Below, one piece after another: positions 1 to 64,000 of a DNA stretch of 64,000 nt. The DNA comes from Dimorphilus gyrociliatus (taxonomy: Eukaryota > Animalia > Annelida): assembly GCA_904063045.1 (NCBI GenBank), contig CAJFCJ010000014.1, positions 434,001 through 498,000 of the forward strand, given 5' to 3'. Under the pieces are notes generated by a model. That model did not search any database, was not told where the DNA came from, and worked only from the letters and a program-made list of their open reading frames with translations. Positions within the stretch are counted from its first letter, which is position 1; each line of letters starts with the position of its first letter. The position numbers and the translations under genes are program-made.

Positions 1-126
1 TTAGTTAGACTTTATTCAATAGAGACACCTTTATGTGAGATTGTGAACTATTTTCCTAAACAACTCGTTAAAATCATACAAAAGACTGATATTTCTTGCA
101 ATATTTTCTGCACTTTTATGTGAAAT

Positions 127-1662
127 ATGATAAAACGTCTATTTTTATTATCAATTATTTATCTAGTAAATAAGAATGCCGTCAAAGGAAGTGAAATCGG
201 TAAGATTAGCCATAATTGTCCTAACAACTGTTTTATTCAAAAGACTTTATTTTATTTTAAGGATACTTCTGGCAATTGACCGATATTCACATGAATTTGT
301 TTTATAATAAATCTTCTACAAATCCTTTGGGTGATTATGTTCAAGGTACTCCTAAAAAACTTGTGCAAACCGTTCTTAAATTCATGAAAAATGAAAAGAA
401 AAAAGCCGATTTCGTAATGTGGACAGGGTAAATATATTATAGTATCTATCGGATATTCATAAAATATTCATTTTGCAATAGAGATAACATTCCACCGTTT
501 TATCCGATGAATAATACGGAAATAGAGACAGAGATTGCAGAGTTGACAAGCATGATAAAAAACACTTTTAACCAAAATGAAGTTCCCATATTTCCTGTCC
601 TTGGTAATCATGATGTCTTCAAAGTAGATCAAATGCCTGCAGATATGAAATTTTACAGAACATTTTTAAATCGTACTCATTGGTCTTCTCTAATAGACAA
701 TGGTAATTGGAAAGCTGGTTTCTACAGTAGAAAATTGAATAAACACCTTAAAATTATAGTTTTAAATACGTGTTTATACTATAATAATGATAAATTAACA
801 ATTATGGACGAAGATCCTGGAGGCCAATTTAAGTGGCTTAGTCAGCAATTACAAACAATTAAAAAGAATAAAATGAAGGTATATCTTGTTTCGTTTACTA
901 TCAGCTCAATTTGTTATTTTCTTTCATCACTTGTTGCTTTTATAGGCTTTGATTACAAGCCATGTACCACCTGGAGACAGATTTCATAGAAAATTCAATG
1001 AGAAATTTCTAACGATTATCTCGAAACATAAAAGAGCTATTTCCGGACTCTTCTTTGGTCATAATCATACTGATACGTTTAGAGTATTCACCGCCGAAGA
1101 GGAAGACATACCAATGTATCTCTCTCCTCCATTAGCTCCTTTCTTGTATAAGAACCCATCCGTGCGCCTATACAAGTACAATAAGAAAACTGGAAAAATT
1201 GACGATATTTTCCAATACTATTTAAATCTTACAGATAAGAATCCAGAGTTTAAATTAGAATATAGTTTCAAAGCAACTTACGGGTTAGAAAATGCTCATG
1301 GTAACAATTTATATAAATTAGCATCTTTGATGTTCAAGAGAAATGGTATTTATTCAAAATTTTGTACATTTTTAAATGTAAGTGCTCCAATATCTTATTG
1401 TCACGATAAGAATATTAAATGGAGTTTGGTGTGCGCTCTGAAAAATTTGAAAGAGGAAAACTTACAACTATGTATTCATAGACATCAGCACAGAAAACCG
1501 GAACATCACGTTCCTAAATATATGTTATACTTGATAATTGTTCTTTCTATTATTGCAGTTTTGTTATTCATTCTTGTTACAATGATTTGTTGTTGCAAAA
1601 AGCGAGTGGTATTCGTTACAAGACCAAGATACGTATTATTATCGTCATCTTCTTTAGGGTGA
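127..1662 (+). CDS. SMPDL3: Acid sphingomyelinase-like phosphodiesterase (SMPDL3-like, calcineurin-like metallophosphoesterase) with C-terminal TM helix; 4 exons
   Basis: Spliced by hand (ATG 127; intron 200-261 and further introns near 430-481 and 879-945). Signal-peptide-like MIKRLFLLSIIYL; metal motifs GYFWQLTDIH, WTGD, GNHD, ITSH, GHNH; hydrophobic YLIIVLSIIAVLLFILVTMI then CCC and a short tail. Confidence 0.9.
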
Positions 1663-2054
1663 GGCTGATTAATTGTACAAAGTATATTGTGTATTTATAT
1701 ACTGCTAAAGTAAAATATTCATTAGCAATTAAGTGCAAGCTATAGAGACTAATGTATCAATATACTGTATATATATATTTGTATGTATAAGGCTTCTCCT
1801 TATGCTTGTTTGATTTTTAACTTGACGATCAAAGTTATAAACATTAGTGTATTATTATTACTCTTTGAATACAAGAAAATTGATATTTAAAGATTTTTAA
1901 ACAATCTTTTTATAGATAAGAATTTATTTTGATAAAACTATTTTTAATTTTGCATCTGCCTATTAACTTTCAATACTTTATCTCATTTATCTTTCTCAGT
2001 AAGGCTTTAGAAGCTTAGATACTATAATTAGAGGATTGACTTTCTTTAAATAAA

Positions 2055-3363
2055 ATGTCTATAAAATTGTATAAAGCTGTTGGAGTGATGTCCGGAACGT
2101 CTTTAGACGGTCTAGATATATGCTACGTTCATTTTTATATAGATGAAGTAAACGAATCATGGAATTTCGAAGTGAAATGTGTAATAAATAATAAATTTGA
2201 ATTTCTAGGTTTCCTAGTAACATGATAATTAAATTGTAAACAGGCTGAAACAGTAGAATATTCTGATGAATGGTATGAAAAGCTATTTAACGCTGGATCA
2301 TTAACTGCTTTAGGATTAGTCAAATTAAATATTGATTATGGACATTTTATAGGAAAGGAAATTGAGAAGTTTGTCTCCAAATATAATCTTCAACCTGATG
2401 TTGCAGGATCGCATGGTAGATTGTATAGTAGTTATTTCTTAAATCGTTTTTATTTCGATATATTTTCAAAGGTCATACGATTTTCCACGAACCGTCTCAT
2501 GGATTAACCTTTCAACTCGGTTGTGGAGAGAGTAGTTCAGCATATCTAAGTTTTCCTTTGGTAACAAATTTCCGTATGAAGGATATTGTTTATGGAGGGC
2601 AAGGTGCACCTTTGGTTCCCAGTGCTGAAAGATTTCTATTTAACAACTACGAAGCTTGCCTAAATCTCGGGGGTATTGCTAACACTCATTTAGAAGATAC
2701 CGCTTTCGATATATGTCCTTGTAATATGCTACTTAATCATATTTGTCAAAGATTAAAACCACCGAGAAAATATGATGAAGACGGTCATATTTCAAAAGGG
2801 GGTAAACTAGTTAAGAGCTATGAAGATGCTTTAGAAAGCTTACAATACTACCAGGTCAGTATTGTACAAAGGTACTGCAAATTTGAAAAGAATCTGCAAA
2901 GACCTTTTAAAATAAAATGCCTTATTTATATTTTTTTGGAAAAAAGGTTTTCCTACAGATAAAGCCTCCAAAGAGTACCGGAAGAGAATGGTTCGAAAAA
3001 AACGTCATTCCCATCATTGAAAGTTGCTTAAAAAGCGGAATATCTCCCCAAGATCTCCTCTACACTTCAACGATGCATATTGTTAAGAGAATAACTTCTG
3101 CTTTTAGTGGTTTTAAAGGTAATTTGTTAATTACTGGTGGCGGAGCTTTTAATAGTTTCCTGATAAGTCTACTATCCGAAAAACTCAACAAAATTGGTAT
3201 CACATTAATTGTGGCTGAAAAAGATATTGTAGAATACAAAGAAGCTCTTATTTTTGCATTCTTTGCTGTTAAAAGATTATTAAATGAACCAAATGTATAT
3301 GGAGAATATACTGGCAGCAATATCAATTCAATCAGCGGAGCTCTACATAGCGGTTCAAATTAA
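2055..3363 (+). CDS. anmK: Anhydro-N-acetylmuramic acid kinase (AnmK family), bacterial-type, with 3 spliceosomal introns
   Basis: Spliced ORF (introns 2181-2243, 2416-2471, 2854-2958) gives AnmK motifs GVMSGTSLDG, GSHGHTIFH, NFRMKDIVYGGQGAPLVP, LNLGGIAN, PPKSTGREWF, ITGGGAFN, KEALIFA. Confidence 0.9.
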
Positions 3364-3818
3364 AGATATTCTATATTTTTATGTTATAATAATGTTTACA
3401 TATCTTTTGTGTGCAATAATGTCTATAAATCGAGCTTATTGATGAAAAAACTACTTTCTTTTCATTTTATTCCTGTATTTGGTCAATATCTTAAATATAC
3501 AAAAACCATCTATTATATTAAAAACAGAAGGAAACTCTAATCTATAAACTTTTGATATTATAATTAAAAGCTGATTAAAAAATAATTTCAGTTGGAAAAG
3601 TTATAAATTTTCACAGAAAAGAATAATTAATTTCGATTAAAAGTAATTCTGAAATTGATATTAAAAATTTTCTCTTTAATAACAGGTAAAATTTGTTTTA
3701 TCAAAGGAAAAGCTAGACTCCATTTTGAAATTCGAAGTAAAATCTCGACAGGGATAAAAAAGAAATTGTCAACAGAAGAAAATTCTTAAATTTATAATAA
3801 ATAGTATATTTACAGAAA

Positions 3819-3989
3819 ATGGACTTTGAGATTGAAAACATATTAAAATTTTCGTATTTCATAAAGTACGACAATAGAATTCGCCAACTTGTAATTATCC
3901 CAGCCGGTATAACACGTGATCATATGCAAATTACCCAACAACGCAGAAGACACGAAGGATTATTTTGTATTCGAAAAAAAGAAATTTAA
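3819..3989 (+). other. 56-codon ORF preceded by a splice acceptor and followed by a 44-bp GTAAGT...TTTCAG intron-like element; possible small transcript or upstream PNUTS leader
   Basis: TTTACAG|AAAATG at 3809-3821; ORF MDFEIENILKFSYFIKYDNRIRQLVIIPAGITRDHMQITQQRRRHEGLFCIRKKEI*; intron-like element at about 4046-4089. No recognisable homology. Confidence 0.2.
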
Positions 3990-4447
3990 GGATTAATTAA
4001 GGTGTGTTTACCTTCAAAAACTTCATTAAAATGTTTAGTAACCTTGTAAGTATGCTTTAGGGATAATAAATAAGTCAATTTATTTTCAGGATACATCAGA
4101 AAGTCGTCATCAGTCAGAAGACAGAAAACGTCACTGAAAATTTCGCATACACCTCACATATATAGCGATATTTTGCTCTTTTGAAGAATTATTAAAGTTT
4201 TTTCAATTGTTAGTAGGCGGTTTTGAACGTCCTGTTTAACTTTTTAGTAAAATAATGTGCCTCTTATAAGAAAAACGTACGTTTCGAGAAGACTGCTTGT
4301 AAAATGACAAATAATCGGGATCTTTAACCCTTTATTGCTGATATCGAAAGCTTTTAAATTCTTTCATGATTTTCAATATCTTTAAACTAAGAAAAATGTG
4401 TGAAAAATCGCGTATTACTTAGTTGAGTGTCATTGAAGGGCGTTAGT

Positions 4448-4466
4448 CAAGATGGCGGATTTCGTC
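4448..4466. promoter_or_regulatory. Inverted pair of YY1-like motifs in the PPP1R10 promoter/leader
   Basis: CAAGATGGCGG on + immediately followed by CGTCCATTTTG (CAAAATGGACG on -). Confidence 0.45.
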
Positions 4467-5022
4467 CATTTTGGATTTTGATAGCAGACATGAACATTAT
4501 TCATTATGCCGGATACACTCGTATTAAAACAGCCGTGTGATATTACTCGAAAAGTTGGCGTTTATCTTATTCGCTTGTTTCATGGGAATAATGGAATAGT
4601 ATACACATTACAAATTTTGTTTAAGTATTTTTTTTTTAAATATCTTACTCAGTATTGCATATACTATCTCAATAACTTAAAACAGTTTCAAATTTATCGT
4701 AAATTTTGTCATCTCTCACAATCAACCACTTTCGAGTTTTTTTTAAATAGTATAGTTATAAAGTTTAGGAGGGTGTACTCGGCATTTCCCCCTGTTGAGG
4801 CGCCATCTGCCGGATTAAATTTACTATCAATGTTAAAATTCGAAGAGGCACATATGATGTGTACTGTAATTGTCACGTAATTTTAAAATGTGTTCTAAAA
4901 AAACTCTTTTTAATTATTCAGAATTGAAGGGAATATTTAAAAAATCTATCATACTCTAAAGATTGGCCCCCAGAATCGAGTATTTTTATTAGTTAGAAGA
5001 ATTCGATGGAAAAGAAAAAAAT

Positions 5023-6509
5023 ATGAATCAATATTCAGAACATTATGAAATCAGCGAACTCATTTTCACGCAAACTGTAAGTATTGATTCTTTGTGTAAC
5101 AGTACAGTTTCTTGCTTTTATATGTATGTAGATAATATATATATATATATACATCACTTATTTATTCATATCCCTGGTCGAAAAAGAGATAATATTAACT
5201 GGACGCCAATTTTTTTCGATTTTTTTATATTGTAATATAAATTTATGATAATAACGGAACAAAGTAATCCTATGATTGACTATCACTAATATTTTTTGTG
5301 AACTTTTTCAGTTGTTCTATCTGATTATGTCTTTAACTGTTAATAATAAAAATTGTTGTTCCAGGGCCCTGGCGAGAGGGCCGTCATCCAAATGGACAAA
5401 CTGGGTGACCTTCTCGACTCCAAAGGAGGAATAAAAGATGTCAACTCCACGCTCAGCTTTGTCAACCAAATGAAAGATGCCTGCAAACTACCCTGTCGTT
5501 TCATTTTTCTGTACATCATTGAAGCAACGAGTGAAGATGTTTTATTTGACTTTATGAAAAGCGGCGGCTGGAGCGTCGTTTCACATTGGTTGCAAGATGC
5601 TAAAACTAAAGACAACAAAGCGCTTATAAATTGTTTACTAAACGTTTGTAAAATTCTCCCTGTGTCCGTTGAACAGATGAAGGAGAATAATTGCGCGAAA
5701 TTGATAAAAAGTATTAGTAAAGCAGAAAACAGTGATCTAAAAGCACTGGCCAGGAGCATTGTGGATAAATGGAAAAACGCAGTGAAGAGTGAAGGAAGTA
5801 TGTGTTTTAGACATTTAAAACTTGTTGAGTTTTGTGGGAATTTTTGCAACAACTTTTCCATGTGTTTAATACTTGATTGTAAGAAACGCCAATTTGGGTT
5901 TTCTATTCTCAAAATTACTCTTCTTTTATACAATAAGAGAATGGAAAAGATTGAACTGACAGTATTATCTGTCTTTTTATTAATTAATCAGGATAATATA
6001 ATAATCCTGATGTAGGTTCGTAGATTTTTCAGGCTGAGAAATTTTCGATAGCGGATTTACTTCACGCTTCTTTTCAACCTTGGTCTCAAAAACAATTTTT
6101 TCAATATTTCAGAATAGATCAAAATTTCCAGTTATCGAAAAGAAATTTCATCGAAATAAGTGTCTTAAACAAAAAAAATTGCGGCTTAATGCCATACACA
6201 TGCTCTTACAATAAAAGCATACGTAGTCACATGTAGGGTCGTTAAGAAGAGACACTGCCCAATCGTTGTTAAAATTAGCTTTTTTGCAATGGAAGGCGTT
6301 AGTGGAATTTCAACTAAACGATTGATTGATTAAATCACAAAAAAAATATTTTAAGAGAAAATCTATCCGCAAGATTTGCATGTAATTGTGCTATCTTTTT
6401 ACTCGACAAAAATTAGTAAAGAAAGAGTAAAAATAATCAATAAATATGACAACTGAAAGGCCGATAATCTTGATTCACGAAAGAGACATAATATATATGC
6501 CAATGAATA

Positions 6510-6554
<45 letters not shown>

Positions 6555-9330
6555 TGTATGAATTTATGCCTACATCAGGGTTGGTGTACTATAGATATAC
6601 TGATACACAATACCATTGCTGCCTAAAGAACAAGCCAAGCCAGAATTCTATGTCTGCTGAACAAAAGTAAGAAGTCATTCATCAAAGGTTTATCAATGTA
6701 AAGTGTTTCGTTTGAAATGATTATATTTCATTCGAATTTTATGGGGTTCCTGCACTGTTTAATTCAGCAAGAATATAATTTTCTTGCGCTTTTAATTAAG
6801 GAGAGGAATGGTTTTTAAAACGAATCGCACTTTGCCGAGAGTCTTAAAAACATGGGATAATTGTTGGTAAAAAAAACTTGACACAAAACTCAAATTCAAT
6901 GCTAAATTCAAAATTTTGCTCCTTTTATTAATTTATCTGTTAATTTTCTCTAGGTCAAGTAGATAAGAAGAAAAAGAAACATAAACATCGAAAGAGATCA
7001 ATCGACGAAACAAAATCTGATTCAAAAACTGAAGAATCATCTCCTGTTTCAAAAACAATCAAACTTTCGCCAAAAGAAGGCGAAGTTGAAACAAATAAAA
7101 AAATAAAAACAGTTAAAGAACCAAAATTAAAATTAAGAGCCACAGGTACATGGTCCAATGACTTTCATTTGGTGCTAAGTTTCGTAGATTTACTAGTTAT
7201 AAATACATGGAATAAATATATTTTTCGACGGTTTGGGATAGTCCACATGTGCAATAAAATAAAATACGTTATAAACAATGCGCTATGTTTCGCCTATACT
7301 CATAGATTATAGGCCTACCCGCGTTATTTTGTATTTATACTTGATACTGACTTGGCACCTTTAAAATATCTGATCTATATAATGCCTTTTATTTTGTTTC
7401 AATTGATTAACAAATTAATTAGACAACTAATAAAAGTCTTATGTAGATTTCACAATACAATATATATATATATATATATGATCACATGCTTATATATATA
7501 TTTATATATACACGCATATACCTATCACGCAAATAGATGTATTTGCGTATATACAAATATGTTGTATATATATATTTGCGTGTATGTACATGTGTACAGA
7601 GTGATCTGTATATATATATATATACATATATTCCAAAAAGGAATACCCATTCTTACTTTCTCTTTTGTTCAATAGGTTTAGAACAGGAAACGAATTTACC
7701 GCAAAAGAAAAAGGGATCGAAAGATAATCATGTGGGATTACCGAAAATTTCTACAACCCTTCCTCCATCGAAACGTGCAAGGTAAGCTAGTTGTCTTTTT
7801 CTATTTGCCTTTGAAATAAGGTTTGCACGTACAGCTAAATTAACTATATTTTCAAAACTTTTTAATTGTAGCATGATGGCACGGAGTATTCAACCACCTG
7901 AAAAGAAAGCAAGAAAAGAAACAGGAGATATTCAGCAGGGTAAAATCAAACTGATTACCACACCACCGCCAATGCGTAAGAATTATTGTTTTGCCTTATA
8001 TTATTTAAATGTTTTAATTAATTGTTTCTTCTTTATTTTAGCCGCTCAAGAAAGCTCTCTGTTTATGGATGCAATTATGACGGCATCGTCGAAAAATGCT
8101 CCTAAAAAGAAAAAAGTCAAGAAAACTCAAAAATCAGCTACCTCTCCGTCCAATTCGGCCTCCAGTCCTCCCTACACAACCGAAAGTGGTTCACCCCCCC
8201 CGGTAAATACTTAAAAAACAATAATATTTTCAACTAATACCCATTTATAAACTTCTTTAATGTTGCATTATTATTCTTTTTTCTCTTTGCTATTGTAGGC
8301 TACAGCAGAATCAAGTGATAAAACAGACAAGAATGATAAATCTCCGATTAGAGATAACGATTACGCTCCAAAAGTTAACAGGAAACGAGTAACATGGGCT
8401 GAAGAATCCAACTTAAAAAAGTTCCATTATTTCGAATTGGATGAAACGGAAAGAGTTAATGTGAATAAATTAAAAGACTTCGAAGAAGTAAAACGAGAAG
8501 AAATGATGCGTGAAAAACAGGCCATGTTGGCAAAGAAAGCTGGTTTTGATCTAGATGATGGTCTAACTATTGTTCATTTTTGGAACCCTTTACAATCAAT
8601 CTCCAATGATGACTTACCATCTTTTCCGAAAACCACAAAAAGTAATGAAATTAACGTTCAAAAGGAGAGAGAAGAAAAAGTTTTAGCCGCAATATATTTT
8701 AACAAGTCAGCAATACCTCCGAGTCCTCATGAACCTGACCCTCATCCAGAAACGAAATGTCCTCCTCCAGTTATAATTCCGTTAAATTCCAGTAATGAAA
8801 TGCGGTTTGAACACCAAACCCATAGGTCTTCTGAAAGCGGCATGTTGCAGACAAGTGATGGAAAACTGCAATTACGTCCGGATGTTTCAAACTTATTAGC
8901 TTCAATGGCAAACCAAGTTCAAAACGGTGGTCAAATGCAAGTCGCTAAAGATGCCATACAAAAACTACCATCACATTTACGTTCACTGTTGGAACAACCA
9001 CAAATTCAAGGAGTTGTCGTTCAAACTGTAGGAGACGATCCTAAAAAAATTATGGAATTGCTAAACGACCCTAATAAACTGCAGCAAATAATCGGAAACT
9101 ATCAAATGAGACAAGTCAGGGGAGGCAATAATAGTGGTAATGGTGGTGGTGGAGGAGGTGGAATGGGTGGTATGGGAGGTATGGGAGGTATGCCTAGACA
9201 CAACCATGGTGGAAACGGACAATTCAGAGGACCTCCACGAGTAGTGTGCAAACACTTTAAGCAAGGTAAATGCAAATTCGGACCTAACTGTAATTTTTTG
9301 CATCCAGGCATAAATGGACCAAAGGTTTAG
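5023..9330 (+). CDS. PPP1R10: PP1 nuclear targeting subunit PNUTS (TFIIS-N domain, PP1-docking motif, Gly/Met-rich tail, CCCH zinc finger)
   Basis: N-terminal TFIIS-like domain (FMKSGGWSVVSHWL...CAKLIKSISK). RKRVTWAEESNLKKFHYFELDETERVNVN matches the PNUTS RVxW region. C-terminal CKHFKQGKCKFGPNCNFLH. In-frame splice from a first exon starting at 5023. Confidence 0.92.
6513..6553. repeat. (AT)n microsatellite in PNUTS intron
   Basis: Direct AT dinucleotide run. Confidence 0.95.
7458..7630. repeat. Compound (TA)n/(TG/CA) low-complexity, self-complementary intronic tract
   Basis: Several TA runs interspersed with CACGCA/TGCGT and TACA/TGTA units. Confidence 0.85.
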
Positions 9331-9718
9331 CTTGACACACGTCATTTTTATTTAATTGTTGATTGTACAGTTTTGAACTGATTTGTAGTTGCATGTACTT
9401 ATGGTTTTTGTTAATTGTTTGAATTTTGTTCTGTTTTATATAGGATTTAGAGGTCTTAAACTGAGTAAACTTCAACCAGTTTTATTAAATCCTATTCTCT
9501 CAACGGGCAATTCAATAAATATTTCGCGAAAGAAATTAAAACACGGTGTTGAGGTTAAAGGGTATAAAGATTCGTTAAAGCTACTATACAAAAATAATAC
9601 TAAATACTTTTGAATAAAATTCATAAATTTCCGTAAAATCTCTTTGTAAGGCCAATTTTTTTAAATTACAGTGTTTGATATAGAAAAAATAAATTTACAA
9701 TTCATAAAATACATCTTT

Positions 9719-12088
9719 TCAAGGTGTAAAGCATAAGCTATTGTCTTCCTCTTTACAAATACTTTCATCACGACTTTGCATTCCCGGTGTTTGCATTGTT
9801 ACATGCATAGGCGCTTGTTTCATAGATGCATCCTCAATCTCTTCTAGCCCACCAGATTCAACAAGTAATGCCATCTGTTTTTGAACAGATTTACCATCTT
9901 CCCGAACTTGTGGAAATTCCGTACATTTTTCAGCGTATTTTGCGGCCTCTTTTAGATTTTTATGTTTTAAATAGTAAATGGAGAGATATTTGTAGCTGGC
10001 AGCTAATGAATCTGCAGACGGCTAGACAACGTAAAAGAATTTAAGAGTGAGTATTCATATCCCTTTGGTTAAAAAAAATAACTTACAACTATGAGTTGGT
10101 TATCAGTAAAATTCAAGAATTCAACATGAGCTGCTGCGGCATTGTCTTCTTCACCTAAATTTTCGTAAACTCTGAAAATACAGAACAATTACAGATTTCT
10201 ATTTAATGTATATGTTAAGTATATTAAGTTCTTACACCCTGTACAGTACATATATACATATATTGTATATGGTTTAAGTAGTTTAAAACGTATTAGGTCA
10301 ATGGAATAAAGGCAGAATTTAGAAAAATTTCCCTGGCCTTTTATTCTCTAATTACAGTGGCGATAAATGACTAGTATGAGAGCTATTTTTAAGGCAGCAA
10401 AATGGAGCTTACTTTGCTAGACGAACAATTGCAATTCCTTCTTCATCCCCGACTTGATGAGCTTTCCAATAACATTTCTTTGCTTCTTCTAATCTAAAAG
10501 AGGAGGAAAAGAATTACCAATATTACCAACCATCTTCTTTTTTTTTAATATAAAACTTATCTACCTCTTCAGTGCTTCGTAACAAACTCCTAAACCTATT
10601 ATTGCTCGAAAGTCGTTGGGCCTTAAACTATGCGCTTTCATAAAATAATAGAGTGAATATCTAATGAATAAAACAGTCATTACACTTTTTGCTTCAAATA
10701 AATCAATCTAACGATTACCTATGAAGATGCAACAATTCATAGGCTTGTCCAAGACCATACCAGGCTCTGTAATCATTCCTATTTATATCTAATCCTCTTC
10801 GATAGGCTTGTATTGCCCCAGCGAAATGTTTTAAATTTAAATATTCATGACCAAGTAAAGTACAAGCATCGGCGTAATTTGGATCTAATTTTAAAGTTCG
10901 CTCAAAATATAGGGCAGCTTTTTCATGAGTTCCACGAATAGAATAATAATTTCCAATGGCACAGCAAGTCTGTGGCCGATACTTATCGATTGATGATAAT
11001 TTTTGAGCTAAGACCGCTAATTCTTGTCTTTTTTCCTTGATAAAGAAAAATCAATATAATTTGAACTTTTACATTTAATGAGCTCTTACTTGAACGTAGA
11101 GAACATTCGAATAAATGTCCATATCGTCAATTCTAAAAGGATCTTTTTGAATTAAAGACTTGAATAACTCGCAAGAGCTCTCCATATCTAAAAGTAGATA
11201 AATATATATAAATATGTGAATAAACAGTGACATATAATAACCTCTCATAGTATTGTAAGTTCTACCCATTTGTGCTGCTATATAAGTAGACTCGTTAAAA
11301 CCATTATCTTTTATCTTTGCATATAGTTCAATTGCTTCTGGTCCTAAATTCAACGAGGATAAAACATGAGCTTTAAAGAATGTATACATCCAGTGTTGGG
11401 TTGGTATGGATAAGTTTGTCAACATAAATGAGTCAGTTACGAGTTTAGATAATTCTTCCCATGCATTCCAGAAGGCAGCTTTCAAAGCTATTGCATCGCA
11501 AAATATCTCTACTGCTTCATCAACTAGTTTCAATTTTGTAAGAACTATTCCGTACAACCACAAACAGTAGGCATCCAATGTTTTCTCTCTCCTCTTTGCT
11601 TTTAGTTCTGATCTAAGCTGCTTTAAATGAGAAATGTTTTCTTCACCACTTCCTATATTTAAGATTGGCCTTTGGTCAAGAAGTTTTTTCTCTCCGGATA
11701 AATACCTTGAATATACATCGAGAAAATAAGCAACATCACTTTTACTATCTCTTAATAAATTCGATGCTCTGTCGTATTCTCTCTGATCAAAGTATGACCG
11801 AGCTAGGATGTATTGATCATTTTCTTCGTAACAGTCGTCTTCTAACTCATATCTAGTTCTAGATTTTGCAGCTTGAACGTCTTTGAGAGAGTATATTAAT
11901 TCTGAAGTCCTGAGTGATAAAAGCAACATTTATACACAATAGGTAAAATACTCGTAAAATTGATAAATTATTAATAAGTACCATGAGCAATTATTCGTTA
12001 ACCTCCTTGTGAAGCATTCGTTGTATACATCATATAATTCTCTCTTTATTTCCGATAAATTCCACTTTTGAACAGAAAACTCCGCCAT
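9719..12088 (-). CDS. CDC23: Anaphase-promoting complex subunit 8 (CDC23), TPR protein
   Basis: MAEFSVQKWNLSEIKREL...; YILARSYFDQREYDRAS, AYCLWLYGIVL, FWNAWEEL, DPFRIDDMDIYSNVLYV. Last exon translated to TGA at 9719-9721. Confidence 0.93.
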
Positions 12089-12930
12089 TTTTCAAAGATT
12101 CTAGCAAAATATGTTTCCAATATCGGTGAGCGTTGTCCAAAAGTCGAGGTGAATTCGAAGTTGCCTATACTTATAATATTGATAAACTTTAGATTATTTT
12201 GAGAAATTGCCAATGGCAGCCTAAATGGTATCGTTTCATATTGAAATTTGGCTAAAAAGCGTTTGTGAAAATATTTTTTTTGTCGTAACCCAAATAGAGC
12301 TTAATTTATTCAATGAAAATATTGTATGTAATTAAAATGACTCATGAATATATATTTTTATCAATTTAAATTATTCTGTGTATTTATTAAATTATTCTAT
12401 AAATTATAATTGGGATAATATTTAATATAAAATCGTTCAATATTGATTCTTTAAAAAAGAAAGACTGAAAACAGGGTAATTATTAGTCCCGCATTAAGAC
12501 AAACTATGCTTAATATCATATTGAACATTTTAGTAGAAGTTTTTTCTGAGAGAGCTTAAATATGCTCGGTAAGATTTCATTGGCGTTGGAGTATTTCTAA
12601 AAATACGAAAGCATGCAAATCAACAGAGTTCCGGTACGGAACTAGCGTGACAACCATTTTCATCGAACGTTTTGGTCTAGTGAGTTTTTTTTATGCTAAT
12701 ACACCTTAACTATAAATGTGGATAAACTAAAAATATGACAATTATCTTATTTATACTTTTAATTTTATAATTTGTAATATCGTTTGGGTTTGCAAAGAAT
12801 TTATTATTTAATATGGCGGCTTCAAAATTACTGCAGTATATTATGTAATAACCTCCGTTAATGTAATTGTTACAGCATGTCCAGATTATAGACAGGAGCT
12901 CACTGTTGATTCGTTTATATTTTTGTTAAA

Positions 12931-15900
12931 ATGCTTGAAGTTACTGTGAAAACTTTGGATGGGAAAAACAAAAAATTCTCTGTTCCTGATGAGGTTGTTT
13001 TAGTACTAACTTTCTATACATAGTCTTATATTTCACTCTTCTAATCAGTATACCATTGAGGAATTCAAGAAAAAGATTGCAAGTGGAATAGTATGTTTTC
13101 TATATATACCATTGCATAGGGTACTTTTAATTTGCTGTTAATAGGAAATTGCTCCCGAGAGGCAGCGTCTAATCTTTCAAGGAAAAATTTTACATAATGA
13201 AAAAAGACTACAAGATTTTGGTAAATATATTTTGTTTAATTTTCATAGGAAATATTTAAATTTAAATTTTTTTTAATTAGACATAAATGGGAAAGTCATA
13301 CACGTTGTCCAAAGTCAAGCTCCACCGCCTGAGAGTTCTACCTCCGAAAGTGCAAGCTCGTCCAACAGGCAAGATAGACGAAATAGAAGCCATCCAAATG
13401 GAAATGTTCGCGTATTGGATGCCTCCACTATGCATGAAATGATGCAAAACATCTTTTCAGGAAATGTGGATGGCTCTAGAAATATTTTCAGATCTGTCAG
13501 TTAAAAATCAACAAGATATTTGTAGAATTCTAACTTTTAAATGTTATAGAACGATGGAAATCAAGTTGATGTTCATGTTAACATGAGAGTCGTAGATACT
13601 CCACCAGTGAGAAGCGAAGCTTGGGGCAGGCTGCAAGTTGTTAAAAGAAACTTACGAACTGTAACAGCAGTTGTAGATAGATTAGATGTAAGTTGTTAAA
13701 ATATATAGAATATTCCGTTCTTACGTTATATAATATTATTCCCATTTTAGGACCCAAATATAACGGTAGAAGATCTAGAGCGAGTAGAAGCTCTCACTAT
13801 GGCAGAAGAATTGCAACGAGAGCGTGAAGAAGATGAAGCAGCAAATAGACGGAGAGAAGAAGTATCAGAACCGAGAGAAGAACTGCCAGAGTAAGAAAGC
13901 TATTTATTAAAATTAGATTTCTCTATTTTCACATTGCATAAAAAGGAATCCCCCATTGTCGGAGGTAGCCGACGTTCTCGATGCGATGCTGGCTGCTCAG
14001 TTTCGATTAAGACCTCATGTAGAACGATATAGAGATCTCCTTAGGTCTGACATGGCATATGAAAACCCCGACGAAGCCAGGAGAGTACAAGCGCTCACCA
14101 ACCTCGTCAATGAGTCTCTTCACGGATTAAGCCATGCCTTGCACTCTCTAACCGACCTTATGGTGAACGTTGATTCAGCACCTCCACGAGTAGCTCGTGC
14201 AACAGCACAACCAGTTCAACCAGTTGCTGCAACAGTTATTCAACAAACTATACCGGTATCAGCTAGCATAAATCTTGTTGCAGGAAGGCAAACATCAACT
14301 ACGGTAAACTAATTATTTTTTCTCATATATCATTTTCACTTATGTATGTCAATAAATAGACTCCGACAACTCAAACACCGGTTACATCTAGTTCATCAGA
14401 GGGGCAGACGCCTACCCCTACCACAGCAACCAGCTCCACTACTCGTAATCAACCCTTTGTTACTTACTCCGTTGGTCAACCTACTTTTGCTGTTGGTAGT
14501 ATGTCATCTCCACCCACAGGGACTTCGGGTTTGTTTTCTGATATTAGTTTTTTTAATTACCATATTAAAAAAACTTTTTAATTAGGTACAAGCAGTACTG
14601 CCGGAACAGCAACCAGTAACCCTTCCCCTCAATTACCTGCATTCTTTCAAAATATACTTCGTGGAGTTGGCATACCAAGAGGCCAAGGTAGAAATTTAAA
14701 TTAATTATTTTAGGATTTTAAATTTTATAAATTAATTCCTTCAGCAGGAACCAGACAAGCAACATCGAGAATACCACAAGCACCACCTACTCGCAGTGCT
14801 GGAACTTCGGGAACAACCGCTCCCAATGTTAGCAATGCTCCAGAAGACGCCAACTCAAATCTTCAAACTGGTCTGCAAAGAGCCAGCAGATTAGTAGATC
14901 GATATTTACCGTGCTATTCAAGATTTTTCCGATTAGCACAAGTTCGAGCCAGTGCTGAGCAGGTTTGACATTCAAATATTGAGTCAATATCTAACTAAAT
15001 TTTCTTTAGAATGAAGCCAGCGCCCAAAGTACGACAGAAGATGATATTTTTAGTCAAATAATTCAAGGAGTAGCAGGAAGTGGTGGGTTGCGCGGGGGTA
15101 ATATTCGTCTTGCATCTCGCGGAACAAATACTCGTGGAGAAACTACAAATAACGCTGGAACAACAACTGGACAAAGTAGGCCAAACCCAACAGGAGGAAC
15201 ATCGTCAACTGCCAACGAAGTATATTTTCTTTCCTTGAATCTAAAAGTTTTTTCGCTACAATTTATAAATTTTTAATTAGGTGAGAAGTGGTTCGTCATC
15301 TTCCAGTACAGCGCAAATGCTGTCTCAGATAACCCAAATTATGCATGAACAGCTGAATTCCTCCCGTCAGGAAATGACGCCGATAGCCCAACTTTTGAGC
15401 GTAGTTGGACAAGATACTTTTGAAAGTAGAGGTGAAAACACTTTTGTTGACATGTTTAACATTTTGCTTCAAAACCTGGGCCTTGTGGATTTGGTTGGGT
15501 TGGTTCAAGGCCAACATGAGTGTTTGAACCGTGTTCGATCACACTGGAGGGTAAAATTTTTGCTTTTAAAAGTCTTGCTTGTATTAAAGTATAAGTTTGA
15601 ATTCATATTTGTAGGTATATGCTCAAGAGCAGATATTACAGAATGAGCCACCAACTGAGGCTAATATGACAAACGCCATAAATCGTATTTTGAATGAATT
15701 ATCTGAAATAACTCACTCAATTGATACAGTTTGTGTTATATATTTGTATCCTTTTTCAGTAATAGAAATTTTTTGCAGACTGAGGTCCATATTCGAGATG
15801 AAATTGATTTTCCGGCCTCTCTACGAGGGTTGACTAGACATCATTTGGAAGAGATGCTTAAAATTATTTTAAGTGACGCAGAAAATGAAAATCCCAGTTA

Positions 15901-16910
15901 CGGAAATATCGTAGGAAATGCTTTTACTGCTTACGCTCGGCGCCTTATGACAATATGTCGTCATTCTTCAGCCGATGATGCCAGTTTCCATAATTTAATA
16001 CGCCAACAGGTCAATATAATTGGACAAAATGTTTCAATAATTTAAATAAAGTTTAACTTAATAAAATAGGTTACATCAATTTTTGCTTCCGGAGTGGACG
16101 CTTCAATGCGAGATATGATGTCAACTATGGCCACAATGCAAATTAATCAGATTATGGCCAATTCTACTGTTCCAGAAGAAGAAATTAGGCAATTTGTAGT
16201 AACTAAAACAGACACAGATGAATATATGAGTTGTGGAGAAGAAGAAGTACAACCAACTGCTAGTTCGTCAAATGTTAGCTGAAATCTTCGTAGAATATTT
16301 CCCCAAATTCATACTAATTGATGTTTGTTTACAGGCAATAAACGATAAAATGGACACGGAGCAATCAACCACAAGGCAACCTCAAACTTTAGCTCCAATG
16401 CCTAGCCCGCCACCACCACCACCACCACCACCACCTCCTCAGTCCTCTAACGAAGAACACATTAATATCGCTTATGGCTCAGAAGAATGGCATTCTCTTG
16501 TCGACCGTGAATGGGTCGATGTTATTCATCGAGATACTATAAGGCAAGAGTGTCAGTCACATGCTACATCGAATCATTTGAGTGACGCATATATATCCAC
16601 TATGCCGTCAAAAAGGAGAAAAATAGTTGAAAAACATAAGGAGGACATGAGAAAACGATTGTGTAATGGTCAGAGTCACGTGCGATTATTAACGAATACG
16701 CTAGAAACTACTATTGAAGAGTCAACTCGACGTCCAATAACATCTATTCAGTCTCTGATGAATGATATCTGCGAAGATGGTAGTTTAGTTGAAGCCTTCG
16801 AAGAAGATATAAAAGAACGATTAAATGATCGATTGGAAAAAGATACGGATTTCGATGGTAGCAGTTTTCCAAATTCTGAAAAATGCTTTCGTTCCAAAAA
16901 TAGTAACTGA
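12931..16910 (+). CDS. BAG6: BAG6/Scythe (UBL domain, Pro-rich regions, C-terminal BAG-similar domain); divergently transcribed from CDC23
   Basis: MLEVTVKTLDG...EIAPERQRLIFQGKIL UBL domain; EEWHSLVDREWVDVIHRD and LSDAYISTMPSKRRK; C-terminal RLNDRLEKDTDFDGSSFPN. Confidence 0.93.
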
Positions 16911-17007
16911 ACTTTTTAATTGTTTACGTATATTTGTCTTTAAAAGTTACTAAATATCAACTCTAAAATGACATAAAAAAAGTATATATGTACAAACTGA
17001 ACAATAT

Positions 17008-17928
17008 TTATATTTGGCTATCTTCTCGATAACCCAGAGTTGGATAGCCACTATAGCTAGGATGTTGACCCTGATAGTCTCCTTGATAATCCCCATTGTA
17101 GCCATCCTGGTTTTTTTCATTATAGCCGCCTCCTCCTTCGTACTGTTCTGCGTATCTAGGGTTGTAATCGGTTCTCTGCTGCCAGTTAGGTGCGGCTGGT
17201 TCAGCAACTTCTGGGAAATCAACCTGTCTTTCTTTAACAGGAGGTTCATAATAAAAGACAAGACCAAAACAAATTGTATTAATAAAAGTTGCTATTAGAG
17301 CCAGAACGAACGATGCTCCGATTTTGTATTCTAAAATTGATCCATCCTCCTTTTTAGCTGTGAAAACAGCTACGCCGATCAGAGTGAAAACAGCTGTGAT
17401 TGAAATAAGCAAGAAAAACCGGTTTACTTAGTGATAATTTTTTTCTTTTAATTTCTCATCTTACCAGCAGCACCTGTTCCAACTGCTAATATCAGCTTTT
17501 TAAGAAACGAGTTTTGGAAGTTAATTACTAAGAAGACAATGATTATAACCTCTGATGCTAAAGAACAAACCGCTCCAAGAATAATAAATACTCTAGTTGC
17601 CTGCACGTAGTCTATCATAGAGAAAGAGTTTTCATTGTAAATCATTAAATACTACAATAAACAAACCTTCCGCCCATTCTCCAGCTTTAAAGCATCTTTC
17701 CCCAAGACATCCTGCCCATAATCCTGTGTGTTGCCATCTTCCTTCGCTTTTTGGTTTACAAATTGTTCACTTATCATCACATCAACCTGAACAAAACAAT
17801 ACTTACTAGTAATCCTTAGTCCACCTAGGTAAGCCAATGCTGATACCAAGGAATATAACAGATATTGGCAACAACCAAACTATTACTATAAACCCTTGGA
17901 CATCATTAAATCTTCTTAAAACAGACAT
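17008..17928 (-). CDS. Claudin/PMP22/EMP-superfamily tetraspan membrane protein
   Basis: Splicing across intron 17747-17806 yields PRW...GLWAGCLGERC (W-GLW-C-C signature). Four hydrophobic segments, a Tyr/Gln/Gly-rich tail and a terminal DSQI (PDZ-ligand-like). Confidence 0.8.
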
Positions 17929-18203
17929 AGCTTTTTAAAAATGAGTTTTGTCTTAAATAATTATCCTGTTATCAGGTTTGATTCACCTTTAACAGGTAAA
18001 TCGATAGAGGTCGCCACATAAGAAAGGAATTTCCGGTGGCGCAAAATATCTAAGTATGAATGAATGAACAGCACGGCTGTAGTATAATAATTCGAATTAA
18101 TATGTTTTTATAAATCCCAAACAATAAGTAAGTTTTTTAAAATATCAAAGGTCAATTATTAATATTTATTAAAAATAATATCAATATTTATGGAAATCTT
18201 TAA

Positions 18204-19424
18204 TTAAGCTGGCAGTAATGTTGAATTAAGCACTTTAGATCTTTCATATTCAGCTTCAGTTTTTATAATACCCTTCACTGCGACAATTTGATATTGTTCT
18301 TTAAAGAACGTTTTTAAACTTCTCCTAAATAGTTTCCACGTAATACTTTCATTACATTCACCACGACAATAACGTCCACATAACTCTTTCGAACAGCTGG
18401 GATCGAAAATAAGAAGATTGAGACCATTCTGACCATGTTCAATGCCTACAATCGTTCTCGAATGTCCTTGATGTTGCAAATACAGCGGAAATTTTGCATC
18501 GGGGCTGTTAAAGTAATTTTGTACCCAATCAAATATATGAGAATGGGTACCAGTCGTTTTACTCTTACAGTGAACATCTATAAGCGTGCATTGTATTCGG
18601 AAAGATGACAGTAGAGCCACAACTTCAGTTGCTCCTATCCATTTTTTAGTATTAACCAACTTATGAGAAAGTTGTTGAGCTCCTCTTGTATCAAATCCTA
18701 AACTCCAAGCTCTTTCGATAAGAGTTTGAATTTTTCGAATTGGTGTTAACTCTTGAAGAAATTGATTAGAAAAAATTTCGCAGTTTGAAAATTCTCTCGA
18801 ATTCATCATTGATGAAAGCAACATTTGTAAATTTCTATAACCGCATGACCAACCTCTATCGAATGGTCCATTTGTGAAGAGGTAGCAGGATGAACAAAGT
18901 TTAAAATCAGATTTTATAGCTGTTAAATATTCTCTTAAAATGTTCAAAATATTTGAATAAATCTTTCCAGACTCTTTGTCAAAAAGTGTACTTTGGCTTT
19001 GACCGGAGGATGTCGAAGCGACCTCCTGCGAATGACTTGTCGAAGGTTGTTTAGAGTTTTTTTTAAATTCTACATGAGCTACTCCGACGCCTCTATCCCT
19101 GTCGTCGGGTTCTTTATATATCTCTATTGAACTCTCTGATTCGGTTTCATCGAAATGATTATTTACATGACTGTCTAAATCCTCGTGATTCCTTAAGTTT
19201 TTATTGCATATTGGGCAGTATTTACCAGCTCCAGCTTGATCATTTTCAAAATGAGCGTTAGTATGAAACTCTAGATCTTTTTTATTCATAAAACTTAACC
19301 CGCAAACTATACAAACTCTTGCAGCATTTTCATCATGAACTTTTGAAAAATGTTCATCAAGCTCGAAAGCAGAATTCGCACGAAAATCGCACATTGGACA
19401 GTCAAAAACGGCTTTCTCGGCCAT
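18204..19424 (-). CDS. ZUP1: Zinc finger-containing ubiquitin peptidase 1 (peptidase C78), intronless CDS
   Basis: Three C2H2/UBZ-like fingers followed by GWSCGYRNLQMLLSS, WIGATEV, QHQGHSRT and IFDPS (Cys-His-Asp triad). Confidence 0.92.
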   Translation of the reverse strand: MAEKAVFDCPMCDFRANSAFELDEHFSKVHDENAARVCIVCGLSFMNKKDLEFHTNAHFENDQAGAGKYCPICNKNLRNHEDLDSHVNNHFDETESESSIEIYKEPDDRDRGVGVAHVEFKKNSKQPSTSHSQEVASTSSGQSQSTLFDKESGKIYSNILNILREYLTAIKSDFKLCSSCYLFTNGPFDRGWSCGYRNLQMLLSSMMNSREFSNCEIFSNQFLQELTPIRKIQTLIERAWSLGFDTRGAQQLSHKLVNTKKWIGATEVVALLSSFRIQCTLIDVHCKSKTTGTHSHIFDWVQNYFNSPDAKFPLYLQHQGHSRTIVGIEHGQNGLNLLIFDPSCSKELCGRYCRGECNESITWKLFRRSLKTFFKEQYQIVAVKGIIKTEAEYERSKVLNSTLLPA

Positions 19425-19811
19425 TTTTCAATATAGGTTACATTAATATGCTATATTCATAAATGGCTAATTAAAATTCAATCAAATCGAATAATTAATC
19501 ATATTATACTTTTGTTTACAAATCCAAACGATTAATATTTTCGTTCAACTATTACGATACTATTACAAAAGATTTTTAAAAAATCATATTTTAGCCTATA
19601 TGCACTAATATTACTAAATTCAGATGTCGCTACTGTGTTAACTTAGAGTGCAGACTTTTGACAAGTGCTGATATCCTTAATTAAAGTGCTATATCCAATT
19701 GAAGATAGAGAAGAAAAAAGACAAATTAACTTTCTTTTGTAATTGATCTTAGTAGATTAAAAGTATTACTTTTTGAATAATATTTCGCTATTGATCATTC
19801 CCAGGTGTCAG

Positions 19812-22774
19812 TTAGTTTGATTGACTCTTATTAGGGCTTGTGTTAGAGCTTTCAGAGTCTGACGCAGCTGAACTCGATGATTTGTTTAATAATATATTCT
19901 TCCATACTAGCATTGTAACAAATACGCCAAAAATAACTGTAAATAATATGATAAACGACGGTTGAAACCATTGCAATAAAAACATTTCCTTTTGATTCTT
20001 TATCATTGACTCTCCAATGCACTTTGATGCCAAATTGCGATATGGTCTGGGTTCACATTTTCTATATGCGCAAGTTGAGCTATCGTTTGGGCAGGTTTTA
20101 AAACTCCATGAGCTCCACTCTCCAAATATAGGCCTCCAACATATTGTATGAAATTTACTATTACAATCAACTGTTTCCCATTTTATAATATCATTTCTAA
20201 TAAATGCTATGGAACATTTTTTACGCTTATATTCACTATTAAACCTCGGATCATTACTTGCAATTGCTTCCTCATCATTCCAGAGATTATTCTGCCACCG
20301 GTACATTTCCATATCAGATAATATCAATCCATTCCATATTCTAAAGGTTTGCAATGGCAATTTTTTAAGGAGATAATACTCAATTGACATCTTTTGTCGT
20401 ATTTTATATTTAACCAAATGCATTTTAAGTGATAAACATGTTTCAATAGCTTCGCTATTCGTACGCATACCTAAATAGGTAAAGCAATATCCTAATTCAG
20501 AATCGAAAACATACGGAAAATGTAGCCTTCTTTGAGTTAATTGGCATATTTTAGACGTTTTAAAATATGCGGAATTCTCTAATCGGCTACTTACATTGAC
20601 ACAAAATGAAGAAGATCTATAGCATAAATTGTCCTTACTATCGAAAGAATAAATAGAACAATGATTATCTTGATAGCATTCGTTTTCACATCTTTGAATT
20701 GTTGATACATTTGTGCTACTTATAAAAGGTTTCTTTTCTTCGCAAAAATCCAAAATTTGCCTATTCCATTTGACAAAATCGATGTATCCATTAATATTTT
20801 CTATATTCTTCATTAATCTGTCCGGATCAAGGTCACTTTTTTTATAGTGGAGTTTATGCGATGTATCATTAATAATATCAACCTTCTTTCTTATATTTAG
20901 TCGATATTTTTCTAATTCTATTTTGTCACAAACTACAGTTTCAAACTTTACAATATCAAAATTGTTTTCTTCGCAGAATAATCCTGTCCTCTGCACCGCT
21001 GGAAGAGGATACGGATCGTTACATTTTCGAGATCTTGTCCATTCTCCAAAATTGCCCACGCCCTTGCATTCTGACCATGGACCCCAAGGTCCCCAGGAGC
21101 CAAGCATACGTCTAATACATATAACACTCTTTTTCTGATCGCATGAGTCTTCTTTTAAGGAAATTAAATGATTAGGTTTGTTCCCTAACGGATATTCGGG
21201 AACAACGAAATAGTTGCAGATTGTGCTGTGACGAAACATTTTAGCACTCCATGATTGTTCATTCGCCTCGGAAAAGAGCGCTTTGAACAACACAGACGAT
21301 CTCCATGATTGTGTGTCTAGTTTTGAAATTTCTTCATATGGTATCATTATCATACCATACAGCTGACAAAAATCCTCTGCTTGCTTGAAGTTTAAATTCC
21401 TCCGGTATAAAATACAAAAATCATTGCCTTTTTCTGTTGTAAATGGGATGTAGACTTCCGCTTTCTTTTCAGCTAGTCTTGGATCATAGCAGAAAGGTGC
21501 CGATAATTGATAAAGATCCTGACCTGGAAGAGTGAAAGACAGATAAACTCCCAGGCCAGGGGCGGAGAAGCCCCTATATATATTAGCACAATAAGTTTGA
21601 TCTAAGGTACTTTTTGACCATTTACTGGCTTCTATAATAAAGATGCCTCGGCATAGATCTCCTTCTAACTGCTTACTTGTTTTCAAAGAATAGCTTGCAC
21701 ATAGTTGCGCGCAAGATTTTTTGCTTTTGGCATTCTTTAACTCAATGTAATTATCCCTCTCGATCATTTTAGTATGATAGGGAACATGATTAAGATATTG
21801 ATAAAGAAAACGAAACGGGGAAACTCTGCAAACGTATCTATTATTGTTTCCTGGTTCGTATTTAACAAAATCAAATGTAAATATATCTCTTTTATAGATT
21901 GGATGGAAGTCATGAGACGTATGAATACTGAATTTTCTACTTGGATTGAGCGCTACATCTTTGGTACAATATACAACTAATCCTGCCGGCTGGTCGCTAT
22001 TTCTTCTTTCAAGACTCTTGCTACAGTCTGACATCTTATTTCTGATTGTAATTCTAGGTAAATTGAAGAGGTGAGGTGAGAAAAAACGACGTTCTATAGA
22101 AAACCCTTCTTGTTGTCTTGGTTGTTTAACGCCAATATATATGTCGTATTCACGCAAATTTGAATCAAATTCATCAACAGATATTACATGTCCTTGTTTA
22201 GCGATTGAGCCGAAAGATCTGCAAGTTGCATCTGAAATTCTTTGGACGTGTTCTTGTCTTTCGTAAGGGTTAGTCGGCAAATCTGCAAGACATATGGGTG
22301 TAGTTTTCCCCTTATAGTTAATGAAGACTTGTCCGCAATAAACTTGATTTGGTGTTAAAATGGAATTTATATCTCTCAAGGCCTTCTCACAAAACCCTAC
22401 TCCAAATTTTCTTAATATAATGAGACGATCAGAATCATACAAATCAAAAATATCTGTCTCATTCCTTCTCAGCCATCGACTCTCATCTAGTTCTTCGAAT
22501 AGCAAATTATCTGAATACTCCGGAACATACTATAAACGCTTGTATTATCTAAACGATTTCTTTAATACTAAAGATTACCTACCTTGGCCCCATACCCATC
22601 TTGAGCATTCGGATCACTTTCCCTCAATATTTCTAATTCAGTGCGTCGTAAGGTGTTGAAAAACTTATTGACATTCCTATTATCATCTAATAAATCGAAT
22701 TCCGGATAAATAAAATGAAGCTGGAGAACATTTAAAAAGATAAAAGAATATACGAAAAAAAGAAGATAGAACAT
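19812..22774 (-). CDS. Type I membrane protein with C-type lectin, TSP1 and PAN/apple-like modules; 2 coding exons
   Basis: Signal peptide MFYLLFFVYSFIFL spliced (AAG|GTAGGT...TTTATAG) into the 897-aa ORF. TSP1 WGPWGPWSEC...RSRKC; PAN-like CENECYQDNHCSIYSF; CTLD-like WETVDCNSKFHTIC; TM FIILFTVIFGVFVTMLVW. Confidence 0.8.
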
Positions 22775-23465
22775 TTGTTTGAATGTTCTCCGAAGAAAAT
22801 ATTTCTTACAAACATCTCGATTATCCACAAAATTTTTCTCATACGTAAAAAATCTCTCTCTTTTTAACCTTATCTCCTCATTTTTATTCTTTTCGCCCTA
22901 TTTTACCACAAAAAAAGAAATACGGTTCTAAGATAACCTTTGATTGTGCTTTTTAATAGAAAAAAACCTCCATCAAACGTAGACATTCTTACCTCATTTT
23001 GATTGATCACGGTTGTTTTATTTGAAGACACTTTTTTATTGAAAGTGATGACAAATAAGAAAAGAATTATTAAGTTCATTTCTTATAATCAATCTTAAGG
23101 CGGAAACTAAGCGTAACGTAATTATATCAATATGTCGGAGGTATTTTGTTCTTTTAAGAACATTCATGATATACGTAATTTAAGAAAAAGCTTAAACTTT
23201 TGATAAAAATTGTTTTGAAGAAAAGGAAAGGAAATGGAATATATTTATTTAAAATTCGGCGGGATAGAATATAGAGTCCATAGCCGCCATTTTAAAATTT
23301 TACTACACTCTACTTCTTTTCAAACTTTGTGACATTGACCTTGCGGGGTTTGTTGGAAATATTTCATAATAATCGGCGTGGTTTCAAATATTTCAAATCA
23401 GTTAGTTATAGACACAGATTTATTAAAACTTTTAACAGTTGGGAAATTCTGTCTGAAGTGTCAAA

Positions 23466-23708
23466 ATGTGGATGATCTATGCAAGAGCCTACGCGCCGTA
23501 TATAACCTTACCAGTTGCGATGGTCATTGGAACAATTGGATATTATTTAGAAACTTCTATTCGTGGTGAAAGTATCAACACTCCCTCAAAGAAAGAAAGC
23601 ATAGCAGAAATCCGTGAGAATAGGATGTTGAAAGATAGTGAAAATTTAACTAGAATGGATAGTTTGAAGGACAAAACTTTCGTGCCAAAAAATATATTTA
23701 GAAATTAA
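23466..23708 (+). CDS. SMIM12: Small integral membrane protein 12 (UPF0767)
   Basis: RAYAPYITLPVAMVIGTIGYYLE...KESIAEIRENR...SLKDK matches the SMIM12 family pattern. Confidence 0.88.
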   Translation: MWMIYARAYAPYITLPVAMVIGTIGYYLETSIRGESINTPSKKESIAEIRENRMLKDSENLTRMDSLKDKTFVPKNIFRN

Positions 23709-24017
23709 TTGTAAATGTTATTAACATATTAGGATGTCGTTTTTTCTTCATAAATTCCATTTCATAACTTATTATAAACGATGACTTACTCTGTTTCTCT
23801 AGAGACAGGGCTAAAGAAGAATCAATTAATCAATTGTGTAGAATAAAACATAAACATGGCTTTAACCTTACATCATCACATGTTTAATGTATTGTAATAT
23901 GATAAAGCTGTCCTTGGACTTCATACGATTCAAAGAAAAATTGAAATAATCAATATTACTATTTATTATCAAACAAAATTTAGTTATCACAAAAAATCCG
24001 CCTCTTCATAAAGCAGA

Positions 24018-25343
24018 ATGGCACCTCTACCTACGGAAAAGAACATATTTACTACGGTTCCGCCACAAATACAGGAGAAGAAAAGTGGCCAACTGAGAGA
24101 TGAACAAATAAGGCAATTTTTTGAAGAAGTATGGAAATTTATTTGTCTAGAATGATAGATAATAAAAGTAATTTTTTCTTCATTAAAAATACACTTAGGG
24201 TTTCGTTGTTGTGGAAGACTTCTTTGATAAAGAAACAGAATTAGAACCGTGTAGAGAAGCTATTAATAAGCTTGTAGATGATTGTGCAAAGAAGTGGTTC
24301 GCTGCTGGAAAGATTCATAGTAATACCTTCGACTTGAGAGTGAATTGTTAAGATATAAATTTATATTTGTTTTTTATAGATTTACATTCGGATAAGGGCT
24401 TCAATGAAAGACTAACCTATTTAGAGAAGGAACTTCCTGGTGCAACTGTTCTTCTACATAAATTGGGAAAATTACCTGTTGCTTTTCAAAAAGTATGGTC
24501 AAATGAGCGAATACTCAATGTTGTGGAACAATTAATTGGTTCAGATATTCAAGGACATCCTGTGTGGAATCTTCGAACAAAATGTCCCAATAACGAGGCA
24601 ACTGTTGTCCCTTGGCACCAAGGTTTGTATAGCACACAGAGGGATCCTTTGGCTTAATCGCTCTTCATGCTGTTCGCATACAGATAGCGCTTACTTAGAC
24701 GAAAACTCTTATGACGTTTTGCAAGTAACAGCTTGGATTCCGTTAATTGATGCTAATGAGACGAATGGGTGCATGCAGGTTGTTCGAAAAGGACATAAAA
24801 AAGGGATTGTGGCGAAGCATAGTTGTTGCGTAGGAAATACTTGGTACGTAATGCTAGAGCCAGAGGAAATGATAAACACATTGGAATGTGATATGGAATC
24901 GAATGTCGTTACTTGTCCTGTTCCTTACGGAGGTGTCTTACTCCTAAGCAACATGATACCGCATCAAAGGTTTTGTAAAGTCATCTAATCCTTTATAAAT
25001 CACAAATTATACTGGTTTTCTTTCCAGTTTACCAAATAAGTCAAACATTATAAGATGGAGTCTGGATTTACGATGGCAAAAGTCAAACACGAATGTAGGC
25101 TTTCATGGCCTAAAGGAAGGTATTGAAATGAGAAGGAGTGGCTGCAAGTATGAAATTGATTGGAAGCCGTTTCTTAGTCAAAAGCAGATGAACAATATTT
25201 TAAGTGATCCTTCGAAAACCGCTGAAGAGAATGAATTTGATACAACGATAACTGGTCCATGGATGAAAAGATGGGAGATTGTTCATGAGAATAAGCATAC
25301 TGATCGTCTACAAGAAATAGATAATGCATATTCTAAACCTTAA
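24018..25343 (+). CDS. Phytanoyl-CoA dioxygenase (PhyH) family 2OG-Fe(II) dioxygenase
   Basis: Spliced ORF: QIRQFFEEGFVVVEDFF, HPVWNLRTK, VPWHQD (HxD), VTAWIPLIDANETNGCMQV, PHQSLPNKSNIIRWSLDLR. Confidence 0.88.
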
Positions 25344-25381
25344 AGAAACTAAAAAATACAAGTTAAAATCTTGTTTAAGAA

Positions 25382-26049
25382 TTAAGGAGATTCAATCACT
25401 TTGCATAAACTAATAATAAGTTCTTCCCAATTTTCAAGTGAATTCGATAGACTAAGATTTGCAAAACATGGTTGAGTTTCTATACTTAAATCATCTTTTA
25501 TCATTACGCTAACGTTCGATTTTTCATTGAAGATGAACACAAAAGCTATTTTTCCTCTCGCTGTTCTCTCCAGGCTATGAATAGTGAAGCTGTAACCTAA
25601 TTAGAAATTTCAGTTTCGTTTTGATATATTTAAAAATAAAGAGAGAGAAGAGTCCACTCACCATTAATTCTTTTAAGAGTACCCTCGTGTTCCTTTAGCT
25701 CTTGGTAGATTTTTTCTAGTACTTTTCCTTTAGAAGTAAATGCCGAAATATTATTATATATATATTCCCTATCTTCACACTGCTTCTTCCGTCTGATCTC
25801 TTCCTTCATTTGAAAACAATTCTTTTTTGCCAAATAATTCGCTCGGCAAACGGCTAGGAGAGATGTATCATCTATAATTTCACAAGATGTACCCTTATTC
25901 GAGTTACTTTGCTGGTTTTTGTAGAATTCGAGATATTTTGCTATTTCTTTAAGCTATATCGAGATAAAAGTTGTAGCATATTTTAGGATATGAATTAATA
26001 AACGTACTTCGTCGATATCCAACTCGGCTAAATTAGAAGGGACTGTCAT
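25382..26049 (-). CDS. Orphan ~190-aa protein: N-terminal coiled coil plus C-terminal alpha/beta (RWD-like) domain; 3 exons
   Basis: Three exons join in frame through canonical GT-AG introns: MTVPSNLAELDIDE|LKEIAKYLEF...QELKEHEGTLKRIN|GYSFTIHSLERTARGKIAFVFIF...NWEELIISLCKVIESP*. Confidence 0.65.
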
Positions 26050-26655
26050 TTTTAATAAATTCAACAGTATTTCAACGACGGTTATGAGCAGCTTTCGAAA
26101 GGAATCATTGGGTAGTACTAATATCTGTACTAAATAGAACAAACTAGTACCGAAGCAAAAGTTTCTGAAATTGTTGTTAAATATTTGTTTTCATAAGCAA
26201 ATTTTCCATTAAAAAATATTTAAAAGTCTTTGCTGATAGTGTTATGATTAGTATTTACTGATTATTATATTAAATTAGAGATGTTTACATCTTCAGCCAA
26301 CTTACTGGTTTAGGACATAATGATCTTACTAGCTCTTTTTAATAACATTTCAGTGATAATTAATTTTATTTTATTTTAAGTTTAGTCAAGTGAATGATAC
26401 TTAATTCTAGTTAAAATGTAATTTTATGATTACAGAAAGAGTCAAAAAAATCCTGGGAATTAGAAAAATAATATTTTTTTCCTGTAAGTTAGAATAACAG
26501 ATAAATGATTTGTTTAATAACAAATCTAAACGAAATATCGACTGGTAAACGTTAAAAGATGACTTTTTTCTTAAACTGCAGGTAACATTCTAAAGCGGTA
26601 GTTAGTAGTACCCAAAACCTCAGCTTAGCTTTTAGTTATATTTTGCTTCAGAAAG

Positions 26656-28979
26656 ATGCCTTACTTTGAAAGCTGCTATAAATCAAATCCCATAACTTGG
26701 AAACATAAGAAAGCGAATATAAATATTGTAAATAAATTGAATTTGAGACAGGTTCGTTGATAAAAAATTAAATTGAAATTTTTAAGGGCATAATTTATAA
26801 CTTTGATTATCACTCAGTTTCGAGGCACCTGCAGGTTTACAAGACTATTCGATCATCGGGTCTTTGACAAAGTTCCACCGAGACTATGCTTTTATTTAGA
26901 TAAAATGATAAAAGAAGGAGGGCAGGATGTCTGCGACGGGTATTGATTTTTACTCAAAATGTCAATATTAGATACACTATTTCAGGAGAAATTTCTACTG
27001 TTTTTATAAGGTCTTTTGTACCATCTCCATTAGCGCAAAGGCAACTAGCGTTAGTGTAATAATTCCCGTTAGGTCATCATTAAAGGCTTTCAACTATGTT
27101 TATTCAATTTTAAGATAAAATCACACTCATAATAATCATAATACTACTGTAACATTGCAGTTATGTTTTCCTGGGCTTTACAAGATGCTCCAATTGGTTA
27201 CTGTCTTATACATGGTCTGTAGAACTTCTTGATTACCGGCTTATATACTCTTTCAAATTGCAATGGTGGCGATATAAAGTAAACGACTGTTTAAAACTTG
27301 AAAGAAGTGTAAGGCTTTTCGGTGACGATGAAATCGATAAACTCCTCTTGATCAGAATATGGCAATGGCCAAAATGTGGGGATAAGATATTAATTCAAGG
27401 AGAAGCTGGTCCGAATGATTCTCAACACAAATCCGCTTATGTTACAATAATGGCCAAACCTAGTCTGGAATTTTGTCAGGTTCTTATAACAACTTTTCAC
27501 TAATTTTTGTATGAAAGAGAGAAATAGTATAGAAATAAAACTCATTAATTTAAACAAAAGAAAACTTTATCTTTTTCCTCTTTCATTTTCTGTATATAGG
27601 CTTAAAACATAAAGGTTCTAGAAGTAGTTAATGATTAATCAGTCATATACGTACATTTACCCGTAATGTATATATTTTCTTTATGTTTCAATTAAAGGAC
27701 TGCAACTCAAAAAACTGTATAAAACACTGGTTCGCCGTTCACACTAAATACGAAATAGCTCCACCTTTCCCCCCCCTGTCATCGGATACAGTTATAATAC
27801 CCGGCATGGCTTTGTTTCATTCCGGGGATATTTTCCATTCGTTATCCGTGTGTGCTGAGAAGTTTGAGCTAACAAAAGAACCGGAAGTTGAGCATACCTC
27901 AGGCAGACCCTCACCAAGAATTCAATCTCCCGCGTGCTCTCAAACGGAAGTTAATTCTAGCCTATGCTCCTCTTGCGTTAATCAAGTCTCTAAAGTGCAT
28001 GAAATTACTGGTAAGACAACTTCCTTATTCTAATATAAGCGGCATCATTCAAATGAAAATTTATAGAATTACTATCTGCCCATGTGAATAACTCAATGCT
28101 TCGTCAACAACTATTGATTTCTCTTGTATGAAATAGTCAATTTAACAACTATAAAGACTCTAATGAGAGTCGTATAACCATTTAAATAAAATTATTTCGC
28201 ATACAGGCATTCAGTTTATCCCTCATTTTATTCCATATTTGAGAGATTAGGATAGAGAATTGATGATATCGCAAAAAATTCACGCTGCTTTTTCTTTAAT
28301 GCACTTTATTATTTCAGGTGACCTTGGTTGTCTAACATCTTCCGTAAGAAGATATGTATTTGATAATCCCAACTCAGAACAAACATTAGGACCAGATGAT
28401 CTACCCTTTGATATAGAAGATGATATTACAATGCAATACCATACTGTTTTACCTGTTGATGTTAGAATAGGGAAAAAGAATTTAAAACTATTAAATCATG
28501 TGCCTAAAACGAAAACCAATGTTTTGACCGTCAGGCACTTATCCTTGGATATTGAACACCTTATTGGAGAAATTATACGGATTGACTCTGAATTATCAAA
28601 ACGTTTCATAGCTTTAATCACATACGATGTTAAAGTACTTTACGTACAAGAAGAAACTATGTCTGTCTTTCTCATTATATTTTGTTTGATTAAAGGGAGA
28701 AAACCTGGTGCCTTGTGCATACGCCAACATGGTGAGGAAATGTATAGCGTTCATGTAACTTTAGAATGGAGTTTAATTACCGGCGCTCATGTTATTCATA
28801 AAAGAAGCCCCTTACAAAGATATTTAGGAAATAAGAAGAGCTTTAAAGGGTCTAACGTTCGTTATATTGGACCACCAAAATCTGAAAATGTTATTATGGC
28901 AGATAACGAACCATTTTTAAGAGACGAATCAAAGACATGTATATCTGATCATGCCGGTACAATAGCTCTAAGACTGTAG
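26656..28979 (+). CDS. DCAF15: DDB1- and CUL4-associated factor 15
   Basis: Spliced: VFDKVPPRLC, GYVFLGFTRCSNWLLSY, LQWWRYKVN..LKLERSVRLFGDDEI, CIKHWFAVHTKYEIAPPFP, following the DCAF15 N-terminal pattern. Confidence 0.85.
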
Positions 28980-29705
28980 TACGTTTACTAAAATAACTAA
29001 TGTACAAATAACAAAAAATATACTTTGTTGAAGAATGATCACACATCGTGCGATAAAAATGACATCAAATAAAAACTTAACTCGTACAATATATAATATA
29101 GTATTTGTAATTCTATTCTCTGCAGCTCACAGGGCATAGCTAGCGCTCTGAGAAAAATTTTAGATTGTTTTTTATATATTTCCTTTATCGCTATATTTAC
29201 TTAAATAATAAACTACATCGAAAAAATCGTTGTAACGTATTAGGAATCTTCCAGAGAGTTTTTAGCACTTATATGCTATTATGAAACAAAAGGAAAATTA
29301 ATAAAAGAAGATTGATACCTACTCTTAGGCCTAAATATTTTACTAGACTAATTGTACTATCTCTTTGCAGGCTGGAACATTCATTTAAATTGCTTGTTCT
29401 TTACGTCAGTATATAATTATATATTGAATATGTATACTGTTTATACTGTATATACAAAATATCTCAGGTAAGCTGAAAACTAATAAATTGAAGCACAGAA
29501 GTTTTAATATTAACAGCCATACTATATATTAATCAGATTTTTTCTTTTTTAATATTATGATTATATAGGCTTAAAGTTTCTTAAATTAGTTACAAATCAC
29601 ATTATAGCTTTCATACAATTCTTTAGTAATAGAGAAGTCTAATACTTTAGAACTAATTATTTTATTTTCAATCCTTTTTTTTTATTAAATAGCATATACA
29701 TTATA

Positions 29706-30698
29706 TTAAACTGGATGTTGTCCTTTAAAACACATATCATCCATTCGTTTGCATAATCTTTTCAAATTTTCTGGTATGTATTGAACAACATTAATTCCAG
29801 GCAAATCAGTTGTTAAAAGGGCATAAACGTGTCCAAACACTAAAGCATCAATTTCTGTAGGATCATTACCAATTACGAAGGTATTTTCTTGTAAAATTTC
29901 TGCTATACAAGTTAGATTTAATTCTAAAATTGATAGGACTTTTTTCAAGTCGTATGATGCAAAATCTCCTAACTCTTTACGAATTTGATTTCGTCTTTGA
30001 TAAGGTATTAAATGCTTCAAAACAAAGAACAAATGACCTGCGTAGCGACGCCTTGTAACCTTATAAAAAACGTCATCGACCAACCATGTCAAATAGAGCT
30101 GTGAAGGTTAAGAGATAAATTAATTATAAAGATATGGGAATAAAAAACAAAATTAATGATATTATAAAAGTTAATGCAGAAGAATAGTTCAACTCTTTAC
30201 GATACCTCGCATTTCGTAACTTCGTTCAAAAGAAGGGAACACAGGGCAATGACGTCACATTTCACTTCGTCAGAAGCAGTATCGTATAATATACATTCTT
30301 TTATAGTTAAAAAGTCGACTATGTTGATAAATTGGGATATGAAAGTATTTCCAATTTTTAAGAAAGGTATTCCATCTAAATTATATTACATCGATTTAAA
30401 CTTGGCTATAATAGTATGAAATATTTACCTGGAGACATGTATTCAGCATTTCTACGACATTCTACCTTAAAATCTAGTTGATGTAGGCGTAATAAACATT
30501 TAATACTGCGCGTGTTCGCGGAATCGGCTAAAAGTATTTGATCTCCTAAAAATAAATTGATTTATTTATGACATTAACGTATTCTTCCTTTTTTTATAAA
30601 ACCTCTTAATTTTACATACTTTCAAATGGTTGAAAAAGCGTTATTTCAGTTGGCCACTCTTCGTTGCCTGTTAAGAAACAGAGCGATAATGGATTCAT
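29706..30698 (-). CDS. MTX2: Metaxin-2 (mitochondrial outer-membrane SAM complex, GST-like fold)
   Basis: EEWPTEITLFQPF|GDQILLAD...VECRRNAEYMSP|GIPFLKIG and PTEIDALVFGHVYALLTT. Confidence 0.88.
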
Positions 30699-31075
30699 TT
30701 ACAGGTCAGAAAAAGCTAAACATTATAACATGCTTATTTTGATGATAGATAATTATTTAAGAGAATAAATCATTATACGTGCTCTCTGTGCTTTAGTCAG
30801 CGAGTCGATAATAGACATAATTATCAAGAAATGTTTAAAGATGAATATTTCACATTGACCGGAACGTCCCGCTAAACATTAGCCTATCATTCCAATTTTA
30901 CCACATTTTGTATAATTTTATAGTAATATAGGCTTAATTACGTACTCCACACGAGACCTGTCTAATATTGTTGAAACCAGTTTATTTCAAGCGTTTCGAA
31001 TTCTGATTCCGGTTCCGTGTTTGAGAACAGCGTTAAATCGCTCTTCATGAAATATAAGTCGTTTTAACAGTTGAA

Positions 31076-33875
31076 ATGACTGATTCTCAGGTGCTATTCA
31101 AAAGCAACACACCAAGGCCACCTGTACCAGGAGGCGAATCCGCACCTAGGTGTTCTAAACCGGATTTTTTGGATATAGAAGGTGCTTCAGTTTCCCCAGC
31201 CTTTCATGAACAGCCGTCATCCGTCCGATGGGCGGAAAATTTACAAAATCTTTTGGAAGATCGAGAAGGTGTTAAACTTTTTAAGAAGTTTCTCGATTTG
31301 AATGAGGATGCCGGTCAGTTAGACTTTATATTTGCGTGCCGGGGACTGAAAATGGTGTCGGCAAAAGATAACAAAAAAATACGGCACATCGTAAAAACAA
31401 TTTACCGTCACTATATTAGTCGCAATAAAGTGGAATTACCGTTGCCAATTAAAAAGGAAATATGTGATCGCATAAGAAAACGCAATGATAATTTAAATCA
31501 ACAAATTTTTAACGAAGCTGAAAACTTTGTGGAGAAAAATTTGAAAGAAGGAGCTTATAGGGCTTTCATACGATCGGATTTATATGTGCAACATGTCGCA
31601 CAAGCAAATTCAGACTCATCTTCTGCCAGTTCTGTGCCTCCTCGTTTACTACCTCCATTACCCGAAGGAAAAGAGCTCGATACAATTCATGCAGCTGTCG
31701 ATGTATTATCAATGTCTATGAAAAACACTTCGGCATATAGCCGAACTTCTGTGACGGCGCACCGGAAAAGTGATGGGTTAGTAAAAAGGCATTTTTCTAT
31801 TTACTTAAAAAAATTCGCTTCTTTGATCGACTTCGTCGCACATACCGCTGAAAGTGCGAAAAAGTACATTTTAATTTGCCCTTTCACCCGTTGCCTTCGG
31901 CCACGATCACTCGTCAGAAACTTCAATGGCCAGTTGTATCGTTAGGGGTTGATAACTAAAAAGACGCTAATCGGTATTGTGTAAACAATGAAACATTTAA
32001 GCGTAGCAAAGAGATAAGCATGTTGATTAGTCTCGCAGACAATGCGTAGTTTGAAGAATTTTTATCTTAACATCAAAGACGAGCCGCCTTATAATGTAAA
32101 CGAAGTTACTTTTGCAATAGTTGAATATATTATTCGTTAAATGGAGAAATTTTTTTTGATAAAAGATGATTTTTTTTATGAAGAAACGTTATGTGCAACA
32201 GTTCAAAAACGAATACAGGTGTGTTGTTGCCTTAGGCACAATAAGACTAGTCACTGCTTGCCGTACCCTTTTATCTTGCCGACACAATGCTCCACAACGA
32301 CAATAAAAAATGCAATGAGTTTTAGCTAATTACTAGTTGCGCGAATATTGTTCATTTGCATCAGACTATTTCATTTAGTTTTATTGTGCTTATTTGAACA
32401 GAGTTCACGTTGAAGATGAAAATGAAAAGAAATCTAATCCATATTATTGCGCGTATGTCCCTGTTTCGGCCCAAGATAGCGAATTACAAAGCTTATCGAG
32501 CGACGCGTTAACAGATGATACTCTTTCATTAACGGATTCCAGTTTGTAAGTTGAATTAAATTATAATGCTTCGTTTAACAGTGTTGAGAGTAAATATTGG
32601 TTTTTATTGATAAAATTTTTCCCTATAAAGGGATTGTGTTCGAGTGGCAGGTGATGGCGGCGAGAGTAGAAGACGTCATTTTCGACGTAATCAGAGGTTT
32701 ATGCAACAATATGCTTCACTTAATAAAACTGCTGTCGGCTATTTAGATATACCGGTAAGTTCTGTTTTTCAAATTAGCATAAATTCTTTAAAGAAGGCAT
32801 TTGAAAAATTTTTCTTTGAACTCAGCGGCTCCGTGGACCGGGCAAAGGAAATTTAGCAGAATCGAATCCCGCTGAGTTTCATAAACAGTTAGTCGAACGG
32901 TTGAATGAGTATTTACGATCAAGTCAAGGATGTAAAGAGAGCGAACGAATAGTCAAAGCAAAGCTACGGAATACTGAAGATAGTACAAAAATGAATTACT
33001 CATCCGATATGTCACTCATGGATTCGACAAATGCCGATGATCCTCAAAACATTTTAGATGAACATGTGGTGCGTGTCTTCTCCGGAAATGCATGGCAAGA
33101 AAAACGGAAAAAAGAACTTCACGAAGCATCGCTACCTACGTCATTCATGCATTCATTATCTTTTAGCGCATTTCACGCATCACACTCATCCGATTCTAGT
33201 GAAAAACATCAAAAAGTCCATAATGTTTCAAAAACAAAAAAACCAGCTGCAGATTCAGATGTCTCTAATTTGGACAATGGTCAAAAGTATGTAAACTAAT
33301 TAATATAAATGTTTTAAGTATTATTATTTGCAAATTTACAAAAAAATTTAGGGTGCTTCAATGGATGATGGATAAAGATAACGTTGGCCATAAATCAGGC
33401 GAAAATTCTGATCCATCGTCACAAAGGAAAAGTCACAAGTCAAACTCATCCACAGTGATAGCCAGTCAACGTTCAAATACGTCAACATTAAATCAACACA
33501 ATTCTAAAAAACGTCCAGTTTCTCAACAAAATTTCACAGTTGTCGGCTACTTTTTTGCTGATGAAGAAATACCCTACAAATTTACAATGCCCGGTCAAAA
33601 TATTACATTAGCACAAATAAAGCACCATATTAAAAAAGGACCAAATTGCCGGTAAGAAATTTATCAGCATTACTAATAGAAATTTCAACAAAAATTTAAA
33701 CGTGTTGTTTTTAACAATTAAAACTAATGTATTAATTAATTTTTTTAGGTTTTTTGTCAAAAAAGAATCATCAGAATTTGACGTGGGTATTGTCAATGAA
33801 GAAATAACAGACGACAATGAACCGTTACCTTTATTTGAAGGAAAAATTATATTAACTATTTCGAAATTGGATTAG
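31076..33875 (+). CDS. AXIN: Axin (tankyrase-binding motif, RGS, GSK3- and beta-catenin-binding segments, DIX)
   Basis: PRPPVPGGE; RGS RWAENLQNLLEDREG; SAQDSELQSLSSDA; NPAEFHKQLVERL; DPQNILDEHVVRV; DIX TVVGYFFADEEIPY...PLPLFEGKII. Confidence 0.95.
31821..32088. promoter_or_regulatory. Candidate Wnt-response element (TCF HMG sites plus Helper site) in Axin intron 1
   Basis: CTTTGATC at 31821-31828; ACATCAAAG at 32070-32078 with GCCGCC 4 bp away at 32083-32088. Confidence 0.5.
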
Positions 33876-34084
33876 TTTAAAGCATCCGAATTTCCCAAGT
33901 GCCAAATTTTTCACCCATGTTGTTGTTGAATCTCTTTGTTTTCGAAAACCATTGTTTTTAGAACAGACGAAATATAAAGACAAGAATATGTGGCTTAAAA
34001 CAAACAGTGTCTATAAAAAATCGTTAAAAATGCAGTATTTATATCTTTTACTATGAAATAAAATAATTTATATTCATATTATTC

Positions 34085-34240
34085 CATCTCCCGCGTTACG
34101 ATAGGCCTGCGCGCTCAGAAAATAAATGCGCGCCTGCTACTAAAGAAACTGACCAATCATAGAAAAAGGCGCAAACTCGACCGTAGGATAAACCAATCAC
34201 AAGGCTCGTTACAATTTGGAAGATTGAGCGCCTGCCTTGA
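34085..34240. promoter_or_regulatory. GC-richer proximal promoter of BAZ1A with two CCAAT boxes and an E2F-like site
   Basis: GACCAATCA (~34151), AACCAATCA (~34192), GGCGCAAA (~34168) and GCGCGC motifs upstream of the gene. Confidence 0.45.
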
Positions 34241-34650
34241 AGATTTTCTTTCTGGCTAAATATCGGCTAAACATTTTCAAGAATTTTATATGTTTCTACG
34301 AAATTTTTCGTCTCATTTTTTGTGAAAAGAGGCTAGTATAAGTTATCTTGATTTTCAGTAAAACTGAAGTTAGAAACGTGATCATTATATGATCATAATT
34401 ACCATAAAACTCTACTAGTTGTCTCGAAATTACTGGTGTTGAAAAAGTAACGACGAGGCATCGGTACGATGCTGCCATTTGTTTGACATTAAATTCGATC
34501 TGATCTTCGAATTTAGGTGATTTCCCCCCAAAATCGTTGTTTCCCGGTATATAATAGGTATTTAACTAAAGATTACAAATATAATTTTAAAAGCACGTGG
34601 ATTGAAAATTGATTAACTGTGTAATTTATATTTTAGGCTCAAATCTGAGA

Positions 34651-37600
34651 ATGCCTCTATACCAAAAGGAGCGTTTCGTCAAGGAACCAACACCTAGTGG
34701 TGTTAAATTGGACGATGAGGTCTTCTACTGTCCCCAGACTGATGAAATCTTTACAGATTATGAGTAAGATTTGATATTCGAATTTCTATGACCAATAACA
34801 TTGTTAATTTTTTACAGAAAATTCTACTCTCGAATTATTCTCTGCAATGCTTTGGTCTGGTCGTGTTCATATAGCGGTAAATCGGGTTTAACTTACGCTG
34901 AGGCAGAGGATAATGAAAGGAAATGCCTTGATACTTTACAAGCTATGAATACTATTCTTAAAAGATCTATGATATATTTGGTTACTTTAACCCACCGTCA
35001 AAGATTTAGTGAGGTTGTCGAAGACGTTTATTCTTTTGTAAAGGATAGATATTTCATCAACGAAGCTGTCTACCTCCTCTCACAAAATACAAAGTGCGTA
35101 GTTGCGACATTTCACACAGATCGTTACATTAATAATTCATTTTTCTCGTATAGGAAAAAATGTAAGATAATTAGCGTTAGGGCGCCGACAAGTAATCCTA
35201 TTAAATTGGACGATAGCCAATCTAAATCAAACGGACTATCTAGTGAAGATGCTATAGTCATAAGCGATGAAGACGAAGAGAAATTGGCTGATCACTCAAA
35301 GTATATATTTCAATATTGATTATTTATATCTTGTCATTGAAAACAACACTTTCTAAAATGATCTCGTAGGTCCAGTGAAAGTAAAAAGGAATTTAAGAGC
35401 TTACCACCCCGAAAGTATAAATATGAAATACAAGAAGAAGGCGCAAAAAAGACACATTTTGTTCGATACGATCGTTTATGGTTTGTATACAATTATAAAA
35501 ATTGATGAACATTTCTATAATATTCACATTTTAGCCGACCAAAAAGCGAATTTAGTAGAGAAAAATTAAAATTAGTATTGAAATGTAACTGTGAGTCAAA
35601 AACTACAGGAATTTGGATTGTTAAGGTAGCAGCTTATTATCTCTTTTAATCTCTAAAAAAAATAAAGTCATATGTGTAAATAGTGCTAATTTAATATACA
35701 TGCTCTTTTTTGTCTCTCTCGGTAGGATAACTCAAGGAAAGAATATGAAATTGATACTTTGTCTTGGCTTGATCTTTTTGATGGACCTTATCCCCATTTC
35801 GCACTTCCTGTTGATAAAATCGAGAAAAAGAAAATTAAATCAAAGAAAGTTGAAGATATGTCTCTATCAGAACTTAAAGAGCATTTGAGTATGAAAGAAA
35901 AAAGAATGCAAGAGATAAAAATGAATAAAGAACAATTAAGAGATATGCAAATGCAAAAACGATTACAAGCCAAAAATGAAAGATTAGAAAGGGAACAATG
36001 GCTTAGAGATTGGGCAAAACCGAGAGAAGATCTTCAATGCGAGGACTTGGAGCCTCTTCCTATTTCTAGGGAAATTATACTACCTCACAACATTCCATCA
36101 GACTTTATAGGAGATATTTTCAGTTTAGTATCATGTTGCATTTTATTCGGAGATATGTTGGACATTAAAAATAGTCTAAGTGAAAAGGTAACCGTAGAAA
36201 GCTTATGTAGAGCATTAACCGTTACGGAAGTTGATGGGTTATATTCCGAGATATTAGTTATGTTTTTGGGGTAAGTAAATATCATTGTATATATCTGTGT
36301 AAAATAATTGTTTGCCCGAAAATAGCCACCTGTTGACCTTACACGACGACGATAATTTGGAAGATGTTAACGAAAATATTAAGAGCTACGAAAGCGAAGA
36401 CGAATACATGTTTAATGACAAAACGTCCGATTACGAATTGATCGCCACTAAGCGAGGAACAAAATTGGCCCTTTTACGATATAGTAAGTATTTATATCAA
36501 CATAAACTAATCGTTAATTGATTATAAGACTATAAAGATCTATTATGTATTATATCTAATTCCATAACACAGATCATTCTATACAATCCCTACAACTAGA
36601 TGCTTTTACTGTATCAGAAATTTTACGTCTACATTTACTATCATCCGGTTGCGGAGATAAAACCGATCAGGATGCTTGCTTACGGTTAAAGAAATCTTAT
36701 CCTAATATTTTAAGATCACTTCTAGAAAAGAATATTACGGAATTCTCCTTAGAAGTCAAATTGAAAGTATTGGTTGCTCTCTCTGAACAATTATTAGACG
36801 CTTTTAGGGATGTTATCGATGAGAAAATCCAAAATATTAGAGAAATGCAGGCAGAATTGGTTCAGCTAAAAAAATTATACTTAAGGCGTGAACGATCTGA
36901 AACTGCTTATAAAATGGAAATTGCTAAACAAGCATCAGATAATTCTGAAAATGCCGATAAAAACTCAGAGAAATCAGGTGAAAGTCAGGAAAATTCTCAA
37001 AAAGACTCTCCTCAAGTCAAAAGGAGTACAAGGGCTAGAGGTGGAAAAAAAGAAGATAAAGAAATCAAATCTGTTGCCTACCTCTTAGACCAAACTCCTG
37101 AAGAAATCGATTGGTCGAGAATAACTGACGAAACAAAGACTGCCATGAATAAAGCTCATAATGCTCTTGTCGAAGAGCTTCAAACAAAAATATTCAATTT
37201 ACAATCGATCGTTAATTTACGTCCAATTGGTTATGATCGAACATTTAGAAAATATTGGTATATACCTTACGTAAGCGGAATTCTTGTAGAAGACGATGGC
37301 TGTCCAGACATGCAGGAATCAACGTTTAGTGTTGTTGAACAAATTGGCCCACCGCCCGAAATTAAAAAGCAAAGAGAGCAATTGTTAAAAACTAAATTAG
37401 CAGACGAAGTTGCTCTTGTCAATGAAGATGAAAAAAATACAATAGAAATAGATTCAGAACCTTTAAAAACGATTACCGTTGCGGAGTCTATTAAGAATCG
37501 TGGAAAAATTCGATGGTCCTATTATAGCACTAAAAAAGAAATAACGTCTTTAATTTCATTATTAAGCACCAGGGGAGTTAAGGAACATGCATTAAAGAAT

Positions 37601-39519
37601 TGTCTTTTACGTATTAAAGATTATGTTATAAATAACTTATCGTCCAAAAACTGCTGGAATCCAGAAGATAGTAAAAAGTCTGAAGAGGAACCAATGGAAG
37701 TAAATGAAGAGAAATCGGACAAGAGTGAAATATGTTTAAGAGATATGATTTTAGATTTAGAGGATAGGTTATATGTCAGTCAGTTAGGTAATTTAAAAGT
37801 AAGAGACAGAGACATTTGGCGATCTAAAATCCTAAAAAAGTCGTACGACGTACAAGCAAGCTCGTTAGCCTGGCACAAGTGTAACGAAAACTCAGATTTA
37901 GTTACTCGTCTCATAAAAGATGAGGAGAGTTCAAGAGTTAAAATTTTGGCTGCCTCCATATTACAATTAGGACAAGCTATTGAGAAAAGATTCCTGCAGC
38001 GCCCTTTAGGCGATAAGGATGAAAATCGGCTTAAAAAGCAAAAGGCACTGTTAGAAGCCACTTTCAAAGGCACTGTAGATTCAGCCCTCATCGAACAAAA
38101 TGGTGAAATAGAATTGGGATTACCTTTCGAACGATGGGAATATCATTTAATGCAAGCAACATCGCTGGCTCAATTGTTTGTTTGCATTGCTATTTTGGAC
38201 AGTTCAGTTATTTGGGAAAAAAGTGTATTACATACTAGATGTAAAATATGCCGAAGAAAGGGAGGTGCAGATCAAATGCTTTTATGTGATGGATGTGATC
38301 GAGGGCATCATACATACTGCCTCAAACCACCTGTTAAGGTTGGTTATTGTTATTTTAATCTCATGTACCTAGATATTTAACATTACTCATCTTACCATAC
38401 ATGGCGATAAGTTATGAATGGTAAAAAAAATGGGGATTTGTATATAGTTAGCTTATTCTCTTATTAGGTAATGTAAAAAAAAATTGTAAGCCAACGACAG
38501 AGTTTGGTCCCAGTACGCCTTTCTCTGAGAACTACTTGCAGACAATTAACTTTACTGTCCCCTTTTTTAGAAAATTCCCGAAGGTAATTGGTATTGCCAA
38601 GCCTGTAAACCAAAAGACATATCCCCGAGGAAAGGAAAGAGTCGTGTTGTCCTGGAAACAGATGAGGAAGAGGAAAGCGAAGAGGAGAATGACAGTATGA
38701 ATAGTTCGGCCACCAATAAAACAGAAGAGAATGAAGACGAATCGTCCGATTCGGAAAGTAGAACTTCTCCACCTGTCATGAAAATTAAATCTATCGGAAG
38801 CAGTAAGTTATTTATTTACTAAATGTGGATTTGTTTATTTATATTAACGACTAATTTTCCTTTTTGCCGTCGTAGAGAGAAAATTAAGAAATAGAAGCAG
38901 TCTACCAGCCTCCAGAGAAGGTACACCTAAAGAGATGTCCAATCGACGAAGCAATAGAAACAACAAAAATAATGAAATACAAAGAAGCAGTTCCACTCGA
39001 AGCAAACAACAGCAAACGTCAAGTACGGATAATAAAAAGGCTAAACCTAAAAATAATAAAAAGTCAGAATCAACCAATGAAAGTACAAATGAACTAAGGG
39101 GTGGAAGAAAACGAAAACGAACAACTAATGAAACAAACGATCAAGATACACAGCAGGCAAAACGACAAAAAGTCGAAGGAGGTAGAACAAAACGAGGAGG
39201 ACGTAGGTCTCTTAAGAAAATCGAAGAGTTAGTTAATGAATTCGCTCTTCATGAAGATGCTTGGCCATTCCTTAAACCTGTTAGTAAGAAAGCGGTACCG
39301 GATTATTATGAATTTATAACTAATCCTATGGACGTTAGGACAATTAAAGCCAAAATGAATCGTTTAGAGTATAATGATTCTCAACAAATTATTGAGGATT
39401 TGCGTTTGATGTTGAAGAATTGTTTTCAGTACAACGTCACCAAGGCTGAAGTATACAAATGTGGTAAAATCATGGAAAAATGGCTTAATGAAAGATTGAA
39501 AGAAACTGAGCTTGCTTAA
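34651..39519 (+). CDS. BAZ1A: BAZ1A/ACF1 ISWI-complex subunit (WAC, DDT, WHIM, PHD, bromodomain)
   Basis: MPLYQKERFVK...EVFYCPQTDEIF WAC domain; PIGYDRTFRKYW; PHD CKICRRKGGADQMLLCDGCDRGHHTYC|KIPEGNWYCQAC; bromodomain AWPFLKPV...NPMD..NCFQYN. Confidence 0.95.
38380..38547 (+). ncRNA. Candidate intronic box H/ACA snoRNA
   Basis: Hairpin-H box-hairpin-ACA layout in a 232-bp intron. The 3' hairpin has a lower stem TGTAAG/CTTGCA, a pocket and an upper stem CAGAG/CTCTG, with ACA 14 nt from the upper stem. Confidence 0.5.
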
Positions 39520-39685
39520 AAAGTTAATCATTATTTATTTGGAGGTGCAAATAACAAAAAAAATTAGGATTCTTTGTTCTTTGTCTCGTGTCACTTAGAA
39601 TTGTCACACAAGATTCATGTACAGTTCACTTTTTTAGCATTATATTAATAATGCTATATATGGAAGCGGTTATTGTAAAGCTGTA

Positions 39686-39880
39686 ATAACGGTATATTTG
39701 ATATTGTAAGAAATACAGTTTGAATTAAATGCCAGTTAAGTCATGTGATATCGTAACTATAGGGTTACCTGTTCCAGTTAATAGTGAAAACCGTTTTTTA
39801 CAGGCGCCAAACCTGTCTAATTCAAACTTTTCAATCGACGAGAATTCACGAGACCGCACCTGTAACCGCCGTGTTTTGAA
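39686..39880 (+). promoter_or_regulatory. G2/M-type promoter elements (CHR-like TTTGAA and Myb/MSA-like TAACNG) upstream of anillin
   Basis: TAACGG (~39688), TTTGAA (~39719), TAACCG 39863-39868 followed by TTTGAA 39875-39880. Confidence 0.4.
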
Positions 39881-39942
39881 AACTTAATTTCAATTATTGG
39901 TTATTTATTCCTACAGAGGTTAAGTAATTACACTCCTCTATA

Positions 39943-42900
39943 ATGGATCAAAGTACATTGGTAAGGCACTATTATTTTATACCTATTAGAGTTTATCTAA
40001 TAATTGCATAGATTTAGATCGGCCGTTATTTGTGAGGCAAGTCTTCACTTAAAAAAGAATGAGCAGAAATGAGAGCTTTATTTCATCTTAGGCATTGTTT
40101 AAAGATAATGTGTTTAAGTGAAGTTTATTATATACAAATATCATATTTCCTAAGATGGAATATGAAGCTGTTTACGAACACATTAGAGAGATGTTTACAG
40201 TTTCTATTTGACCGACTTTTAAACACGCTGATCCTATTACGTAGCTTGTACGATCGCTACCAATAAAGTCCTTTAGTTTGTATTTAACGTTTATTACCAC
40301 ATCGTAGGATATTATAGAGAAGACGAGAAGACGACGGGAGGCTTTGGAAAGGAAGAAAGCCGAACTATGCGTATCACCTATAAATGATTCATCGAACAAG
40401 CTACATTCCACTGAGGAACTATGCGGAACAAAACGAAGAACGCCACTAAGCGATGTTAAGAATACTACACCGAACAAAGAATCACCGCCAAAAAGACAGA
40501 AGAGCGACGTAGATGATGGACCCTCAAAAAACTCTGTTAAATTCCCATCTTTTGATCACTTAGAAGCAAGACCTTCTTTCAGAGCTCGTAAATGTCGGCT
40601 AGCTAGATTGGCTGATAATATTAATTCATGGGATGATGATCTAAATCGCGTTGACTATAGGGAATCACCAGAAAAGCCCAAAAGAGTCTGGACGCCCCCT
40701 CAATCCCCAAGCGCACAATATAATTCACCACAAAGAACGCCTAATCAAGTCAGAAATTTAGTTAGGTAGTATCTGACATGTTGTTTTTAAATAAAGCAGT
40801 CGTTTAATTAACCTTTGTAACAACAGTTCACCGGATAAGCCTAAAGTTTGGACTCCACCGAAGTCGCCAAGCGCACAGTATAACTCGCCCAAGAAAAATG
40901 CCTCTACAAGCAAGCTAATTGATAACGTCGAAAATGAAAAACCAAAGAAAACTCAAGCTCCAGCACCACCCCCTCCCGCCCCTCCTATTCAAGAAGAAGA
41001 ATCAACAAAACTTAATAAGACACCCTCTTTCATTAAAACACCGACAAAAAGCTTTTCCCCCGTGAAGTTTAGTCCAACTTCTCCTTCGTCTATTAGACCA
41101 AATCCAGTTATGGCTCCAAGAATCATTTCCAATCCACCTCCTACCGCAACAGTACCATCACCAGCAGCAGCTACCACAACTACAGTTCGTACAAAATTAT
41201 GGGAAGAAGCTATCAAGAAAAACGAAACGGAAAGGAAGACGGAAAAAGTTCCCGAAGTTCAAGAACGTAAGAAGATATGGGAGAAGAAAACTGATAATAT
41301 AACCACTAACAGAAGGGATAGTTTTGAACCGACGAAGATGCCAGTGCTTGCAAGGAAAAATATTTGGGAAAAAAGAATAGAGGAAAGTGAAGCGCTAACG
41401 AGAGATACATATACTCCCAAACGAGTAAATAAACCATCAACACCGATAGCGCATAGTCAAAGAGAAAACAAAAGCTTAGCTTCCGTATCGCAAGATGTTG
41501 TATCAGCACGAGTGCCCGCACCAAGGAATCATGTTAGTCAAACACCAAAAGCAGAACCCAAACCTACGACATCTGTAACAGCAACTGCGTCGAACCCCGA
41601 CCCAATGACAAGTTCACCATCCGTACCTATTAACCCGAAAAGTGCGGGTAAAAAGGGTATAGTAACAGGTAATGAGATATATTTTTAGTAAAGAATTTTG
41701 CGTAATTATTAGCCTTTAGCCAATTTTCGCGCTGCTTTATAGAACCCTTTACCCAGTTAATCAGTCCCCTACTACTAACGCTTAATCCAGAAATTTACTC
41801 AACAGAATACGAGCGCAATTTACGTGCAATGGGTTTTGAAATTAATTCTGTCGCTAATCTTGGACACGTTGCTACAGCAGATTTAACTGAAAGAAAAGCA
41901 AAGACACCCAAGCAAATCGAAGGCCCAAGGGAATCTACTCCTAAGCCACGTGAAGTGGAAAAACAGAGCACTAGTAGTATTTATAAATTTATTAAAGCTG
42001 CTAATGAAAAATCTACGCCTCAAGCTCATCGTCCTTCAAATGTTAAAACACCTACGGATGATGATTTCTATACTACTGATGAAGATCCTCTTGAGGTTAA
42101 TTATAAGAAGCCGAAAAATGAAGTTGCACAAGCACAACAAGTGGAAAGCGATGAGGAGGAGTACGAAGAAGAAATTACAGAGGTTACAACATCAACGGAA
42201 GAGTCTTTTGAAGTTTCTGAATCCTCTTATAGGTGGGTATTCTACGTGAATATTGTCAAATAGTTCAATAAAGGAACTAATATTTACATAGCGAAGAAGC
42301 TGAGGAGACGGGAGATTTACAAGATGACGAAGAGTACAACGATGAAGAGTATACTTTGGGAAGTATTGATAGTGAATCGTCTATGGAGGAGCAAAAGAAG
42401 AGAACACCCACTGCTTTTGATCAACGAAGAGTGCATTTTAAGCCAACATCCAGTTCGTCCAGTGATTCAACGTCTGTGTGTAGTTCTTCGTCGGTTGAGC
42501 AGCCCACAACCGTAGTTATGAGAGCTAAACCAATACCCGCTAAGCGTCATAACATTGAATCGGATGTGACTACCACAGATGACGAACAACCTTGCTATAT
42601 TAGCGTTGACATGTATAGGAAGAGTAGTAACTTAACAAATGGACCGGAACCTGTTAAAACTATTGTTCGACAAAGCGAAATGCATAAAAGAGGAGCGGCA
42701 AAATTGGCGGGTGAGACGAGTACTGTTCTAAAGAAACCAAAAGCACCAGAACCTTGTATAGCCCAGCGTCTAGCGGAATTAGAAGCTACAGTACAACATC
42801 AACAAAACGTTATCAATCAAACGTCGAACGCTTTAAATACGATATCGACCGATTCGCCTTTCGCTGGCGGAAGTGTGGAGCAAGTTGAGTGCAATCGTCT

Positions 42901-43939
42901 GTTGTTGGTTGCTTGTAAAAGACGGGAAGCCGCTCTTGCTGAGAGAAATAAATTAAAAGCCTTAGGAAGGGTTCCCACGTCTAACGGGCCTAGAGGATCG
43001 ATTACCTTATCTGATATTCGATTACCTTTGAAAACAGATTTCATGGGCCGAGTTGGGACCCAGCATGATAGATTCGCACACTTCTTTATTGTATCACTTC
43101 GACAAAGAGATAGGGTTGTCTTTACTGAAATGGTCTCGACTCACGACGGTATGGTCAGAGGATTAATGGAATTTCCAAATATGGTGAAATTTTCGGATAT
43201 AACTCAAGATTTCAAAATTGACGTAGAAGTTTATACAATGTCTGTTCCATTAACTCAACCTATGTCACCCTTTAAGAAGAAGACGCCGAAAAAATCTAAA
43301 CTTTCCCATCCGCATGGGCCAAATGTCGTTAGAATTAGCAATTTTGCCCAAGTAACTTCCACAACACTCGATATGAATTCTTTGGGAAAAAATCATTTTG
43401 GTTTAGAAAGGGTTCCGAAGTCTTGCCCCCTTTCCGGTTCCCTACACGTTACTATTCAATGTAGTATGGAAAGTACAATAGAAGAGAGTGGATGGTTAAC
43501 CATGTTCGAAGATGTCAGCGGCCTAGGAGCATGGGATAGACGATGGTGTAAATTAAAAAATGGACGAATATTTTATTGGAAGTATCCAAGCGAAGAAAAA
43601 GAAAATATGGAACCAATAGGTTTTATAGATATGAAAAATTGTATTACGCAATCAATAGATTTAATTCCGAGAGATATATGTGCTAGACCAAATACTTTTG
43701 AATTAGTTTGCGTAAGAAGACAAACAAGAGGAGATCATGATACACTTGTAACAAGCTGTTCAAACACTATGACTTCGACAAGATTCTGGCTATCGGCCGA
43801 TACAAGAGAAGAACGAGTTGTTTGGTGCGATGTACTAAACGAAGCACTACTTCACCTAAGAGCTTGGAATGTTGATGCTTTAAGGCCTATAAAAGCACCT
43901 CCTCGTCAAAGAGGGGGTAAATACGAATCGCAAATATAA
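39943..43939 (+). CDS. ANLN: Anillin (N-terminal motif, long S/T/P-rich region, anillin-homology domain, PH domain)
   Basis: MDQSTL|DIIEKTRRRREALERK; LARLADNINSWDDD; VEQVECNRLLLVACKRR, ITLSDIRLPLK; PH GWLTMFEDVSGLGAWDRRWC...CARPNTFEL. Confidence 0.93.
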
Positions 43940-44380
43940 AAAAAGGGTTATTTAATTTATATATGGAGATTTTAAGCGATTGTTTTATTATTCGTATATT
44001 TTAATTCGAATCTGATTGGCTACTACTATGGTTTTTTAAGCCTAGTTCTTGATAAAAAATATAAAACTAACTTGGCTATTTCTTTTCTCTTCTCTATCTG
44101 TTTCTCTGTCTCTCTCTCTCTCTCACTCTATTATTCTTAACTTTTTACCCGGATATTTTTCTCTCTCTTAATAATAATACACATATCATAGATTTGTTTA
44201 TCCTTTAATAAATTAATTAAAATTACGTAATAAATAGTTTTAAAATTATTTCTTTTCCGAAAGACAAAGTCTTTTTATCGGTTAAAATAATATTATATAT
44301 GTCTGGAAAATGCCCTTCAACTTGCAGTTGATTCGTAAATATTCATAAGATCGAGCTTAGAATATAGCTGCTTTATAGCG

Positions 44381-44392
44381 TATCACGTGATA
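44381..44392. promoter_or_regulatory. Palindromic E-box (TATCACGTGATA) upstream of aldolase
   Basis: Perfect palindrome with a CACGTG core about 200 bp upstream of the ATG. Confidence 0.35.
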
Positions 44393-44585
44393 TGACTTTC
44401 TCGTTTGCAGATAAAGTTTAGCCGTTTCGACCCTTGAAGGTCGGTGTGCCCTATACTAGAGAATATATTTTAGTCGAGGTCTTTGCTCGTTGCAGTTTAG
44501 TCGTTAAAGAACAGGTGAGATAGCATAATTAACTGTTATCGAATAGATTAATAGATAATCTATATATTGCAAGAAGAAATTGAAA

Positions 44586-45743
44586 ATGCCCCGTTTCGGA
44601 ACATACTTGTCGGAGGAGAAGAAAGCTGAATTGAAGAGAATTGCCGATGCCATTGTTGCTCCTGGCAAGGGCATTTTGGCTGCCGATGAATCGACTGGAA
44701 CCATGGGTAAACGTTTGACTGATATCAACGTTGAAAACGCTGAAGAGAACAGACGTCTATACAGACAATTGCTCTTTTCTACGGAAGCAAAACTGCTGTC
44801 TCAACATATTTCGGGAGTAATTTTGTTTCACGAAACCTTCTACCAAAAGGACGACCAAGGGCGACTCTTCCCCGACTTGCTCAAGTCGATCGGTATTATT
44901 CCCGGTATTAAGGTCGACAAGGGCGTTGTACCCTTGGCCGGCAGTGATGGCGAAGTAACAACTCAAGGTTTGGATGGTTTAGCAGAAAGATGCGCCGAAT
45001 ATAAGAAGGGCGGAGCTGATTTCGCAAAATGGCGTTGCGTCCTTAAAATCCAATCTCATACACCTAGCCTACAGGGTATGTTGGAGAACGCTAACGTCTT
45101 GGCAAGATACGCAAGTATTTGCCAACAGAATGGATTGGTGCCCATCGTTGAGCCAGAAATTTTACCTGACGGCGATCACGATTTAGAAACTTGCCAAAAG
45201 GTATCTGAACAAGTTTTGGCATTCGTCTACAAGGCACTAGCAGATCATCATGTCTACCTCGAAGGTACTTTGTTGAAACCAAACATGGTCACTCCTGGAC
45301 AATCTTGTCCAAAGAGAAGCACCCCTGAAGAAATTGCAAGAGCAACGGTAAAGCGCAAAACAATCTATTGTTATTAAATAAACAACTCTTATGTACTATT
45401 TTACTGACAGGTTACTGCTTTACAACGTACCGTACCGGCTGCCGTTCCAGGTGTCACCTTCTTATCTGGAGGTCAAAGCGAACAGGACGCGTCGGTTAAC
45501 TTGAACGCAATAAATAAATTCGAAGGGAAGAAACCATGGGCTTTAACCTTCTCTTACGGTAGAGCTTTACAAGCTTCAGTTCTAAAAGCATGGAAAGGAA
45601 GTAAGGATAATGTTGGCAAAGGTCAGGATGAATTGTTGAAGAGGGCGAGAGCTAACGGTCAAGCAGCTTTGGGAAAGTACGACGGAAAAATCGAAAGCGC
45701 CGCTGCTGGTGCTAGCTTGTTTGTCTCCAATCACGCCTATTAG
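44586..45743 (+). CDS. ALDO: Fructose-bisphosphate aldolase class I
   Basis: [34 protein letters not shown] (Schiff-base Lys), [17 protein letters not shown]-terminal SNHAY. One coding intron near 45348-45410. Confidence 0.98.
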
Positions 45744-46182
45744 AAAAAGAACGATAGAACGATAAAATATTTGTTTATAATATGTTTGTTTTTTCGTCTT
45801 CGTTACTCCTTAGAAAAGGCTTTAGCACCTGATTTCGTGTAGTGTGATTAAACGATTGTCTACGCCCCGTTTCTGTCTGTCTGTCTGTCTCTCTATCTCT
45901 CTCTATCTCTCTAAATATTAATATGTATACTGTATATATCGCAATATAATTATATTTTGAGAGAAAAGAGAAAATATGACTTTTCGAAACTCATTTAGTT
46001 ACAAATCTATACAAGATTTCTCCTGCATAACTTGGCTACTTTTATTCAAATTGTATAGGATTATATAAACGTCAAAAAGAAAGAAAATAGTATTAATAAA
46101 ATATCCTTACAACAGAATATATAAAGACGTATTTAAATAGATATTGTTAATGAAATTATATTGGACAGCGTAATAAGAAGAC

Positions 46183-46215
46183 GAAGAAGAAGAAGAAGAA
46201 GAAGAAGAAGAAGAA
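46183..46215. repeat. (GAA)n microsatellite
   Basis: Direct trinucleotide run. Confidence 0.95.
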
Positions 46216-46681
46216 AAAGTTCAAACTCGACTATACTGTATATACAAGCATATAAAGTTACTACTTTTATTACTAATATACAAGGTACAAGGTAGTACAG
46301 TACACTAGTTTCTTTTTTATTTACTAATAAAATGATTACTTTTAACTTTACGTAATAAAATTTTATAAAGATTGTAAAAAAAAAAGAGAATATAAACATT
46401 TCTTTTTATATTTACTCTTTCCTTTAACAAAGGATTCTTCCGGAAATTAAAAAGTAACGCCTTTTAGCAATAGCTATTTAAAATAATTCAAATTTATTTC
46501 GCACAACACCGATAAAGCATCACTGAGACAGATATGCTCCTCTATTTTTTTGTTCATTAATATAAAAAACAAAAAAACAAACATAATATATTAATCATGA
46601 ATATTCATTATACAATATTATTATATATATATATATTTACATAATAATATAAACTTTTAATTAAGAGAAAAAAAAACCCTT

Positions 46682-46835
46682 TGGACGGAATTTGATAGGG
46701 AATTTTTTCATAAAGAAAAAGAAATGGATTGTGATTTTAGTTGTTACAAAAAACAAAATTATAAACATATTAGTTAGAATTATCACAGTTTTTGCTTCGA
46801 TACACTGCAATCAAATACTGTCTACATTAGATGCG
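46682..46835 (-). promoter_or_regulatory. Cluster of extended miRNA target sites (miR-184, miR-2, miR-8; partial miR-7)
   Basis: The + strand reads TGGACGGA-ATT-TGATAGGG, TATCACAG-TTTTT-GCTTCGAT and AATACTGTC-TACATT-AGATG. The - strand therefore pairs with both the seed and the 3' end of each miRNA. miRNA sequences are recalled from knowledge, not searched. Confidence 0.65.
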
Positions 46836-49220
46836 GTACACTATCATCTGTGTACCTGTGAATAAATAAGCCAAACCATTACAACATCAATAGAAAATTA
46901 GTTCAAATTTTCTGTTTTTTTGTTACAACACCAAAATTAAAAAAAAAAAGCAAATCATCTATAAAAAAGCTATAAAAAAAAATACAACAATAATTAACTA
47001 ACTATCTAATTAATTAATTAATTAATTAAGTAACTAACCTACTTTTAAAAAAAAAAAGTTATCTTTCCCATTTTTTTAGTACACTATACAATTTTCTGTT
47101 TTTCTAAATTGGCACACAAACACCGACAAACATCTTTTTTCATAATTAATCCAAAAAAAAAAAAGAGAAAAAACAAAACAAACAAAACCAAAACATAGTT
47201 AAAATTGTGCAATAATTATAAATGATAATCGATAGATTAAGAAAGATAAAGGGAGAAAGGAAAGATTAAAAACCACTATTCTTGTTTGTTCGTAGAAGGT
47301 GTGTGGGGGGAGGGGGGAGAACAAACATTACTTATTTTCTGTCTACGACTAGCTTCTCTTCTTTTATCATTTTTTTTATCAAATGACGACGGCAAACCAA
47401 TTAAAAAAAATAGTTAAAAAAAATAGGTGTGAAGTTGCTAACGTTTGTTCTTGTTCTGTTTTGATTCTAGTAGTAGAAGTAGTGGTAGTGTTGTCGATGT
47501 TATTATTGATGGTGGTGGTCGTAGTGGTCGTGGTGGTAGTGGTGGTGGAATAAAACACTACTTTCTCACACTAAAAACTTGCGTGTGTAGTGATTTAGAA
47601 GAAGATTAAGAAAGGGCGAAGAAGATAGATGAAGAAAACAAACAGAGAAAAGAAACCCAACTTTTGGCACATATTGGAACAGTGCAGTTTGTTTTTTTTT
47701 TCTTTTTTTTTGTCTTTTTGTTTTCGTAAAGAGAAAAAAAAATCAAATAAAAAAAAAAGAACTTTAATTCTTTTTCTTGTTGTAATAATGAAGCGAGTAT
47801 TTTTTTCTTCTTGCCAAAATCAGCGTCCTAGATTTAATGAAAAAAAAAAGATAAGGCTTTATAACTTTACTTTGGCCTATATGATATACTTACAACTACA
47901 TTCCAATAGTAGTAGAGGGGGAGGGGCAGGGGGGACAAAGAGAGTAGAACGTTCAGAAGATTGTGTATTTATGTGCTAGTGTGTGTATGTGTGTCGGTGT
48001 ATGAGTGTGTATATAAGAGGTAGAGAGTGTGTATGTGTGTGACAGAGCGAGAGAGGAAGAGTCGGTATGGGACTGGGTGGGGGAGAATACAACAAGAGAA
48101 GACTTTGAATATTTCGTATTATCGTTTGTTGTTTGCGTATTTTCTGAAAGAAACACGAACCTCTGATTAAGTAAATATATGCAAAAGACCAATCAATAAA
48201 GCTATTAGAAACGTGATTGAACATTTTCATTTATAATCTCTATTGCTAATTGACAAAAGACAGAATCTTACGTTCATATAGTAGTCAATAGCTTAGATTT
48301 AAGGTTTGTGAAAATATCATACCTATTTAAAAACTCGCTTGATCGTCATTCAATTCGAGAGAATAAGAAAAAATACGGAGAAAATCTCCTTATTTTTCTT
48401 CTTCCTTCTCCTTTTCGTATTCTTTTATTGTTTTAGTTTAGTTAATAATTCAAATCTCCCCTTCTTCCTCCTCGTACTCTCTGAATCTCCAGAAAAAACC
48501 AAATTCTTTATCATTTCCAAATAATATTCAGTCCTTCGAAAGGGAATCCGCCTTCCCTTCCCCCTCTTTAGAATTGATTAACGTCACAACATTATCAAAT
48601 GCAGTTGACGGGAATGCAGTATTTAAGGAAAAAGCTGTAAAAAAAAATATTATAGAAAATTGTAAACGATATTTAAACTCCGTTCAAACTTGTTCAAGAG
48701 TTATGAACGTGTTTCGGGTATTATTATTATTTTTTAATGCAAATAGTAGGCCTTGCAAAAAGATTTCTTTTTAGAGTTCGATAGCGATAAGACTCTCGTT
48801 ATAAGTATTAAAAAATATATGACTGATAAGCCTAATCGTCGACTCCTGTCGCAAATTTCGTTCAATTTCTGTATTAATCTAAGCAATATAGTCTATATTG
48901 AAATTTATTAAAAATCTCTCTTTTGATGTTTAAGAGAAAAATCATTCTCTTCATGCCTTTCTTCTTTTCTCACATCATTGATTAAAATATTCTATTGAAC
49001 ACCAATTAAAACGATACGTATATAGAATAAACTATATTCACTAACATAGTATATATACATATTGGTAGAATGCTAAATTCTCTTCCCTAATTACTGTTCA
49101 TTAGGAAAAGAGAGATAAGAAATAGGTGCGGCCTAAAATAAACTTTTATAGCGTTAAACTTACCGTTCCGCTGACTTTGAACGCTTAGCCTGCAATCGAA
49201 GTTGTCCGGGACTACGCCGC

Positions 49221-49228
49221 CTTTTATA
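49221..49228 (-). promoter_or_regulatory. TATA box of the minus-strand non-coding transcript
   Basis: TATAAAAG with an Inr-like TTCGATT about 30 bp downstream and a 5' splice site about 35 nt further. Confidence 0.55.
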
Positions 49229-49871
49229 GACGAGTTGAACGCGCCGAACACGCCTAAACGCGTTTATTAAACAGATTACGTTCCGATTGTTTCTATTATC
49301 TTTAAGTCGAATGCCCAACAAGAGTCTTTAAGCAATGTGTCAGGGCAGGAAAGAAAGGAAATAACCCTTTTATTTTTTTTTACTTTTTAACCCCTCCTTC
49401 TTTTCCCATTTATCCGTACACGTCTCATTTTCTAACCCCGCCCCTTATCCCCTTTTTGGCTATTTTTATCTTGAGGCTTACGTAAGGACTAAGAGACGAA
49501 TGAAAGAAGAGAGAGAGAGAGAGAGAAAAGGAGTGAATGAGTGGGTGAAAAAAAAAGAGAGAGAGAGAAGGCGGAGGAGAAGACATTCCATTTGCCGCTC
49601 CCATTTAATATGCATATATACCTTGTATATGTTTTTTTCCACCCAAGTTTATTATTATACTTAATAAACATATTAAGAAAAAACTACTAAAAGATTCGTT
49701 TAAACAAGCCGACATATTTTTCTTTTTTACTTAATTCTAGTAATTTGAATCTTTCTCCGCTCACCAACCGCACGCACGCCACCTATTGTTTGCACGATAC
49801 CCTGTTTACGCGGGTAAATATTCGAAAAATAATCTCTGCTTCACTCTGCATTTTTTTTTAAAAACAACAAT

Positions 49872-52338
49872 ATGTTCCTAGTCGTCCTTTTGTTAAGCTT
49901 GAAATTTTGTACGGGTATGTAGTCACTTTCTTTTCCCTTTTCTCTTTGTCTGTTCCTAATCTCCTTCTTCCTCCCTTTTTTCCCCCCCTCTTTTCCACAT
50001 CTCCCACCCTTAACCTCCTTTCCTTCTCTACGAATAGTTTTCGTCTTCCTTTTCAGCGACGACTCCATTCCCGTGTAATGGATTGTTCTTTGAAGATTAC
50101 TGTTATATCTTGTCAGAAAAGTTCCTTACGTGGGAAAAGGCTGAGGATGAGTGTAAAAAAACTGGTGGAACTTTAGCTACCGTTCCAACTACAACTATCA
50201 ACAAAAAACTTAAGGATGTACTAATTAAATCTAGCGCTTTAGACGCATCGTGGATCGGTGGTCAAGAAAGGGAATTTCTATGGATGTGGGTAACCGACGG
50301 TTCGCTCTTAGCCGCGCAAGGGTGCTATAAAGATAAACCAAACGATAGAGATTTGAGCGTTGTTGTTGAAATTCCTCTTCTATTACCTTCTAAGTGTATG
50401 TCAAGCTGCAAGGCCAGAGGTTACACTTACGCCGCCGTTCAGGTTTGATTACTTTTTACGTCCTTAAAAAACAAAAAAAAATAACGGTCAATTAAAATCT
50501 TATGTTCAGAATGGAAAAGATTGTTTTTGCGGTAATTCATTCGGCAAACACGGTTTTCAAGCAAATGGATGTAAAAAGTCGTGTTCAGGAAGTATACCAG
50601 GAACGGTTGCTTGGTGCGGTGGCGTCAATCAAAACTTTATTTGGAGAGTAGATGGTATTTATCAATATTTGTCTTTATATAGATTAACTTCTTATTTATA
50701 AATGTATTTTTAAAAGGGAAAGAGAAAATTCCCCTTTACTACATTTATTATGAATATAGATTATATAAGATAATTACCTAACCGTTAATCTTTAATCTCT
50801 CTTACTACATCGCTTGCTTATTTATTTCTCTATCTATCTATCTATCCCTCTACAGGAACCTATTCCCTATTCGGCTACGGTCAACCCAACAACTATAGAG
50901 GTTATCAACATTGCGGAGTGTTTGATACCAAAATTAGTAATAAATTCGCCGATGAAGAATGTAGAAAATTATTGGGATTTATATGCGATATCAGTTAGTA
51001 TACTTTAGGCCTATACTTGTTAAATATTAACATTAAAAATATTTTAAATATTTTTCCCTTTCCAACTAAACTAAGAACATTCTTTTTGTATTTTGAAAAA
51101 GGATTTGAATGGTGCAGAAATTCTCTCGACTATTTTAAGAATGAAACGTCTGGAAGATGCTATTATATAAGTCCCAGTGTTCCTCAACGATATTCTTGGT
51201 ATACGGCTAGACAAAAGTGTATTGATCTTGGGGGTGATCTGGTAAAAGTCGATTCTCTAGACAAACACAACGATATGATAGAATATATCAAAATATCTAG
51301 AGAAAGGGTGGACGACAAGAAAAAGAGAATAGTTCAATATTGGATGGGTATGTCTAAAGGCGGTTGGACTTGGAGCGGAGGTGAACCATTCGGTTTTAAT
51401 AATTGGGGAGATCGTCAACCAGACGACGAAAATCACAAGTGTATTACACTAGATCCATCTCTTGACTACGAGTGGAACGATGAAGATTGTCAAGAGTTAA
51501 GGAGGTTTATCTGTAGATACGGTACGTTAAAAAAAAAAAGAGAGAGAGATAAGAGTCTAATCTCTTAACGAGAACGTAAAATAGTACTTTATCACCTTAT
51601 TTTATATACATGTACTATATTATATTTCTGCTAGACAGTTAAGCATTGTTTAATCTTTATCAAAGGGAAAGGAAAAGTTCCCACACCACCTACTCTACCA
51701 CCAGTTGAAACTTCTACTAGACAAAAAACAACTAAAACTACCCAAATAAAAACTACACCAACAACAATTAAAAAATCTAGCTCAACTTTATTAACAACTC
51801 CTAAGCAAACAACTTATCAAAATACCGTCGAACCGTCCGAAGGAAATCGTATTAAAGATGACGGTCTTAGCAGTCTAGAAATAGGTTTGCTTTGTTTATA
51901 TTTGAATTTTTTTACACAATTAATAATAATCTGTCTTCTACATTGTTTACCTTTATTCAAACAAAACGATTCGTGTTCGTCTATTGTATAGGATTAATCA
52001 TCTTTTTGACGATATTGGCTATATTACTATTTATAGGCCTATTAATCCTATGCTGCTATTGCGCTACTAAAAGAGATAGAAAGTAAGTGTTTATAAATAA
52101 TCTCTAGCTTTTTAAGGATTAAAAACAATTGTTAAATTATAATAGAATTCATCCGAAGACAAAGTCATTTAATGGATTTGACGCAAGAGAAGAAGCCAAA
52201 ATACCTAATTGCGGCAGACCATCGGATTTATTCGTAATTGATCCATATAATATCAATTATCCGGCTGGGCATTCAAAGTATATTAAAGAGTATCCAGTGA
52301 ATCAAATAGACGATCAAACAGTATTAATGAAATATTAA
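49872..52338 (+). CDS. Type I membrane C-type lectin receptor: CTLD with nested WSC domain, second CTLD (QPD/WND), Thr-rich stalk, TM, cytoplasmic tail
   Basis: Signal exon MFLVVLLLSLKFCT|A; all exons join in phase. WSC GCYKD...CMSSCKARGYTYAAVQNGKDCFCG; GQPNN; RQPDD and WNDEDC; TM LIIFLTILAILLFIGLLILCCYC. Confidence 0.85.
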
Positions 52339-52847
52339 TATAATTATTATATGTATATTTGATTATATAATAATTAAATTGTATATTTAAATAAACCGTT
52401 TTGTATTGTTATATATAACGAACTAGTTATACAAGTTATTATACTTCTTTTAGGTTCGGTAAATAAATACAACTTAAACGAGCATACCTATAAAAAGAGA
52501 GATAGAGAGAAAAAAGTAAAGTAGGCGCGATAGGTGTCAATGAATCACGTAGAAAAACAACGACATATGCGTATACACATATTGAATGAGAGGGAAGGAG
52601 AGAGGATAATAGAAAGGGATAAATGGTAGATGATGGAATGAGGGAACGAGAGAAGGGAGGTAAAGAAGGAAAGAAGAGAGAGACAGAGACAGAGAGAGAG
52701 AGAGTCTTATTAACATCTGTAATTTTTGTTCAAGTGATAAAAATATATGTAAATTAACAGGTGTAATACTGTAATAATATATATATATAAACTCTATTCA
52801 TGAGTTATATTGTTTGGGATCCATTTTATTCATATATTATTATAAAT

Positions 52848-55089
52848 ATGAATATATTTTCATCCATAATTCTCTTCGCATTTCTCGTAAGGAAACCCTT
52901 TTCTATATTTAACTTTTACTTCGTTAAAGTCTCTTAATGCTTTCAATCTTTTCCCATTTGATAAAATACTAAAGGGATTGACAATTTGTCATCCATTCGA
53001 AGATTATGTTAACAAAGTAGACCCTGAATATGGTTATAATGAAATTCAAAGATTAGAGGAAGATGATAAGACTATCGTTATTCTCAATCAGACAACTCTA
53101 AGATGGATGGATGGTAAATTATTGATTGTTGTTATTAAACAATTGTACATAAATATATATATATTTATGCCTATAGACACGTTTTCGAATCGTCCTTTGT
53201 GGTACAATTACATTGCTGTTGTTATACCGAAAACAATTAAGGTTAAAGACTCTGCCCTTATGTTTATCGGTTTGGGTAGAAATGATGATCCTGCGCCGGA
53301 TCCCGAAGAAGATATCTTTATCTATGAATTAGGTCAATTCGCAGTTAATACCGGAGCTGTTGCAGGTATTTTATATAATATACCAAATCAACCTATCCGA
53401 TTTCCGGTAGATATTTTAATATAAAACCAATAATTAAGATATAAGTAAAATTTTCTTATGATTCTAATAGGGAGACGAAAAGGATAGAGTTGAAGATGAT
53501 ATTATTTCTAAAACTTGGAGAATTTTTATGGATACACCAAAAGCGGAGAGAAATCCTGAAATGTTACTTAACTTTCCAATGGGAAAAGCTGCAGTTAGAA
53601 GTATGGACACCATAACTGATTTTTGCAAGAATGAAAATAGTGAATTAGACGTTCAAAAGTATTTTTTAACCGGACCAAGCAAGGTAAATGAAATCTAATT
53701 TAAAATATAACTGATACGTTTATGATTGTTCTATTTACTTTTTATTATTCGCTAAAGAGAGGATGGACTGTATATATGGCTGCAGCCGTTGATAGTAGAG
53801 TTTTTGGAATGGCACCAATGTGTATTGGTATTGCCAATATGATACCTGTAAGTTGATTAATTACAATTTATAGGCCTAAACTTTGTTAAAATTATAATAA
53901 TTAACACAGAGTTTAAGAGAGCATCACCGTTCAATCGAAGGTTGGTCCGTCTTCTTTTACGACTATTGGGCGCAAAACCTAACTGCTAGATTAGACAATC
54001 AAGAAACAAAAGATTTAGCTGAAATGGTCGATCCTTACGGTAATAAAAGAACAAAAAATGAAATATGTGTTTACAATTTTGACAAACAAATCGTTAATTA
54101 TTTAATATATACAGTATATATAACTTATTTAAATGCTTTAATTATACCATAACAGAATTTATTGGAAATTATACAATGCCTTCATTCATCGTTACGGCAA
54201 GTAACGATGAGTTCTTTATGTTAGACTCAAACAAGTTCTCTTTCGACAGTTACCCTGGTGTCCATTATCAATGGTAAAGTTTTATAGTTGTATAAGAGAG
54301 AGGTCTATTAATAGATTATTATTATTATTATTATTATTACCAATATAGGGTTGTAGAAAATGCTAATCATTACTTTATTGGTCGATTTGAGAAGGTAAGA
54401 GTTAACTACGAAGGTATATTTACAAAATTGGTATCTGGTACCGAATGGCCAAGATTTACTTCAAGATCAGCCGCCGTAAGTAAAAAAATAATTGAATAGA
54501 ATTTATTTTCTTTTTATCTTCTCTTTCTTCTTATTCAATTAAAAGTAATGTTTTCTTTAAGGATGAAAATAGCGGTTTTATTGAAGTTACAAGTGAAACC
54601 CCTCCAGTAAGAGTTACCGGTTACGCTGCAGTAACAACTCCTCAAACTCCAGGGTAGGAAAGAGAAATATATATTCATTCTATTGTTCCTTTTAAACCTT
54701 TTCTTCGTTTCTTCTCTTTGTAGAAGAGATTTCCGTCAATTTATTAGCGGTGGAATTGGACCAGATGATTTACCCATATTCAATGATATTGAATACGTAG
54801 AAGTTCCTGTTCAAAGTTTGGTATGTATATTATTAAATTATATTGTTTATTTACTTCTAACTAACTGACAATTTCCCACCTTTTTTGTTTGTTTTCTTAA
54901 CAGCCAAACAATAGATATATGCTAAGTTCTCTAAAACCTAGCAGAGGGTATAGAGGAATGTTCATAGAATTGGAATATAATGGTACTGATGGAAAAACTT
55001 TCAGTCTATCTTCTCCACCACTAGTCGTTCCTAACACCTTTACCATTGATCCCTGTTCAGGTGAATCTTGTAGAGGAGTAATCGTTTAA
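52848..55089 (+). CDS. Secreted PqaA / AprA-like alpha/beta-hydrolase-fold protein (PhoPQ-related family)
   Basis: Signal peptide MNIFSSIILFAFL|GLTIC; PFEDYVNKVDP, IPNQP, GPSK|RGW (nucleophile elbow), MVDPY, ASNDEFF, NANH. Confidence 0.85.
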
Positions 55090-55512
55090 ATAATTTAGAG
55101 GCGACATCTATATTTGCAATTGTAACTATTCGTTTACTTGACAATATAAATCGTACCATTTCATTAATAAAACTTCGTTTGAAATATGAATAAAACACTA
55201 GATGGCGTAATTAAGTAGATTTTTTTATTTCGTTCTTTATAAATAAAAGGTTGTTTTGTAAAAGGGATAATGACGTCAGATTACATAACAATTCGATATA
55301 GTTGAAAGGTTAGAGGGAGAGAGAGAGAAAGAAAGAGAAAGAGAAAGAGAGAGAGAAGAAAAATATGTCGAAACTAGCAGATAAATGATAAGACATCTTC
55401 TATATACTTAAAAGATAATAAGGAAAGCACGTAGATTGCTGTATAATACAGAGTGGCGCCAGCAATTAATGCATACGTACACGAAAACTTATATATATTG
55501 GTCTAATACACT

Positions 55513-55546
55513 CACACACACTTACACACACACACACACACACACT
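55513..55546. repeat. (CA)n microsatellite upstream of alpha-tubulin
   Basis: Direct CA dinucleotide run. Confidence 0.9.
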
Positions 55547-55717
55547 TGCATATATTCATACATACACACTTACACTCTCACAGGCTCTCATACACACCCC
55601 ACGTAAAGGGTATTTCGGTCAGACTGCAAATTTCTTTGCAGTAGAGCGCTAAGGCGAAAAAAAAAATTTTTCTTTGTATATTTAGCCTAATTTTTGGAAT
55701 AATATAAAGAAGAGAAA

Positions 55718-57334
<1,617 letters not shown>

Positions 57335-57870
57335 AGCATATAAAAGAGTTGTTCTTTATCTGCTGCACTACTCTGACTGTATAACTTGTGCTATTTTTCG
57401 TTCCTTTTTATATAACGGCTAAAAAGTTTCGTCCTTTTTTTTTATCTATCATTTTTTCTTTCTCTCTATCTCTTTCTTTCTTTCTTTCTTTCTTTCTTTT
57501 TTCCCTTGTCTTATCAAAATTGCAATGTGCTCTTCTGGTATTTGATTCAATTTAGAATTGCATATTAAGACTTTAGCATAGGCCTATTACATGCGAAGTA
57601 AAAAAAATAATAATACCATCTAGCGGATTTTAGAAGAAATAGAATGACGTCATTGAATCTGTTTCCTCTTGGTTTGCAAATAATTACTCGTTAGATATTT
57701 TTTCTGGACTTTTGGCTATTATGGAAGAATATTTTAATTAGTATATTAACGAATTAACTACCGTCCTTTATAAATCGGCCGATTGGCAAATATATTTAGA
57801 GCAAGAAGAGTCTTTTTGAATAAATATTATTTACGAATTTTCGTGCGAGACCTATAAACCGTGCGTAACT

Positions 57871-60800
57871 ATGCTTCGACAACATAAATTGTGTAAAGTG
57901 ATATCTACCTGCTACTCTGGTGATTTTGTAGAAGAGAGAAAAGTAATTAGGGATTCGGTTAGTATAACTTCTATCAATTAAATTAGTAGGTTTATTAATG
58001 ATATTTAATGAGAATTAAGAAATTGCCTAATTACGCAATATCATTCTACAGGTCATGAATAAATTTCGAAATTGGTGCGAATCTAAAGGGGTAAAAGTTC
58101 ATTATTCCGAAATTGTTTGGGTAAGTGTATGGCAAGGTTGCAAAAGGTCATATTTTGGCGAGGGAGAAAGGGATATTTTAAGGGAGTAGAAGGGCAATAC
58201 AAGGATGATGTTATATGAGGATAAGAGAAAGTTTATGGATGTAAATAGAAAGAATATTATACATTTGTATAACATTCATTCATTAATTTATTTATCAATT
58301 AGTTTATTCTTCTATTGTTTATTATCTCATTTAAACATAATATACAATATATAGAGTATGTATGCATATTAATTATATTGTCAATCTTCTCTATAGGGAA
58401 GTAAGAAAAACCCTACAAATTCCGCTAGGCCTATAGGTAAAATTGATCACTCAATAAGTTTATCGGATCTATGCGAATTGGAAAGTATACAAAGGAACGA
58501 CGAGTTCGCCATCTTTCTAAATATATCATCGTAAGAAGAATTTCTCTTCTTTTGTCTAAATTTTTCAAATATAGAATAAGAAAACAAATAGAAAAGAAAC
58601 ATAACAGGGATTATCTTTTTACTAGGTCTACACTTGGATGGTTACCAATACGAAATACAGAACCAAATAGAAGATGTAGAAATAATACATTAAGAGATAG
58701 TTTCTGCCTGTCCGAAAGAGATTTAAACGCCTTATCATCAACGTACGGATCTGAGTCAACTCAAACAGAGAATTGTAAGTATTATATCTTTTATTTTTTT
58801 AACCTAGTTTCACATATTTTCTTTTTATTATTATTTTTTTAAATATATATTTAAATATAGAGTTTTTTTTTTCTCCCCTCTTTATTCAACACTATACAGC
58901 GGTCTTTTTACTAAGAAATGATCAGTTTTTAGCGAATATTACCAGAGGTGAACGATCTTTCTTCCCTGAGGATAATTTAGTTAGCGAAGGTTGTAAAATA
59001 TCTTATTGTCCGGTAAGAAAGACGAACGTTAATTACTTAATATACAGTATGATGTGAGATATCTATAATATTTTCAATAGGGAACATATGTTATTCCTTA
59101 TTCCTATGAAGATGTTAATTACGACGTTGAAAGAGATGATATACACGTTGAACTATCTCCACAATTCTCAGAGCAGGTAATTTATTTATTTATTTCAATA
59201 ATTAATTAGTTAATTATTAATAATTAAATTAAAAATTAATTATCTAGGTATTCAGAACAATTAGAAAGGTTGCCGAAGGAAATTTAAATCAATTAGGCCG
59301 ATGCTATAGCCAATTTTCTTCAATGAACAAAGAAATGCAGAATTATGTTAGTTTAAAATTGTCGGCTGACCTTGTTGGAGAAGCGATTGATATTAATTCC
59401 TTTAAAAAGGTAAGAGAAAAGAATAAAATCTTTTGACCTAAATTACGTACGTTAATTGGTTTGCTTTTTTTTTTTTATTTTTGCAGATTTGGAGTTACTT
59501 AACTGAAAATAAAGAATCTCAGAAATCACCTTTCCTACTTCACGGCGATGAGAAATCGGGAAAAAGTACACTTTTGTTAAATATACTTAAAAAATTACGT
59601 AATACTTTGGTGGAAGATTGTGAAATTCTATCACCATGGAAAGAGTCAGATCTTTTCGTGCATTTCATTGATGGTTTATCCATCCCAACTTCAACTTGTT
59701 TAAAAACTTTCCTTTTAAGAATGATAGAACAGTTAGATCTATTGGAGGCGGTAAGTTTAATAAATTAATTATCATTAATCAATAATATCGGTTAAATTAT
59801 TTATAAAAACAGGGAACTGTCCTACCAAAAGATGTTGCTAGTCTTTCTTACGTCTGCTATAAAGCCTTTTATAAGTATTCATCAAAATCGCGTATTGTTA
59901 TTGTTGATGGTCTTGATAAGGTAAATAAAAATTACCTTTAAAATTATGAATATTCAGCTAATTAAATATGCTAATCATGTTGTTAAATTGTCTTTTCAAA
60001 AAACAAAACATACACAACAAAAAAAACGATACAGTTTGAAAAGAACGTTTCAACTAGATTAGTTAGTTGGTTACCGAAGAAACTACCAAACAACGTTCGC
60101 ATAATTGTATCTTGCTCCACGAATAGTCCTCAATTTAAGACTCTATTGGAAAGAGACGAGAATATAGAACAAAGCCAAGTTGATAAACTTACAGATATTG
60201 CCCAACAAAAGCTGGCTATACAATTAATGCTAAAACGCAATTGGAGATTGCTACCTCAACAAACTGACGAATTAATTGTAACAAACCAAAAAGCTAATCC
60301 AACTTGGTTAGATATTGCTTGTAAACTATTGGCCGATGTTGAAAGCCGGAAGGAGCAATATACTCTAATAGAAAATTTACCATACGATTTAGAAGGGTTT
60401 GTTTGTTTATTTGTTTGCTTCTTTTAATATGCTCTTTTAATTATAATTATAATAATAATTCAATTTTTTATGGTGTGTTTTTTAGGGTCTTGGAGATGTT
60501 GATTGAAAGTTTAGAGGATACTTACGGTGGCATGCTGGTACAAACAATCTTATGTCTGTTAAAGATATCCTTTTCGGGATTAAGTGAAAAAGAATTAAAT
60601 GGTTTGGTAAAAGCTTCCACTAATTATCGTTTACCAAGCCTTTACGAAGAGAAAGGAGATAAAGAAGAATCGGAAAAGAACGAAAAGGAAACTCCAGCTG
60701 AAAATACTTTTAAAAATGTCGATTTAAAGAATATAGATTTGGTTTTAGCGGCTTTAAGGCCATTTATTAGTTTGTCAAAGCATTCTTTCCACTTTTTAGA

Positions 60801-63800
60801 GAGTCCCTGTTTAAAACGGGTTGTACAAAGAAGATATTTAAAATTGGGTAGCGACGCTGATAGCTACGAAGAAAGTGAATTAATGCATCAATTTTGGCAT
60901 TCTGTGCTAGCTGATTACTTCTTAACGACACCTCTACATCGTAAAATAGAAGAGTATATTCCACATCTTATTAAATTAAAAGACAAAGCGCACTTGGCCG
61001 AAGTTCTATCCGATTGGGATGTATTCGATATGTCCAGTGTTGATACTCATTCAGATTTCGTTCGCTATTGGAGAGAGTTGGGAAGTTCAGCGGATTTAGT
61101 ATCCGTTTATCTGTATGGCTATACATTTTTCTGATGTATTAATAAGTAATTAATTAATTAATTATTTTTCTATTTCAGTGATCGTTTACCCAAATTATCC
61201 GAATTTGGTATAACTGAGGAGAACGACTTGAATTTATCTAGGCGCATTAAATTATCTAGACTATTGTCAGTTAATTAGAATAACAACTAAGAATTTTATC
61301 TAATATTATCTTATATAGTCTTAGTAGAGGAGCTTACGATGAAGCTTTGGAGTTAGCTGCAGAGTCGTTGCATTTAGAGGCGACAAAGTATGGTGCTAGA
61401 AGTGAATTTATGGCGGAATTAAATTCTGTAATGACGGATATCAAAGACGAAGTAGGCCTATATTTTATTAATTAATACATTAATTTTTATTAAACACTTT
61501 GATTTTATTTAATAGAATTTAAAGCTCAACGATTTCCTTCAACCGTCTCAAATTACAATGCTCAAGGAAACTGTTCAATATACGAATGCAGCAATAAAAT
61601 ATTTATCATCTCTAAACGGAGAAGATCATATCCTTCATTTGGCTGTAATGCTTATGAAATTAGCATTTGATATGGAATCTTGGGAAGGATGTGGCGGAGA
61701 TGATACAATTAATCCAGCGACAGCTTCAAAAATAGGCAAAGAGTTATTGGAAGTTGCAACAGCAGTATTCATTAAAGTATATATTAGTGTAAATATTTCA
61801 CTGTCCTTTCTTTTATTTGTTATTCTTTCCTCTATCTAGTTGAATAATATCAACTACCTAGCCGAAGCTTATATGACAAAAGGAGTACTTGCAGATAAAA
61901 CAACATCAGACCAGCTATGTGTTAGTTTTTTATTGGCCAATTAATTAGTTTTTTTAATCTACTTCTTTCGCAAAGCGTATTAAATCCCTATTTACTTTCT
62001 ATACAGTACTACGACGAAGCTTTACATTTAACTAAACAGTTCTTAGGAGAACAACACCCGTTAAATGCTAGATTACATACAAATATGGCTATCATCTTTG
62101 AAGATAATAATAATTTCGTCAGAGCATATAAATTCTTCTTGGAATGGGCTAAAATATCTGAACAAGTTTATGGTCCTTCCCATCCAAAAGCTCAAAGAGC
62201 TTTTAAAGTACTTCGTGAGAAGAGGTAATAATTAATTATTAACAAGATCTATTATATTTAATACTATTTATCTATTATTTTAAATCCAAATTAATCCTCT
62301 ATTATTATCAAATAGGTATCAGCAAGTAGCAAAACTGCTTGAACAACAGCAGCAAGATAACCAACGCCAAATAACTGATGAATATATAAATAATAATGTT
62401 AGACTTATCGATGATCTCGGTGAAGACACTGATGAAACTGATGAACTTCATAATGTAAGTTATAATTATTAATTGAATTCTTTTATCCTCTTTCTCATGC
62501 TTCCCATCCCCCTCCCCTCCCCACACGCAAACACCGCCTACTCAAATAATTTTTTATGATCTATTTATTTACCCTTTTTACGCTTTATGCATGAGGGGCT
62601 TAATAAAATAATAATAATAACGAGCTTTATATTTTCTAATACTGAAACATCACTATTATTCTCCTATAGAGACTGCAAACTCTTATGAATGTTTTATCGC
62701 AGTTTCGTTACTGTCCATCTGATTCGCAAAATCCACCTGCTTCCTTAGAAAGTATGAGAAATCGATTAATGTCCATACACGAAGATATTGAAAATCTCCA
62801 GGTAATTATTTAGATTTTCTTCTTTTCCTTCTGTTCATCTCTTATTTTTCTTTTTTTAAGGCGAATCTTCCTAGTGAAAATAGCACTAATATACCGGCTT
62901 TAAGAATGATTGCTTCGCGCTTAAGTGAACTTCAAGAGGCTCATCGCCTTAATATTGAAACGGAAAGGAGGTTGGAATATTTAAGAGAACAACAGGAGCA
63001 GTTACAAAATGAAAGAACTCGACTGCAACAACATAGAGAAGTCCTATTCCAGCAAAGGATCACTTTACGCCAACTACATTATAATTTAGAAGAACTTCAA
63101 ACTGAAGCCGATGACACTTATAACACTTTGCAGAATTTAGAGGACAATTCACCTACGCAGAATACTGAAACTAGTCAAGAACAGGTCGAACCTGTTGTGG
63201 AAGCAACTGAATCGGAAGAGGTTGTCGACGTAGCAACGACCGGCTCGACAATTACGGAAATAGAAAGAATAAAGAATAGAATAGACGGTTTAGTTGGTCG
63301 ACTACGAAATTTAAATGTTAACGTGAACGACGAAGAGGAAGTAGGCCAAGACTCTACTTTGTCTATCTCTCACACTGAGTCAATATCGCCAGCCTCTACG
63401 GTAGGGACAGATGCGATAGTGAATGAGGATAGAGGAGCAACTGCAGCATCTCAAACTAGAGCTAAAGACGTTTGCGAAAGGGCTAAAGAGTTAAGGGAGA
63501 AAATGAATACAATGGCGTCAATAAGAGAGAGAGATATCGAAGAGACGAGGGCAAGTATTGAAAATATCAGACAGAGAATAGACGAAGATGAAAATAGAAT
63601 AAAATTCTTATCGGAACGATTTCCGCTCTTGGAAGACGGAAGCGAAGTCCACCAAGAAGCAACTTTAAGAAGAACCAGAATAGAGAATAATATAGAGTTA
63701 TTGAAGACAAAACAAGAATTAATTACCAAGCTACAAAGCGAAAGAGAGACACTTTTAGCCGATAGTGAAGAAATTGAAAGATCTACGAGTCAGCTAGAAG

Positions 63801-63886
63801 GTTTAAATCAAATATTATTTGATCAGGAATTCCTAAGTGAAGCCTTAGATGGTATGAAAAATCCAGATGAGACTGACGATGGTTAA
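57871..63886 (+). CDS. DUF4062-like / P-loop NTPase (NACHT/STAND-like) / TPR protein with long acidic coiled-coil C-terminus (NPHP3/TTC41/TEP1-type architecture)
   Basis: N-terminal STCYSGDFVEERKVI..KFRNWCESKGVKV; Walker A HGDEKSGKST; Walker B IVIVDGLDK; WLPKKLPNNVRIIVS; TPRs LGEQHPLNARL and VYGPSHP. In-frame splices at 62455, ~62670-62800 and ~62860 link to ORF 62906-63886. Some middle exons were not fully checked. Confidence 0.75.
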
Positions 63887-64000
63887 ATTCATAAAAAAAC
63901 AACAAAATTAAACACCTTTTTAAAGCTTAAAAATACACAAATATTGGCAATTTGTAATTTTACTTTTTTCATAATTTTCTCTTTTATTTAATTATTAAAG

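Follow-up and report, generated by a model that had tools for sequence, protein, structure and literature searches.

The window, a stretch of 64,000 nucleotides from the annelid Dimorphilus gyrociliatus, contains a gene for AnmK, a sugar kinase that acts only on a breakdown product of peptidoglycan yet persists in animals that have none. In the reading that we favor with reasonably good confidence, the gene encodes a working host enzyme that phosphorylates 1,6-anhydro-MurNAc, and goes back to a Bacteroidota-type anmK that entered the ancestor of annelids and molluscs and was vertically inherited afterwards; its substrate, partner and role are what we infer. The gene nests among bacterial homologs, occurs in a restricted set of hosts, and has the structure, flanking genes and expression of a host gene, and is thus a horizontally acquired and domesticated gene. 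Our literature search found no earlier description of the annelid-mollusc clade of AnmK proteins; transfer of anmK into ticks and rotifers has been reported in a 2026 preprint.

The gene occupies positions 2055 to 3363 of the window on the forward strand, where an ATG at 2055 opens four coding exons that end in a TAA stop and encode 361 residues (Table 1). Its completeness and its three GT-AG introns had been claimed in a first-pass annotation, as had the N-terminal peptide quoted there, and all three are borne out. The introns are spliced out exactly as predicted in transcript contigs from two studies (run X2 of study P1 and run X4 of study P2), and the longest spliced contig on the locus covers 2010 to 3457. 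The runs are listed as 'DNA?', yet the contigs are spliced and therefore derive from RNA. Two acceptors, separated by 12 nt, are used for intron 3, so that exon 4 begins at 2947 in the X2 contig and at 2959 in the X4 contig; the additional 12 nt are in frame and add VFLQ immediately upstream of PPKSTGREW. The exons were searched and aligned one by one.

Table 1. Features of the AnmK gene of D. gyrociliatus and of its neighbors, in coordinates of the window (Pa, Pseudomonas aeruginosa AnmK; L001, contig of a related worm).
Feature	Position	Strand	Remarks
Acid-sphingomyelinase-like phosphodiesterase, last exons	507..1662	+	Upstream neighbor; PF19272 ASMase_C, E 3.6e-17; also the neighbor in L001
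AnmK, 5' untranslated part	2010..2054	+	At least this much; the transcript contig of run X4 begins at 2010
AnmK, exon 1 coding	2055..2180	+	aa 1-42; MSGTSLDGLD phosphate-binding motif, equivalents of Pa AnmK S12 and D14
AnmK, intron 1	2181..2243	+	63 nt, GT..AG, phase 0; spliced out in X2 and X4 contigs; same site in L001 ortholog
AnmK, exon 2	2244..2415	+	aa 43-99 and first base of codon 100; profile match, contigs
AnmK, intron 2	2416..2471	+	56 nt, GT..AG, phase 1; spliced out in contigs; same site in L001
AnmK, exon 3	2472..2854	+	aa 100-227; T102, R134, GGQGAPLVP, N170 and catalytic D179 (Pa T97, R129, N168 and D182)
AnmK, intron 3	2855..2958	+	104 nt, GT..AG, phase 0; alternative acceptor gives exon 4 start at 2947
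AnmK, exon 4 coding	2959..3363	+	aa 228-361 and TAA; PPKSTGREW, TGGGAFN, E322 (Pa E326)
AnmK, 3' untranslated part	3364..3472	+	Contig ends at 3429-3472
TFIIS/Med26 domain and CCCH zinc finger gene (PNUTS-like)	5353..9330	+	Downstream neighbor; same order in L001
ANAPC8/CDC23 exon	11075..11929	-	PF04049, E 8.8e-35; same order in L001

An ortholog from a second, clearly diverged worm gives the gene a comparative setting. A search of a large protein library had as its top match P0001, an ORF fragment (83% identical) on a 60.7-kb contig from another sample, L001 (samples SRR23372228 and others). At least four genes (ASMase-like, AnmK, PNUTS-like and ANAPC8) lie in identical order and orientation in positions 7000 to 19400 of that contig and 500 to 12000 of the window. 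The L001 gene has all three introns at the sites found in D. gyrociliatus and is approximately 77% identical at the amino acid level; the upstream AG and the open frame of the intron 3 acceptor are found there as well. Between the two worms pN is 0.13 and pS is 0.79, with silent sites saturated, and strong purifying selection acts on all of the exons. The conserved neighbors and introns, the saturated pS and the low pN therefore indicate a gene that is old, under purifying selection and no contaminant.

The wider distribution was mapped by protein word searches with the Capitella and Mytilus sequences. More than 25 mollusc species, bivalves as well as gastropods, have annotated AnmK-like proteins, as do Capitella, Owenia and Lamellibrachia among the annelids; our literature search found no papers on AnmK in annelids or molluscs, and the database names are automatic. 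Following the annelid and mollusc matches in these searches were proteins from Bacteroidota MAGs, Adhaeribacter, Limibacter, Sediminicola and an Opitutales MAG. The full-length product of the D. gyrociliatus gene itself was not among the hits of either protein search. The nearest subfamily, NCBIfam NF007144, is carried by Bacteroidota and some Verrucomicrobiota, and the Bacteroidetes-type resemblance that had been noticed by eye at the N-terminus is supported both by this family model and by the protein searches. In full-length trees the annelid and mollusc proteins come together as a single clade, with support 98 in FastTree (340 rows) and SH-aLRT 98 in a PMSF tree of 79 rows with E. coli AnmK as the root. 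Its inner mollusc groups follow taxonomy, and the clade as a whole nests inside the Bacteroidota-type bacterial AnmKs. A bacterial-genome scan with the Patella protein returned a single locus (a Kaistella MAG, 43%), and the named donors were not refined by it. Two proteins with an N-terminal insertion of the length found in the animal clade, P0182 and P0204, were suspected of being eukaryotic, a suspicion that was dropped, since their contigs are plainly bacterial.

Gene structure bears on the date of the acquisition. A phase-0 intron, two to five residues past a conserved (V/I)(L/I)P(L/I/V) motif, was found in all five of the genes whose exons were mapped exactly (Capitella, Owenia, Lamellibrachia, Mytilus and Patella). 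Since the gene is of intron-free bacterial origin, a shared intron points to one acquisition before the split of annelids and molluscs. The same intron is present in an annelid-like AnmK gene on a contig of JGI metagenome 3300039238 (L016:1-1863). It is absent from the AnmK genes of D. gyrociliatus and L001, none of whose three introns matches it. The simplest account would be that the long dinophilid branch saw the loss of the shared intron, which was old, and the gain of three short ones, which would make this gene a clean case of intron turnover, with one intron lost, three gained and a known intron-free starting state.

The environmental gene on L016 has a Lamellibrachia-like C-terminal tail (YRFH), and a gene caller took its first exon as a bacterial ORF (P0002). 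In two bacterial MAGs near the animal clade (L014:2946-7188 and L015:1438-9125), anmK adjoins genes for two GHL10-family hydrolases, a GNAT-like protein and a GDSL lipase, an arrangement that may represent a conserved cluster for the salvage of cell-wall material or glycans.

The worm's gene is strongly diverged: its identity averages 43% with the animal clade and 40% with the bacterial rows. When the four exons were placed singly and without constraint in the 340-row FastTree, each fell in a different place, with weak support. A joint placement was therefore made in which the four exon translations of D. gyrociliatus and of L001 were entered as eight separate rows and held as one clade, which was attached to each of the 156 branches of a fixed 79-taxon backbone for comparison of the likelihoods. 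Under LG+F+G4, the best position was the stem of the annelid-mollusc clade, with a likelihood weight of 0.988. The position one node deeper was 4.5 log units worse and was not rejected (AU p 0.52), the stem of the neighboring bacterial group was rejected (AU p 0.02), and places within the annelids were 12 to 16 log units worse and not rejected by AU. Under the site-heterogeneous PMSF model, the stem received a weight of 0.93 and all positions on or inside the clade a summed weight of 0.994, while one node deeper was again not rejected (AU p 0.23). A second backbone, for which the exon rows had been left out of the inference, gave the stem 0.966 and the position sister to Capitella 0.033; the summed weight on or inside the clade was 1.000 and the best place outside it was 8.5 units worse. 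The worm AnmK thus belongs with the annelid-mollusc clade, on its stem or inside it, with a likelihood weight of 0.99 or more on two backbones, and the AU test leaves the position one node deeper unrejected.

These placements bear directly on the rival account of the origin, in which a dinophilid ancestor took anmK, later and independently, from a bacterium near the donor of the clade, the ancestral lophotrochozoan copy having been lost or never present. We judge such a second transfer to be rather improbable. The missing shared intron and the three unmatched ones would follow from it naturally, as would a point placement at the base of the clade rather than among the annelids, but the weight outside the clade amounts to at most 0.6% under PMSF and to approximately zero on the second backbone. 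Moreover, placements within the annelids improve sharply under the site-heterogeneous model, the difference in log likelihood for the position sister to Capitella shrinking from 15.8 under LG to 3.4, as one would expect if a long branch had been drawn basally. Raw identity speaks for the second transfer, the best bacterial rows (45%) nearly equalling the best animal rows (47%), and so does the AU result for the deeper node. Two further features tie the worm to the animals: it has the two-residue N-terminal insertion typical of the annelid-mollusc clade, a length found in only 2 of the 53 bacterial rows, and, after the related worm, the best matches of exon 3 are the environmental annelid-like gene and Mytilus. 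The next-best full-length matches of this exon (Mytilus at 52%, Capitella at 50%) are level with the top bacterial proteins. Finally, because its composition is fully host-like and silent sites are saturated between the two worms, the gene would be old even if it had been transferred independently. Vertical inheritance from the ancestor of annelids and molluscs therefore remains our preferred origin, and the gene is so an old lophotrochozoan gene of bacterial origin. The earlier suggestion of bacterial origin stands; the implied one of a private or recent, lineage-specific transfer is not supported, the gene having been found to group with a vertically inherited mollusc-annelid AnmK clade that is marked by a shared intron, which is largely the outcome named beforehand as refuting it.

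The annelid and mollusc proteins with which the joint placement groups the worm's include those of Mytilus galloprovincialis (VDI32547.1), Capitella teleta (ELU08950.1), Owenia fusiformis and Lamellibrachia satsuma. They have the same N-terminal insertion and key residues as the worm's protein and likewise lack a targeting extension; they differ from it in that the worm's protein sits on a long branch, its gene has the three other introns in place of the shared one, and the C-terminal tail of several of the mollusc and annelid proteins is missing.

The transfers already described provide a second comparison. A preprint of March 2026 reports the transfer of anmK into ticks (IrAnmK), with a note on rotifers, from 'clade 2' of the Chitinophagaceae; it states no earlier eukaryotic case and leaves annelids and molluscs unmentioned (bioRxiv 10.64898/2026.03.13.711553). 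AnmK has also been listed in the literature among the transferred or digestive genes of ciliates and Naegleria. Like the worm gene, those of ticks and rotifers derive from a bacterial anmK that became fixed in an animal genome and that has introns and is expressed. In ticks there is a single intron, in the 5' UTR, and a Cys for Asn168, whereas the worm has three coding introns and has kept the Asn. Neither query, Capitella or Mytilus, had a tick, rotifer or named Chitinophagaceae protein within its best 120 hits, and for this reason the annelid-mollusc acquisition was probably an event separate from the tick and rotifer transfers. Taken together, the data suggest an acquisition much older than that of the ticks, which purifying selection has kept in place in both annelids and molluscs, and such long persistence is a sign that bacterial cell-wall sugar has an enduring use for these animals.

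Assignment of the gene to the AnmK family was based on profile matches of the separate exons. The Pfam AnmK family, PF03702, matches exon 3 (80.3 bits, E 1.9e-22) and exon 4 (48.4 bits, E 9.6e-13) above its cut-off of 24, and exon 1 below it (20.3 bits, E 3e-4); the exons cover positions 3-27, 97-230 and 234-365 of the 367 in the profile. NF007144 is by far the best family model and is tiled by the four exons with neither gap nor overlap (2-39, 41-98, 100-228 and 230-356 of 358). The exons, each scored apart, contribute 40.8, 39.5, 141.5 and 106.7 bits, and this sum of separate scores, 328.5 bits, does not reach the equivalog cut-off of 436 bits, which applies to a whole protein; the D. gyrociliatus gene has diverged too far to carry the equivalog name. 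The solved structures that the exons match are AnmK from Pseudomonas and from Shewanella, together with levoglucosan kinase from a fungus.

Residues of the active site were mapped by alignments to the P. aeruginosa chains (3QBW/8BRE) and by the multiple alignment, with the list of residues critical for the P. aeruginosa enzyme taken from the tick study (bioRxiv 10.64898/2026.03.13.711553). The claim that all catalytic motifs are present held up at this level. Retained in both worms are the equivalents of S12 and D14 (S16 and D18), the N-acetyl- and lactyl-binding residues T97, R129 and N168 of the sugar site (T102, R134 and N170), and the ATP/Mg site with E326 (E322) and the GGG loop (G287-289). 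The catalytic D182, which activates water at C1, aligns with D179 in the motif FDICPCN. Pa D191 is replaced by Asn in the worm; since all 25 annelid-mollusc rows and 52 of the 53 rows of related bacteria likewise have Asn, it is the normal state of the subfamily. Arg134 was considered as a sign of preference for anhMurNAc over levoglucosan and was dropped, as levoglucosan kinase has the same Arg. No signal or transit extension precedes the first strand of the kinase fold at the N-terminus, and on this ground the enzyme is probably cytosolic.

The bacterial enzyme (EC 2.7.1.170), a member of PF03702 with an ASKHA fold and solved structures from P. aeruginosa (3QBW/8CPB) and Shewanella (3CQY), is like that of the worm in its length, in its domain, which the four exons tile, and in its residues for ATP binding, catalysis and sugar binding. 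The two are unlike in that the worm gene is nuclear with introns, has 40 to 45% identity to the nearest bacterial proteins and scores below the cut-off, and in that the worm has no peptidoglycan of its own to recycle.

By analogy with the solved bacterial AnmKs, the worm enzyme would use its N-terminal SGTSLDG loop and its GGG loop to bind ATP-Mg. Asp179 would open the 1,6-anhydro ring with water and the gamma-phosphate would be transferred to O6, converting 1,6-anhydro-MurNAc to MurNAc-6-phosphate. In peptidoglycan the 1,6-anhydro sugar is carried by the ends of glycan chains and by turnover fragments. Animals make no peptidoglycan, and hence the substrate would have to come from the cell walls of bacteria that are eaten or that live on the animal and shed it. 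Judged by this analogy, the enzyme most likely works in the cytosol and phosphorylates 1,6-anhydro-MurNAc that stems from bacteria eaten by the animal or resident on it.

A possible next step is provided by GKRP. A recent preprint shows that the GKRPs of non-mammalian animals, which are homologous to bacterial MurQ, have MurNAc-6-P etherase activity, although no source of their substrate is known (bioRxiv 10.64898/2026.05.08.723886). We infer that AnmK may supply MurNAc-6-P to such an etherase, which could split it to GlcNAc-6-P and D-lactate. AnmK is in this respect a concrete candidate for the source of MurNAc-6-P in invertebrates, and the puzzle has become testable. Tentatively, and with some doubt, we extend the proposal to a complete animal pathway for cell-wall sugar, from AnmK to the GKRP etherase, of which the anmK taken up before the annelid-mollusc split would be the missing first step. 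If this were true, it would explain why invertebrate GKRPs stay active etherases, and lophotrochozoans could feed on anhydro-muropeptides or switch off the signals that these carry, for instance tracheal cytotoxin.

The gene might instead have been kept but repurposed, either for another 1,6-anhydro sugar (levoglucosan-like or anhydro-GlcNAc) or for the binding or sensing of muropeptides, an outcome to which we give only a small chance. The case for it comes in part from the ticks, whose AnmK phosphorylates anhMurNAc approximately 500-fold more slowly than that of E. coli, leading the authors to suspect a shifted specificity (bioRxiv 10.64898/2026.03.13.711553); the worm, however, keeps all of the residues named as critical for ATP and anhMurNAc, including the N168 that is Cys in ticks. 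The fungal levoglucosan kinase of Lipomyces starkeyi (LGK; 4YH5/4ZXZ) is a eukaryotic member of the same Pfam family, and its kinase reaction likewise opens the ring of a 1,6-anhydro sugar. Against its chains, exons 1 and 4 score slightly higher than against the proteobacterial AnmK chains, whereas exon 3 scores 45.8 bits against AnmK chains and 33.4 bits against levoglucosan kinase; LGK, moreover, is a protein of 447 aa with insertions, while the worm gene groups with the Bacteroidota-type AnmKs and its best family model is the bacterial AnmK equivalog. A few members of the animal clade have altered residues in the sugar site, R129 being replaced by V in Aplysia and by G in the second Mytilus copy, but in the worms strong purifying selection extends over every exon. 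Phosphorylation of 1,6-anhydro-MurNAc accordingly remains the function that we prefer.

Variation within the molluscs was also observed. Some bivalves have two AnmK-like paralogs (P0003 and P0294 in Mytilus, P0298 and P0300 in Saccostrea). In the second Mytilus copy, whose lactyl-binding Arg has become Gly, the phosphate loop is degenerate as well (GCTTGPSLDG). Thr97 is replaced by Ser in three heterodont bivalves. Going by such substitutions, some of the bivalve and gastropod copies, that of Aplysia with its Val among them, may have changed function.

The surroundings of the gene are those of an animal genome. The window is compact and AT-rich with short introns, in agreement with the published description of the D. 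gyrociliatus genome (PMC7854359), and the AnmK gene has a GC content of 0.35 and a GC3 of 0.25, similar to the neighboring genes. The flanking genes had been described as ordinary animal genes that speak against contamination, and domain matches support this with an ASMase-like, a PNUTS-like and an ANAPC8 gene. Bacterial contamination or an assembly artefact, for which one could cite only that the protein family is otherwise bacterial, is excluded for practical purposes by three spliceosomal introns removed in transcripts from two studies, by animal genes on both sides on one contig, an arrangement repeated in the second species, and by a host-like base composition. The C-terminus of the upstream ASMase-like protein (positions 949 to 1662 of the window) consists of a hydrophobic stretch followed by CCCKKR, which suggests that this neighbor is anchored in the membrane at its C-terminal end.

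Follow-up and report, generated by a model that had tools for sequence, protein, structure and literature searches.

Our analysis of a 64-kb window of the Dimorphilus gyrociliatus genome (the window being the whole stretch of DNA under study) identified a previously unannotated, very highly expressed long noncoding RNA (lncRNA) that carries, in its last exon, three sequences complementary to the microRNAs (miRNAs) miR-184, miR-2, and miR-8. On balance, we favor the interpretation that the three matches arose by chance, within the AU-rich final exon of an lncRNA that is itself real and very abundant. We found no evidence that the sites are selected, nor that any miRNA is titrated or destroyed through them, and we infer that the sites themselves are not under selection. 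The lncRNA, with its conserved promoter and first exon, is a better-founded target for follow-up work than the miRNA sites, since both of these elements are far better conserved than the neighboring protein-coding DNA.

Structure and expression of the minus-strand transcript

It had been proposed in the preliminary description that a minus-strand RNA would present the three segments as target sites. RNA contigs revealed that such an RNA exists, and that it is spliced, apparently noncoding, and very abundant. Our model of the transcript is TATA driven and comprises four exons totaling 1785 nt, all on the minus strand. The TATA box (TATAAAAG; 49221-49228, minus strand) is kept in a relative (see below). 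Exon 1 (49164-49198), the start of which was placed by reference to the TATA box, is nearly invariant in that relative and ends at a GTAAGT donor that is directly shown; the 16-nt loose end that a contig from run X5 has at 48635 matches 49180-49165 in reverse complement, after which the genome reads GTAAGT. This loose end thereby joins exon 1 to exon 2 (48323-48634), which is represented by pieces of two contigs (X5 record 23 and X1 record 3). Exon 3 (47894-48143) is bounded by joints at 47826>47893 and 48143>48323; both read CT..AC on the plus strand (that is, GT..AG on the minus strand), and both were recovered in the independent runs X5 and X1. The terminal exon, exon 4 (46640-47827), follows an acceptor AG at 47829-47828 and has a putative 3′ end near 46640. 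Coverage ends just beyond a poly(A) signal, ATTAAA (46656-46661, minus strand), which is the sole minus-strand poly(A) signal between 46900 and 46500. Since Logan contigs are undirected, we deduced the strand of exon 4 from its continuity with the spliced exons and from the ATTAAA signal. With three GT..AG introns, a TATA box, a poly(A) signal, and no credible open reading frame (ORF), the transcript has the features of a spliced Pol II-derived lncRNA. A protein-coding role was considered and rejected; no ATG-initiated ORF in the 1785-nt model is longer than 35 amino acids, and a 116-amino-acid antisense ORF yielded only low-complexity matches. A micropeptide is possible.

We regard run X5 as RNA because its contigs lack the aldolase intron. 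In this run, the lncRNA is covered from 46668 to approximately 48634 at word depths of 2500 to 4200, compared with 3365 for aldolase. Within exon 4, contigs span 46668-46971 (depth, 2541) and 47199-47512 (depth, 4217), and the region harboring the three sites is covered. The sites lie 42 to 195 nt from the putative 3′ end, i.e., in the last ~200 nt of the RNA. Runs X1 to X4 (coral, invertebrate, and marine metatranscriptomes), compared with the window over 44575-48634, also contain a Dimorphilus-like aldolase along with the spliced lncRNA; the aldolase of X1 shows near identity, and X3 is diverged by approximately 3%. Given that these environmental metatranscriptomes carry the spliced form, the lncRNA is expressed in populations from the wild or from aquaria, and one diverged lineage or more also expresses it. 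Microsatellites at 47510-47548 and 46168-46228, made up of (GGT/ACC)n-like and (GAA)n trinucleotides, attract contigs of many unrelated organisms and lead to false depth peaks (up to ~960) in X1 to X3.

The transcript, read from the minus strand, is convergent with a class I fructose-bisphosphate aldolase gene (coding sequence, 44586-45346 and 45410-45743, plus strand; 3′ untranslated region [3′UTR] to at least 46167). The aldolase intron is of the GT..AG type (X5 record 20), and the upstream exon is 100% identical to DgyrCDS9758. Directly upstream of aldolase is an anillin/PH-domain gene (42356-43939, plus strand; L001:7969-9408 in the relative), and the order of bromodomain gene, anillin, and aldolase is also found in a 60-kb contig of the relative. 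On the other side, downstream of the lncRNA promoter, lies a tandem series of C-type lectin-domain exons or genes (49847-51568, plus strand). The first lectin unit is spliced (GT..AG joint, 49913>50056), and its protein is 82% identical to an ORF of the relative.

Could the site region simply be a long plus-strand 3′UTR of aldolase? An RNA of this kind would be miRNA sense and, hence, unable to pair with the miRNAs. The Logan contigs, being devoid of strand information, would allow for this, and aldolase and the site region are similar in depth. However, aldolase coverage ends at 46167, and X5 depth is zero at 46341-46539. Moreover, from 46668 onward a similar depth runs into exons that are joined by minus-strand GT..AG introns, and the sole poly(A) signal near the edge of coverage is on the minus strand. 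We therefore rejected placement of the sites within the aldolase 3′UTR, on account of the gap in coverage and the splice sites of the minus strand, and consider this interpretation extremely improbable and essentially excluded.

Conservation of the promoter, first exon, and first intron

The relative is represented by Logan assemblies of the SRR23372228 lineage. Its aldolase exon protein is 94% identical to that of D. gyrociliatus, and the coding DNA is 75 to 80% identical. Against this background, a block comprising the lncRNA promoter, the TATA box, exon 1, and the first ~45 nt of intron 1 (49134-49366, minus strand; L005:629-952) is approximately 96% identical, making it the best-conserved DNA in the neighborhood; within the block, a run of 68 nt upstream of the TATA box is invariant. 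A second block, corresponding to the last ~210 nt of intron 1 (48639-48848, minus strand; L005:11-220), is 81% identical and contains long invariant runs. Both blocks exceed the neighboring coding DNA in identity, and the intron 1 block also exceeds the flanking noncoding DNA. That the promoter and exon 1 are conserved above the level of coding DNA suggests that selection acts on the transcript or, at the least, on the act of transcribing it. Judging from this pattern of sequence conservation, the lncRNA itself is probably functional.

The conserved portion of intron 1 may conceal an intronic RNA or a regulatory element (48639-48848), a possibility raised by its conservation. A search of this portion against Rfam returned no match at an E value of ≤1, and the idea that the lncRNA is a snoRNA host gene was set aside on the same result. 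We also considered whether the conserved exon 1 might belong to a spliced-leader RNA; the 5′ leaders of the aldolase and lectin genes differ from exon 1, and this candidate was rejected.

In the relative, the region corresponding to the three sites falls between contigs. The contigs anchored in aldolase (L001 to L004) end approximately 830 nt after the aldolase stop codon, in a TA-rich repeat, and align to the window only as far as 45851, with a weaker patch to ~45960, while the contig anchored in the lectin gene (L005) starts at the equivalent of window position ~48629, in a poly-T run. The 827-nt tail downstream of the relative's aldolase contains no 7-mer seed match for miR-184, miR-2, or miR-8. 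Metagenome scans using the invariant promoter stretch, and using a pattern that takes in both the miR-2 and the miR-8 site, returned no match. ORF-based and representative searches for the segment that the relative's contigs do not cover also returned no match, and the window's own ORF was likewise absent from the record searched.

Three miRNA-like segments and their chance level

Direct reading of the sequence revealed the three plus-strand segments, within 154 nt, exactly as they had first been described. The miR-184-like segment (46682-46700) matches the miRNA at all eight of nt 1 to 8, followed by a 3-nt loop (versus 4 nt in the miRNA) and then by 5 plus 3 matches with one A skipped. The miR-2-like segment (46781-46801) also matches at nt 1 to 8 (8/8) and continues, after a 5-nt loop (versus 3 nt), with 8 positions that include one C-for-U change (a G:U pair in the duplex). 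In the miR-8-like segment (46814-46833), nt 2 to 10 are matched (9/9), and 5 further matches follow a 6-by-6 loop in register. Viewed from the minus strand, these become putative target sites. The miR-184-complementary site (46682-46700, minus strand), approximately 42 nt from the putative RNA 3′ end, is predicted to form a duplex of −23.2 kcal/mol. This duplex has an 8mer seed match with an A opposite nt 1, a G:U pair at nt 9, and a 3-by-2 loop; 8 pairs then extend over nt 13 to 21, with a one-base bulge separating the first 5 (contiguous) from the last 3. The site complementary to miR-2a-type miRNAs (46781-46802, minus strand; −20.4 kcal/mol) has an 8mer seed match, a 3-by-5 loop, and 9 contiguous pairs over nt 12 to 20 (two of them G:U), the last 2 to 4 nt of miR-2a being largely unpaired. 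The miR-8-complementary site (46814-46834, minus strand; −17.2 kcal/mol) pairs with nt 2 to 10, has no A opposite nt 1, and, beyond a 6-by-6 internal loop, forms 5 Watson-Crick pairs plus one G:U pair over nt 17 to 22.

The seed pairing presupposes that the D. gyrociliatus seeds are the conserved ones, and the 3′ pairing presupposes the reference 3′ ends; in MirGeneDB 3.0, D. gyrociliatus is a genome-only species. The miR-184 and miR-8 reference sequences are reported to be unchanged from insects, or many arthropods, to the snail Biomphalaria. Lophotrochozoan miR-2 paralogs have a common seed and differing 3′ halves. For miR-2a, the sequence employed in the duplex is presumably that of miRBase.

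The plus-strand segments are not miRNA genes in their own right. As the preliminary description had noted, none lies in a hairpin of pre-miRNA quality; six 111-nt folds, taken from both strands, gave z-scores of −0.96 to +0.90 relative to shuffled sequences. Rfam yielded no miRNA family match at the gathering threshold anywhere in the 64-kb window and, locally, no mir-184, mir-2, or mir-8 match even at an E value of ≤10. An miRNA precursor would be expected to show a hairpin of ~60 to 80 nt with a mature arm and a covariance model match, and this was found for none of the three families. Furthermore, the middles of the segments diverge from the miRNAs, and the mir-184, mir-2, and mir-8 families are not known to occur as a cluster. 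It is true that the segments are sense-strand matches to three mature miRNAs, as decayed or unusual miRNA genes would be. Nevertheless, the absence of hairpins and of Rfam matches rules out plus-strand miRNA genes, and we regard this explanation as having next to no probability and as effectively excluded. Folding of both strands of the region predicted a single stable hairpin, formed by a 7-bp perfect inverted repeat (GGTACAC...GTGTACC; 46836-46857) that adjoins the miR-8-like site.

In order to interpret the three sites as a cluster, one needs to know how often such clusters arise by chance. Our reference set consisted of 54 conserved families (bilaterian, protostome, and lophotrochozoan), each represented by its 5′ end; we defined a seed match as at least 8 nt starting at nt 1 or 2 and a cluster as three families on the same strand within 154 nt. 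The 64-kb window contains 81 such matches on the plus strand and 91 on the minus strand. A three-family cluster occurred in 94% of Markov-simulated windows, and composition-matched pseudo-miRNAs gave ~4.8 clusters per window when applied to the real sequence. The seed cluster alone is therefore uninformative, and a signal in the clustering of the three seeds is not supported. Nor are conserved seeds enriched in the lncRNA, where 6 8-mers were observed versus 3.4 expected (P = 0.15; for 7-mers, P = 0.26), and the other 8-mer sites in the lncRNA (for miR-375, miR-315, and miR-96) show no 3′ pairing. More generally, given that seed clusters are to be expected in nearly every 64-kb window, similar calls deserve to be discounted where 3′ pairing, expression, and conservation do not all point the same way.

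The 3′ pairing is a different matter, at least in part. With the seed kept and the flanks shuffled, P values were 0.027 for miR-184, 0.0034 for miR-2, and 0.15 for miR-8; with the 3′ halves of the miRNAs shuffled instead, they were 0.020, 0.011, and 0.22, respectively. Thus, of the 3′ pairing that had been put forward, that of miR-184 and miR-2 is nominally unusual relative to shuffled controls, and that of miR-8 is ordinary (P of 0.15 to 0.22). In 2500 simulations, the summed 3′ energy of the three sites (−27.2) was matched by 0.08% of chance clusters (per-cluster P = 0.0008), and in 0.4% of windows the best cluster attained it (per-window P = 0.004). A Fisher combination of the shuffled-3′-half values is approximately 0.003, which, multiplied by 4.8 clusters, becomes ~0.014 per window. 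Taken over the 1317 windows of this genome, per-window P values of 0.004 to ~0.014 translate to ~5 to 20 equally good clusters by chance, and this estimate precedes the free choice among miR-2 paralogs, which inflates chance further. By rough reckoning, limiting the count to mature noncoding exons in pairing orientation would leave about one chance cluster. The 3′ pairing signal does not survive genome-wide multiple testing; carried as it is by the miR-184 and miR-2 sites, we consider it suggestive and not decisive.

It is largely on these grounds that we lean toward fortuitous matches. The ubiquity of seed clusters in simulated and pseudo-miRNA comparisons, the lack of seed enrichment, the lack of 3′ pairing at the miR-375, miR-315, and miR-96 sites, the ordinary 3′ pairing of miR-8, the ~5 to 20 equivalent clusters expected across the genome, and the seed-free 827-nt tail of the relative are all in keeping with this interpretation. 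Several features sit less comfortably with it. Few chance clusters (0.08%) attain the 3′ pairing that the three sites show in sum; the sites are oriented as targets and fall within the final ~200 nt of an RNA that is as abundant as aldolase mRNA; the promoter and exon 1 of this RNA far exceed neighboring coding DNA in conservation; and two of the three seed matches are predicted to be accessible in the RNA fold (unpaired probability, 0.59).

Ordinary target sites, miRNA buffers, and TDMD triggers

Given the abundance of the RNA and the full 8mer matches at two of the sites, binding by the cognate miRNAs would be expected, as at ordinary seed sites, wherever they are coexpressed with it, and such binding is predicted to include some 3′-supplementary pairing. 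Like ordinary 8mer or 7mer-m8 targets, the miR-184 and miR-2 sites combine a perfect seed match with at least 3 to 5 pairs that start near nt 12 to 13. They differ from such targets in their setting, in that ordinary targets usually are recognized by 3′UTR conservation, whereas the present host is an lncRNA.

One possibility, which we regard as doubtful but by no means far-fetched, is that selection maintains the sites for miR-184 and miR-2 (and perhaps that for miR-8) as canonical sites, such that the miRNAs repress the lncRNA, or the lncRNA buffers the miRNAs, with no degradation involved. The 8mer seed matches with nominally unusual 3′ pairing are consistent with this, as are the abundance and noncoding nature of the host, its strongly conserved promoter and exon 1, and the location of the sites near the RNA 3′ end with two seed matches predicted to be open. 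However, the predicted fold of the RNA itself leaves the miR-2 seed match mostly paired (unpaired probability, 0.17), significance is lost under genome-wide multiple testing, and there is no overall enrichment of sites. A single site per family also makes for a weak sponge. CDR1as is a sponge for miR-7, and in effective sponges a single family is served by many sites. The present lncRNA resembles CDR1as, and sponges or competing RNAs generally, in being an abundant noncoding RNA with miRNA sites; it differs in that each family is represented by one site rather than by multiple sites, and in that sites are not enriched.

The preliminary description had ascribed to all three sites the architecture of TDMD triggers. 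According to a review of TDMD, seed pairing is universal among triggers, and 12 of 13 validated triggers form 6 or more contiguous 3′ pairs, in many cases from nt 12 to 13 onward, as opposed to 3 to 5 supplementary pairs in ordinary targets. Assuming conserved seeds, all three sites show seed pairing (8mer, 8mer, and nt 2 to 10), and they reside in an RNA that is expressed in the pairing orientation, as deduced for the strand of exon 4. With regard to 3′ pairing as predicted from the reference 3′ ends, the ascribed architecture holds up for the miR-2 site, where 9 contiguous pairs begin at nt 12, albeit with wobbles and with the 3′ end of an assumed paralog. It does not hold for the miR-184 site, with 5 contiguous 3′ pairs, or for the miR-8 site, with 5 to 6 pairs from nt 17.

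In Drosophila, Kah harbors a trigger cluster for miR-9b as well as the miR-279 family (Hiers et al., Cell Rep 2025, PMC12573233), which means that a trigger for several families, as envisaged here, is no longer unprecedented. One of the Kah triggers functions with minimal or noncanonical 3′ pairing (PMC12573233), and weak pairing therefore does not by itself exclude TDMD. The likeness lies in the close spacing of sites for unrelated miRNA families on one transcript. The differences are that Ago1-CLASH identified the Kah sites and changes in miRNA levels validated them, while the present sites are sequence predictions, and that Kah is a protein-coding mRNA acting on other miRNA families, while the present host is an apparent lncRNA.

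A multifamily TDMD trigger would operate as follows: the tail of the lncRNA would bind AGO-miR-2 and AGO-miR-184 (and, less likely, AGO-miR-8) and recruit ZSWIM8/Dora, whereupon the miRNAs would be destroyed. All three sites do combine seed pairing, a central loop, and 3′ pairing; the miR-2 site has the run of at least 6 contiguous pairs typical of 12 of the 13 validated triggers; the RNA is abundant and noncoding, as are Marge and Cyrano; and Kah provides precedents for both minimal 3′ pairing and a two-family cluster. Against this, the miR-184 site has just 5 contiguous 3′ pairs, and the 5 to 6 pairs of the miR-8 site come from nt 17, after a 6-by-6 loop. Likewise, the last 2 to 4 nt of miR-2a would be largely unpaired, and miR-2 paralogs differ in their 3′ ends. 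Statistical support is also weak, the seed cluster being at chance level and seeds showing no enrichment. We consider such a trigger to be decidedly unlikely. It is just as improbable, in our estimation, that the last 200 nt of this lncRNA, with its ultraconserved promoter and exon 1, serve as a clustered trigger or decoy for two or more unrelated ancient miRNA families, namely, miR-184 and miR-2 and possibly miR-8. Were it so, this would be the first TDMD-type trigger cluster to be described in a lophotrochozoan. If the sites are functional in any of these ways, miRNA turnover or buffering by noncoding RNAs would extend from flies, worms, and vertebrates to the Lophotrochozoa, and the lncRNA would be a second naturally occurring case in which a single transcript acts on several miRNA families.

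In this regard, the closest noncoding parallels are the Drosophila lncRNA Marge (CR43432), which acts on the miR-310 family, and vertebrate Cyrano, which acts on miR-7; both, like the present RNA, are noncoding transcripts with a site that combines a seed match, a loop, and 3′ pairing. Conserved sites are a feature of those two triggers, and Cyrano forms 14 contiguous 3′ pairs with its miRNA, compared with 5, 9 (including two wobbles), and 5 to 6 at the miR-184, miR-2, and miR-8 sites.
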